Assembly: GCA_965603825.1 (NCBI GenBank)
Contig: CBFDEM010000040.1
Coordinates: 186,001-250,000 of the forward strand
Direction of reading: 5' to 3'
Origin: Blepharisma stoltei ATCC 30299
Taxonomy: Eukaryota; Protista; Ciliophora
DNA: 64,000 bases
In this document: one piece after another, positions 1 through 64,000 of the stretch
Layout of the letters: each line of letters starts with the position of its first letter
Numbering within the stretch: position 1 is the first letter of the stretch
Made by a program: the position numbers and the translations under genes
Notes under the pieces: model-generated
The model's database searches: none
What the model saw: the letters and a program-made list of their open reading frames with translations, nothing else
What the model was told of the DNA's origin: nothing

Positions 1-1324
1 TTATTACTCTCAAATTTAAATTGAAAATTTTGAGCTAAATTATAATTAGCAACGATATTTTTGAATTTAAAAGATATAGTCTTTGCTTTTTAATCTATAA
101 GTTTATTTTCAATCAAGATTGTTTATATCTTATGTATTTTTTACAAGAGAAAGCGCCGTTTTTGATATTAAATCATATTGAAATCTTGAAAATTCATTTT
201 TTCTTCTATAATTGATTTTATCTTATTAATATATATTGTTCAATTTATCAATGCAGACTCAACATATGCAATACAAAAATCAGTATAAAATTTAAATGAA
301 AGATGCATAATAAGTTGCTGAAGCAAATAGATTTTTATTTTGTTTTTTCTCCAATGTCTAATCGAAAGCCATCAGAATTTTAGTGTCATATATTTCATTT
401 TAATGTGTTTAAGCTTGCATTCATATTTTTACATCTTCTCGTTGTTTTTGTGTCAATATTAAAGATTTCATTTGCCTAGCTCTTACCCTGCTTATAATTA
501 ATTTTGAAAATGGATGAGAATTGGAAAGTGAAGGAAATGCATTCAATAGTGCAGTCTTTCTTTGATTAAATTCTTGAAGATTTTAGTATTATAGAGATCA
601 TAAAAATAGATTGCAAAGTTTTCTCATTAACACAAGCAGCCTTTAGATGAGATTGTGTATTCCTAATTATAAGCCATAGGCAAAATGCAATATTTGTTTT
701 AATGAAGGAACGACTTACAACATTAAACTGAGCTTGATTCCTATTAGCCACAGTGATTTCGGACCCAAGAACCCTCGACTTTTAAGTTATTGAAATACTC
801 AATTTATAGTCTGTTTCTGTTTTATAACAGCATAAAGAAATTGTTAGTAGTAGATTCGCACCATAGGAATCAATAGTGATAATAATGATAGCACAATTTA
901 AGATATCGTGCATTTTATATGTCTATCAACTAGCAATATATCTTTATATTATGGTCTCAATTTAATTTTTCGAGATAGTGCTTAAAAAGATTCTTTCATT
1001 AACATTATCAGTAATCAGAGTATTGTTTCCTCAATCACTATTTTACACAATAAATTCAAAACATTTTATAGTTTTTTTGATTTTTTAGGAATAAAAATTT
1101 TTTTTGTTCTTCCGCAGAAAAAGCAGGAAATAAGTAGATAGTTATTTTTTCATTGCAGCCCTTAATAATAGTGCTCTAAATTAAAAATTTATTCTTTTTA
1201 ATTATCTTTTGTATAGTAACTTTCATTTTGCTTTGAAAAGAAAAACCTTTGACAGCAACTTTCTCATATGTCTGGAATTGTTAAATTTAATTATACATTA
1301 AAGGATTTAAATTCAAGATTTAGC

Positions 1325-1978
1325 TTATAATTGCTCATGCGCCGACGTTGAGGATGGGAAATAAAATGAGTCCCCACAGTTAGTTGATGCTTTGGTGCAG
1401 TCAATCTGCTTGAGACTATTATCATAGCAAAGCAGTACATTCTCAATGTAATATTTTCCACTTGATTCAAAGCACTGAATATTAATAGCATTTGAAAATG
1501 CCCCATAAAAAGTGTTCTTGCTCACAGTTTGCGAGTTGCTAGGCTTAATTCCTTTAGCTGCTAATAAATTCAGTACTCCCAATTGGTTAAAAAGCTGGGC
1601 AGCATCAGCAAAATAGGTATTGGATGGGACTGCTGGGTTCATGCAAACTCCATGCTTTTCCCATTCATGCTCCCAAAAGCTAAGAGGGGTTTCGCTGTCT
1701 GAAAGCCAGCATTGCTGTATTGCAGCTTGAGTTGTTGAGTTTACGCTAAATGAATAAGAAGATGTACAGTATTGAGGCTGGGTACCTGAAGCGACACTAG
1801 GCCAGAGGCCATGGATATTGAAATTGAGTCCATAGTAGCCAGATTGGCATTTAGTTGTCATGCACATTGTTGGCTTCCACTCTATAGTGAAAATATTGTA
1901 TGTTGCTGAAACTCCAGCCTGTAAAAATTCAGGACCGGCAAGAGCACTTGTGAATAAACTCACCAAGATAGCAAGCAT
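1325..1978 (-). CDS. Secreted ribonuclease T2 family protein
   Basis: Signal peptide MLAILVSLFTSALA; CAS I motif FNIHGLWP and CAS II motif FWEHEWEKHGVC; Cys pattern of the T2 family. Confidence 0.93.
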   Translation of the reverse strand: MLAILVSLFTSALAGPEFLQAGVSATYNIFTIEWKPTMCMTTKCQSGYYGLNFNIHGLWPSVASGTQPQYCTSSYSFSVNSTTQAAIQQCWLSDSETPLSFWEHEWEKHGVCMNPAVPSNTYFADAAQLFNQLGVLNLLAAKGIKPSNSQTVSKNTFYGAFSNAINIQCFESSGKYYIENVLLCYDNSLKQIDCTKASTNCGDSFYFPSSTSAHEQL

Positions 1979-2137
1979 TTTTTATCAAGAGTCAGTATTT
2001 CTACAGCAATCTGTTGAAATAAATCTTAAAAAATAATGCATGAGTTTATTGCAATTGCGGCTATATAATTTATTATGATTTTGCAACGAACTGCTAGTCT
2101 TCTGATGGACTTCATTATGAATTTTTATTTTTAATTT

Positions 2138-2720
2138 ATGGACATTTATGGAGGCTTTTCTACTAAGCAACAAGAAAATATATATGGGAAATTATCTGAA
2201 TCCTTAATTTTTCTATTATCTCATCATATCGCACAAATCATAATCAATGCAAAAGTTAATGAAAATGAATTCAAAGAAAAAGTCTTATTAATTTACCAAC
2301 AAATGAATAGGCTAGAGCCAAATTAATATACCCCACCCAGGCTGTCTGAGTATTTTCAAGAATTAGCTCTATTATTGGTTGCAAAAGAAGATATGGCTCC
2401 AATTGAAGAATTCCCAAGCAAAGATTCAGTATTAATACAAACTGACCCAGAAATATGAAATAAAAGCTACATAACGCCCTAAATTTCATATAAAAGGCAA
2501 TTCATTCATCTGCAAGCTGTCAAGACGATCTTTTAGTCATTCAAAACTCAAAAAAGATCCCAATTTCGAGTCATCTATAAGAGCTTACAAAGGCTGAGCC
2601 CAAGACTCCAGATCAAAACTCCCTTCACAAAATCTTGAAAAATCCCCGAACAAATATTACCACATAAAAAAGCCTCACGATCTCACAAAGCTCTACCCAA
2701 GCCTCAAAAAAAGCTTTAAA
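2138..2720 (+). pseudogene. Possible decayed gene or short 62-aa ORF
   Basis: 62 open codons from ATG 2138, then TAA 2324, then 51 more protein-like codons in the same frame (YTPPRLSEYFQELALLLVAKEDMAPIEEF...), then further TAA/TAG. No GT-AG tiny intron rescues the first stop. Confidence 0.3.
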
Positions 2721-2767
2721 ATTTTTAAAGATATATACATAAGATCACCTTTAGTAATAATCTAAAT

Positions 2768-4103
2768 ATGCCTCACAAAAAATGCCAAATTTGCAGTAAA
2801 CCTTTCCATTTCTTAACCCGCAAGCGTGAATGCATTTTATGCAGTATTTTTTTACATAGACAATACCTTTTGCAAAGACTGCACAGTCAAGGTAAAAGAA
2901 AGTGGGTTTTCTAGGAGATTTTGTAAAAACTGCTTGCCGAATTGCCAAAGAGGCCATTCTATAAATATTACTGAAGGGATCAGCGAAATACGTGATCTTC
3001 ATGACGAATATTTAGCAAGCAGCCCTAAAAATGTGGTCCATAATGTCCATGTGGTCGAAGATGCTAAGACCCCTACTGGACTCTCTGTAAGATCTATATA
3101 GGGATTGCCCAATGATTGGGAGCAGCAAGTAAGAAGGCGAGGATCAAGCCAACAAGAAGCAGAAAGACTGTCAAAACACTTATTAATGGTCATAAATTCC
3201 TCGTGTAAAAGTGAAAATGGTAGCTGCTTCCAAAATTTAAGCCATCTTGCAACGATTTCTAAAAACAATCCAGAAATAAAATATACAATTATTGAGCAAA
3301 TCACCAAAAAAGGACTTGAAGACTTTTGGGTTGTTGAAGACACTAGTACTCATGAAACTTTTGCCCTAAAAAGAGTCAACCCAAGCTCAAAGCGGGAAAA
3401 ACAAAAAATCCTAACTGAAGTCGCAATTATGCAGTCTTGTGACAATGTAAATATAGTAAAATGCATTGAGTGCTTTTTCCATATAAATAGTATATGAATT
3501 ATAGAAGAGCTGATGTTTATGAGCTTAGATGAAATGGTCCAAGTCAAAGCTGGGCTTATCGATGAAGAAATTATGGCTTATATTTTGAAAGAAATTATAA
3601 AAGCACTAAATTATTTATGTGAAAAACAGATTATACATAGAGATATTTGTAGTGGAAATATTATGATTTCAAGGACTGGGGAAGTAAAACTTTGCGATTT
3701 TGGGTTTGCTGCGGATTTGGCTAATGGGAACAAGAGGAGAGGGACTGTGGTGGGGTCACCATGCTGGATGGCTCCTGAAATGATTTCTGGGTCTAATTAT
3801 GACCATATGGTCGATATTTGATCACTCGGAATTGTAGCTTTAGAGCTAGCAGAAGGCCCGCCTCCTATGGTTAAAGATGCCCCTATTAAGGTTTTATTTA
3901 AAATTGCTACAAGGCCGCCTCCACGACTTCAAAATCCTGCACTTTGGAGTGAAGAGTTCATAAATTTCCTCGATAAATGCTTGCAAAAGAACCCAGCTGA
4001 AAGATTAGACAGTAAAAAGCTGCTTGAACATCCATTTATCTTGAAAATCCAAGATGACTCTCAAAGGAAGCTTGCGAATTTAATCAGACTGCCTGAACCT
4101 TAA
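2768..4103 (+). CDS. STE20/PAK-family Ser/Thr kinase with N-terminal FYVE-like zinc finger and CRIB/PBD domain
   Basis: ATG 2768; introns 2844-2859 and 3087-3101; TGA=Trp at 3495 and 3819 (DI-W-SLGI). FYVE-like CQIC..RKRECILCNNTFCKDC..FCKNC; CRIB-like SSPKNVVHNVHV..TGLSGLPNDW; kinase motifs FALK, HRDI, DFG, VGSPCWMAPE. Confidence 0.88.
2844..2859 (+). other. 16-nt spliceosomal intron GTATTTTTTTACATAG
   Basis: Removal fixes a frameshift and restores the CILC-NNTF-CKDC zinc-finger pattern. Confidence 0.85.
3087..3101 (+). other. 15-nt intron GTAAGATCTATATAG
   Basis: Contains an in-frame TAG; removal restores the CRIB-adjacent GLS-GLPNDW. Confidence 0.88.
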
Positions 4104-4180
4104 AACTGATATACTTTTAAAGTCTATAGCAAGATATAAGAAATTAGCGTAAATTTTTTACAATTAATCCGTTAATATTG

Positions 4181-4636
4181 TTACATATTTTCACAGCTCA
4201 AGCATTTACAAAAATGCTTGCAGTAAAGGTTTTTTTGGTAACACTCACAATATTTTTTCCGGCAATTTGATCTTTTACAGCTGCAACCTCGCTGGTGTTT
4301 TACATTGACGATTTTGAGTTTTTCGTGAGAAATAAGCTTGGTTTCATCTTCAATTGGAATGTTGCTACAGCCAATGCAGTCACAATCTGCACAAAGGGAA
4401 TTGGCAGCAAAGCATTCACAATACATTTTGAGGCATTGTGATCTTTTGCATGCGCACTTTGGGGTTAGTGAGCTTAGAGCTCGTTTTTGGGGAAAAGAAT
4501 ATAGCTTATTTAGCTTAAGAGTATTTGTTGTAATAGGATAAAATGAGATGTAGTCGTCAATTGGAGAAAGATTAGTCAGGCAGAATTGAGTAAACGGTGA
4601 AAGTTCTCTCTTTGGTGTGTTAGATTCTGCTTCCAT
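4181..4636 (-). CDS. Tesmin/TSO1/LIN54-like CXC (CRC) domain protein
   Basis: Two CXC repeats: CACKRSQCLKMYCECF and CSCKRSNCRKKYCECY. Confidence 0.9.
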   Translation of the reverse strand: MEAESNTPKRELSPFTQFCLTNLSPIDDYISFYPITTNTLKLNKLYSFPQKRALSSLTPKCACKRSQCLKMYCECFAANSLCADCDCIGCSNIPIEDETKLISHEKLKIVNVKHQRGCSCKRSNCRKKYCECYQKNLYCKHFCKCLSCENM

Positions 4637-4925
4637 ATTATAATAAAAATCAAATTTAAAATGAGTTACGCAGGAAAATTATGGTAAGGGCAATCAATGC
4701 TTTTTCTTAAATAATTTTAATAAATTTCCTAAAGTAATATTTATTAACCATTTCCAATAAAATCACTTTAAATGACTGCTTATTAATTTTTTATAATATT
4801 TCTCAATAGAACCAATGCTCCTTACTATTTCTTTCTACCAAACAATTTATTTTTAATTTTTTCACTCAAATTTTATTAAATTTCCTTTTAAAACTTCTCG
4901 CTTACTTATATCTATACACATTAAG

Positions 4926-5375
4926 TTATTCTATTATGTTCTCAGAGTATCTTCTCTTTATATCACTCGATTCATACAATAAATTATCCAATGATAGCCT
5001 TTTCCTTTCTCCTCCATTATCTTTACATAGGGGAGAAACCAAAAGCTTTGGATCAAGTCGAATGAGCTCCTTTTTTGCATATGTAAATTCTTCGACCTGC
5101 GTCTTTTTTGTGAATTTTTCGAAAAATACCGATTTCGATTCTTCATCATGAGCGTCAGTTGGCTCTACAAAGCTTGCTTTTCGCTGGGGAAGTCTCTGAT
5201 ACTCATCCAAGTCTGGATCGCTTTCACAATGATGTGATTTTTTTAACGCCTTCTTTGCTAGCACATATTCATTTTTATAGTGGGCTTTTCTTGCTTTTAA
5301 AAAGTCTGGGCTTGAAGGTTTTTCTTCTAAGTCAGAATTTAGATGAACTTTTTTCTTTGTTTGTATAATGCCCAT
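4926..5375 (-). CDS. Protein phosphatase inhibitor-2-like protein (putative PP1 regulator)
   Basis: FLKARKAHYKNEY resembles the I-2 helix FxxKRKxHYNE; RVxF-like KKVHL and RKASF; likely start MGIIQ at 5375. Confidence 0.45.
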   Translation of the reverse strand: MGIIQTKKKVHLNSDLEEKPSSPDFLKARKAHYKNEYVLAKKALKKSHHCESDPDLDEYQRLPQRKASFVEPTDAHDEESKSVFFEKFTKKTQVEEFTYAKKELIRLDPKLLVSPLCKDNGGERKRLSLDNLLYESSDIKRRYSENIIE

Positions 5376-5822
5376 GATATTACAATTACTTTTGGTAGAA
5401 ATACCAATGGTAAAATGGTACCAATAGATTTCTATCATTTATGGAAGCGAAAACGTAAAAGAATTAAATGGACGTATGAGAAGGAAAAGGAAAAGAACTG
5501 GGTTATTTAATAAGAAATTCAAAATTAATAACTATTGGTAACAGATGATAGGTTTCATATTTATTGCTCTCTAGTTAATTTGAAGGTAAAAATACATAAT
5601 TATAAAATAGATAGTAGTATTTATAAGATTAGAGAATACTCTAGCATTGTCAAGAATTGTAAAAGAATTTCTAGGGTCATAGGTTGGATCTTAATTTTCA
5701 TGATCACCCAAGCTATTCATTATTGATAAAAATTTATCCTTAATTTAAAAGTAGATAAAATGGTATTTTTATAAGCAAATGTTTTATTATTCTTGATAAA
5801 TCAAAACATATAGCAATTCTTA

Positions 5823-6446
5823 CTAAAATAATCTGCAAACCACACGGCATACACAGCAAGCTTCACGATTTCTTGCATCAACTTGTGTGCTGCTTCTACT
5901 TTCATTCCTTCCTTCATAAAATTTCAGCGACTTTTGCAGGGCAATCATAAAAGCTTCCTCAACATTTTCCCCAGTTTTTGCTGAAGTTTCAATATATTTT
6001 AAATAGTAATTCTTCAAAAAGTTTTGCAAATCACTTTCATCAATATCTCTCTCTTCTGTTTTATCACTTTTATTTCCCACTAAAAGAATCCTTGGCAGCT
6101 TTATTCCACTTAAAGTCAGCTCTGAGATCCATTTATTAAGATTTTTAAAACTTTCTCGTTTTGATAAATCGAAAATAAGAATAGCAGCACTAGCATGATT
6201 ATAAAACTGAGTTAATGCAGGTCTGTATTTTATATGTCCCGGCACATCTCAAAGATCAACTTTTACGACTTTTCCTTCTAATTCAAGAGTTCGGTGTTTG
6301 TTTCCAATCCCATGTGTGGTTGGGATATTTTGGTTGAATTCTTCGTTTATAAATAGACTTAGAAGGCTCGATTTGCCAACTTGAGAATCGCCCACAAGTA
6401 CAATTTTGACGCTTACATCGATGTCAATGCTTTCTCTGCTCTCCAT
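5823..6446 (-). CDS. Divergent Rab-family small GTPase
   Basis: ORFs 6249-6446 and 5823-6245 are joined by TGA=Trp at 6249-6251. G1 GDSQVGKS, G3 WDVPGH, G4 NKSD, G5 ETSAK; Cys-rich C-terminus CCVCRVVCRLF. Confidence 0.9.
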
Positions 6447-6536
6447 TATTTTTTTTAAATATGCTGGATATTCTATAATAAATTAAAATTTATCTAAAGA
6501 AATCTAGAGAATTTTATTGAGGTAAAGATTTTTATT

Positions 6537-6800
6537 TTAATAACAATTAATAATTATTTTTAAAATTGTTTTCATTTTTCTTTTAGCCCATATTCTGATT
6601 AGATTTACTAGATTTTGATAATTTTCAAGAGGTGCTTTTACCAAAAAGTAATAGCAAAGGAATAAAAAGGTATTTAGCAGCAATTTCGAAAAACTAATCA
6701 TAATCCTAGATAAGGTCCCTACAAGCTCCAACAGCGTTAAAAAAAATTCTGTATATTGAGTTTGCAAGCCAGAATCATTCATTTTTATATCAATATCCAT
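6537..6800 (-). CDS. Hypothetical small membrane protein
   Basis: 87-aa ATG..TAA ORF with a hydrophobic stretch; fills the gap in a tight chain of minus-strand genes. Confidence 0.45.
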   Translation of the reverse strand: MDIDIKMNDSGLQTQYTEFFLTLLELVGTLSRIMISFSKLLLNTFLFLCYYFLVKAPLENYQNLVNLIRIWAKRKMKTILKIIINCY

Positions 6801-6841
6801 TATTCACTTACAATTCTGATTTATCATATAAAATGTTTATT

Positions 6842-8338
6842 TTATTCTAATGCTATATTTCTCTTCTTATTATGAATTTCATTCGCAAATGCTTCAATTA
6901 TTTGTAAAGATTTGAAATAAAGAACTTTTGCCTCATCAATAGAATCTGATATGGCGAGCACACCAAATCTTCCAAATTCTGCCGTAAAAGAAAAGTTATA
7001 GATAACTATTCCAATCATTCTATCTGAGTCGAATTGAAGCTCTACGTTAGAATTGATAAATTCAATGAAAAATCTAGGCGTAAGTCCTGCATAGATTTCA
7101 TTTATCACGCAATCGTTTGCAAAATAATATTTAAATTTTCCTTCTTTACTTTTCAATAAGCCATCTTCAGTGATTTCAGAATTGATCAGCCTCTTTGCTG
7201 TCAAGAAGGGATGCGAGGTCCCAGTCCACCTTATATTAATTTCTATTGCATAAATATTTAAAGAATCATTTTCTTTTTTCACAACAAAATCAACCCCAAA
7301 TCTTTCTCTACACCCTTTTCTTGACAAAATATTTCCTATTTTGGCAGTTTGGTTCATTATTTCTTGCCGATATTCATTTTTTGCTGGAAATTCACATCCC
7401 ACATAGATTAACCCATGCAAAATTTGTTCATGAGTCGACAAGATTTCAACATCCCCATTTTGATAAATAATCCCTTGGCACGATGGTGAAGAAAAAGCAT
7501 CATCAATTCATATTTCCACCATAACTCCAAAATTCTGGATCTTCTGCTGATAAGATTCTCAATTTTCATTTGCAAACTGGAATTCTATTTTATTTTCTAA
7601 TGCATCTCTAATAGATTCATGCAAATTTGTCCTATCGAAATACTTTGTATGCAAAAGACAAGTCCCAATTCCTCCAAGTCCATTATTCTGCTTTATGACA
7701 AATTTAGTAATTTCTGAATTATTTTCAATATAGAGGGTGGATAAAGCTTCTATTAAGCCTTCTACACTTTTAATAACCCCACTGCTTTTTGGATGTGGGA
7801 TTTCTGCTTCTGCGAATATTTCTTTATTGCCTGCTCTGGTAGCAAAATAAGAATAATGATAGTCATTAGCAAACAGCTGGACATTTAATTCATTGGCAAG
7901 CTCATATTCTAGGTTTGTACCAATATAGGTAACCATCAACGATTTGGAAGGATTAATAAACTGCTTGATTTTTTCTATCAAAATTGGATGCCTATATAGC
8001 TTTTCTACTAGACATGATGAACTTGTATCGTCACAGCTTAAAAATAAAACGCGTTTTTTTAATTCTTTTGGGGTAAAGCTTGAATTTCGAGTAAGGAGCT
8101 GAATGTAATAAAGGATTGTTGATTTTTCTAAAGGTAAACTTGTGGCATAAACGATTTTGATATTGGGATTGGTTAAGTATGAGAAATAATAAAAAAGCCT
8201 TTCTTCATAATTGTGTATTCCTTTAAATTTTGTAAGCTCGTTTGTAGGGAATGATAGGGATGGAATAACTATTATATATTCTGCGTTATCAAGTGTCGCA
8301 TAGGTTTCTCTCCTTCTATCAGATTTATGATCCTCCAT
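6842..8338 (-). CDS. ATP-grasp peptide/carboxylate-amine ligase, PGM1-related (bacterial type), 498 aa
   Basis: ORFs joined across TGA 7559 and 7508. Motifs IPSLS..KGIHNYEERL, SPSCQ..VEILSTHEQIL..YVGCEFPA, RFGVDF, AIEINIRWTGTSHP and EFGRFG match bacterial PGM1-related ligases as I recall them. Confidence 0.8.
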
Positions 8339-8404
8339 GCTGGGTTATTAATTGATAAGCAAATAATAATAATTTTTAGACAAAAAGCAACGGATTTATT
8401 AATA

Positions 8405-9943
8405 TTATGGCTTAGAAATTCTTTCATAAAAAGATTTGGCTTCCAGGATAATTTGTATTATAATCATCATTTCTTCTAACGAAAACCCTAACGATAGAGG
8501 GTCTGTATTGATATTCATCAACAAATCATTCCCAAACACTATTGATCCGCATAACTTGCTACTTCTACATGCATCTGACGATGCTTTATTTCCTGACAAA
8601 AATGCATGGACTATTAGCTCTCTAGCTAAGTAGTCAACTTTGTCGTTTACCATTGAAAAATTGGCATCTGAAGTCCTGAAAACTACATAGTCATTTTTTA
8701 GGTGACAAGATAGCAGAGGACACATAACAGTCCCTTCAGTCACTTTTTCACATTGTTTTGGGATTGTTCCTTCAGATGACTCAGAATAATTCGTCCTTGC
8801 CTCACTTTTGAACTCTCCAGTCGTTAAATTAAATCTTGTAATTTCTAGATCTATAGGATTATGAATTTTCGACCGTATATGTAAAGAAGGCGACTGAATT
8901 GAGACCAAAAATGAGTCGACTGTTAGTTTTTCTGTATGAGAATGATGATTAATAGCATCTGAACAGTAAAATGGGCTCAATAGGAAATCTCTGCCCCAGG
9001 ATCACCATGAATAAGATTCATCTTTATTTTCTGTTTGAACAGGTGGAGGGGTTGCTTTTGAGAGTATCCCATAGAAATCTCTCATAAACATAGTATCATT
9101 TACCAAATTTAGCTTAACCTGTAGGGGAGCCAATAAAAATTTAAGCTGTTGAGTAGATAAATCTTTGATAAGCTGAGCATTATGCGACTTATAATGAGAA
9201 ATCGAATGCTCAGATGCTATATAAGACTGCAATACAAAACTCTGACATCTGACTGTACAAAGCGAATATAGCGATGATGACTTAAATCCGTGGCATAAAG
9301 GGCAGCCTCAGCATTTGATTTTTTCAAATTTATGCATGAGAATTATTTCACTCACAGTATCGTCTGGGCTGCCTGACACAATTCTAAAATTCATATCAGT
9401 AAATTCAATTTTCCTTCATACTCTGTATCCAGCCCCTCCAGGTACTTGCACAAATGGATTTAAAAATTCCTCTTCCCAGTTTTCATTGGTCGTATACAAT
9501 TTAAGCTTGTCTAAATTTAGCTGCCCAATATACAAAGCTTCTTCTCTTCCTCTTATAAGGACTGTTAAGTCCTGTATCTCTAAGTCCAGGTTTCCAATGA
9601 TTTTGCTTAATAAAGTTTCCTCTGATTCACTTACAGGCTGAATAGGATTATTGACAACAGTGTTTTCTGACAAAGAAATTTCGATGAAAACTTGGCATAA
9701 TTTTAGCTGTACAGATCTAGATGAGAGAGAAGTCCATGGGATTGACAATTCTATGCTATTTATTTCCCCACTTATCATCCTAATATAAGGGAGATTCAAT
9801 GATTTTGTGATGGCTAATGCATTTAGCTTGACATTTTCTAAAGCGATGTGGCCACTTCATAAGCTGAGTTTATTTATGTCGACGTTTGATAAGTATTCAG
9901 AAGCCACTCTTAGCAAGGCACTTCGGAGTAATGAAGCAATCAT
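8405..9943 (-). CDS. Chorein-N (VPS13/bridge-like lipid transfer) domain protein, short form, 512 aa
   Basis: ATG 9943; N-terminus LSLW(TGA)SGHIALENVKLN..LNLP..GEINSIELSIPWTSL is the chorein-N signature; ORFs 9416-9799, 9002-9232 and 8405-8980 are in one frame joined by TGA. Confidence 0.75.
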
Positions 9944-9998
9944 TTTATATGAAATGTGAATTATCCGTTTATTTATCATTCAAGAATTTATTGTTAAT

Positions 9999-10526
9999 TT
10001 ATAAATCATCATGTAAAATATTAAAAGAAGTCACATAAGGAGCCTCTTCAATGCCTTTTCCGAAATAAGCAGGTTTGAATTCTCCATTGATTCTTTTCAA
10101 AATTGAGTCGCGATATTCTTTGGAAGTCTTGGCTTTTCCAGCTTCATAAGGGCTTCCACTAAAACCGTCAGATATTCTTTCTGTCAAATACTTCCCTTGA
10201 GGAGAATTCGCAGGGAAAAAAGTTCGAATTTTTATTCTTGGGCTTGGGCTCCTAAGCTTGTGAGAAAATTCTTCAGTTGGCTTCATATAATTTCGCCTTG
10301 GAGAAACTGATTGGGAGTTATAAGACAGCCTATGTTTTTCAGGAGACTCTGAAGGGTATTTTGGGAATCTCTTTTTAAGAACCTGGGTCGTTATATTAGA
10401 ATGTCGGATTGAGTGGAGTGTACATTTTTTTGGAGAATGCTCTTTTCAGGATAGCGGAGAGGTATAATAAAATTTGTTTAAACTGATAGGGAATGTAGGT
10501 GGTGGGTTTGCCCTATTCAGTTCCAT
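9999..10526 (-). CDS. Hypothetical Ser/Pro-rich protein, 175 aa
   Basis: ATG 10526 is in frame with ORF 9999-10286 through one TGA; multiple SP motifs. Confidence 0.6.
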
Positions 10527-10940
10527 TTATGTTTATCATTTATATCTATAGGAGTCATATGCTCTCCAGTTTGATTTTAGAAAAATTATTTTATTGAATA
10601 AAAATATTTAGTTTTAATATAATTTTTGGTGAGCTTTTGAGTAAATAAATTTGATTTAAAATTGCAATATCTTTTTAACTAATTCAATTTTTCTTGTGAT
10701 TTAATGACATTTAAATGGAAATGAAAACTAATTGCATATGCTCCAAAACATAAATATCAATTCTCTATAAATACAGAAGCACATTCCGAATGTATTTAAC
10801 TATACATTCTAAAGCTGCTTTAAAAGATGTCTTTTTACAGATCAATATCAAAGCTATGCTTTATTTAAAAATTAATGACTAAGAGCATATTCCTCTATTT
10901 ATCGAATAAAGTATTCATATTATGTCTTATAAATCTTTAA

Positions 10941-11381
10941 ATGGTTAGCATATCAGAGGAAGAAAAAAACGTGTTTGATATCCTTGACAAAGAACGTGTT
11001 GGCGCAATAGATATCAAAGATCTCGGCAGAGGACTTCGCGCACTCGGTCTCAACCCAACCGAAGAAGAAGTCCAAGGCTTCATTAAAGAAGCCCAGCAAG
11101 CTCCAGTCGGCAAGCTCCAATTTCCTGAATTCCAAAGGCTCTCAGTCAAGTGCCGCAAATTAAGCATAACGAACCAAGAAGACGTTAGAAAGTTTTTCGA
11201 GAGTCTTGATACAAACCATGAAGGCTTTGTAAATGCAAATGATGTAAAAACAGCCTTGTTAGGCTCTGGAGAACCTTTAGAAGAAGCTGAGATTGACGCT
11301 GTCATAAAAGATTTTGATAAAGGGACTGGAAGAATTAACGTAAGAGAGCTGGTAGAAGGGCTATTCAAAGTAAGTCATTAA
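10941..11381 (+). CDS. Calmodulin/myosin light chain-like EF-hand protein
   Basis: FDILDKERVGAI..LRALGLNPTEEEV, LDTNHEGFV, EPLEEAEIDAVIKDFDKGTGRIN. Confidence 0.88.
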   Translation: MVSISEEEKNVFDILDKERVGAIDIKDLGRGLRALGLNPTEEEVQGFIKEAQQAPVGKLQFPEFQRLSVKCRKLSITNQEDVRKFFESLDTNHEGFVNANDVKTALLGSGEPLEEAEIDAVIKDFDKGTGRINVRELVEGLFKVSH

Positions 11382-11394
11382 TTCTTATTAATAA

Positions 11395-13080
11395 ATGTCC
11401 GCTGCTCGTGCTAGTCTGGAAGAAACTAAGAAAAGAAGGGAAGAACTGCAGAAAAAGATTGCAGCGACTAAACAGGCTGCTGAAAGACCTGTGGAAAGAA
11501 AACCTGCAGCTTCAATGAGGCCGCCACGAAGCCAAATGCCGAGCTCTCAGGTAAGCTTTACGGAAATTATGAAAGAAATTGAAAAGATTCCGGAAAATAA
11601 ACCTGTTGTACAGTCGCTGTCGCCTGAAAGAGATAAAAATAGCAGCAAGCCTGTTTTAGCTCATGCAAAATTATATGAATTAGCTATCAGTGGAAGACCT
11701 AAACCTGAAAAAGTTCAAGCTGAAGTGCAAGTTGACATCCCAAAGGAACAAAAAGTCCCCGAGCCTCAACTAAATACTGTTGAAGATAACAACAAAGATG
11801 AATACGATGAAGATTCTGATGTAGAAATGGACGAAAAAAGTCCTGAAAAATCTTCAGAATATGACCCTGAGGTGGTAAATAGAATTATCGAATCAGTTGA
11901 TTTCAACGAATTCTTTAAAAAATCAACAAGGCTTGTAGAAAGAAGCTTAGGAAAAGAAAAGATAGAAAATGAATGAAAGACAGAATCAAACGGAAATATC
12001 AAATCCTTACTAACTCTCTATGATCCAAAACTCTGTGATGAAAAAAGCGTTACCTCTTTACAATGGTCACCTTTATATAAAGAGTTACTATTAGCATCAT
12101 ACATAAGAACCACCCAGACAGTGTCTCAGGTCCCTAGAGGCTTAGTGTGCATTTGGTCACTATCTTTAAATACCCGGCCAGAATTTATACTAAATTGCCA
12201 ATCTTCTGTTACTGCAGCCAGCTTCAACCGCTTCGATCACAACTTGGTAATTGGGGGCACTTATTCCGGCCAAATCGTAGTTTGGGATTTAAGGGCCAAA
12301 TCTCAGCCAATCCAACGCACTCCTCCTATGGCAGAAAGTCATAGTCACCCTGTCTATTCTTTATCAATAATTGGCTCTCAACATGCAAATAATATTGTAT
12401 CTGCCTCAAATGACGGGAAAGTTTGTGTATGGTCTCTTAACATGTTTCATACCCCTACCTCTTCGTTTGAAATGAAATCCCGTGTTAAAGATGTAGGCTG
12501 CACAACTATGGCTTTTCCTGCCAATGAAACTAATGTATTTTATGTCGGCGCTGAAGATGGGAGCATTTTCCAAACACAGCTGCATGGTAGCAAGCTTGTG
12601 GATTCTGGTACTGAGACTTATGAAGGACATTTTGGACCTATAACAGGGCTTGATATACACCCGATAGGAGAAAATGTATTTACAGATATTGCTGGGAATT
12701 TATTACTGTCAAGCTCAGTAGATTGGACAGTGAAGTTGTGGAATTTGAAGGCAGGAAAACAGCCAATTTTTTCATTTGATGCTTATGATGATTATGTGTT
12801 CGATGTGAAATGGAATCCACATCATCCTTCAATGTTTGCGGTAATTGATGGGAGTGGGTATTTAGATTTTTGGAACTTGAATAAAGATACAGAAATGCCT
12901 GATATCAGACTTAAGACTGGAAACAGTGTGCTGAATCATTTAGCCTGGGCCTCTGAAAGCACTCAGTTGGCAACTGGAAACTGCGATGGACAGCTTGTCC
13001 TGTATAAGCTTAGTAAAGAATATGCACACGGAACTGCTGAAGATTGGGACAAAATGGAAGCAATGTTTGCTGTTGACTAG
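11395..13080 (+). CDS. Cytoplasmic dynein 1 intermediate chain (WD40)
   Basis: N-terminal coiled coil; joined over TGA 11974; motifs QWSPLYKELLLASY, GGTYSGQIVVWD, HSHPVY, GHFGPITG, SSSVDWTVKLW, WNPHHPSMFA. Confidence 0.9.
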
Positions 13081-13327
13081 ATAAATAATTGAATTTATGA
13101 TAAACTAGCTTATTTTATTATTTTATTTTAATATTAATTATCAAAATCACTCAACTTTTCAGAAATAATAAATGGCAACTTTTTCATAGAAAATAATGAA
13201 AATAATATTCTGGATATCTAATAAGTATCTGCTATATATCTCTTTAGAATTCAATTTAAAAATATAATTTCTTCTTGAAATCCTCTCTATTTTCATCTAA
13301 TAAAATATCATTTAAAATAATTTAACA

Positions 13328-14011
13328 ATGGATGATTTTCTGAAAGACCTAGATAGCGCACAACGAAAAAAAAATCTCCTACAGCAATTTCTAGTTGAGA
13401 GAGAGTCCCAACAAAAATCCGGGCAAAGTGTAGGACTTCTCAATGAAAAAATCCGAGGCGGCTTATCAGATCTCACAGTTATTCTTGACTCTCTTCAAAA
13501 TCAAGTGATTTTATACGACAAAGATCCCTCAAAATACAAAATGGCTCCAAAAGAAATAGAAAGAAGAAAAGCTTTGGTCCAAGAACTTGAAGCTGAATTC
13601 AACATAATTCAAGACAAAAACAAAGAAGCCTACAGAGCATCGAGAAATGCCCCAGTCGTCAATATCAAAAGGGATAAGTATGGAGAAGAGACAGCAGAGA
13701 CTAAAAATCTGTCAAATCAAGACTTAAAATCAGCCAAAGCCCAGATGTTGAAAGATCAAGACGTGGTGGTTGACCAATTGATTGGGGTTAGCGATAATTT
13801 GCTTGTAGCTGCACAAGGAATTGGAGATGAGGTGGATTTACATAATGCACTGCTGGATAGTGTGGATAAGAATGTTGATCATACCCAAGCGAAAATGGAT
13901 AGGACGCAATTTAGGATGAAAGAGTTAATAATGAAGTCATCTGACTCCTGCTTGCTACTTATAGTGGTTATTTTAATTGTAGCAATAGTCCTGGTTTTAG
14001 TTTTATTATAG
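13328..14011 (+). CDS. Qc-SNARE (syntaxin 6/8-like)
   Basis: Helical N-terminus with EIERRK; SNARE motif QD..VDQL..IGDEVDLHNALLD; C-terminal transmembrane anchor. Confidence 0.85.
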   Translation: MDDFLKDLDSAQRKKNLLQQFLVERESQQKSGQSVGLLNEKIRGGLSDLTVILDSLQNQVILYDKDPSKYKMAPKEIERRKALVQELEAEFNIIQDKNKEAYRASRNAPVVNIKRDKYGEETAETKNLSNQDLKSAKAQMLKDQDVVVDQLIGVSDNLLVAAQGIGDEVDLHNALLDSVDKNVDHTQAKMDRTQFRMKELIMKSSDSCLLLIVVILIVAIVLVLVLL

Positions 14012-14076
14012 AATTAACTACTTTGAAAATATAAGATGTAGTTACAGGTTTAATTAATAAGCATAAACCAAATAAA

Positions 14077-15078
14077 TTATATCACTATATATTGTTGCTT
14101 TAGTTGAGACTCAAGCCATCTTTTTCTCTTTAAAAGCTTAATCAGGAGCTTTTTTCTGTCTGATCTGAGACATTCATCATATCAGATGTTTGCATACATA
14201 TAACAATTTTGTGCAGTTGGATAACCATTAATGGTGTCGTTTCTGACTTTGAATGCTTGGTTATTCCAATAGATTTTTTGGTCAAGAACTTTGATTAATT
14301 GATTAAATTCAATGATTCTTTTGTTCAAGCACTCTAGCTCAGCTCTCATTTCTTGCATATTTTCTATTTGAATATATTTTGCAATAGGCCCATCAGGATT
14401 TTGTTTTTCTTTTTTCATCAATTTTTTAATTATTTTTGCATCAATTGGGACAATTTTAAATCCGTTGAACTTGTCTTTGATTCCTATAAAAATTGGCATG
14501 CAGTCTTCATCTCTATTTCTTTTCTTTGGTGATTGGCTATATGGAAGAGATGGAGGCATAATCATTTTTTGGTTTTTAATTGCAGATTCATGCGGAGGAT
14601 TAAAAGAGCGTTTTTCATTTTGATTTTCAAAGTCTAATGATGCCAATAGGGGACTTAAATCGCTTAACATTTTGCTTCTGCTCTCTACTGTGCCATTATT
14701 GAAATTTGCAATAACTATATTATTGCAGTTAATATTGTTAATAGGAAGACTTGCATTGGAAATCTGATTAGGAGGATTTTGATAATTGAAATCATCAGAG
14801 CTGCTCATGCCGAAATTTTTAATATGATTTTCATTGAAAATTCGATTAGGGATTCCTTGAATATTGAGGTCTTTAAAAATATTAAGGGAACTGCTCATTT
14901 CAATATCTTCTTTTTTATCCTTTACTTTGCTTTCTTTATTTCCTAAAGATAAGCTGAAGAACCCTTCTTCAAGAGTACCGAATTTTCTTTTCTTCTGTGG
15001 GGTATGCATATAAGGGTTATAGACTCCATTGCTCCTACTATCGTATCCTTGGTAAACATATGATGGGTAGCTATGCAT
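14077..15078 (-). CDS. Hypothetical Asn-rich protein, 333 aa
   Basis: Long ORF; TGA 14182 read as Trp extends it 35 codons to TAA 14077-14079. Confidence 0.7.
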
Positions 15079-15294
15079 GATATTTATTTAGAGTTAAGCC
15101 CCAAAATTATTTTGATGATATTTGTATGTTAGCTTGCTACAGACCTAAGCCGTTTTGGATTTCTAGATTTCATTTTTGATTATTTTATAATTTCGTTTCA
15201 ATATAAACATTATTGATATTAATTTTATTTATTGGCTTTATTTAAAAGCTTCAACAATATTTAACGCGTGTTTAGGAGAAATCCTTAGTTAAAT

Positions 15295-15930
15295 TTAAGC
15301 TTCTAAGTTGGCTCTGGTCTCAAGATAGTGCTTCAAGGTTGGTGATGATTCCAAAAGTCTGGTAGCCCATGCTCTGAGTTTTGGTGCGTTAGTTTCAACA
15401 GCTGGAGCTCCTTTGGCAGCCTTTTCTTCACGGAGTAAGTAATCCCACACAGTTTGGAAGACTGCGAAATCAGCTAAGGAAATGGAATCTCCAACGAACC
15501 ATCCGTTTCCTCCGTTGTTTCTTTCAAGTCTTGCTTCAGCTCTTCTAAGCCATTCTGGGAGTTTTTCTGAGAAGATCTTGTTAATAGCTTCCTCGTCCTT
15601 GTTGAATTTAGCTTTGAAGTATTCAGAGATGATGTCTTCTCTAAGGTCAACAAGTGATTCGACCCAGTAGACATCAGTTGGGCTGTTTGGATAGTATCCA
15701 AACTTCTGGCATAAGTATCTGGCAATGGCTTTGCTCTGGACCATTCTAATTCCATCGATTTCAAGAACAGGCAATTGACCGAATTCAGCAACACCTGAGC
15801 TCTTAAGGGCTGGCCATTCACCGAACTCAACTCTGTGATCTGTGAATTGGGTGCCATGATAGTGAAGAATGTATCTAGCAAGTTCTCCTCTTCCATAGAG
15901 ATTGAAATAGTGGAGTGTTATATCTGCCAT
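15295..15930 (-). CDS. Glutathione S-transferase (sigma-like)
   Basis: LHYFNLYGRGELAR, FGQLPVLEIDG, QSKAIARYL, ISLADF; strongly biased codon usage suggests high expression. Confidence 0.95.
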   Translation of the reverse strand: MADITLHYFNLYGRGELARYILHYHGTQFTDHRVEFGEWPALKSSGVAEFGQLPVLEIDGIRMVQSKAIARYLCQKFGYYPNSPTDVYWVESLVDLREDIISEYFKAKFNKDEEAINKIFSEKLPEWLRRAEARLERNNGGNGWFVGDSISLADFAVFQTVWDYLLREEKAAKGAPAVETNAPKLRAWATRLLESSPTLKHYLETRANLEA

Positions 15931-16395
15931 TTCCTCGACACGTATATTTATATAAACCAATAAAAATTTGAGAAACTTCTGCTAAAGATGGTTGAAGAAA
16001 TAGAAAGGAACACAAGAATTTGGTTAACGGAAAGCTTTGCAAATTTAAGAGTTTAGATAAGGATTCTGGAATATTTAAGGACTATAAGGAATTATCTTTA
16101 GATTTACAAGAAATTATTTTTTCATTGACAAAGAGGATTTTATGGATTTATGTGTTATGGACAAGCAGCTTCTTAGGGAGATAAGTGCTGCTTTTATATT
16201 GAAATAGAATTCCAAAAAAAAAGTAAACTAAGGTAATTTATTATTGTAAAATAAAGTTGCCATTAAAGACCTGAGCTATTAAAAAATGGAAATGAATAGA
16301 AAAATCTAATCTTAAAGACCAACAACTCAGCCATTGAAATATTAAGTGTTTATTTATTTTACTTGCTTTATCGAAGGTTTTATCATACCTTGCAT

Positions 16396-17529
16396 CTAAA
16401 CTAATCGTTTATACAAAGGAGCTGTATTAACAGGCTCTTGAAATCCTACAACCACAGTAGAAAAAATCGTCCTCAGCTTCCCTTCAGTCTTTTGATATTG
16501 CTTCCTTATAATTGATCCTTTTTCCTTCTTTTTGCTATATGAGTTCAAAAGTAGCCCACATAAGACCATTACCATGAGGATGCTAGAAATTATCATCTCA
16601 ATTGTTGTGTAATGACGCGAAATAATGAAGCTTAATGTTTCTGTAAATAATGGTCTTGCGCTAGCATATAAGGCGACAACAGAAATCGCAGACCTTCTGG
16701 TAGCTCAGGCGAGGATTCCATAGTTGCATGCATAAGCTACAGAAATGGTGACGATTACCCCAAAAATATGATAGCTTTGAGAAATGTCATTTTCAAAATC
16801 AGGAGGGACAATCCACCAGAGCTCCTGCGATAAATAAGCAAAAATCATGCAAATGGTGCCTGTTCCTACTGCCCATGTTGAGACTACCAGAGGTGGATGC
16901 TTATAAATTTTTAATAATTTCCTTCATAATAATAAGCCAACTGCAAGAGCTATTGCGTGGATCATTAATGATAGAGTTCCTACAAAACTGATATATTCTT
17001 CATAGAAAAAGTCAATGCCAATAAAGGAGAGCACGCCAATTAAGGAAATAGTAACTCCGAAAATTTTCAAAGTTTTTCTGGATTCGTACTTTAAAATCAT
17101 ACCTAAAAGACCAACAACACTAGGGGTAACCAGCATTCAAGGCGCTGTGATCCCACCAGACGTATATTTTAATCCAATGCAAAAAAATAATTGTGCTGAA
17201 AATACACAAAGTATCCCAGAAAGCATTGCCAGTAAAATGTGAGTAATTTTGCCACCCATAAAGAAATTTCTCGCCTTCCTCACTGAAAAGACTCCAGTGA
17301 GGAGAATGAGAGTAGCTATCAAATCTACAACACATTCGAAGAACACCTAACTATTATTTACGAAGCTCAGGTTTAATTGTTCGAAGGCTTTCTTTTTGTA
17401 ATTGATTCATACACCAATGCAAAGCTATGGAGCGGATACCTGCATTAAAATAAAAATTGGATGAAGAACGATGCGGCGTGTTCTTAAATAACCTTTTATG
17501 GATGGTTTGATACCTGTTATTGTAATCAT
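16396..17529 (-). CDS. EamA/DMT superfamily membrane transporter
   Basis: ATG 17529; introns 17425-17439 and 17347-17361; TGA=Trp joins ORFs 17137-17346, 16924-17136 and 16396-16596; about 10 hydrophobic segments; GLKYTS..P..LKYE..G.(I)S..G pattern. Confidence 0.78.
17347..17361 (-). other. 15-nt intron GTAAATAATAGTTAG
   Basis: In-frame TAG; consensus A at position 10. Confidence 0.8.
17425..17439 (-). other. 15-nt intron GTATCCGCTCCATAG (non-consensus)
   Basis: In-frame TAG between two hydrophobic coding stretches; lacks the position-10 A. Confidence 0.55.
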
Positions 17530-17903
17530 ATTTATTCACTAACTTATTATAAAAATGAAATCAAGGACTTATTATATAATTTGGAGATATTAAATAATAG
17601 GATACCGGAAGCTAATGCCTTATTTTGTGGATAATTAGGTGGTGAAACTAGTAAAAATGATTTGATATATATAATATTTTTAAAGTGTCCCATCCATTTT
17701 TTAGAGAAACTCGAACATGAGATGAATCTCTCTTAATGAAATCTTGAGCTAAATAATAATATGATTTAAATTTTCTTATAATAATTTAAATTAAGAGTAT
17801 TATAAATGCAAAAAATATTGATGAATTTTAAGCTGTTTTAATAGCTACTTATCTTAGTATCAGGTTTGAATCCTTGTGCATTTATGATTTAATAATAAAT
17901 AAA

Positions 17904-18557
17904 ATGGACATCAAAAGTATAGCATGGTTTGCATTTTGCTTTTGTTTTGCCTTAGAAATGTTCATGCCTCGCTTGCTATCACAGCCTCCTCCTCCACCTG
18001 CAGATCCAAGCACACAGCCTCCTCCTCAAGCTGAACCTCTTCCAAATGAGCCTAAAGTTGATTACGATATCCGAATAAATAGATTCACAGATCCAATAAA
18101 TATCGAATATTGGTAACCTTTATCCAGTCAAACCTGTGGTTTTAAAGCTAGAGTTGACGAAGTTAAAAATCTCCTTTCCTTGTATTATCCTACTTTAATA
18201 ATCACAGAAACCCCAAGCTATCCTCCATTCCCATTTGGATTGCTCGCACAGTAAAACCCAATTAGAATTCTCACTCTTGTCAGGTATGCAGGAATTTTGC
18301 TATTGGTAGCAGGAGACATGGTTTTCCAGAAGCTGCAAATGCCGTATCCTGCTTGGTATCTTTATATGAGGGATAAAAAGCTTATGACGGGCTTGTTCTT
18401 GTTCTTTGGAGTTAATGCTATAAGTTCATGGTTAACGTCAACTGGAGCTTTTGAAGTCACTTATGGAAGCCAGCTGCTGTACTCTGGAATTGCCAAAGGA
18501 AGGATGCCACAAGCAGAAGAAATTTTAGCCTTAATAAAGACACTTATACAGCCTTAA
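17904..18557 (+). CDS. SELENOT: Selenoprotein T-like (Rdx family) protein, Cys homologue
   Basis: Introns 18113-18127 and 18251-18265; spliced IEYCQTCGF, YPP, hydrophobic middle region, LTSTGAFEV..LLYS..GRMP. Confidence 0.85.
18113..18127 (+). other. 15-nt intron GTAACCTTTATCCAG
   Basis: Splits the first Cys codon of CQTC; gives an in-frame TAA if retained. Confidence 0.88.
18251..18265 (+). other. 15-nt intron GTAAAACCCAATTAG
   Basis: Gives an in-frame TAA if retained; the frame continues after removal. Confidence 0.85.
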
Positions 18558-18564
18558 TAATAAA

Positions 18565-19425
18565 ATGTCTAGACTATCCTCTTTAGTTTCTCTCTACCCA
18601 GGATTTAACCCCTCAATGTAAATTTTATGCAGTTTTACCTTAGAAGGTACCAATACTTATATAATCGGGACAGGACAAAAAAAAATCCTAATAGATACAG
18701 GAGAAGGCATCCCTGCATGAATTGAGAATTTATCAAGAAATATTGCTCGAAATGAGCTGCAATGCATTCTTATAACTCATTCACATCCTGATCATATTGG
18801 AGGGATAAATGATGCATTTAATTACTTCGGAAGAGTGCCTGTCTATAAAAGAGTTATGGACAATGAAGAAGATAGAGAAATTAATGAAAAATTTCAAAAT
18901 CAAATTTATTCACTGTCTGATAATGAAATTATCAGAACTGAAGGGGTAACTCTACAAGCAGTGTTTACGCCTGGGTATTTTTTACATAGTCATAAAAACG
19001 ATCATGTTTGCTATTTTCTGCAAGAAGAAAATGCTGTGTTTACAGGAGATTTAATAATGGGGAGAGGATCTGTAACTGATATATAGACAATACTAGATGT
19101 GTATTACGACTATATGAACTCTTTATATAGAGTCCAAAATATAGCTCCAAGAATCCTATACACAGGACATGGAGAAACCAATATCTTTGCAGCTGAAAAA
19201 ATAACAGAAAACATTGAGCATAGGAATCAAAGAGAGCGGCAAGTTTTTAATGCTTTGGATTCTCAGAAGACGACTGAAGAAATTGTAGCTACTGTATATG
19301 GCCAATTGGATGAAAAGGTAAGGTCGTCAGCTATTTTTAATACGAACCAATATCTTCAGGCGTTAAAAATCAAAAATCTTGTGGAATATAGTGAAAGCGA
19401 ATTAAAGTGGAAACGTGCTGAGTAA
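18565..19425 (+). CDS. LACTB2: Metallo-beta-lactamase-fold endoribonuclease, LACTB2-like
   Basis: Introns 18618-18632, 18975-18989 and 19072-19086; motifs [53 protein letters not shown]. Confidence 0.88.
18618..18632 (+). other. 15-nt intron GTAAATTTTATGCAG
   Basis: Gives an in-frame TAA if retained; removal restores NPSIFTLEGTN. Confidence 0.88.
18975..18989 (+). other. 15-nt stop-less intron GTATTTTTTACATAG
   Basis: Removal restores the conserved TPGH motif. Confidence 0.85.
19072..19086 (+). other. 15-nt intron GTAACTGATATATAG
   Basis: In-frame TAG; joins GRGS to [13 protein letters not shown]. Confidence 0.88.
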
Positions 19426-19444
19426 TTTTAATCAATTGCATATC

Positions 19445-20776
19445 CTAAGATTTAGCTTGCTGAACCAATTCTTCTAGGCTCTCTAAAGTTAGAGATATCG
19501 GTCTTTCTATTGGTAAGAGAAGAGCGCGGTCCCATACTTGGCTTGCAGAGCAGCCGATTGCTCTTGATACTCCAAAGAGGACTGTGAAAAATTCGTATTC
19601 TCTAAGTCCATAGTGATGAAGCAAAGCTCCGCTTCCTGCATCAACATTTGGGTAAGGGTTTTTTGCTTTACCTTGCTGCTTTAGCATGTCAGGTATCACT
19701 TTATAGCACAGCTCCACAATGTTTAATAGAGGATCATTTTGAATATAGTTCTTTTTATACTCTAGCTCAATTAAAAACCTAGGATCAGGCACTCTTAATA
19801 CTGCATGTCCATAGCCAGGGACAACTTGTCCTTTTTTCATAGTCCCTTCTACGTATTTCCTAATATCATCTTCAGTCGGATTGTCCCCTACAATTTTCCA
19901 CAACTCAATAAGCCATTTCAGCACTTCTTGGTTTGCGAGTCCATGCAATGGCCCTGCCAATGCATTTAACCCTGACGAATAAGATCTGAACACATCACAC
20001 AGCCCAGATCCTACAAGATGTGTTGTATGGGCTGACACATTTCCTCCTTCATGGTCGCTATGAAGAGTCAAATAAAGCCTCAGCAGCTCAAAAAAGTTCG
20101 GGTCATCCCACCCCAGCATCCTTCCAAGATTTTCTGCAAGGTCACATGACTGTGAAGGTGCACAGATTTTTCCATCTTTGAAAGCATTTCTGTATATTAT
20201 TGCAGCTATTCTTGGGATTTTCGCAACTAAATTTAGGGCATCTTCTAAGGCTGATTTCCAATAATCTGCACGTTTACAGTCAGATTTAAAGGCTTTATCA
20301 AATTGGTTTCCTTCACATAAAGAATTCACCCCAATTGAAAGCTGAACCATAGGGTGAAGAGACTTGGGGAGGGAGTTTAACATATCTTCTATATGTTGAG
20401 GTAGAGAAGCACGTGAAGCTAACTCGCTGCGCAGTTCTTCTGCTTGGGATGGAGTTGGAATATCTCCTGTAAGCAATAATCAATAAACAGACTCAGGAAG
20501 TGGCTGATTGTGCTTCTTCGGCAGTCTTGCTTGACATTCTGGTATAGTTAGTCCTCTGAACTTAATTCCAGAATACGGATCTAGCGTAGAAGTCTCATTA
20601 ACTAGCGCTCTCATCCCTCTCATTCCTTTTACAATCTGGTCTGCTGTAATCTGATCAATTACAGTCTCCCCGTTATCTCTTCTAAGCTTCGCTACCCTTT
20701 CTCTATTAACAGTAATTTTTTCTTCGAGAATAACCCTAAGACTTTGGAACTTTCTTACTAAAAGTTTGCAAGCCAT
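19445..20776 (-). CDS. CS: Citrate synthase (mitochondrial type)
   Basis: GMRGM, PLPE.VYW(TGA 20480)LLLTGDIPT, HSDHEGGNVSAH, LAGPLHGLANQEVL, VPGYGHAVLR, PNVDA. Confidence 0.96.
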
Positions 20777-20804
20777 TCTGCCTAATATTATTAAATTATC
20801 AATT

Positions 20805-23800
20805 TTACTTATAGTATTTTTTCCTTATCATTTCAATATCAAGCTCAGCTGCTTTAGGTTTCATATTTAAGTTGCTCAAAGACTCATAAGCACTCATAGA
20901 GATGCTATCATAGTCTGAATCTGGGCTCATTAGGTTGTGAAATCTCTTTCTCGGAGACTTTTTAGCACTTTGAGAAGGATTTTTTAATCTCTGTAAATAA
21001 ATTGCTTCTATATTTTTTAAGCTTTCTTGAGACTGCATTCGGCTATTTTTGCTTCTTTTTGAAAGGTTATTCTCTGGGGAGCTCGTAATTGAGGTATTTC
21101 TGCTTCCTTTTTTCTTGCTTCTGTGTCTTCTTTTGGTCACTGAGGTATATGCCCTGGAGTTTTGCTGTTCTTCTTCGTCACTTCCATACTCAAGCTTGTT
21201 AAATTTCAATAGAGTTCTGGTCGCCATGCTATTAGTACTTGAGACGTTACTTCTTGGGACATTTTCAAAAAGCTTTTCTTCTTCAAATGGTATGACTACT
21301 TCTTTAACTAGCTCTTGCCCTGTAGCTTCTGGCTCAAACCCTACCTCTTCAATGATGTTTTCTTGGAATTTGGGCTCTTCCTGTGACTCTTCAACAGGGG
21401 GCGGTAAAAATTCAATAACCCCTTTTCTAGATGATGAATGAAACAGCTCTTCTGTAGGGTTAGAAGGCGGCGTCGGCAAAATACTAGAAATCTGTGAATC
21501 ATTATACGAAGGGATCACATACAAATCCAATTCTTCTCTGTTATTAAAAAATGCAGTCTGTTCTGGCTCGAATACAAATGACTTTATTTCGTTATCAGTC
21601 AAAATATCAAGAATCATGCCCCCTACAAAGTTTCTTTTCGCCCTGATATTTTGGCCATTATAATTAATCCACGCATAATGTACATCATCTTTGTCGACCA
21701 TCACATAATTCGGGTCATAGTTTCCAATGATTTCTGGCGCGTTATTTTCTGTATCAATTCTTTGACTGCCATTAAAAACTTTTAGTATCCTGAATTTAAA
21801 TCCAGTGACATTATGAGTCGCAATGACACATTCAGGGTCTTGAGGGTCCACAAAGGCATTGGCGAAGTCAAAATCAGACTCTTTAGAGACCACTCTGCCT
21901 ATCATTCAGCGGCCGCCAACACGAAGTTCGACGTCAACTATTCTTGATCCTGCAAAATTTCTTCGTACCCTGATAAGAGTGTCTGAGTTAGTTCTTCGAA
22001 GTATGGCATAATGGGAATCGTATTCATCGATTTCGTGGATTTCGTACATGCTGGTGTCAAGGATGGTGCCGTCTTCGACTTCTCCTCCTTTGAATTCTTG
22101 CTTCACGAGGACTTTGAGGCCAGATGGTCTGTGTTGGACTCTTATACACTCTGGGTCGTACTCGTCAACTTCGGCGTCTGATAATAAAAGAAGTGACTCT
22201 TCAGGGATTATTTCCAGCAGCTGAGGCTCGTTTTCTTCATCGATAAATTCACGGGAGGAGTCATCAAGCTCAAAGTTCATATGGAGAGTGATGGTTTTGT
22301 TGAAATCTGGCTCACTTAAAGAGGAGTCAGGCTCTTTTGGCTTGATTTCGTGTGACTCTTCAGGGGGTATGTTGTCGAGTCCTTCGCCATTGTCGACTAG
22401 AATGAATTCTTTTTTAGTTGAGTTTTTGCTGCCTTGATCTATAACTAAAATATTGTTTTCATTAGAAAAAAGAACGATTGAGCTGCCTTCAGTTTCTCTT
22501 CGGTCTTCTTCTGTATAAAATGGCTCAGTAATAATCTTTTCTTTTACTCTCATTCTTGTAATAGTTTCTTCAATTTCCATAACATCAGTCACAACTTTTT
22601 CTTCAGCAATAAATGAATTTTTCTTCTTTTCAATTTTTATTATATCTATCATCTCCTTTTCCTCAATGCAAAACTTCTCTAAAACTTTTTCAACTGCTTG
22701 TAAATCCACTAAAAACTTCTCTTCCAGCCCAAATATTTTAATTTCAGCATAATCTTCTACATCTTCATTCATAATAAAATCTTCCCCTGGGATTGGCATA
22801 AAAATAAAATTTTCTTCTGCGACTTCATTAATATCACTACTGTCCTGATTTAGCATATCTTTTTCAGTAGCATCTAGCTCATTATTAGCTATATGCTCTT
22901 CACTTGATTCTTGATGGTTAAACAAGCTGAAATTAAGCCCGTTCATTTCTTCCTCAATTTCACTATTCTTTTCCCATAAGTTTTCTTCTTGGTCTAAAAG
23001 TTTAACCGGTGTAAAACTTTCACTTTCAGGCTCAATTGGGACTGCTGTCTGGCCTTTTGCAGGGGTTTCGTATTCTCAGTAGTCCATTGGAGCCCTTGAA
23101 GTGTCTCCATTTGTAGTAGTTTCACAATCAAGTGATTTAATCGCTTCTTTACAGTGGCAAATGCTGAAATTTTCGACTTCAAGTTCTTCTGTATATGGTG
23201 TGGTAATCCCAGCCATCAAATCTACATTTACATTCTTGTTTTTCCTTTCCCCTCTTATTTCTCTATGCATAAAAATCAAATCAAACACATGTAGTAGTGC
23301 CACACTTGCTGTAATAATTAAAGTATCTAAGGCTTGCAAAAATACTACATTTCCTGTAGAAAATGTTGACATTAGATATACAGCTACACATAAAATTGGA
23401 ATCGTGACAACTCCTAAGCTTACATAGGTCATAATTAAAATCGGCTTATAAATGTTCGTTTTCTTATCAAGCCTTGCAGAGCATGCAGAAAGTCCACAAA
23501 AGCTTGAAATAAAAAACCTGATAAATTTAAAAGAGATGACGCTGCTTAAAAATAGGTATAAAGCATTTGCATAAGGGTGCATTTTTATTCATTGTTTTAA
23601 CGCTGAGTCTTTTTTTATAATCACATAGTAAACAGTAAATGTAAAAGCAATATTCCCTACAAAGTGGCAAAATAAGATAAAGATCAAGAAGCTGAACCCG
23701 ATTTCTATTTCATAGTCATCAGAAGAGTCAATTAAGAATCTTCTACGCTTGTCTGTAGAATTGTTATAGATCTCGTCGCCGTGGGTGCTATTTGCATTGC

Positions 23801-26800
23801 CTACACCTGTTGTAAGACGAATCCAAGAGGCTGCTTCTATGATGCCTAGTAAACCGATGCTGGCTCCCATCCCACTTGTGGCTGGAGAAACCATTTTTGT
23901 GACTCCTATTACTCCAGCACTAGCAGCGCCAGAAATACTAGCAGGTAAAGGGTTTTGAGAAATCGGAAGGGTTGTGGAATAATTTAAATTGGTTAAATAA
24001 ACAACTCCTGTTATACACATTCCGTTGTCGTAATTGCAATCTGTTTTGTTGCAGACTAGATCACAAACACCATTGTCTAGTAACATTGAGTTACAGCCTG
24101 GTGAGCACTCAGAGACACAGGCACCATTTTTACTTGTATAGCCACTAGGACATTTATCAACACAAAGGCCATTAAAAGCTAGCAGACTGTTGCTGCACAA
24201 AGTGCAGTAATCGTAATAGGTTTCACAGGTTAAGCAGCTAGACTTGCAAGCAATGCAATTGCTGCCTGAAACTACAGTAGTATTTTCTGGGCATGAATCT
24301 ACACAGGCATTTGAGTAAAGATAAATCCCTGTGCTACAGCTTGTGCAGTTGTTAACTGATTCGCTGCAAGTCAAGCATGAGGAATCGCATTTATTGCATT
24401 TCCCGCTAAGCTCAATTGTTCCATCAGGGCATACATCATAGCATTTATTATTGTACAATATTTGTTCTGAGACACAAGAGCTGCATTTATCAATAGTATC
24501 TACACAAGTTTTGCAAGAGGTTTTGCAGGCGACACACTGACTGCCAGATATAACTGTAATTCCGCTTGGACAGCTGCTAAGGCATGTGCCCATATAAAGA
24601 TAGCTTCCATTAGGACAGGAATCACAATAGCTATTAATTTCGCTACAAACTATGCATGTTTTATTGTCACTCGACTTATAATACCCGACATTGCATTCGT
24701 CATGACATCCTCCATTCCAGCAGTATGGCAAAGATGAATCAGGGAAGCAGCTTAGACAAGTATAGGGGGTAGTTTCACAGGTAGCACATGGAGAATAGCA
24801 GGAAAATGAGACAACTTGGGAGGAGTCTGACTCTATGCTATAGCCGTCTGAAGTGGAGGTAGATATTGCAAATGCTGAAGATGAGGAGGCTAATTGGTAA
24901 TTTTTTATGTTTTGGATGTCAAAGGATAAGGTAGCCGCGCTGAAGTCTTGGGAAAATAAATAGAGATTAATAGTGTTTTGGCCTTTATTTACACAGTTCA
25001 CATAAACATTTGAGTAATAACACTTCATAGTAGAGGTGATAGAGAGCTGGGAAGGAAGGACTACTTTGATATAGCCTCCTGCTGGGATTGTATAGGTTGT
25101 AGTAATTTTAAAAGTGTAGGTGGTTACTTGGTTAATGCCTGAATCAGCAGAAGATATAGAAACAGAGCTTAATTGAAAAGGAGTTGTCGCTTGCACGGTA
25201 ACTCCTGTAGAAAGAGAATCAATTGAATAAATATCGTCCATTGTTGTTACAGTAAATGAGCCTGAAGGCTTCGTTGTCTTTGGATTTTGCACATTGTTCA
25301 ATATGAAGCTAAAGGTAGATCCTGTATATGCTGTGTTCAATGATATCACTGCTTTTAATTTCGAGCCTTCTAAACTGCACACAATCCCTTGAATTACATT
25401 TCCTACTGAGCAAGAAGGGGAAGAAGGTATAGTGATTTCACTAGGAGGTGTCACCATAATGATCCCATTATTATAAAACTGATTGAAAGGCTTCAAGGTA
25501 AAGGTAAAACTTGCATAAGCACCAACCAAGCTGTTTGATGTGGCTACTGAACCGGATTCTAAAGCGTGAGGAGTATCAGATGTGATAGTAATACCTGTTA
25601 TCAAGCTATCAATTAAATAGCTTCCACTATAAGTATGCACTTTAAAAGTTCCTGATGTTTTTGTGGTTGATGGATTCATAATACCAGTTACATTGAACCC
25701 AAAAGATCCTGGGCTAAAATTTTTTGATTTAAAGCCATCTATGATTTTAATAGAACTTGTAGTCAGTTGGCAGCTAAAAGTAGACTCAAGGTTAATTGGG
25801 CCTGTGCATTGGTTATTTATGTTTGTGACTAAAATTTCAGAAGGAAGTGATATTAAAGCGTAGCCGCCAGCTGGGATCGTGTTTGAAGTGGAAATTATAA
25901 AGGTGTACTGCACTGATTCACCTGTAATTAAATTGGCAGGAAATATTTGGACGCTTTGCAAAGTCCCTGATATAGGCTCTATAATGATACTGCTATCTGA
26001 GCCAATCACATATTGGAAACTGTTATCCTTATAAGTTTCTACCAAAAAGGTGCTAGTTGTAGCAGGCAGCATAGGATTTATTACATCTTGTATTTGGAAA
26101 CTGATTAATCCAGAGGTATACCCAGATGGAAAACACTCAGTCACGTATATATATCTTCCATTAGCAGCTTGACATTTAGAATTCTTGCTCATTACACTAG
26201 AAGATTCTATATAAGAGCAAGTCTTAGCAGAAGAAGTCGTTACTGACATCTCTTCTGGCAACGTAATTTTGATTCCAGCACCAGAAGGCATAGGGTCTGA
26301 GGAGTAAAAACTAAAGCTATACGTTGTGTCAGCGTTTATTGTATAGGATTGTGGGGTTATTGACACACTTGTTAAAGTTCCTGGCGTCGCAGTTACTGAA
26401 AGCAAAGAGTTATTAGAAGCTGAACAAACCCCAGCACCAGAGCTTGTAGTTACTGAGATTATTATAGGAGAGGTTGGCTTTGTAGAGCTGGGATTAAGGA
26501 CATTGCTGACTGAGAAAATGATAGAGTAATCTGCTGATAAATAGCTTGGAAATCCATTGTTTATAGTAATTGTATTGCTGGAGATTGAATAAGTCATTTG
26601 TGAAGAAATGCCTCAAATACTTATAACAGAAGTAGTGATTGCAGCGTTAACAGTAAGATCTGAAGGGAATTGAACGCTTAATATAGAACTCTGAGGGATT
26701 GGTAAGCTGCAACTAAAAGTGAAAGTATATTTTGTTTCGTTATTAATCATTGTTGGAGAATCAATTTCCAAAGACTCAATATCAAGGGGCTGAGGTGTAA

Positions 26801-27647
26801 AATTTTGGGCAGAAATCGAAATCATATCAGACTTGTCAATTACCCCTAAGCTCCCATAAGTAGTAATATAAAATCCCGACACACTTGCAGCGCTATATGG
26901 GTTTCTAACAGAAGTCACATTAAAACTCGTAGACCCAGGACTAATTGCGCTTGAAAGAGTGACTATGAGCGTATTCGAGCTACAGGTGCAATAAGGGGTA
27001 GCTTCAATATTTTTTATCCCATTACAAGTTTGAACCCCATCACAATAATTCATTGTTGTCGAAATTCCAATTCCACTGCTTCAAGATGGGAAAGTAACGC
27101 TAATATATTCTTTATTTGCAATTTGATAATTTGTGACGAAATTCACAGTCCATGTCGAATAGTCTCCTGTTACTTGAGTTCCAGTAACTAAGCTTGCACT
27201 CTTCATTACTCCATTGCTGAAGGTTATTTGAAAGCCTGTTGTCACATCATCTAAAGAATTTCCTGAGGTATCATAAGTAAATATCTGAAAAGAAGATGAT
27301 GTTGCAGCATATTCTGGGTTATTAATGTTTTGCAAAGTAATATACACATAACCAGTTTGGGGAAAGCAGTTTTCAATTTTTAAATTATTTCCATTAAAAG
27401 TACATGTTGAGGTGCAGCCCGTTTGCAAGCCAGTTATTGAGCATGTAGCACTTCCACTAGCCAAAGTAGTATAGAGAGATGGAAACACAATTTTAATATA
27501 GCCACCTGATGGTATTGTAGTTATAGCATTTATGTTGATGTAGTAGCTAGTAGAAGTTCTGATATCCAGTGATGTTGCACTAATTGAGACAGGGTTCAAA
27601 GTCGCTGCCCATACAGTGGCAATGATATGGAAAATTAAAAATTTCAT
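20805..27647 (-). CDS. Giant cell-surface multi-pass membrane protein (2280 aa): signal peptide, 7 beta-sandwich-like repeats, furin-like Cys-rich repeats, LNR/Notch-like module, about 6 TM segments, long acidic tail
   Basis: Six standard-code ORFs are in one frame, separated only by TGA (27081, 26613, 23589, 23076, 21906); the linkers contain no TAA/TAG. Confidence 0.82.
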
Positions 27648-27681
27648 TTATGAAATTATAAAGTTACTCTAAAACTCTTAT

Positions 27682-29331
27682 TTATCTATCATCACTTTTT
27701 CTTAGGTCTCCTAATAGATCTGTTTTTTCTTCTTCTTTCCCTTCTTCTGCAATTTCTCTCGCTATTTGATAGACATCTGCATTTTCTTCTTTTAATTTTT
27801 CTTCCAATTTTTGTTGAGCTTTAAGTTGCTCTTCCAAAGCATGTGGATGAATAAGTCTTGGTTTTAAGTGCTTGTCATCAATTTCTACCCATTTCCTATG
27901 CAGCCAAGACTTTGGCTTCGCTAAATCCTCTTGTGTAACGACAAAGTTATCCCTTTTAACTGCCAGCAAAGTTCTCCTGACATCATCTTCATCTACCACC
28001 TTAGATGTTTCTTCTTCAGGCTTAATGATCTTCACCCAGATCGGCAGAATGCTCCCAATTACCAGTGTAGTCACAATAACAATCCCTAGCACTGTTACAT
28101 GTAAAATGTTTTTATCATCTTCGCTTCCAGTCTCATCTTTGCCTACAGTCAAAATCAAGGCAAACGCAATCGCTCCTCTAATGGCACCTCCTATCCAAAA
28201 GAGTGATAACGAACGGTTATTAAGCGAAAAATTCTTTGTGTGTCGGCGTGCGAAGTAGCTGAGCCCAAACGTCGTGATAAATCTAGCAAACATCAGTGAA
28301 AAAACCATACAAAGGATATAAGAATAAGAAATATCTTGGTTCGTATAGGTAACTGAAGTAAGGCCTAAATAAGCGAAAACTGTAGCAGTCGCCCCGTCCC
28401 CGAAAAATTTAAAGCTATTAGATACAACAATTCTTGCATGGGATGTCAAGTTGTACCAGGCATAATGGTTAGAAAAGATCCCGCAGATCAAAATTGTAAT
28501 GACACCAGATACTTGGCACATTTCAGCGATTACATATCCAAGCCAGGCAATATAAAACATAAGCGCTAGCTGCTTACTTTCTTCCTCCCTCAGCTCCCAC
28601 AAGTACCTAGTAGCAAATGAGCAGAAAATTCCAAAAGCAATCCCAAAAATCACCCCAAGGAAAGTTTCTATGCAAAAGATCCCTACAAAGGAGAAAAAGT
28701 TCCCTGCAGTCCAAGTCTGGAAACCAGCTTCTTTTACTGATCTCACAAGCAAAATGGCAATAGCATCGTTCACTATATGCTCACCGAAGACTAAAGAGTG
28801 CAACTGTGGGGTTTTGTTCTCTTGGACTAGACTTAGCACGCAAATTGCATCAGATGCAGACAAGACAGCGCCTAAATATAAGCTTTCTTCGAAGGAGATG
28901 TACTCAGTTTTGCCTCCATCTGTATACATTGCTCCCCAGTTGCTGAGAAGATTAGAGAATCATGAGATGAGCACAAAGTTGAGGATTGTTCCTATGACGC
29001 CGTAGAGGATGATTTGTGAGATGTTTCTGAAAATTCTTCGTCTTTTGAGGTTGAAGCCGTAGGAGAGGATGATGAAGGGAAGCATAAAATTGAAAAAGAT
29101 TGAAGCATCAAACTTGGCAGGTTCTTCCCAGGCCTATATAAAGAATACGAAATATAATATTATTCCTATGATGATTCCAATAATGATTATGATTCCTGAT
29201 TCATGGATATATCGAACCTAAATAGCGGCTACTTTTCATATGTTCAAATATACTGTAAGGTGCATAAATAGAGTCACGAGTATAAGGCAGAAAAACACCT
29301 CTACGCTTAAAATTGATTCTTCTTCGCTCAT
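27682..29331 (-). CDS. Na+/H+ exchanger (CPA1, NHX/NHE)
   Basis: ATG 29331; introns 29218-29232 and 29134-29148; motifs YIHESG, FFNFMLPFII..GFNLK, SASDAICVL, LVFGEHIVNDA, GAIRGAIAFAL. Confidence 0.92.
29134..29148 (-). other. 15-nt intron GTATTCTTTATATAG
   Basis: In-frame TAG inside the NHE reading frame. Confidence 0.85.
29218..29232 (-). other. 15-nt intron GTAGCCGCTATTTAG
   Basis: In-frame TAG inside the NHE reading frame; A at position 10. Confidence 0.82.
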
Positions 29332-29692
29332 CTAATATTTACCATTTCTTTTTAAAACCTGTTTAAATATAGCCTGATATATGAGTTATTTTTACTGGGA
29401 ATTGGGTTATTAATCGAAAGAGATTTAATTGACTAATAAACAAGTATTATACAATTAAGCTTAATGTTTGATGCAAAATTGGTTAGAATTCTTTATTAAA
29501 AACAGAACACTTATATTATATTAGAAGTAAATATTATCAGCCTAATTCAACATATGCTGCTCTGGATTTTTGCTGTTATTAATAAAATATAATCTCAAAG
29601 AAATTTGAAGTATAGCGAAAAGGGGCAGAAATATTGTCAAATTACTCACACAATAATTTATAAGTACTAATAATTTTTCCTTTTATTATCTA

Positions 29693-31627
29693 TTACTCTG
29701 CTTTAATCAATGAATAAATCGTCCTTGTGAAAATAAAAGTAGCAAAGAACCCAATCGTCCCAGTAACCAACGAATACGCCACGCTACACAGGAGCATGTA
29801 CCCAAAGTAAAGAACAGTTGAGGAGAACATATCAATGCTCAGCTGTGTAAGATAATACACGACTGCATATCCAAACATATAAATCCCTGAACTCCCAGCC
29901 ACACTGAAAGACAGTCACCACCATCGATAGTCTTCTCTACATAAAGAAATATAAACCATCAGTATTGAGACCTCAGCTGAAGTTATCACTAGCACAATAA
30001 AGCATAAAAACAAGAACCCGAAAAGATAGTAAAATAATGTGTGGTGCCATAAGCTTTTCATCACATAGTCGAGCTCTATAAACATGCAGCCAAAAGGCAA
30101 GGACCCAGCCATCAGGCATATTGCTTTGATTTTGGAGGTCCCTGGCATCATTTCGAGAGGCTTTGGGATTTTGTTGATTTTGCAAGGGACTTCAATGGTA
30201 GGCTTTCTATAGCCAAGGGAGTTGCCGAAAAATACGAGAGGGACTGATATGCCGAACCATAGCAGCAAGAGCTCTACTAATGAGCTAAAAGGCACAGAGC
30301 CTGAAGAGCCTGCACCCCAAAGGCAAGAGTTTATGATAAAGAACACAAAGAAGCAGAGCCCTGGGAATAAAAATGCTGTAGCTAGAGCATTCCGCTTCCA
30401 GTAATCCCCTCCAAAGAACTTGTAAAGCCTTGCAGAAGTATACCCAGAAAAGACTCCCATAAATACATAAAAAATCAGGGCAGTCGTGATCAATCCTCCT
30501 CTGTGTGCTGGAGACAAAAATCCAATACTTGCAAAAAATAAGGAGAGAACCGCCATTCCAATAACTTGTACCCCAGATCCAATTATGACTGAGAAAATGC
30601 CAGCATAAACAGGTGGCCTAAACACGTCTCCTCTTATTTGTTTCCAGCCTGTTTCGCTTTCTTCGTCTAGATCAACACTTTCATTATAAGTGTTTATGTC
30701 TCTTCTTACTGTTCTTCCTAAAATATGTGCGACCATTCCAGATAAGAAAAGAACCATTGCGAAAGAATTGATGATTGACAGCCAATGCACTTCAGCACTT
30801 TCTCCACTTCTATATAAATAATGGTCCCATCTTGAAGCCCATTTCACATTGCTTATTTCGAAAATTACACTGTAGGTATAAGTGATGTTTCTTTCTAAAT
30901 GTTGTGGGTTAACACCATATATTTTATTCATATGAGTTGATTCAATTTTTTCTTGCGGCTTTAATATAGCTTCAGCCCAAGTTAAATTTGCAAATTCTAG
31001 CTCAAGAAAGGCTTTTGAGTTGCAGCCCAATGTATGATTCCCATTATCCATACTGATAGGCTCCACTAAAAAACCCACAATTCTCCACGTGTCCACTTCT
31101 CCGCTTAGAGTCGGATATACCTGAATTACAATGTGATGGTGATTATAAATGAAATAATTCTTGCCTTCTTTATAGCCGATCGGAAACCCATCTTGGTAAT
31201 AGGAAACTTTTGTGCCTTCATTTCCGTTGACTATGGTTTGTCTCAAGCCTGACGGCAAGTTATCCATAACCCAAGATGCTTTGTATTGGTTTTCTATCAT
31301 CCATTCGAACCTTTTCAAGTGCTGGTTTTTGTTTTCCATTGTACAGAGGGGTTTGCATTGAATTTCTTTGTTCATTTTGATCTCGTAAGGTGAAGTTTCT
31401 ATTTTATCCCCGCTCAGGGTCTGGCCTAAATTTTCATCCTTTAGTTTAACATGTTCGGGCCTGCAGAAATTTAAGTAATATGTGTCAAATGGAAGTTCTG
31501 TCGTTGCAGAGTCAAGCTTGTCAAAATAAAGGTCAATGTTTTCATCTTGCTTGTAGTCTTTTGGTGCTACTCCTGGCAGATAAAACGCTGACGAAAAAGA
31601 TACAAGACAAAAAATCCACATCATCAT
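29693..31627 (-). CDS. TM9SF: Transmembrane 9 superfamily (nonaspanin/EMP70) protein, paralogue 1
   Basis: FYLPGVAP, ENLGQTLSGD, WASRWDHY, VHWLSIINS, GWKQIRGDVFRPP, EDYRWWW(TGA 29915), YSLIKAE. Confidence 0.95.
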
Positions 31628-31912
31628 TTATATATATCATGGAATATGCTGTCTATATATCGATCATTATAAATGCGTTAAATATTCAACAAATGGCATA
31701 GTAGAGAATTATAATTTGGAGGATAAAATGAATTAATTATCTAGAAGCAATAAAAGAACTGATAAAAATATTTTTTAAAGAAATTTAAATTAAGTAAGGA
31801 ACAATCGGATTAATTTTCTTAGGAAAGAATGCTGATTATATTTTTCAAAAAACTAAACAAATTTCTGGAAAGCACAAAAAATGGGGAATTTATTATGTCT
31901 AATTTAATTTCA

Positions 31913-34270
31913 TTAATTGCCTTTAGAACGCTTTTCTAATGCTTCTAGCATTTTTCGTCTTTTTTCTTCAGCTTCTCTTGGGTTTGGAGGGATAATCTCT
32001 GGGATTTCTTCAGGAACTACTGGGGGTTGAGGAGCAATAATAGGGAGCTCTTGAACTGGAGGGTTTTCGAGTTCTTCTCTTTGCCTTTTCTCAATTGCTT
32101 CGATCATTGCCCTTCTCCTTTCTTCTGCTGACACCTGTTGTACTTCTGGCTGCATTTCATCGATTTCCATGTCGCTTCCTTCTTCGTGTGCATCAAGTTG
32201 AGGGTCTCCAAACTGATCTATGTCCATTTGAGCCACTGCTTTGCTTTCTTCTTGGTTTATTTTCTTGAGCTCTTCTTGCTTATATCTAAAAATTGTCTCC
32301 CTTGCTTTGTATTCTGGGAATTCTCTATCATGTTCGCTTTTTAATTCTTCTTCGCTTACCCTTTCTAGCAGCAAATCTCTGAGCCCTGTCAAATTCCTTT
32401 GATTGCAATAATTTATTAATTCTTGCATTTCTTCAATGGAAATATTTTGTTTTGAGTTGATGATTCCACTGTATAGCCATTCTATCAGGATTTTTAGCTC
32501 ATTATAGTTTAGCTGACTTCTATACTCACTTGTATAGTCAACTTCAAAGCCTAAAGTATTAAAAGGAATATGGGACTCTATCAAAGTTTTGTGAGCTCTA
32601 ATAATTTTATCATCTCGAGACCATATATTCAAATCACTTCAGGATTCTGAAGTAGAAGCGCTCAACAAGTCATACGCTAAATTTTCAAACCTTACAACAG
32701 CTCCACAATGAGTGCTGCCACAACTAATAGATTCTACATGAATTCCAGTCAGCCCTTTAACTGAAGTCCATTCATTTCTATTAGTAAAATCACCAACACC
32801 TAGCTGTCCTTGTTTATTTTCTCCTTTTGCCAAAATATTCCCATTTTGTAATAAAATCAAGCTAAAAGTTCCTCCGCAGCCAATATTGATGATCCCTGTA
32901 AAGCTTTCTTTAATGATGTTTGGGTTGGCGTTATCTCTATTTGGCTCTGGTATATAAAACAGTTCCCCAAATGATGTTAGCACATAAGTAAATTCTCCTC
33001 CACAAGATACAATTCTTGGAGAATTATTGTGGTCATCAAACATAGGGACTCTGGTAGGCAGAGGGTTTCCACTTCCCCATTTCATTATTCTTGGAATGGC
33101 GTCTGAGACTGCAACTGTATGCCAAGTCCCACAAAAGACTTCTTTGATTTTGTGGTTTTCTGGTAAAATCACGATTGTTGGAGAAAGACGGTCAGCTAAA
33201 TCTCGAGTTCCGAGCTGTCCAGCATTGTTTCGGCCCCAAATGCAGACTTCTCCGGTATCTTTGATGCAAGCTGAATGCTGCCCACCGGCGGCTATATCAA
33301 TAACTTTGAGTAGCTGAAGTTCTTCTATGATTTTAGGGTAAAATTCATTTCTTTTTTCTCCGTGGCCAAGCTGTCCTTGCATTCCATCACCCCAGCTTCA
33401 TACTTGTCCTAAATTGTCTAAGGCAAGTGTATGTCCACTTCCTGCAGAAACCTTAGAAAACTTGATATGCTTGACAGGATCCAGCAAGCTTGGAATTGTC
33501 TTATTTCCGTACTTTACTTGGTTTTCTTCATTTGTAGGGTACAAATACCTTCCCCAAGTATATATATTCCCATATGAACTGAGACCGACAGTATGATGAG
33601 CTCCACATGAAATGGATGCCATTTTGATACCGGCTAGAGCTCTTACATTGTGAGGGGAATGTGAAAGCTGGATTTCTCCAAGTCCTAGCTGACCAGTTCC
33701 TCCATTTCCCCAACAAAACACAGTCGATATTTGCTCTTCATTTGTCTCTATATGCACTTCAGGGTATTCTTCAGATTTCTGATGCTTCATGATAGGGGGT
33801 GGCGGATTTTGCTTTTCAACTGGCTTATTTTCAGTAGGTTTCTCCTGATAATAAATATATTTTTCTTCAATTTCAAACATTTTCTTATTTCTCTCAATAT
33901 AGTCTATTGCTTTCTGCACAGCTCCATATCCGCTCCCAACATTAGCTAATGCTCTTGTCGCAATATCATATGGATATCCCATGCTTACCAGAATATCCAG
34001 CGGAGTGCTTTCCATCACTGCTGGCTGTTCTTCTCTTTTCTTTTCTTCTTTTTCCTTCACCAAAAGAACTTTTGCTCCACTTTTAAGCCCTTGCTCTGCC
34101 AAATATTTATCTTTAGATATGATTCTGCCTCTAAACATAAGTTTAAATGAAGACTCTCCGGTTAATTCTGTAATTAACGAATACAATTTTTCTCCTAAGA
34201 GAGTAAGATCGCAGTCAAGATTGAAAGCTTCGATCTGCATCCCAACAGGGCTGATGGTGAGTGTTTGCAT
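31913..34270 (-). CDS. UBL-UBA-RCC1 repeat-BTB-like protein with two C-terminal VIM-like helices
   Basis: Three ORFs joined at TGA 33398 (GQV-W-SWGDG) and 32639. UBL FKLMFRGRII..LAEQGLKSGAKVLLV; UBA LVSMGY..ATRAL..AIDYI; RCC1 repeats WG.G..GQLG and SCGAHH; BTB-like SDLNI..IRAHKTLI..LIEWLYSG. Confidence 0.8.
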
Positions 34271-34480
34271 TTAATAATTTTAAATCAGAAATAATAAGGG
34301 TTATTGGAGGAGAAGGAATATACTGATATTTCTAGTTAAGATTTAAAATTAATTTGGATACAGCAGCTTATTCTTATTTAATTATTTTTATTCGTTATTT
34401 AGTATATAATAAAATTTAGATAACACAATATGTCATATATTATAGCTGGCATAATTTTAAAAAAGCTTAGTTTAAATTGG

Positions 34481-34981
34481 TTAAACTTGATATCGGCCTG
34501 GCAAGCGGCTAGCAGCAATCTGTAAAATCTTATGATGATCAAATGCAAGTAAGTTTGGACTTTCCAACATTGGGCCCAAGGCATAAAATCTTGCTTGAGT
34601 TGCATCATCTCCAGCAACTATCTGAGCGTTGGCATCTACTTCTACCAAATAAAAAACACTTATAACATGTCCTCTTGGATCTCTCTGAGGATCTCCTTGA
34701 ACGGTCAGAAGATCTAAAATCTTTCCTTCAATTCCACATTCTTCTTTCAATTCTCTTAAGCAGCCAACTTTGGGATCTTCATTATAATTGATTCGTCCTC
34801 CTGGGAAAGCTAATTTCCCTACATAAGGAAAATGACCACGTGTTACAAGTAAAACTTCATGAAAACCTCCTGGATTTAACCTTATAACTACTGAATCAGC
34901 TGCCAGCTGAGGAATATGGTAGCCTCCTTGTTTAGCTGGATATGGTCTTCCAAACTGATCAATTTCGTTTTCACTTTCCAT
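34481..34981 (-). CDS. Nudix hydrolase
   Basis: Nudix box GGRINYNEDPKVGCLRELKEECG; RDPRGH, AGDDA, LAFDH. Confidence 0.92.
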   Translation of the reverse strand: MESENEIDQFGRPYPAKQGGYHIPQLAADSVVIRLNPGGFHEVLLVTRGHFPYVGKLAFPGGRINYNEDPKVGCLRELKEECGIEGKILDLLTVQGDPQRDPRGHVISVFYLVEVDANAQIVAGDDATQARFYALGPMLESPNLLAFDHHKILQIAASRLPGRYQV

Positions 34982-35025
34982 TGTAATTATTAATAACCAA
35001 TTTTTAAACAAGATTATGACAATAA

Positions 35026-36711
35026 TTAAAAATTCCCATTAGAGTGTCGTTTTAATAGCATTGAAATAAGGTCTGGGTGTGCAGGAATATCATTATTAAC
35101 TACTCTTTCCCTTCTGCTCAGGCTAGTTTCTTTTCTTTTCTTTTCAATTTTTGCTTCATATGCATACAGTTGATTTTTATATATTTCCTTTTTGCTCCCA
35201 TTCGCAAACTGAGCCATGAGCAAAGAATTAAATGGCCTTTCTACATCAAAGAACTGCTTATAATTATGCATGTTTTCTGATGGAAAAATACACTCGAAAT
35301 TTCCCATCCTGCCAAGCTCTCTTTCTGTTTCTTGCATTACTCTAAGTTCTTGGCTCGATAGGTCTGAGTTTGAGTTAGATGTAAATGAGTTTCATGCAGG
35401 TCTCAAAGTGCTGCCAGAGCTTACTCTTTTTTCTTGCATTCTTCTGGATGGGATACCTACAAGATTGAATAAGTCAGTGATTAATTTGGATTTTACCTTG
35501 AGGTCTATTGATGTATCAGTGTTCATTGAAGGAGACAAGTTTACTTCTAAAAGCCATGGACGCAGCTGGTCGTCAATTAAAATGTCAAAACCTAAAAGCT
35601 CAAAACAGTTTGTACTGTAAGGAACAAACATGTTCATGCCTGCGTTCATAGTGGTTTCTATTGAAATCAGAGTTTTTGCGGCAATGTCTTTTATACCTTC
35701 CCAAATGATATTAAAATTAATATCTTTTCCTGCAAAAAATTCTTTTAAAGCAGATAGAGTCCATTTATACCCTTTGCCGTCTTGGTCGAGGTCTTGGAAA
35801 TTTGGGGCATATTTGTTTAAGGAGTAGTTCGTCAGGTGACCAAACCGGTTTGCAGGGTCATCTAAGTTGTAAGGCTCTGTAGCAAATCTAACGAGCCCTT
35901 CTTTATATATATAAAGCCTAAGAGGGTCTATTGAGGATACTGCGATATAAATTCTTAGGTCAAATTTCAAGCCGTTTATAAGCAAGGGGTTTGAAATATA
36001 CTCAGAAGCTACCATTGGGGTCGCAGGAGGAATGTCAGAAATTTTATTAGTTAGAAAAATCCCACGCCCTTGGGAACTGCCAGCTGGTTTTACTATCCAA
36101 ATCTTGCCTCTATCTTTATCCATTTCATTTGAAAGCTCTTGAGAGTCTTGAGGCAAAACATAGGTGTTTGGGACAAATGAATAAGCTTTTTTGCCATGAA
36201 TTGATTGCATTCGTGATATATTTTTAAAAAGACAGTCTTTCTTGGTTATTTCAATTGTCCTTGGAAAATGGTTAACTTTTTGTCAGCGGCTCAAATTTTG
36301 ATAAATATTGCTTCTCAAGCTACCATTGCTTCATCCCAGTATCCATTCCTTTTTTGACTCCCTCATCCCATTATCCTCACAAATTCACCGAATAATTTTT
36401 ACTTCATTTCCTAAGAATTTGAAATTGTAACCCATATTTGGCGGAGCAGGAGGTCTTTCTGCTACATAAATGGGGCGGAAAATGAGATACTTTCCTTTCA
36501 TTTCTAAATGAACAGCTGGGAGCATATCAGATTTGGCGTCCTCTGCAGAGGTGTTTTCTTTAATCATCATGTCATCTTTTTGTAGCCGAATTTGGCAGCG
36601 AGAACTTTTTTCTTGTAAGATAGATTTAATAGAAGAATTTCTGGTACCTCGAAGCATTGGAAGTCTTGTGGAGAGGTTTTCAGAAACATTTCGTGGGGGT
36701 TTTGAATCCAT
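35026..36711 (-). CDS. Tubulin-tyrosine ligase-like polyglutamylase (TTLL4/5-like)
   Basis: Joined over four TGA codons; motifs QKVNHFP..ITKKD, WIVKPAGSSQGRGIFL, KFDLRIY, GLVRFATEPY, HLTNYSLNK, FELLGFDILID, WLLEVNLSPS. Confidence 0.93.
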
Positions 36712-36913
36712 TTTGAAGTTGAATTATACTTACTGCAATTAGTAAATAATTATAAAAGAAATTTGAGGCAGATTAACCCAAAAATTATTATAACCATACT
36801 TAAAATTTTGAAAAGCTCTATCCTCTGATTTTTTCCCTATGCTTCGTCATCTTTTTCCTCATTATATAATCCTTCATGTAATGATATTTGGGAAATTCTT
36901 AATATTCATTAGT

Positions 36914-38437
36914 TTAATTCCTAACTAAGATATAAACTCCTGTCTTTCCCCATGTCATTTTCACTCTCAAGTTATATTTCACTTCAAAAATATCATTTTG
37001 CGGGAAAGTCTTCAGCGTAATAAACCGTGCGCCTTTTTTCAATGAATGAGCTTTTTCTAGCATCCCATCAATCAGTTCTTGAGGAAAGCATATGCTTGAG
37101 GTAAAGATAATATCAGCGTCTGACCAGTCTACTTCTAGCATATTCCCTTGGATTACTTCTAATGGGGCTATTGACAGATCTGTTTTAATGTTATCACAGG
37201 TAGCCTTGCAAGACTCGTAAAGGCCAGGCAATAGTTCGACTCCACAGCACTTTTTAAGCTCAGGGAAAGCCAGAGCAGCAGCTATCATGCATTTTCCAGC
37301 CCCACACCCAAGGTCCCAAAAGACTTCTCCAGGCTGAGGATCACATAACTTAAAAACAGGCGCCATATGAACAAAGTCAATTTCTCCATAAGTGAACTCG
37401 CTTTTGCTGCCAACGTTCAGTCTTTTTCTTTCCATTTGAGAAATGGAGCTACCCTCTACGTTTTCAAAAATTGAGTTGAAGAGTTTGAATCTTTCTGATA
37501 GTTCGTCTGAAATTAGACTACTTTCTAGAACTTCTCTTCTTTCTATTGTAAAATCAATAGGCTCTTGTGTAAGATTTTTAATTCCCACAAAGCACATTTG
37601 GTTCGAGTATTTCCATTCGTCAGTGTCAATACAAAACCTAAGTTCTTCTCCTATCTCTTCTTCTGTCTCACTTTTCGGAAGCGTAGCCAGCCTGTCCAGT
37701 TCTCTAGAAGTGGGTTTTCTGCTAAAATTTCTTTTTAAATACACATCATAGGGGTCAGGGTCTATATAAGTTTCTGATGAGAGCATATAATCATCGTCGA
37801 TTAGTCCTAAACTTTCATAAAAACCTAAGCTTCACTGGTGCTCTTCTATTGAAGGATAATATAACTCTTTAGAAACAAACATAGCAAGCTTTCCTTTCCC
37901 AGGGCGCAATCTTATTTCTATCCGGGATTCTCCTGGATTTTCGATCCTGAATTTAAAATATTTGCAATCAGTAATGAGCCCACTGTATGTCTCTTCTAGC
38001 TCTGCAGACTGTGGGGTCTCTGAAAGAGAATAAGTGACCTGAAACGTATTTAACCCTGGCTTGTAAGATAGAATTCCTACATAATAGGTTCCTTCTCGAT
38101 ATTCTGGATCATCTGGGTGGATTTGAAGTTTGTCAGGGCCAATATTCGTAGACTTCCAATTATAGGTGCCTGATTATAAAATACTTTGACTCACGACAGG
38201 GTTGCCATAGGAGACATATATGTCGGGGTCACTTTCTTCATTGCAAGGCTCAGCACTAAGTAAAAAATACAGGATTGTTAGCATTTTGGAAGTATCTGTG
38301 ATTTCAATTTTATAGTAGGTAAAAGTGCTTCCTAAAGATCTGCCGATGGTTGGGACGTTTTCTTCAAGTGGCGAAATTTCAGGAGTGTCTATAGCGAGGT
38401 CTTCTATACCTTGGACTTCTTCCGGCTCTTCAGACAT
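36914..38437 (-). CDS. DOT1-like class I SAM-dependent methyltransferase with N-terminal PPC-like beta domains
   Basis: Intron 38170-38184 and one TGA join the parts; C-terminal TYGEI, FWDLGCGAGK, GVEL, ADIIF..ICF, LKKGARFITLK, MTWG; N-terminal DPDIYVSYG..W.S..GPD...GTYYVGI. Confidence 0.75.
38170..38184 (-). other. 15-nt intron GTATTTTATAATCAG
   Basis: Gives an in-frame TAA if retained; the frame continues to the methyltransferase domain after removal. Confidence 0.85.
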
Positions 38438-38751
38438 TTAATAATAAGCTATTATTATAAGGGATTATTTATAGATTTTATTATCAATTACTTATAGCAA
38501 ACATTATTTTTCAAATATGATTTATTTTCAATTTTAACCAATAATATTATTGGCACAAAACTTTTTTTAAAAGAAGCCAAAATCCTATTTAAAATTTTAG
38601 ATTTTCCTTAAGCATAGAAAATGTCGATTACCAATTTCTAAGCATCATATCTGATCAATAGGGTTTTATTAATTTACTGAGATATATACAAAATATTGTC
38701 TAAATGACTATATGTTAATTATTATCTGCAATGCAATTATAATTAAGTCCT

Positions 38752-39525
38752 TTAACATTCAAGTTTCTGGTTATCCATAGAATGATAAGATGATGAGTCA
38801 TCTTGAGTTACTGTTAAAAATTTTAGTAATTTCTCATAAATTGCTGTTTCTTTGGCTTCATAAGCTGACGAATAAGTGAAGTTCTTTTTCTTACTAAGGC
38901 CTTCATCTAAATCTTCAGTTTCGCAAGCTAAAACTTCTTCGCTACAAATCAGCATGTCTTGCCCCTCAATTTTGATTTCCACATCTTGTATACACTCCAC
39001 AATAAAATTCCTATACTTTTCAGCACCTTCTAGAATTTTCGCATTGAGTTCTCTTGCTTCTTCTTGAGTTCTTTCTGGAGGTGTATAAATTTTTTGTTTT
39101 TTATGCATTTTCATATCAGTATAACAGTCTAAATTTTTGCATTCTTTACATTTGCAATTTCCAGTGCATACAACTCCGCCTTGAAAACACTCGCAATATT
39201 TCTTTAAACAGTTCGATTTCCTACAAGAGCAGCCCCTTGAATGGGATACGTCAATAGATATCCCTAAACCAATTTTCGGCCGGAATGCATTTGGATTTCT
39301 TTCTAAAGTGCTATGGATAGCTTTAGTTCTGTAAAGCTCATTTTGTGGATTGTTATAGCAATCAGCACAATTACAGGATTTACAATACTCACCTGAGGAA
39401 AAACATTCGCAATACAGCTTCAAGCAGCGTGAGTTGCGGCAGTTGCAATTTTTTTGGCTCCCCTTTTCTGGAGTTGCAAGAACTGGGTCAATAAACATGC
39501 TATTTTGGTCATTCATTTTATGCAT
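38752..39525 (-). CDS. Tesmin/TSO1/LIN54-like CXC domain protein
   Basis: [16 protein letters not shown], linker [26 protein letters not shown]. Confidence 0.93.
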
Positions 39526-40363
39526 TACGTTTGAATTTGTATTTGGCCTACGATTAGTTAAAAATGGATGAGGATAACTAATTTTTTATCCAGATACCAG
39601 CTAAGCGAGGATTATGGACGCAAAAATAATCAGTTGCTTATTTTAAGTTCATAAATAAACTATTAATGGATCTTCTTATCCTTTTATTTTTATAAATTTT
39701 ATATAAACTTAAACAAAAAAATAATTAATTTTGTTATGTTTTTCTGTTGGCTATATTGAGGGAGAGTTAAATAAGTTATCATATTAATTATTTCTACACA
39801 GAAGTACAAAATATAAGTTATGTAATGGTATTTTTTATTTATTATGATGAAATTTATAATAGATTATGATAAAATAGCCTACAGAAAAATTTCTTATAGA
39901 AAGTGAGGATTATTTATGCAGCAAACTGATTGCCAATTCATTTCCATTTTCCTTTCATAAAATTGTAAAGCCATCATAGAAACTTTTTCATTCCTTTCTT
40001 CAGTTTTGGAAGCTAGTAAATTTCAACTAGAAAGCTTGTGATATATTTTGCAAATTTTACTTTTCTCTTTAATTAAATTGTTTATTTCCCTCCAAAATAA
40101 TAAATAGACGCTCTGTTTCTATCTTCAATCTCCCATGAGTTTCTTTGTTATTATTATACCAGATAGTCTCTATAGCAGCACTAATTTCTTCTATAATGGG
40201 CTAAATCTTACTCTATTTTTGGTTATCTGTTGTGTTAAGAGAGTTCATATACAATAGAGACCAATTTCATTCACTCATAATTTATATTAGAATATTTTAT
40301 TAAATTTTAGATAAAATAATTATTCAAGTGATTTAATTTTGCTTCTAATTTATAGTTTTGATA

Positions 40364-41563
40364 ATGGTAGATATATGAAAAAATTGGAGCGAAAAAGAGA
40401 AACAAGCATTTTACCGAATTTTTGAAATAGAGCAAGAGCATAAGGCTTTGCAAACCTTTTTTAGCCAAATTAAAAAAGTAAATCATATTCAGAAATACAA
40501 CAGATCATTATCAGAAAAATTAAAAAGCCTTTATTATCGAGGATTAGTTTCTGTGAAAAGACTGCTTGACTCCTTAAATATACCTCTTACCTCTCTTCCA
40601 AATCCTGAATTTTTCGAAAAAAACGAGCTAAACTTCACGACAATTGCCCTTTCCCATTCTCAATTAAAATCTGAAATTGAAGATCTATCAAACAATCCCT
40701 CTGCATTTTCGGTAAATTTTATTCAGAACTGCATGCAAGTACTTGGTATTTATATAAAATCAAAGCTAAGACAGCCAGCAAATACCAAAGGAATTCCTCT
40801 TTTGCTTAAACAGACTGAAGGCGACATAATCTGCCACTTTTGTGGAAGGATCAAAAGAAGAAGGACTGGGAGTATATTGACAATGTAAGCATTATTTAGA
40901 GGGGTATCAGACACCATTGGAGTGCAGCTGCTTCCACTAAATGCGTATTACCATAAAGCTCTTGTAAGATGTGGGTTTACTCCAAGGCTTGAGATTTATA
41001 TGAGGTCTAGCAAATTACTTGCTGAAATTATTGAGCATTTGAACAATAAGTGGCACCCTGAAATAATAGAAAATTCGCCAAAGCAAGAATTTACGGTCAG
41101 CTTAATGGCTCCTTGGGAAGGAAAATTCATAGAATACAACAAGAATCAGGAAAAAATTACAATTGGTGACGTCCATATGAGCTTAGAAAGCCCAGCATCA
41201 TGGCATTTGTATTACTACTGAAAGCCGGTGTCCAGCCAAATCCAAGAATCAATGAACACTCATTCAGATCACTCCTTACTCTCTACCTCAATGCTGAACT
41301 TAATCGAAGAGAAATCGAACTCAATCCCTTTTTTAAGCTCTCAGATGGTAGAAGACTCAAGGCCTTTTGGTTTAAGCAACTCCTTTCAGCTAGCTTTCAA
41401 TAACTGTGCTCATGAGCCATTCTCTAAAGGTGACAGTTTACAAGTTCCTGACTTAAGATATTCAGCACAAGAAATCCATCATGATCTATCATTAAGTGTA
41501 TTTAGAACTGATGGAGACGAAAGCATGTTTTCCAGCTGATTTAATAATAATCATAAGCATTAG
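40364..41563 (+). CDS. TKI1/CRAMP1-like SANT-domain protein
   Basis: ATG 40364; SANT-like WSEKEKQAFY..KSLYYR; VQLLP..ALVRCGFTPRLEI..IIEHLNNKW..IGDVH..SPA..LYYYW resembles the TKI1/Cramped conserved block; intron 40885-40899 and probable intron 40478-40492; ends at TAG 41561-41563 if TGA 41537 is Trp. Confidence 0.62.
40478..40492 (+). other. Probable 15-nt stop-less intron GTAAATCATATTCAG
   Basis: Matches the local intron consensus but is in frame without a stop, so the reading frame does not require it. Confidence 0.55.
40885..40899 (+). other. 15-nt intron GTAAGCATTATTTAG
   Basis: Gives an in-frame TAA if retained; joins ORFs 40448-40888 and 40922-41221. Confidence 0.85.
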
Positions 41564-41575
41564 TATTAAAGCATT

Positions 41576-42682
41576 TTAATCATCTTTTATTCGGTCCTGG
41601 GTGTTGCAGGAGTTTCCAAAAGGTCCACTTTTCTTATAATGAGAATAATGGTGTTTTTTTTGTAGTTGTTTTCCACAGAGAAAACAGAAATATGTTTTTC
41701 TGCAGTCAGGATATCGGCACAGCATAAAATTGCACCCAGACTCTTTTAATATTCCGTTTCTGCATTTAGGACACCGAACCATGTCTTCTATCTTTGGGAT
41801 TTCTTCCTGCTTCTTTTTATCTTCTTTTGATTTCTCAAATTCTTCACAGGTCATGCCTGTATGCTTGTTATTGCATTGGGGACAGTAAACTCTATGACAT
41901 CCAGGGCAAATAATTTCTTTGACATTTACAGAAATTTCCATCGGTGCGTCACATTTAAAGCACTGCTTGAAAAATAAATTTTTACCTTTGGGTTTGAATT
42001 TTCGCATTGAAAACTCTAAATATCGATTAAAGTTGTCTTTGGAGGCATTGCCTTCTACTTCTTGTGGGGTTATTGGGGCAGGGCATTGGGGGCATTTCAT
42101 GTCTTCTTCTGTAACTTTTCCTTCATTTATCAGGCTTTCGATGTGCCCTTTAATGCAATTGGTGCAATAGCGGTGATCACATGACAATGTGATGCCCTGA
42201 TCAATATTGAAGTTTTCTAAACAGATCAGGCATTGAAATTTAGGGACTTCTCTAGGTTCATCGTATTGAGCATATTCTCGGTTTAGAACATCAGCTTGGA
42301 TTTTTTCAAATGATTCCTTATTCCCTAAAATATTGTAGATATATTGCATCGGAAGCTTAGATTTGCATACTGAACAGGGAATGTTTTCTTCTAAAATTGA
42401 TAGTTTTAAAGAAATCAAGTATTTACGAAAGCAGTTTGAACATTGTGAGTGCTCACAAGAGGATTCGGCTATCAGCTTAGATAATTTTAAGCAAGTAGAA
42501 CATTGAACATAATTTTGATTTGGTTCTAGCTTTGCAGTTTTAATTTTCAAATGAGCTTTTGCTTGTGGCTTCTGTTTTAAAACTCTGATTTCATTAGGAT
42601 TTTCGTCAAGCACTTTTAACTCTTTTTCTATTTTATTGCGATGAGGGATATTTGCTTGATTTTGTCTTTTCTTTGGCTTCAT
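41576..42682 (-). CDS. RBR (RING1-IBR-RING2) E3 ubiquitin ligase with an extra N-terminal RING-like finger
   Basis: CSTC..CEHSQCSNC..CSVC; CLIC..CDHRYCTNC..CPQC; CFKC..CPGC..YCPQC..H..C; RCPKC..KESGCNFMLC..C..FCFLC. Confidence 0.88.
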   Translation of the reverse strand: MKPKKRQNQANIPHRNKIEKELKVLDENPNEIRVLKQKPQAKAHLKIKTAKLEPNQNYVQCSTCLKLSKLIAESSCEHSQCSNCFRKYLISLKLSILEENIPCSVCKSKLPMQYIYNILGNKESFEKIQADVLNREYAQYDEPREVPKFQCLICLENFNIDQGITLSCDHRYCTNCIKGHIESLINEGKVTEEDMKCPQCPAPITPQEVEGNASKDNFNRYLEFSMRKFKPKGKNLFFKQCFKCDAPMEISVNVKEIICPGCHRVYCPQCNNKHTGMTCEEFEKSKEDKKKQEEIPKIEDMVRCPKCRNGILKESGCNFMLCRYPDCRKTYFCFLCGKQLQKKHHYSHYKKSGPFGNSCNTQDRIKDD

Positions 42683-42856
42683 TTCTTTTATTAAATTTTT
42701 GAAAAAAATTATTTTAATCTTTATTTACTATTTTGATATCGAAATGATGCAATGATTTGATCATGATAAAATTTATTGATATATTAGTAATGTCATACTA
42801 TAATAGAAATTTACTTTAGTCGTGCATTTAAATAGCTTCAATTATTGTTTTCTTTA

Positions 42857-43120
42857 TCAATCCAAATGAGTGTAATCACTATTTTTTGGCTGCTGGCAGG
42901 ACCCTTTACATATACAAAATGTGTACTCCGTGGTGTGTTCTGGCAAGAACAAAACTGGTTTAATTTTAGTTCCTATATGCGATCCATCACAAAAGGGCTT
43001 TTTTCTCGACCTTCCGCAGGCACATAATGAATACGCCTTACCCTTTTGAAGAGGAACACTGTAAATTTCTTCACATGGAATTTCACTGAAATCATCAATC
43101 CTCTTTTTATTTTCTTCCAT
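42857..43120 (-). CDS. CDGSH iron-sulfur domain protein (CISD3/MiNT-like)
   Basis: YSLCACGRSRKKPFCDGSH; second motif degenerate (CICKGSCQQPKNSDYTH). Confidence 0.85.
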   Translation of the reverse strand: MEENKKRIDDFSEIPCEEIYSVPLQKGKAYSLCACGRSRKKPFCDGSHIGTKIKPVLFLPEHTTEYTFCICKGSCQQPKNSDYTHLD

Positions 43121-43572
43121 TTATTATAAATTCCAATAATTGCTGTTGACTAGGCTTAATCCTAATTTAATTCATTTAGTCTAATATAATAGCAGACCCT
43201 GCGTCTGAAGTTTAGATAGGATTTAATTTTTCCAGTCATATTTTGTTATACCAGTATACTCATCAATAGCAATATTTAATCATCAATTTAAAGTGCTGGA
43301 TCTAATTAATTTTTATTGAGTTTATATAAATATTCCGATGTTTTTCTTAATTGCTCAGTGATGTGAATGCTCAAATCAAATGAATTAAATACTTAATGCT
43401 ACAATTAATCTAAGAACCAAACGTTTTCTTGATCTGACTTTGCATGCATTATTGGTCAGAATTAATATAAGTCTCATAAGATAGAAACTCATAACCTTAC
43501 CTATATCTCAAAGCTTCATTTTCTACATAAAAAATTTTTATTAGCGAAATACCAAATAATAATTTTAAATTA

Positions 43573-44190
<618 letters not shown>

Positions 44191-44944
44191 TTTTGGACAA
44201 TATCAGTCTAAAAATAAAATATTTCCTTAGAGATTTATAATTGTTTTTAATGATACGTTTTACTTAAAAGAATTCACTAAAAGAATCTATTATATGTCCA
44301 TCAATTATATTTCCATCACATTAATTTTTATTTATAATTTGAAGTTTACTTATAAAAATGCAGATCAAGTAAATGTGCTAATGCAATAATTCTGAATTTC
44401 ATGAAAAATCTAAATTAAATAAATCTTAGGCAATTCTAACAAATGAGTACCCTAAATATACGCAATTTTATAGTTTAAAATATTGCGCTGAAAATAACAA
44501 ATTTGAAAAAAAATAGTAATAAGAAACTTAAATTTCTGATGAATTACACAGCATTATTTTATAATTAAGAAACCAAGAAACATGAGAAAAATGCACTGAG
44601 TCTTTTCTTTTATTCCTCTTATTATATTTCTCAAAAATTCGTTTCTATTTCACTATATCCAAAGTAGGAACCTCGAAGAAATGTGATTTTAATTTAGAAA
44701 ATATATTAAAATTAATAATAAATTATTGAAAAAATCCAATAAGTTCTTGTCTTACTCTTTGCTGATTACGATAATCTCTTTTGATATATAAATTACAGAA
44801 TTAATAATAAAAATTAAATTATAAGATTGCTTAACTATTAAGATTAAAAAAATTCATATAAAAGCCTGAAAAAATTTTGCATAAATATTTTACTACACAT
44901 GATACTTGTCATACTCATTTAGAACTAAAAAGAATCATAATATA

Positions 44945-47146
44945 ATGGCCCCTTTTATGAGACTAATTATAGTTGCAAGCAGTGCTTGCATGTGTGTTAT
45001 TATGGTCGCTATATGTTCTGTATGAACACTAAATTCTCGAATTTATTTGGATTCTGAGTCAGATGCTTCCCAATTAAAATTATTAATCAGCAAGCCAGAT
45101 AAAATTTCAAATGCTGATTACCTTTCAATGCATAATTACACAAAAATACTTGATGTAGAGGAAACTGAAAAACTTTATAATCTGGTCGGAAAGGTGGCTT
45201 CAATTCCTGGAATATTTGGATACACCAAAGAGATAGGCGACTCTCTTTTTCCGTATTATGAATATCCTGATTGCTCCAAATCAGCGTATAAAACACCAGG
45301 AAGTTGATTATCTATAAACTACCAGACAAATTCGTTGGCAATGAGTTGTCCTAAAGGAAGCAAAGGAAGATTTGTTTCTGGTCCAATTTTTAATGTAACT
45401 TTTACTAATCCAGTTGAGCTACGAAAATATTGAAAAGTTGTAGACTATGAAGGGGAAACAAAACTTGACAATCAAACTGATTGAGTTATTGGAACCTGCG
45501 GAAAATCCAATAAATTCGAACTTCACCAGCATATTCCTCGTTTTAAGCTCTATTCATATAAGCGCTCAGGCCATTTCGCTAGGCAGATGAAACAATCCAC
45601 AGGCAGCCAAACTCAAAAACCTTTAATTATTTTAGTTCTTACTGCTGATAGTTTTTCACGCAGGCATTTTTTTAGAAAAATGCCAAAAACAATACAATAT
45701 TTGAACGATTTAGAAAAAGGTAAAGAATGAAAAATTTTTGACTTTAAAATACACAATATTATAGGAACTGATACAGCTGAAAATCAAGCAAGAATTTTTG
45801 GTGAAAAGTTCAACGGGTTTCAGTTTGGAACTAACTTAAATAGAGATTTATTTGGTTCTGATGCAATTTGGTATAAAATGATTAAAAGTGGGTTTGTTAC
45901 TCTTTTAGGGTTTGATCCATGCGCATTTAAGCTTCACAGAGTTATAGGAAGAATGCCTAAAGCTGATCACGTATCTGAATCTTTTTTTTGTGCCAATACA
46001 AGATTTTCAGGATACAGTACGAAAAAACGAGGCAGCAGCAACCAAAGATGTATTGGCCATCATATGTCTCACTATTACCTCATGAATTACACACTTACAT
46101 TTAGTGGACTTTATGCAGGCAGAAACCAATGGGCATATAATCACTATGCAGCAGCCCATGAGCAAACAGGACAGCACGCGCAAACACTTGACAAAGATAT
46201 GGTTTGGTATTTATCACAATATATCAACAGTTTTGGGAAGGACAATAATATCGTTATATTTTTAATGGGAGACCACGGAATGAGATATGGGGATTTTATA
46301 TCAAATACGTATGCGATACAAGAGCATAGACTTCCTGCGTTTTTCCTTATTTCTCAAAGGTCATTTTTAGATACAATAGAATATTCATATGACACATTAA
46401 GCCATAACACTGAAAGATTAGTAACTAAGCCTGATATAAGAAGAACGCTCCTATATTTAGCAGGATATCCTTATAATGCTCCTGAAGAGCCAAAAAAGTC
46501 TAGCTTTGTGAATATTTTTAAAGAAAAAATCGACGACAATCGCAGATGCGAAGATGCCGAAATTCCTCCATGATACTGCTCAGCTTATGTTTTAGACCAA
46601 ATGCCTACTTATTTTTACAATAAAAATGACCCTTATTACTCTAGAAGAAACTCCACAGAAAAAGAGCTTGGAGACTTAGTTAATAAAATAGGTTTAGAAA
46701 CAGTTTCTTTATTAAATCAAAATGTATACACACCTTCGAGATATGATAAAGGAAACTTATGTAAAAAACTGACGTTTAAAGAGGTGACGCTGACTATTTA
46801 CAACGTTATGAAAAATTCAAACATTATTATGAAATTAATTGTAAAAGTTAATGAAAGCGAAAAAGCGCTTTTTGATTCATGGATTATCATATCAGAACAA
46901 TATGATTTAAATACTCCTGAAGGAGAAACTGAAAATTATACTCCCTTTCCAATAGTTTTTAATGGTCGAAGATTGTTTGCAAAACTTATTAATGTGTTTC
47001 GTGCTGATAAATATGGAGGAACATGTGAAGAGTTAGCAAGAGAAGCTGAGCTGAATCCTGAACATTGTTTATGTAAGGATGAAATCATTGCAGAAATAGA
47101 GCAGCTTGAAGAAATCGAAGACCATGATGGCAATACTCAGCGGTAA
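44945..47146 (+). CDS. DUF229 / alkaline phosphatase-sulfatase superfamily type II membrane protein, 733 aa
   Basis: N-terminal TM; six TGA=Trp codons join the fragments; motifs ADSFSRRHFFRKMPKT, IGTDTAEN, IFLMGDHGMRYG, EHRLP, NTERLVTKPDI, RCEDAEIP. Confidence 0.82.
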
Positions 47147-47203
47147 ATCTATGGATAATTAAATTATTGGAAATTTCTTATAAAAAACGAATTAATATTA
47201 TAC

Positions 47204-48646
47204 TTAGTTAATTAATTTTTGTTGTCTTATCGAGTTGTCTCTTGTGAATTCATTGAGATAGTCCATATAAAACCTATGAAGTTTAAAGGTTTTTCTGTTT
47301 ATTTTTCTGATATCATCAGATTTTGCAAGCTTTGCAATATAATTGACTAAGTTCAGCAGCTCTTTGTCATTTTCATTATTAGCCCAAGTAATGATAGGGA
47401 TGCCATTATCCAGCTGGTACATAAAGCTATAAACTGAATTGTCTATTATGATGATATCTTCTAAGTTTCTGTTATCAAGAATCCTGAGGTCTTTAATAAT
47501 TAAGCCATTAATTATTACACAGCTATCTCTGTATAGTCTGTGATGGATAAATTCTTTTTTAGGGTCTAAAAAATCAATAATGGCATCTGCATGAGCTTGG
47601 TTAAAGGAAGTGAAAACTATCACTTCACATATTTTACTCACAGCTCTTAAGCATTCTATTGCATAAGGTCTGACTTTTATTTTGGTTTTCGCTACCATCC
47701 CATTTGGGAATTTTATTGGGATTATTGCTTCTGGGGATTCATCAATTTCATGATCCACGCAATGAACTAATGTTTCATCCAAGTCAAAGATTACTGTTTT
47801 CTTGGTTTCAAAGCCAGGTTTTCTTCGTAAGTTTATTTTTCTGCATCTAATAAGATCCATATCAAGTGCTGGATGCAAATTCAAGTATTCCATAGCTTGA
47901 AATGTCTGGTATAAATGATCTTTCATTTTACTTTTATTTGAGGACGAATTAGTCTCAACTCTTTTTGTGTCTCCTAGCTGCATCCCAGTATTGTTTATGT
48001 CTGATATTCTTGAATAGCTTGCATCTCTTAAAAGATTTTCTTGAGATCTCGAAGAGCATAAACTTTGGTTATTTTTCACCACCCTGATCTTAAGACCTTG
48101 TGGTTTTTTTATTTGTAGAGGTTCAACTATATCATTTTTTTTAGTATTTTCAGGAATTTTGTGCCAATGTGGCATTTGTGAGATGTCAGCATCAACTGGC
48201 TGCGGGTTAAAAACTGAGTTAGACAAGTCTTCTTCCACAATGTCACTATGCAGAATAGGGGATGGAATTTCTTTTTCCTCTTCTTCATATAAGTCATCAA
48301 AAAGTGGAGAACTGCCTAAAGGGTCCGCAGTCAATTTTAGCTGGGTTGATCTGCTAAAGCTTGGCCGAGATTTGTGCGGGACTATTTCGTTTAAGGTCGG
48401 GCTATTATGCAAGGAGCTTGCAGATCTGTCTATTTTCAAAGTGTGTGACTTTTTTACTTTTCTTATTTTACTGATAGAGTTAGCGTTGATAGAACTTAAA
48501 CTCGGAAGTATCATTGGGGATTTGGGATTTTTATCGTCAGGTGATTTGGAATTCAGCCCTTGAGGCTTTCCTAGTAAGCTTGGATTCGAATTTGAAATCT
48601 TCAATGAAAACTGCGGATAAGGTCTTGTAGGAATTCTAATAGCCAT
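47204..48646 (-). CDS. CTD small phosphatase-like (NIF/FCP1/SCP HAD family)
   Basis: VIFDLDETLVH, VRPY, RLYRDSC, IKDLRIL, IIDNS..NGIPI; long disordered N-terminus. Confidence 0.92.
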   Translation of the reverse strand: MAIRIPTRPYPQFSLKISNSNPSLLGKPQGLNSKSPDDKNPKSPMILPSLSSINANSISKIRKVKKSHTLKIDRSASSLHNSPTLNEIVPHKSRPSFSRSTQLKLTADPLGSSPLFDDLYEEEEKEIPSPILHSDIVEEDLSNSVFNPQPVDADISQMPHWHKIPENTKKNDIVEPLQIKKPQGLKIRVVKNNQSLCSSRSQENLLRDASYSRISDINNTGMQLGDTKRVETNSSSNKSKMKDHLYQTFQAMEYLNLHPALDMDLIRCRKINLRRKPGFETKKTVIFDLDETLVHCVDHEIDESPEAIIPIKFPNGMVAKTKIKVRPYAIECLRAVSKICEVIVFTSFNQAHADAIIDFLDPKKEFIHHRLYRDSCVIINGLIIKDLRILDNRNLEDIIIIDNSVYSFMYQLDNGIPIITWANNENDKELLNLVNYIAKLAKSDDIRKINRKTFKLHRFYMDYLNEFTRDNSIRQQKLIN

Positions 48647-49013
48647 TTATAATTTTAAGGTTTACATAATTGAAGAAAATTGGATTTGACGTTCAGTGAT
48701 GGCGATATAATTTCATAGCTCTATAGCCTCAAATTAATAATTATTTTTAGATTTAAATAAAATGTAGGAATTTTGAACGATTTCTTTTGAATATTATTAA
48801 ATGGAAAATTCATACGGAATAAGCTGCAATGGAATGGTCATTTGAAGACATCAAGAATAATTTGAGTTTTCACACATCATAGTGCAGCCAAAATAAATCC
48901 TGCTACTTAAACCTAAAACAAAAATCAATTTAAGCTATAGCGAAAATATTAATGATATTTTAAAAATATTATTCAATTAAAAGCAAGTAGATAAACAAAT
49001 TAATTTTTATTAA

Positions 49014-51002
49014 ATGTCAGGCAGCTTAATACTTGACGAAGAAATCGACGAAGCCTATGAGCCAACCCAAGAAGAAATTCTTGATTACGCCAAGTGGCTT
49101 GGCATGAAATTACCTGAAGACAAAGATTTTTTGTATATTGCCAAAGAAGGCTTAAAAGCCCCACTCCCTGAGCCATGAAAAGCATGCCAAAATAAAGAAG
49201 GTGAAATCTATTTTTTCAACTTCCAAACAGGAGAAAGTGTATGAGACCATCCCTGTGACAAATATTACAAAGATTTATTCCAAGAGCTAAAAACAAAAAA
49301 ATCAAAAAGTCGGCAATCCAATCATAATAACAATAACAGCAACCAGATAGAAAGCCAAAAGAAAACTCATACAAAGCAGGAGAAGCCACGGACAAGCTTA
49401 GAGAAAGCAGATCCTTTATTGGAGATAACACAGCTTGAAAAAGAATGGAAAAAGAAGCTGGATGAAGTAAAGAAAAAAGGACAGCAGGAATTGGAGGATT
49501 TTATTGTTGATTTACAAAAACAGAAAGTTGTGGAATTGGCAGAATACAGGGGAGAGTTTGATAAAGATTTAAGAAAAAAAGGAGAAGCTTGGAAAAAACA
49601 GTTAGAAGATTTAGAAATCTTTGAGGCTTCTGCACCTAAAAAAGTAGCCTTGAATTTAGAGGAAAATAAAAAATTAATAGAAAATGAAAGAAAAAGACTT
49701 GAAGATCAAGCCAATTCAGAATTAGAACTGTATAGAAGAGAAGAAAGCCAAACAACGCAAGTTGAAATAAATTCAATGAAAGCAACGTATGATTTAGAAG
49801 TAAAAAGACTGGAAAAAGACTTTTGAGATCAAAAAGTAACTTATGAAAGTTCAAAGGTGCAGTCTGATTTTTTAATTAAAAAATATGACGAAGATCTTAT
49901 AAAAGAAGGTAAAAAATTGGAAATTGAATTTGAGGAAAAATTGAAGAAAATGAGGGAAGAAAAGAAAAATGAAATTAATCGGCTGAATTCGACCAAAAAT
50001 ACCAAAAAATTGGAAGAAAACTTAAGCTTTAAGGTGCAAGAAATGGAGCAAAGATATAAAATAAAAGTGGACAATGAGAAAAGAATAATCTATCAAGATT
50101 ATGAAAAAGAGTTATCATCTTTAAAATCTATTAGAGAGAATGCAAATGAGACTCCAGAATTTAATCAATTTTCAAATATACACGAAAAGAAAAGAATTAT
50201 TGACGATATCCAGCTAAAATATCAAGCATCTTTTGAAAAAGAAAAATCTGCTATAGATAGAGAAATCGCAATAAGGCTGGAAAGCGAAAAAAATCTAATT
50301 GAATCAGAATTTGCAATTAAAAAGAAAAAAATAATTGATGAAAGATCAGTGCCAATAAAAGAGTATCCTGTATCATACGAAACAGAAATGCTTAAAACAA
50401 TAAATGATATTGATGGAATTAATAAAAAAATCCATATAAAAGATGAAGAAATAGAGAGAATCAAAGCTCTTATTTATGAAAACTCAAAAGAATTACAAAA
50501 GTTAACAATTTATATTGATCAAAGTAATACAATTGCAAATTCAGCAAACAGAATTGAGGACTTAAAAAGAGAAATCGAAAGTAAAAATAAAATAATTGCA
50601 AAATTATCCACTGAAAACCCTGATAAAATCCAAACACTTGAAGAAGAAATAAATAAGCTAAAAAGGGTCATTTCGAATAATCCACAAAAAAAGAAAAGGA
50701 TTGAAAAATCTGAAAGCGAGGAAAGTGAAAAATTTGCGTATAATGGAATTGGAAATGAGCTTCGAGAAAACGAAATTTTCAAAAAATGGAGAAATGAAAA
50801 GCAAAGTTCAATGAAAAAGCTGACGAATTTGCATGTTTATGAAAGTGATATTTTAGAGGACGAAGATATTGATTTAAGTTCACCAATGGAAAGAAACGAT
50901 TTAAGTAGAGGGCCGAAAAAATATGGGGAATGGATGAATAACTTGCAAGAAGACCTTGAACATATGATTGATCATTCAAGAAAGATTCGTCAAGGTCTTT
51001 AA
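49014..51002 (+). CDS. CEP164: CEP164-like WW-domain coiled-coil protein, 662 aa
   Basis: ATG 49014; EPTQEEILDYAKWLGM..LYIAKEGLKAPLPEPW(TGA)..EIYFFNFQTGESVW(TGA)DHPCD; long coiled coil joined over TGA 49824. Confidence 0.8.
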
Positions 51003-51147
51003 TTATAATTCTTATTTTATTATATTATTAATTAATACAAAATTGATTTATTATATTCGGCCTTAAGAGCAATTTATAACTAACTACCCATTTATTTACT
51101 AATATAGCCTCATATCAATAAATTCGCCTAGCAAATAAGATTATCAG

Positions 51148-52182
51148 TTATTGCATTGGGTTTGCTTGATTTTCTAATTGTTTTTGGTTTAATTTATGCA
51201 TGTTATCCAGCTCTTTTACGCTCCTTAAAATTTTAGTTACTAACTCATGAGGATTATCAAGGTACATGTGATGCCCTGAGTTCGAAATTATTTCAGTAAT
51301 AATAGGACAAGAATTAAATTTAGAATTTTGTTCAGCGCCGTCTGGAAGAATTCAGTCTCTATCCCCATATAAATATACAATTGGGACATTTATTAATCTA
51401 TCACAAAGTGGAGATAATGCATATAACCCTTGGTCTAAAATCTGATCAAGAGAATATTCTCCACTTCCTGGGTACAAATTAACCTGCTCAAGATATGTAT
51501 AAACACTATTCATTTCTTTTTCTGAAATTCCAGAAATTCTACCTCCCAGGTACATTTCAATAATTTTCCCTGAAAATGGGCCAGCGTTCCTCAAAATTGT
51601 AGCTCCTGACATCTTTTTACCCCAAAATAAGCACACAAGTCTCATCACAAATCTGTCTTTTCAGCTTTGGCTTTCCATTCATCCTTGAAAAGTTCAGCCT
51701 ATTGGGTGTCTTGGAATTCCAATTGGGGATATTAAAACTAATTTTTCTACACGATTTGGGTATTTTTCTGCATAGCATCCAGATACATAGCCACCAAATG
51801 AATGGCCTGCTAGTACGAATTTTTCGATTCCTAGTCTATCTCTACAGACTTCGATAGGATAGACAAAAAAATCCTCACATTCTTCTCTGTTTTCCATCAT
51901 AAAGCAAGGACGGCTTGACCTTCCCATACCTAATAAATCGAGACAATAAAGCCGATATTCTTGGCATAGCCCTTTGAGGATTCGATAAAACATCACAGAA
52001 CTCCCCATGTAACCATGCACCATAATCATGGGTGGCTTTCCAGGATCCCCACATTGAAGGCAGAATATTGAGTAGTTATCTTGATGGTCGAGATAAATTC
52101 GGGTCGTTTCAGTTGGGATTTCAGCAAGTTCCAGTAAATGTTTTTCTGCTTTCAGAAGTTTTTTGTGAGAAAGTCGACCCAT
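51148..52182 (-). CDS. Alpha/beta hydrolase, ABHD4/ABHD5 (CGI-58)-like
   Basis: VHGYMG, DLLGMGRSSRP, GHSFGGY, LYGDRDW(TGA), GHHMYLDNP; ends at TAA 51148-51150. Confidence 0.9.
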
Positions 52183-52372
52183 TTATAAATGGAATTAATT
52201 ACAATAAACGGCTCTTTTTAAATTGTAAATTATTGCATTGAAGTTTATAACTATTAATTAAATTAAAATATCAAGTTTTTAGCAAATATATATATATTCC
52301 TTTGAGACACATCTTTTCAATGGAATTTAACTATAAATTAATAGAAACATAATAAAATTGCTTTATAATTAT

Positions 52373-52915
52373 TTACATGCTGATCCTAAGAGAGAATCGA
52401 GCAGACTTTTGTGTGGTACTGAAACTCTTAGATAAGTTACTATCAAATGAACCATTCAGACTTAATCTTCGTGAACTCAGTATTGGATTAGGAATTTTTA
52501 TTTTATATTCTCTGCTTATTGGAGAAATTTCCAATTGATTTTTTGGTGATTTTGGAAATGCGTTCAAATAAGTTAGCCTCATTATTCTTTGTACCGAATT
52601 ATATTTCTTGGAGTATTTTGCTTTTGGTCTTTTATTTTTTGAAGTTAAATTTTCAGCTGCTTCATCAATAAGCAATTCAAATTTGCTATGATCTAGACTA
52701 AAATTTGATTTGTCTATTCTTAATTCTTTATCAGATTTTTGTGGACTTCTCGGCAATACAATCATTTTGCATCTTTCTGAAAAATATTTTGGGGTCCTTT
52801 TACTGTCTTTAGGATTTCCTTGAATATATTTTTTTGCAATATCAGCAAGCTTCTTTCTTTGATTTTTTGATTTTGCCAAATAATGTCCTATATCAGTTTG
52901 CAAAGTGTTTTCCAT
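52373..52915 (-). CDS. Hypothetical basic Ser/Lys-rich protein
   Basis: 180-aa ATG..TAA ORF flanked by AT-rich spacers. Confidence 0.6.
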   Translation of the reverse strand: MENTLQTDIGHYLAKSKNQRKKLADIAKKYIQGNPKDSKRTPKYFSERCKMIVLPRSPQKSDKELRIDKSNFSLDHSKFELLIDEAAENLTSKNKRPKAKYSKKYNSVQRIMRLTYLNAFPKSPKNQLEISPISREYKIKIPNPILSSRRLSLNGSFDSNLSKSFSTTQKSARFSLRISM

Positions 52916-53202
52916 CTTATTTAAATTGAGCTATTAATCGCTGAAATTATTGATTTCATCATTTAGCTGACTCAGTTATTTACATCATAATAAAGATAAA
53001 ATTTGTTAAAATTTATATAAGAGCTATATTTTCAAAGATTTATTTTTTTAATTAATCCAAGTTTTATTATGCTTAGCACCAGCATAAAATTTAATTTATT
53101 TCTTTAACTATATTCATAAAAAGATCTGTCTCAAACTGCCTTGATATTTATATCATCAAAGATAATTCTCCTGTCCCATACTTTTGCATATAATTTAGCC
53201 AA

Positions 53203-53500
53203 ATGGTAAATTGCTATTTAGACTAAAGGCACACCTAGCGCAGGAAAGAGAAATTCACATACTCACACAGTGTGCAGAAGATGTGGAAAAAGAGCTCTTC
53301 ATAAGCAAACTTTAGAATGTGCATCTTGTGGATATCCTAGTGCTAAAATGAGACATTACAACTGGGCACTTAAAACCCACAGAAGAAGAGGTGAAGGTAC
53401 TGGAAGAATGAGATATCTCAAATCTATTCCTCGCAGAGCTAAGAATAGTTTCAGGGAAGGCACTACACCTGCAGCAAGGACAAAGCATATTAAGAAGTAA
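53203..53500 (+). CDS. RPL37: 60S ribosomal protein L37 (eL37)
   Basis: ATG then 16-nt intron 53206-53221; MTKGTPSAGKR..HTVCRRCG..CASCGYP..GTGRMRYLK. Confidence 0.96.
53206..53221 (+). other. 16-nt intron GTAAATTGCTATTTAG immediately after the start codon
   Basis: Removal yields the canonical eL37 N-terminus MTKGT. Confidence 0.92.
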
Positions 53501-53921
53501 TCATAAATATTTCTTATCAATTATCTATTAATCAATGCTAAAAAAAAATTGGATGCAATTCTCCTCTACACTGTGCAATCTATGGATTGTTGGAGAGCTT
53601 ATTGGCATGGTTAAACGGTAAAATTTTAAAAAGATAATAAATTTGTTTTGTAATTGCGAGCAATATTTCACAGATCTCTGCTTTAGAAATTAAAGCGTAT
53701 AATCACAAAATTATCCTTTAAAATTTAGGCTTAAAATATTAATATCCGAGAAATAATTCTTAATAAATCATAATAAATTTCACTAGAATCTAATTGAATT
53801 ATAATTTTAAAGGAAATATAATGATTAAGAAAATTACTTCTATAACTGATCATTATATCGTTTTAGCTTCCAAGTGAGTGCTCTTTTTTCTTTAGTTCCG
53901 TAGTTACTTCAACGTAATAAA

Positions 53922-54671
53922 ATGTTGGGAAACTTAAATAGTGCTAGCAGTAGTTTTCGCCATTCATCTCCACAAGTAAAATCACTTGACATCAGCGCCA
54001 CTGATTTAAGGTGCTGGACATCAAATAACCACTTTAGAACCAGTTCACAAGACATGACATCCAAAATTCCTATAACGACGAAAACCTATGCAATTCCTGG
54101 CTATGCTGGGTACATCCCAGGTGCCAAAGCTGACGATAATTTTGGTTCTTCATTCACTAAAACAGTCAGACAGCAATTCAACCGTGATAAATATTTAAAC
54201 CCGCGATCAACTGAAAGATTTCCTAACCGTCCTTATGAATCTTCATCTCCAATCAAAAGAATGCACGGCAAGTTTGGTGGAGGCCTTGAGGAAGAATACC
54301 ATACAATATCAAGATTCCATGGAAAATGTACAATACCTCAGACTCATCCTAACTATGCAGATGACTCTTTTGATACTACTTATAGAAAATCTTATGTAAA
54401 TCAAGAAAAGAAAAGACCTGAAATTTATAGAAGCACAGATGGGGAATTTTGGAAAAGTGTACAGGTGTCTAAAAGACCATCAACACAAGCCTCAGGGTTT
54501 GTGCAGAACTCAACACTTTTCGATGGATATGGGTGGGAACCTATTAAAAAGCTGCATGGAGATATGACTGCGAGCGAATATAGAAGTAGGTATAATCCTC
54601 AGAGAGCTTTTCATCCTCAGCCACTGAAGCAAAATTTGAGAGCTTTGAAAAAGAAAGTTTTAGTTTATTAA
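53922..54671 (+). CDS. FAM166/CIMIP2-like ciliary microtubule inner protein candidate
   Basis: AIPGYAGYIPG..DNFGSSFTK motif; TTYRKSY and SEYRSRY MIP-like short motifs. Confidence 0.6.
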   Translation: MLGNLNSASSSFRHSSPQVKSLDISATDLRCWTSNNHFRTSSQDMTSKIPITTKTYAIPGYAGYIPGAKADDNFGSSFTKTVRQQFNRDKYLNPRSTERFPNRPYESSSPIKRMHGKFGGGLEEEYHTISRFHGKCTIPQTHPNYADDSFDTTYRKSYVNQEKKRPEIYRSTDGEFWKSVQVSKRPSTQASGFVQNSTLFDGYGWEPIKKLHGDMTASEYRSRYNPQRAFHPQPLKQNLRALKKKVLVY

Positions 54672-54882
54672 GCGGCATTTTAATATTAACTTAATATGAT
54701 TTTAAATTCATTAATATAGCTTTATTATTATGAAAAATATTTAGATAGAAATGGCATGAGGAAATAAATTAACTTTTTTGAGGTTCATATGATTTCTGTT
54801 TTCCTCATTTAGGGCTAATGTCTGCTATAATTATTTTATAAAAATTAATTTCGGATTTTTATCAGAGTTAATAATAGAAATA

Positions 54883-55026
54883 ATGAGAAAAAGAAATAAT
54901 GATCAGGACTGGAGTTGCTTTGCAATTCAATTTGTTATGGGTATGTTTCTTATGGTTTGGATTGTAATTGTGCTCTGGGGACTATTTACTCGCAATATAG
55001 AGAAAGGATTTGACAATTCTAATTAA
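54883..55026 (+). CDS. Putative 47-aa single-pass membrane microprotein
   Basis: AATAATG start context; MRKRNNDQDWSCFAIQFVMGMFLMVWIVIVLWGLFTRNIEKGFDNSN*; GC-richer than its flanks; below the ORF-track cutoff. Confidence 0.55.
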   Translation: MRKRNNDQDWSCFAIQFVMGMFLMVWIVIVLWGLFTRNIEKGFDNSN

Positions 55027-55277
55027 AATCATAAAATCATTATGAGCACATAAATATCAGTTTTTAGCAATTTATATCGAATCTGTACCTAGTTAAACTT
55101 AAAATCTAATATAAAATCTTCAGCATTTTATTCTTTTCAAAAATTCTCATATAAATCTTCTATTGATTGAGATTATTTAAACAATAGAGCACTGTCATCC
55201 AATCTAGATAAACCTTTATATTTGCTGTAATCTCGAATGATTGAACCCTTTAAACTCAAATAATGAATAAAAATTAA

Positions 55278-55922
<645 letters not shown>

Positions 55923-56658
55923 GCCGTACTAGTCGTGAATTTAAGCTATTATTATAATTTATTATCTTATATAGAAGCTAACCCGGTAATAAGAGCTCTT
56001 TTAAGAGTTAAGTTAATTATTCTCTTTTAATTTTTCAATCTTATAAGTATCTAATGCCATCTTATATGCTATTGAGGGATAAATATGGTAATTGAAAACT
56101 TTAGAAAATAAAAGAATTCTGAAACGTAGTTTTGAGAGCAAAAAATTTAAATAAAAATATTCTGATTGTGATTTATTTTTATAGCTGGGTCTATTTATTG
56201 CAGCTAATGCTAAAAATGACAGAAAGAAATAAGAAAGTCCAAATCACAAATGCGATTTGTAAATGGCTTGCAAAGGTGGTGAATCAAAAGAGATTCCAGG
56301 CAGAAATACAAGCTGATATAATTTAAAAATAAATTTTGGCCTTATCTGGCCAAAAATACAATCTTTTCTCTTCTCAAATCTAAATTCATACCAAATAATG
56401 CAAATTCAAAATAATTGAAATTTCATCTCAAAGTACCTAGGGAATAAAGCTCCAACTGATAGAAAATTTTAATATTAATATATCATAAAGCCAAACAGTT
56501 TTAGCATTTTTACCCATTAACAATTTTAATGTTGATAATAGGTCTATGCGAAAATAAGCTAAATCTCAACAAAAATACTTCAATATCGCTTAAGAATTTA
56601 AATAGTTAATTCTTTGCCTATTACCGACTCTACTGAAGTTTGGTGGACATTAAATAAA

Positions 56659-57129
56659 ATGAAATTTGCGGCCGAAAAAGAGACACTTGAGACGATCTCC
56701 ATCCCAAGTGTATTTACTAATATGCCATCCTTGCTTGTCCCACAAGTAAATGATCAAGTATGGCCAATCTGTTTGTCCCTGCCTTGCATTTTCTCCAATG
56801 AGACTCTTCAGCCTGTCCACCTCGAGCCAGGCGAAACTCAAGAGCCTTCATCCATAAATGTTCCTGATGAGCAAAAGCCCACCCGTATTGTTCCTATATG
56901 CACGCATTACGATAAAAAACACTATGCGAAAAATATGTGCAACAATTGTTATCATAGATTCGGAAGAGACAAATTAGCATGGAATTGCCCTCACAAGGAC
57001 AGACAGCATTACGCCAAAGGCAAGTGCCAGTTGTGTTATTTGCAAAATTATCATAGATCTAAGGTGTTTGGCAAGAGAAGAAAGAGAAGAAACACTAAAC
57101 CTCAGGGTGAAACCCAAATTAAACAATAA
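56659..57129 (+). CDS. Hypothetical protein with two tandem CxH-x4-HYAK-x2-Cx2CY zinc-finger-like repeats and a basic tail
   Basis: CTHYDKKHYAKNMCNNCY and CPHKDRQHYAKGKCQLCY followed by KRRKRR; AAAATG start at 56659. Confidence 0.7.
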   Translation: MKFAAEKETLETISIPSVFTNMPSLLVPQVNDQVWPICLSLPCIFSNETLQPVHLEPGETQEPSSINVPDEQKPTRIVPICTHYDKKHYAKNMCNNCYHRFGRDKLAWNCPHKDRQHYAKGKCQLCYLQNYHRSKVFGKRRKRRNTKPQGETQIKQ

Positions 57130-58654
57130 GTCTGTCAATGCTTATATATAGTATTTATAAACATTTACTCAAATTGTAAGATTTTGTTTAAATCTCTAGC
57201 TAATTTTAGAGGTAAAACTGGCTAATTTTTATTGAAAAAGTGAATATGTACTTGAAGAATTCATTTTCTGATATTTATGCTTTACTCTCATAAGGCTTTC
57301 AACATCAAAATGGTTGCTTATTTTGTTAAAATAGAAAAGCTAACGTCAAACCAGTTTTATGAGCTTAAAGCTTTATTATTTGCGATAAAAATATATGCAG
57401 TTGAAAAATTTCAAAAATTTTTGTATTATATCAAACTAAAAGTAATTTTGTTATATAATTATATTTTCATATAATTATATAAAAATAATATGAATCATGA
57501 TTTGATTGTATTGCAGTTGAAAAGGCCATTCGACATAGAATGAAAGGCAATTATTTTAAGAACATTCTGGATTAAATATTTCTTGAATATTTTTAAATAG
57601 TTTTTATTTTATAAATTTATTAGTGAGTAATTTCGATGTATTTTCTTGGACTACTAAAAGTCATAATCTTGTTCATATAATAATTATTAATTTTTCAATT
57701 GACCATAAATTTGAGATGAATCCTGGGGAGCTTAATATGATTGAGCATTATATAATAAAAAGCTACGATAATTTCAGTTATTGGAAGAGATTGATAATTT
57801 TCTTAATCTAAATCTTTATAACTTCCAACCCCTCGTAATTTAATAAAACCTCTTTAATTTTTTTGGGCAAAATCTTGAAATTATCCTTAGATATGTTTTA
57901 ATAACTTTTATAACGCAGATTTTATTGCTTCTTACCCTGTTTCCACAAAACTTTTTGCAATTTACTCCTATCAGTCTTTGATTCGAAGATTCAATCTATT
58001 CATTTTTTTATATAATGCATTAATTAGAAAATTATTTACATTATAGATAGATAACTAGTTGCAGAATGCGGAAATATAAAAGATAATTTAAATAAATCAG
58101 CTAAAATAGTTTATGAAAATTATATGTACACTGACAAAAAAATCAATAAATCATATAATTTTATCTAGAAAAAAATAAAAAATAATATATCTGTCTCTAA
58201 TTTTATGTAAGTTTCTTTCTGAGATAAGTTTATACTTAAATTTTATTTTCTTAAAAATTATATTTGCAAATACAAATAATCCTCATAGGGGTGATTCAAA
58301 CCTTTTTGAATAAGATGATAAACTCATACCCATTTCCTGACCAAACATGGATTTATCTCCCCTGTTTGCTTTGAAAATAACCGAATGCATCAAAACTTAT
58401 CTGAAACGGATTAAGCTAACTAAAGCGAGCTATAAGGTTGCGCGCGATATAATTTATCCTTTTGATAGCCTATAATTTGATGAATTTGTAGATTTGTCAC
58501 GCTCAAAAAATAATCAGCTTTAATTGCAAAATTTGATGGATGAACATTCATTTAAAATAAACTATATCTTTTGGCTTTTTATAGGATTTATTACCTAAAC
58601 AACTTTCTAATAGTCATTTAAATAATTTATCATAATAAGAATTTAAATTACAAT

Positions 58655-59362
58655 ATGGGCAAACTTTGACTGATAAGACATGCAGAAACATACTATAACG
58701 AGGCATGCAGAGAATGAATAAGATTAGGAAGACCTGGAAATAAAAATTTTCAATTTGAGGAACGATTTATGGACTCTACATTAACTGATCTCGGGATTCA
58801 GCAATCTCAAGAAATGATTCCTCAAGTCCACAGCTTGGATGTACAGATAGTTTTCGTTTCTCCATTAAGAAGAGCATTGCAAACATGTGACATTATTTTC
58901 AAAGACCACCCAAACCATCCTTCTGTAATTGTTCATCCGATCCTGCATGAAAGATTTCACAATGCCCACGATGTATCAGTATATGAAGGCTCCCCGTTTC
59001 CAGAATATTCGCATTTCGACTGGTCACTTATGAATTCTAACCCTCATTTCCATGCATCTATATGTGATAATGAATATATCAAACAAATCGTCGGCCTTAG
59101 CTATCAAGAAACAAGGGTTAAGCTCCTAGAAATGATGAGCTCAATCGACCCTGATTTCTTGGAGAATGAAGAACAGCTGTTTAGAAGAGGAAATAAATCT
59201 AAAATTATATGAAGAGAGTACTGCAGGACTCAAAACGTAGCCTTGGTCTCACACAGTGGATTTATTCGGTATTTTTCAGGACGATTAGATAACTCAGGCA
59301 ATATAATTCAAGGCACACAATTAAACAATTGCGAAATACTTGACTATCAAGATGACCTTTAA
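58655..59362 (+). CDS. Histidine phosphatase / phosphoglycerate mutase family protein
   Basis: MGKLW(TGA)LIRHAET..N, LTDLGIQQ, VSPLRRALQT, LHE, ALVSHSGFI, LNNCE. Confidence 0.9.
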
Positions 59363-59453
59363 AGATAATATTCAAGTAAATTTATCATTAATTTATCCAT
59401 TTCATAAACATCCTAAATCCACATAATAATTAATTTTTCCTCAAACACAATAA

Positions 59454-60155
59454 ATGATTTCTCCCTCCAATGTCACAGAGATATATCAGCAAATTATAGA
59501 TGAATGTATAACATGTATGCGCCCTGGTTTTCTCGGCTCAGGCCGCCAAGAAAACACTTTGCAAAGAATTAAAGATGCATGGAGCAATAATCTCTTTCGC
59601 GGATTCAAGCCTATAAATGTATATCTAACATAGGTTACCTCAAACGAATTGTCTCAATATTTTCAAAATAAGCCAGCCTCTTCAGATCAAGATTATTATA
59701 CAGTTCCTTACGAAAAAAAAGCAAAAATCGAAGTAATCGAAGAAAAGAAAATTCCGCAAGTCATCGAAACTCCTCCGTCATCTCCCAGCTCAGACTCTGA
59801 AGAAGATGAGGAGGAGGAAGAAGAGCTAGAAAGAGATCCTCTTGCAGACGAGTTTGCCAATAGAAAAAAACAAATAGAAGAAGCTCAGCAAGAAGAAAAA
59901 TTAAAACAAACAAAGGAAGTCAGAGAGGTCGCATATAGTGATGATGAAGGAGAAACCATAAGTGATGAAGAAACCAATACAAACCCGCCTGAAGTAAATG
60001 ACTACTTATTTTGCTTATATGAAAAAGTGCATAGGAAAGGAAATAATTGGAAGCTTAGACTTGATAAGTGTGTACTGCAAATAGGTGGGAGCAAAGAGCT
60101 GATTTATAGAAGTGCAACGGGAGAGTTGGATTTTAAAAAAGGAAATGGAAGGTAA
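59454..60155 (+). CDS. TOA1: Transcription initiation factor IIA large (alpha/beta) subunit
   Basis: N-terminal IYQQIIDEC..LQRIKDAWSNNL; acidic linker; C-terminal LFCLYEKVHRKGNNWKL..SATGELDF; intron 59619-59633. Confidence 0.85.
59619..59633 (+). other. 15-nt intron GTATATCTAACATAG
   Basis: In-frame TAG; joins the TFIIA N-terminal helix region to the rest of the gene. Confidence 0.87.
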
Positions 60156-60409
60156 TATAATCATGTGAAATTAAATATTATTTGCTATGCATTTTTAAGG
60201 TCTTTTTATGCTTTGAATTAAAATTTGGCAAGTCAAAGATATTAGCTGAGGTATATAGCTATACAATTAATAAGCTTCGTTATATATGCATTAGAAAGTA
60301 TAATTTTCTTTATATTAATTAGTAAAAATAAATAAAATTATTACTTGTAAGACAAAATTAGCAGACATTTTAGTTAATTTATATGACACTATGTATATAA
60401 GCTTGATTT

Positions 60410-60610
60410 TTACAGTTTTTCTTTTATGCTCTTCTTTGCCATTGCTGCTTTATAGTTTGCTAAAGCTGCCCAAACTTCTCCTTTAACTTTGACTTTCTTT
60501 CCAGCAGGTATCTTTGGGGCAGGTACAGCTATTTTGTATTGCACGCTTGTTTCCTGTACAGCTTCTCTCATTGGAACTGAGAGCTTGAATAATCGTCTAA
60601 ATGCTTGCAT
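60410..60610 (-). CDS. Small basic protein with mitochondrial-presequence-like N-terminus
   Basis: AAAATG context; MQAFRRLFKLS; Ala/Lys-rich coding-like composition. Confidence 0.6.
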   Translation of the reverse strand: MQAFRRLFKLSVPMREAVQETSVQYKIAVPAPKIPAGKKVKVKGEVWAALANYKAAMAKKSIKEKL

Positions 60611-61453
60611 TTTAAAATAATTATATTAGTATGATAAAATTCAAAAATAAGTCAATGGCGATAGATTATCTCGGAAACAGGGTTCAATTTGCGTTTAGAC
60701 CGTTGGGTATAGCTGTTAAGAAATTTCAAGATTATTAAGCTTGGCACTTAAGAAGCTTGATTATTTAAATTTATGCACTAATAGAGAAAACTGGTATAGC
60801 TATTTCAAATAATTTGATAGATATTTATAAAATTCGAAACTTCATCTTTGTTGAGGAAATACCAGAAGCAGTTGGATTCAAAATTATGCAATAGAAAAAG
60901 CATATAGACAGCAAAACTATTATTAGATAACCTTTAAGTTGCTACGAATATTTTTTTTATAATTTTTGCTATCTGATAGCTTCTTTAAATTTTAATATAT
61001 GTGTCGCGGTTTTCAAATCAATCTTTAATTACAGAAAACAGCCAAACTTAGTTGATTTAGCAATTGAAATTCTAAGGGTTTATGTAATTATCAAATATCT
61101 GAAAAAGATAGCAAATTTATAATTTATAAAATTGGAAGAGCTTCAATCACAAAAATGCTTATATTATCTAGATTCTAATTCTCACTCAAAAATGAATTGA
61201 CTGATCTTTGTAATTTTGCACCAAACCTTTCACGCTAGCATAGTTTTGCATTATAAATATTTCACTATCTTACACAAATAGCTAAATTCATTTTTAAAGC
61301 AAATACAAAATCCTCATTGCATTCTCTACCACTCTTTAAATTTATTCAGGGGTGTCTGAAAATATCATTTCTTTATGCACTGTATTGAGCATAATTTCCA
61401 TTTTTGCTTTTAATCAATATGACTTTCTAGCATCTTGATCTCCCATCATAATA

Positions 61454-63394
61454 ATGTGGATCCTATTTCTTATTCTTCACGTCCACTCTTATTTTCTCCC
61501 TGGAGTTGCTCCTAAAAGCTATGAGCAAGGTCACAAACTCAACCTGTACGTGAACAAGCTTGATTCTTCAAAAACTCAGCTTCCATTCGATTATTATTAT
61601 CTGCATTATTGTAAGCCGCACCATGTATCAGCACAAAGCGAAAACATTGGTCAAACTTTAACAGGAGACACAATAGAGACTTCGCCTTATCAGATAAGCA
61701 TGGGTCAGGTGAAGAGATGCGAAGTTTTATGCACTCAAACAAATAGACGATCTCATATAAGGACTTTTAAGTGGATGATTGATAATGAGTACAAAGCTTC
61801 ATGGCTTCTTGACAACCTTCCAGCTGGATTTAGGCAAACTACAAATTCTAATGACCAAAGAACGAAAACCAAAATTTCTTATTACCAAGATGGATTTCCT
61901 ATTGGGTTTAGAGATGGCAGAGATTTTTTTATTAATAATCACCATCATATTGTCATCAAAATCCACCCAAATTCGAAAGACGAGGACAAATGGAAAATTG
62001 TAGGGTTTTTGGTGGAACCTTTGAGCCTGCTGAATACTCCTGAAAAATTAGGCTGCAATACACCAGAATTCCTAAGTCATGAGTTTGGGGAAGCGAAATG
62101 GAACGAAACTATTATGACTCCTGATGAAAGGCTGTCAGGATCTTTTCCTACACGGATATCCACACTTCCTGCACAGAATTTGGATCTCCCTGGCTCGAAT
62201 ATTACATATACATATAGTGTGATATTTGAAGAAAGTGACGTAAAATGGGCAGATAGATGGGATTATTACCTTTATATGACTGGAGAAAGTGGAGAAGTCC
62301 ATTGGCTTTCCATTGTAAACTCTTTTGCAATGGTTTTGTTTTTAACCGGAATGGTCGCTCATATATTTAGAAGAATAATCAAAAAAGACATATCAACATA
62401 TAATGAAAAAGACGATATTGATCCAGAAGGGGAGTCTGGCTGGAAACAAGTTAAAGGTGACATTTTTAGACCGCCTGTTTATGGGAGTATTTTTTCAATT
62501 ATTATCGGATCTGGTGTACAAGTAATTGGAATGGCCATTTTAACATTGCTTTTTGCTTGCATTGGATTTTTAACTCCAGCTAACAGAGGAGCTTTAGTTA
62601 CTGCTATGCTTATTTTATATGTATTTATGGGTGCTGGTGCTGGATATACATCATCAAGACTTTACAAGTTCTTCGGCGGCGATTTTTGGAAAAGAAATGC
62701 TTTTGGGACCGCTTTCTTTTTCCCAGGAATCTGCTTCTTGGTGTTTTTCATTGTGAATCTTTTCATTCTCGGAGAAGAGTCGTCAGGAGCTGTCCCATTC
62801 ACATCTTTGCTTGAATTACTTATTCTTTGGTTTGGAATTTCTGTCCCTCTTGTATTTTTAGGAAGTGCGATAGGGTTTAGAAAAAACAGAATTGATCATC
62901 CTTGCAAAATAAATAAAATTCCTAAGCCCATTGAAATCATTCCAGGATCTTTTAAAATTAACGCCATTTGTGTAATGGCAGGATCTTTACCATTTGGGTG
63001 TATGTTTATTGAGCTCAGTTATGTAATGAAGAGCTTGTGGCACCACACACTATTTTATTATCTTTTTGGATTTTTATTCCTCTGCTTTGTAGTGCTTGTA
63101 ATCACTTCAGCTGAGGTCTCAATATTAATGACTTACATAATTCTTTGTAGAGAGGATTATAGATGATGGTGGGCATCTTTTGGGGTCGCTGGGTCTTCAG
63201 GAATTTATTTGTTTTTATATTCATTTATATATTTTATGACAGATTTGACGTTTAATAGATTTTCGTCAGTTATTATTTACTTTGGATATATGTTCCTTAC
63301 AAGTGTGGCGTATGCTTTGATTACCGGGACCATAGGATTCTTTGCAACTTTTATATTCATTCGAAATATTTATAGCAATATTAAGGTTAGCTAA
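61454..63394 (+). CDS. TM9SF: Transmembrane 9 superfamily protein, paralogue 2
   Basis: YFLPGVAP, ENIGQTLTGD, WADRWDYY, VHWLSIVNS, GWKQVKGDIFRPP, EDYRW(TGA 63164)WW; ends at TAA 63394. Confidence 0.95.
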
Positions 63395-64000
63395 ATTAAT
63401 AGAATCATATTAAGCAATGCGCGATAAACGTAATAAATAATAATTTTATATATTTCAATCAAATTCGAAACATTCGAAAATATGGTTTTATTACAAATAA
63501 ATTTTTTAGGATTGATGAAAAATCCTGGTAGAAAAGTAAGAGAAATATCATTTTAAAAAAAAAATAATCAAGATCAAATTAAGCTTTAAAAGAAGAGTCA
63601 TTGATAATTAATTATAAAAAATATAAAGGAATTTATACTTTGTATTCTAACAGCTACATCTATTAAATATCTAAAGAATTTTAATCATAATTTTTGAGAT
63701 TAAAAAATCGTTCATTTCTTTAAATCTGATCTGGATTTTTCTAAATTTTATTTTATCATTATATAAAAATAAGCTTCATATTTGTTCCAGAAAAGTTAAA
63801 AAATTCTAGCATCTAGACAGACCATTTTTAACCAAATTTGAATTGCTAAATAATTGTTATTTATTTTTTAGTTGAGTTTTACAATCTAATTATATTTATT
63901 TTAATTTCTTATTGTAATCTGAAATTGAATTTATTTAACATGCATCCTAGTTTAAAATATAATGCTTTTCAGAGACATGCTTTGCAAGCATATATTTATT

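Follow-up and report, generated by a model that had tools for sequence, protein, structure and literature searches.

Among the enzymes that have been described so far, the one closest to the gene studied here, both in sequence and in fold, is BesA, the L-propargylglycine--L-glutamate ligase of Streptomyces cattleya (structure 8yi6). BesA joins an amino acid to glutamate. The Streptomyces ATP-grasp peptide ligases represented by PGM1 (structures 3wvq and 3wvr) and by structure 8ynd have the same three-domain ATP-grasp architecture, with a PGM1_C-like C-terminal domain. The most similar named prokaryotic proteins are cyanobacterial products of about 520-540 aa, annotated as "peptide ligase PGM1-related protein" or "carboxylate-amine ligase", which show full-length homology to the protein analyzed in this work. 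They are encoded by stand-alone genes without a conserved neighbourhood, and when the surroundings of three of them were compared, nothing in common was found. A literature search for functional studies on this cyanobacterial and protist ligase family found none. IQCH, a ciliary/flagellar IQ-motif protein, also carries an ATP-grasp domain. We report here on a member of this wider group located in a 64,000-nt stretch of the Blepharisma stoltei genome (hereafter, the window). The initial annotation interpreted it as a horizontally acquired bacterial gene, possibly involved in secondary metabolism or in the capping of peptides. The results presented below lead us to consider that the window gene probably encodes a resident ATP-grasp amide ligase, and that it represents one divergent and shortened copy of a ciliate/protist gene family.

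The ligase coding sequence is located on the minus strand, at window positions 6842..8338, and consists of 498 codons followed by a TAA stop codon. It had been described as an intronless gene that is complete only if TGA is read as Trp. Upon reading the minus-strand frame from 8338 to 6842, exactly two in-frame TGA codons were found, codon 260 (7559..7561) and codon 277 (7508..7510), and RNA-like contigs are colinear with the gene and show no joints. Reading of TGA as Trp has been reported for Blepharisma (PMC4967479). At this locus it is supported by the three other intact paralogs present in the genome (L002, L003 and L004), which have TGG at both positions, and by the adjacent Ras/Rab gene, whose in-frame TGA sits at the conserved Trp position of the LWD motif. 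Codon 260 corresponds to the Trp of the paralog sequence EDWESF; most homologs have Trp at this site, and the column is at least 90% conserved in a 13-sequence alignment. At codon 277, the ciliate paralogs read VEVWVDD or AEEWIEN. The TGA=Trp translation of the window frame is identical to the database protein P0132, and the full-length ligase was analyzed either as this protein or under genetic code table 4 (UGA=Trp); for family searches, separate pieces were used. All the PGM1-type motif blocks listed in the initial annotation were found in the translation: IPSLS...NYEERL, D.S...L.EK, SPSCQ, STHEQIL, GCEFPA, RFGVDF, IEINIRWTGTSHP and EFGRFG.

Profile searches assigned the protein to the ATP-grasp superfamily through Pfam families PF24923 (ATP-grasp_IQCH; 56.4 bits, gathering cutoff 27, E 3.8e-15) and PF02655 (36 bits, E 6.3e-9). 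The PGM1_C family (PF18105) gave 15.9 bits, below the cutoff of 22.5, and 33 bits with paralog L002. With the NCBIfam BesA model (NF042917), the C-terminal piece of the ligase matched with an E value of 4.6e-30, the scores of the two pieces being 104.8 and 22.7 bits against an equivalog cutoff of 750. BesA 8yi6 was also the best match by sequence among solved structures (E 3.3e-24 on the C-terminal half), and phmmer searches of the solved structures with the ligase pieces did not match PGM1 at E<1. An AlphaFold2 model was built from a 70-sequence alignment (pLDDT 94.7, pTM 0.92). When this model was submitted to Foldseek, the three-domain alpha/beta ATP-grasp fold was recovered by matches to BesA, PGM1, PurK and biotin carboxylases, all of them with probability 1.00. 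BesA 8yi6 ranked first (E 1.7e-33, TM 0.81/0.88, rmsd 2.9 Å over 472 columns), with a structural match that spans the C-terminal domain of the ligase. It was followed by the Streptomyces peptide ligases 8ynd, by PGM1 3wvq/3wvr (TM 0.70/0.79), and by PurK and the biotin carboxylases. The PGM1-related identity initially proposed is right.

We then considered the residues required for ATP-grasp chemistry, mainly on the 70-sequence alignment. The core catalytic set (K216, E275, S286, Q288, H303, D350, E366, N368 and R370) is kept. Within it, the acidic and Asn Mg-ATP ligands, the strand Lys and the Arg (K216, D350, E366, N368 and R370) are invariant or nearly so. The E-x-N-x-R motif, which provides the Mg/ATP ligands and the catalytic Arg of ATP-grasp enzymes, is intact as E366-I-N368-I-R370 (7229..7243, minus strand), with no variation at E366 and N368 and with R370 in 68 of the 69 other sequences. 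Likewise, the strand Lys K216 (7691..7693, minus strand; VIKQN in the window protein, VVKLN in the consensus) is intact and is shared by all 69 other sequences. The window gene encodes a PGM1-related/BesA-type ATP-grasp ligase.

The similarity to the two Streptomyces systems has clear limits. BesA and the window ligase share the SPS, HxQ, GC.FPA, FGVDF and E-I-N-x-R motifs, but they are only 22% identical, the C-terminal piece reaches about 105 bits with the BesA model, and no bes-type genes lie next to the ligase. As the equivalog cutoff of 750 is missed and the neighbours are a GTPase gene and a gene without Pfam match, a BesA ortholog is excluded. PGM1, in turn, is 12-14% identical to the window ligase and, unlike PGM1, the window locus lacks a precursor-peptide or biosynthetic cluster context. 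No gene cluster was found around the window ligase and the cyanobacterial homologs stand alone; the secondary-metabolite or peptide-capping role formerly suggested finds no support.

The name of the best Pfam match ("IQCH-like, ATP-grasp", PF24923), a family common to the window ligase and to IQCH, raises the alternative that the window ligase is the ciliate IQCH ortholog. We regard this as very improbable. The genome carries two separate IQCH-like genes, L011 (C20:645514-649287) and L012 (C10:393573-397298), whose products exceed 890 aa and carry clear IQ motifs together with a full-length PF24923 ATP-grasp domain; both genes contain in-frame TGA codons. They score 206 and 142 bits with this family, against 56 bits for the window ligase, in whose translation no IQ motif was found. 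In the trees described below, these two genes form a distant outgroup that joins the PGM1-related group only via a very long branch, whose length to either side of the root is about 1.4-1.7 substitutions per site. L011 and L012 are the true IQCH counterparts of the ciliate, and the distinction between the ligase and IQCH that had been drawn from the absence of IQ motifs holds.

Expression of the locus was evaluated by placing contigs from four runs of one study on window positions 5600-9100. Although the run label ("RNA?") is a guess, a gene-shaped contig pattern is what transcript assemblies give. The RNA-like contigs coincide exactly with gene units, namely 5766-6459 (GTPase), 6823-8352 (ligase) and 8373 onward (upstream gene), and the intergenic stretches within 5600-9100 are not covered by any RNA-like contig of the four runs. 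Three records correspond to the ligase, 6823-8352 (record 2), 6823-8351 (record 8) and 6861-8353 (record 5), and they show neither letters that differ from the window nor joints. The minus-strand extent 6823..8352 begins 14 nt before the ATG and ends 19 nt after the stop codon. We read this as transcription of the ligase gene into a monocistronic mRNA that is unspliced, measures about 1.53 kb and has very short UTRs.

Transcript-like units are also apparent at both neighbouring genes. Directly downstream of the ligase lies a Ras/Rab-family GTPase gene (5823..6446, minus strand) with a single in-frame TGA=Trp codon at the switch-II LWD motif; as RNA-like contig 5766-6459 covers it without joints, it is also unspliced. 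The upstream ORF, of 191 aa (8405-8980, minus strand), has no Pfam match and is the deepest-covered RNA-like unit, with a word depth of 41-101 vs 9-18 for the ligase.

Bacterial contamination or misassembly might be invoked on account of the bacterial-looking family name, and of nothing else, and its probability is negligible. The gene uses TGA as Trp at conserved Trp columns, it lies on a large contig between eukaryotic genes that share its code, and the transcript-like contigs are identical to the window. The composition is fully host-like: GC3 is 0.26 in the ligase vs 0.24 and 0.29 in neighbour genes, and GC is also similar to that of the neighbours. The window ligase is a real, transcribed, resident ciliate gene that, as the initial annotation stated, uses the code of its host.

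A six-frame search for paralogs in the whole genome (41.46 Mb in 64 contigs) identified five loci of the ligase family: four intact paralogs, the window copy included, and one decayed relic. The other intact paralogs, located on contigs 44 (L002), 24 (L003) and 64 (L004), are 49-55% identical to the C-terminal half of the window protein. In the careful ML tree, the window copy and the contig-44 copy are sisters (100/95). At both loci a Ras/Rab GTPase gene with the orientation of the ligase gene comes after it, and therefore both copies arose by duplication of a two-gene unit. The relic (L005, C39:9912-10268) retains 34% identity over about 118 residues and is interrupted by five stops (one TGA, two TAG and two TAA), which shows that the ligase family undergoes birth-and-death turnover. 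As for the remaining pair, L003 and L004 are 83% identical over 633 residues and one flanking ORF is also similar (49% over 105 residues), indicating a more recent segmental duplication; the contig-64 copy lies within about 8-10 kb of the contig end.

When paralog L002 was used for a word search, about a dozen proteins at 48-62% identity were retrieved, followed by the cyanobacterial "peptide ligase PGM1-related" proteins, 42-45% identical over their full length (37-38% to the window protein). The close matches are eukaryotic: one of the contigs carries RCC1, PHD, DHHC, PUF, proteasome ATPase and L7Ae genes, and one match comes from MMETSP1397, that is, Climacostomum virens. Orthologs are found in Climacostomum and in further heterotrich-like ciliate contigs. 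The match lists contain no homolog from a named non-heterotrich ciliate. An exhaustive representative search yielded 2306 clusters at E<1e-3. Those representatives that carry a name and lie near the ciliates come from Symbiodinium natans, Paulinella chromatophora, Diplonema ambulator, a second transcriptome labelled "Hpha" and the amoebozoan Luapelamoeba hula. One of the two closest non-ciliate relatives, P0135, is encoded on a 2.6-kb contig that ends with AATAAA and a poly(A) tail; other members of the eukaryote-bearing clade are on transcript-sized, single-gene contigs. This distribution does not agree with an acquisition specific to Blepharisma.

Two different conclusions could be drawn from these similarities. 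The first one is a recent transfer from a cyanobacterium-like bacterium into heterotrichs, followed by amelioration and local duplication. Among named relatives, the cyanobacterial proteins rank first in similarity, and the match lists lack named ciliates other than heterotrichs. When only non-ciliate proteins of the eukaryote-bearing clade were used to build a profile, cyanobacteria scored highest (635-658 bits) and almost only cyanobacterial clusters were retrieved. The branches leading to the cyanobacterial proteins are, however, short (0.1-0.4), and this accounts for their high scores. The second one is that the ciliate genes belong to an older eukaryotic clade. Trees were obtained with FastTree (174 rows) and with IQ-TREE under LG+C20 (quick trees of 88 and 46 rows), all rooted on the two IQCH-like genes of the genome, which are the sole IQCH representatives in them; a careful ML tree was also computed. 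In the FastTree and quick trees, the ciliates form one clade, sister to P0135+P0140, inside a group that holds all named eukaryotes (local SH-like support 96 in FastTree; SH-aLRT 94 and 92 in the quick trees), and the named cyanobacteria constitute the neighbouring clade. In the careful tree, support for the ciliates is 100/100, for their sister relationship to the pair P0135+P0140 97/89, and for a separate cyanobacterial clade, whose members lack the N-terminal module of the ciliate proteins, 100/95; monophyly of all eukaryotes was not recovered in this tree, its deep backbone being unresolved.

An AU test on 46 rows, with the long-branched Luapelamoeba row left out, rejected an exclusive clade of ciliates and cyanobacteria (delta lnL 46, p 0.012; the group was named after the trees had been seen). 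The ciliates are accordingly neither nested in a bacterial clade nor exclusively sister to one. The ciliates' sister pair includes P0135, a polyadenylated eukaryotic transcript of environmental origin, and the genes from Symbiodinium, Paulinella, diplonemids and the amoebozoan cluster with those of ciliates, not with cyanobacteria. In addition, the shared N-terminal module, the several paralogs and the decayed relic indicate long residence. Taken together, these data speak against the claim of a horizontally acquired bacterial gene and make a recent transfer unlikely; the ligase falls in a broadly distributed eukaryotic clade, which is not that of IQCH. Judging from the trees, monophyly of all eukaryotic ligase members is moderately supported. 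The high scores of the short-branched cyanobacterial proteins would fit a possible origin of the eukaryotic clade from a cyanobacterium-like donor, and any such transfer would be old.

The window copy differs from its ciliate relatives at the N-terminus. The other ciliate proteins start with an extension of about 110 aa, absent from the window ligase, which opens with a conserved "DL..QY" and further contains a stretch of hydrophobic residues (Kyte-Doolittle mean over 19 residues, 1.35-2.25), an SCGSLVRW motif and then a low-complexity linker. The initial annotation mentioned an orphan ORF of 87 aa downstream of the ligase. This ORF (6537..6800) is indeed on the same strand as the ligase and starts 41 nt after its stop codon, but it is no orphan. 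An HMM of the paralog N-termini, built without the 87-aa ORF, was run against the 1185 ORFs of the window and matched none but this one (E 5.8e-8). In the whole genome only four sites of the module were found, the three paralog N-termini and the 87-aa ORF. From its sequence we recognise the ORF here as a copy of the ligase family's hydrophobic N-terminal module that has become detached and has diverged. It has lost the SCGSLVRW motif, and the region 6460-6822, in which it lies, is not covered by any RNA-like contig of the four runs (contigs only being considered). The ORF is probably a silent relic.

We also considered the 87-aa ORF as a gene for a partner, a substrate or a precursor peptide, and ruled this out, the ORF being homologous to the N-terminal module of the paralogs. 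On a different ciliate contig (L006), a small ORF also lies after the ligase homolog; as it is unrelated to the 87-aa ORF, the latter is not a conserved partner gene. The window copy would have lost its hydrophobic module, which probably associates with membranes in the paralogs, and the module would survive as the small, apparently silent downstream ORF. A layout of the type [A]B-A[B] may account for this arrangement: a tandem duplication, followed by loss of the first module and of the second ligase.

Loss of the module is accompanied by marked sequence divergence. In the careful ML tree the terminal branch of the window copy measures 0.86 vs 0.22 for its sister L002, that is, it is about four times longer. 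In the 70-sequence alignment, 69 columns show conservation of 85% or more; 10 of them are changed in the window copy and 1 in L002. The changes include K168R, G166A, R172K, G185S, L217Q, N226T and A227C. R168 (7835..7837, minus strand) lies in the sequence ATRAGNK, which corresponds to the family motif GTKxGSR, and it replaces the first conserved Lys of this motif, a residue that is Lys in all 69 other members and that we assume to bind phosphate, as in ATP-grasp enzymes generally. G166A and R172K affect the same motif. In a word-index search with P0132, covering sparse Blepharisma data, no close ortholog of the window copy was found, the best non-self match being 38% identical.

K168R, R172K and N226T, together with the long branch, could mean that catalysis is reduced or lost. 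The window copy would then be a decaying or catalytically dead paralog, still transcribed, in which constraint was relaxed after loss of the N-terminal module. The PGM1_C score below the cutoff, the lack of a close ortholog and the birth-and-death pattern of the family, illustrated by the contig 39 relic with its five stops, are also in line with such decay. Nevertheless, the reading frame is preserved over its 498 codons, most of the substitutions are conservative (K to R, R to K, G to A), the core catalytic and Mg-binding residues are all kept, the fold is predicted with very high confidence, and contigs in the four runs show steady presence of the transcript. We therefore hold a dead paralog to be rather improbable, although less so than a recent transfer. 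Under the preferred interpretation, that of a resident amide ligase, the window copy would evolve at about four times the rate of its sister and would have replaced near-invariant residues around the nucleotide-loop motifs; it would, despite this divergence, keep the core catalytic set and still be transcribed.

With respect to function, the window protein is likely an ATP-dependent carboxylate-amine ligase. It would be a soluble, amide-bond-forming enzyme of the PGM1-related/BesA-like branch of ATP-grasp proteins, encoded by one of four intact paralogs, the sister of the contig-44 copy, within a clade that would span ciliates and unrelated protist groups. By analogy with ATP-grasp chemistry, it would bind Mg-ATP and activate a carboxylate by phosphorylation, and the resulting acyl-phosphate would donate its acyl group to an amine. 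This acceptor would most likely be an amino acid or a small peptide-like metabolite. Domain fusions present in relatives bear on this point. An AstE/AspA-type deacylase is fused C-terminally to the ligase in P0136 (L030), located on a transcript-sized contig, and in P0150, which comes from a eukaryotic transcriptome and belongs to the diplonemid clade. In P0194 the fusion partner is an M20 peptidase, in P0261 a second ATP-grasp domain of the L-amino-acid-ligase type, and in the bacterial forms P0147 and P0185 it is WD40. Given its pairing with deacylases and peptidases, the family may act on small amide metabolites. Because of these domain fusions and of the chemistry of BesA, we favour a small-molecule ligase over a peptide capper of the RiPP type.

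A broader scenario can be put forward, albeit tentatively, since we consider it about as improbable as a dead paralog. Amide ligases of cyanobacterium-like origin may have been kept across distant protists, where they would produce a metabolite of gamma-glutamyl or dipeptide-like type, or would modify a protein. In ciliates a membrane-anchoring module may have been added, and the window locus may represent an intermediate of "permutation by duplication" or gene fission. If true, ciliates, dinoflagellates, Paulinella, diplonemids and an amoebozoan would be the lineages that retained the enzyme, and in the window a soluble, neofunctionalised ligase would adjoin its detached anchor module.

A tempting horizontal-transfer call is corrected by this analysis: the bacterial-looking gene is part of a multigene family that is resident in the genome and whose relatives extend over several protist supergroups. 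The window locus would provide a tidy natural example of domain-order rearrangement through duplication and truncation. The result points to a conserved enzyme family of cyanobacteria and protists, and the pairings of ligase and hydrolase domains in its members could guide substrate discovery.
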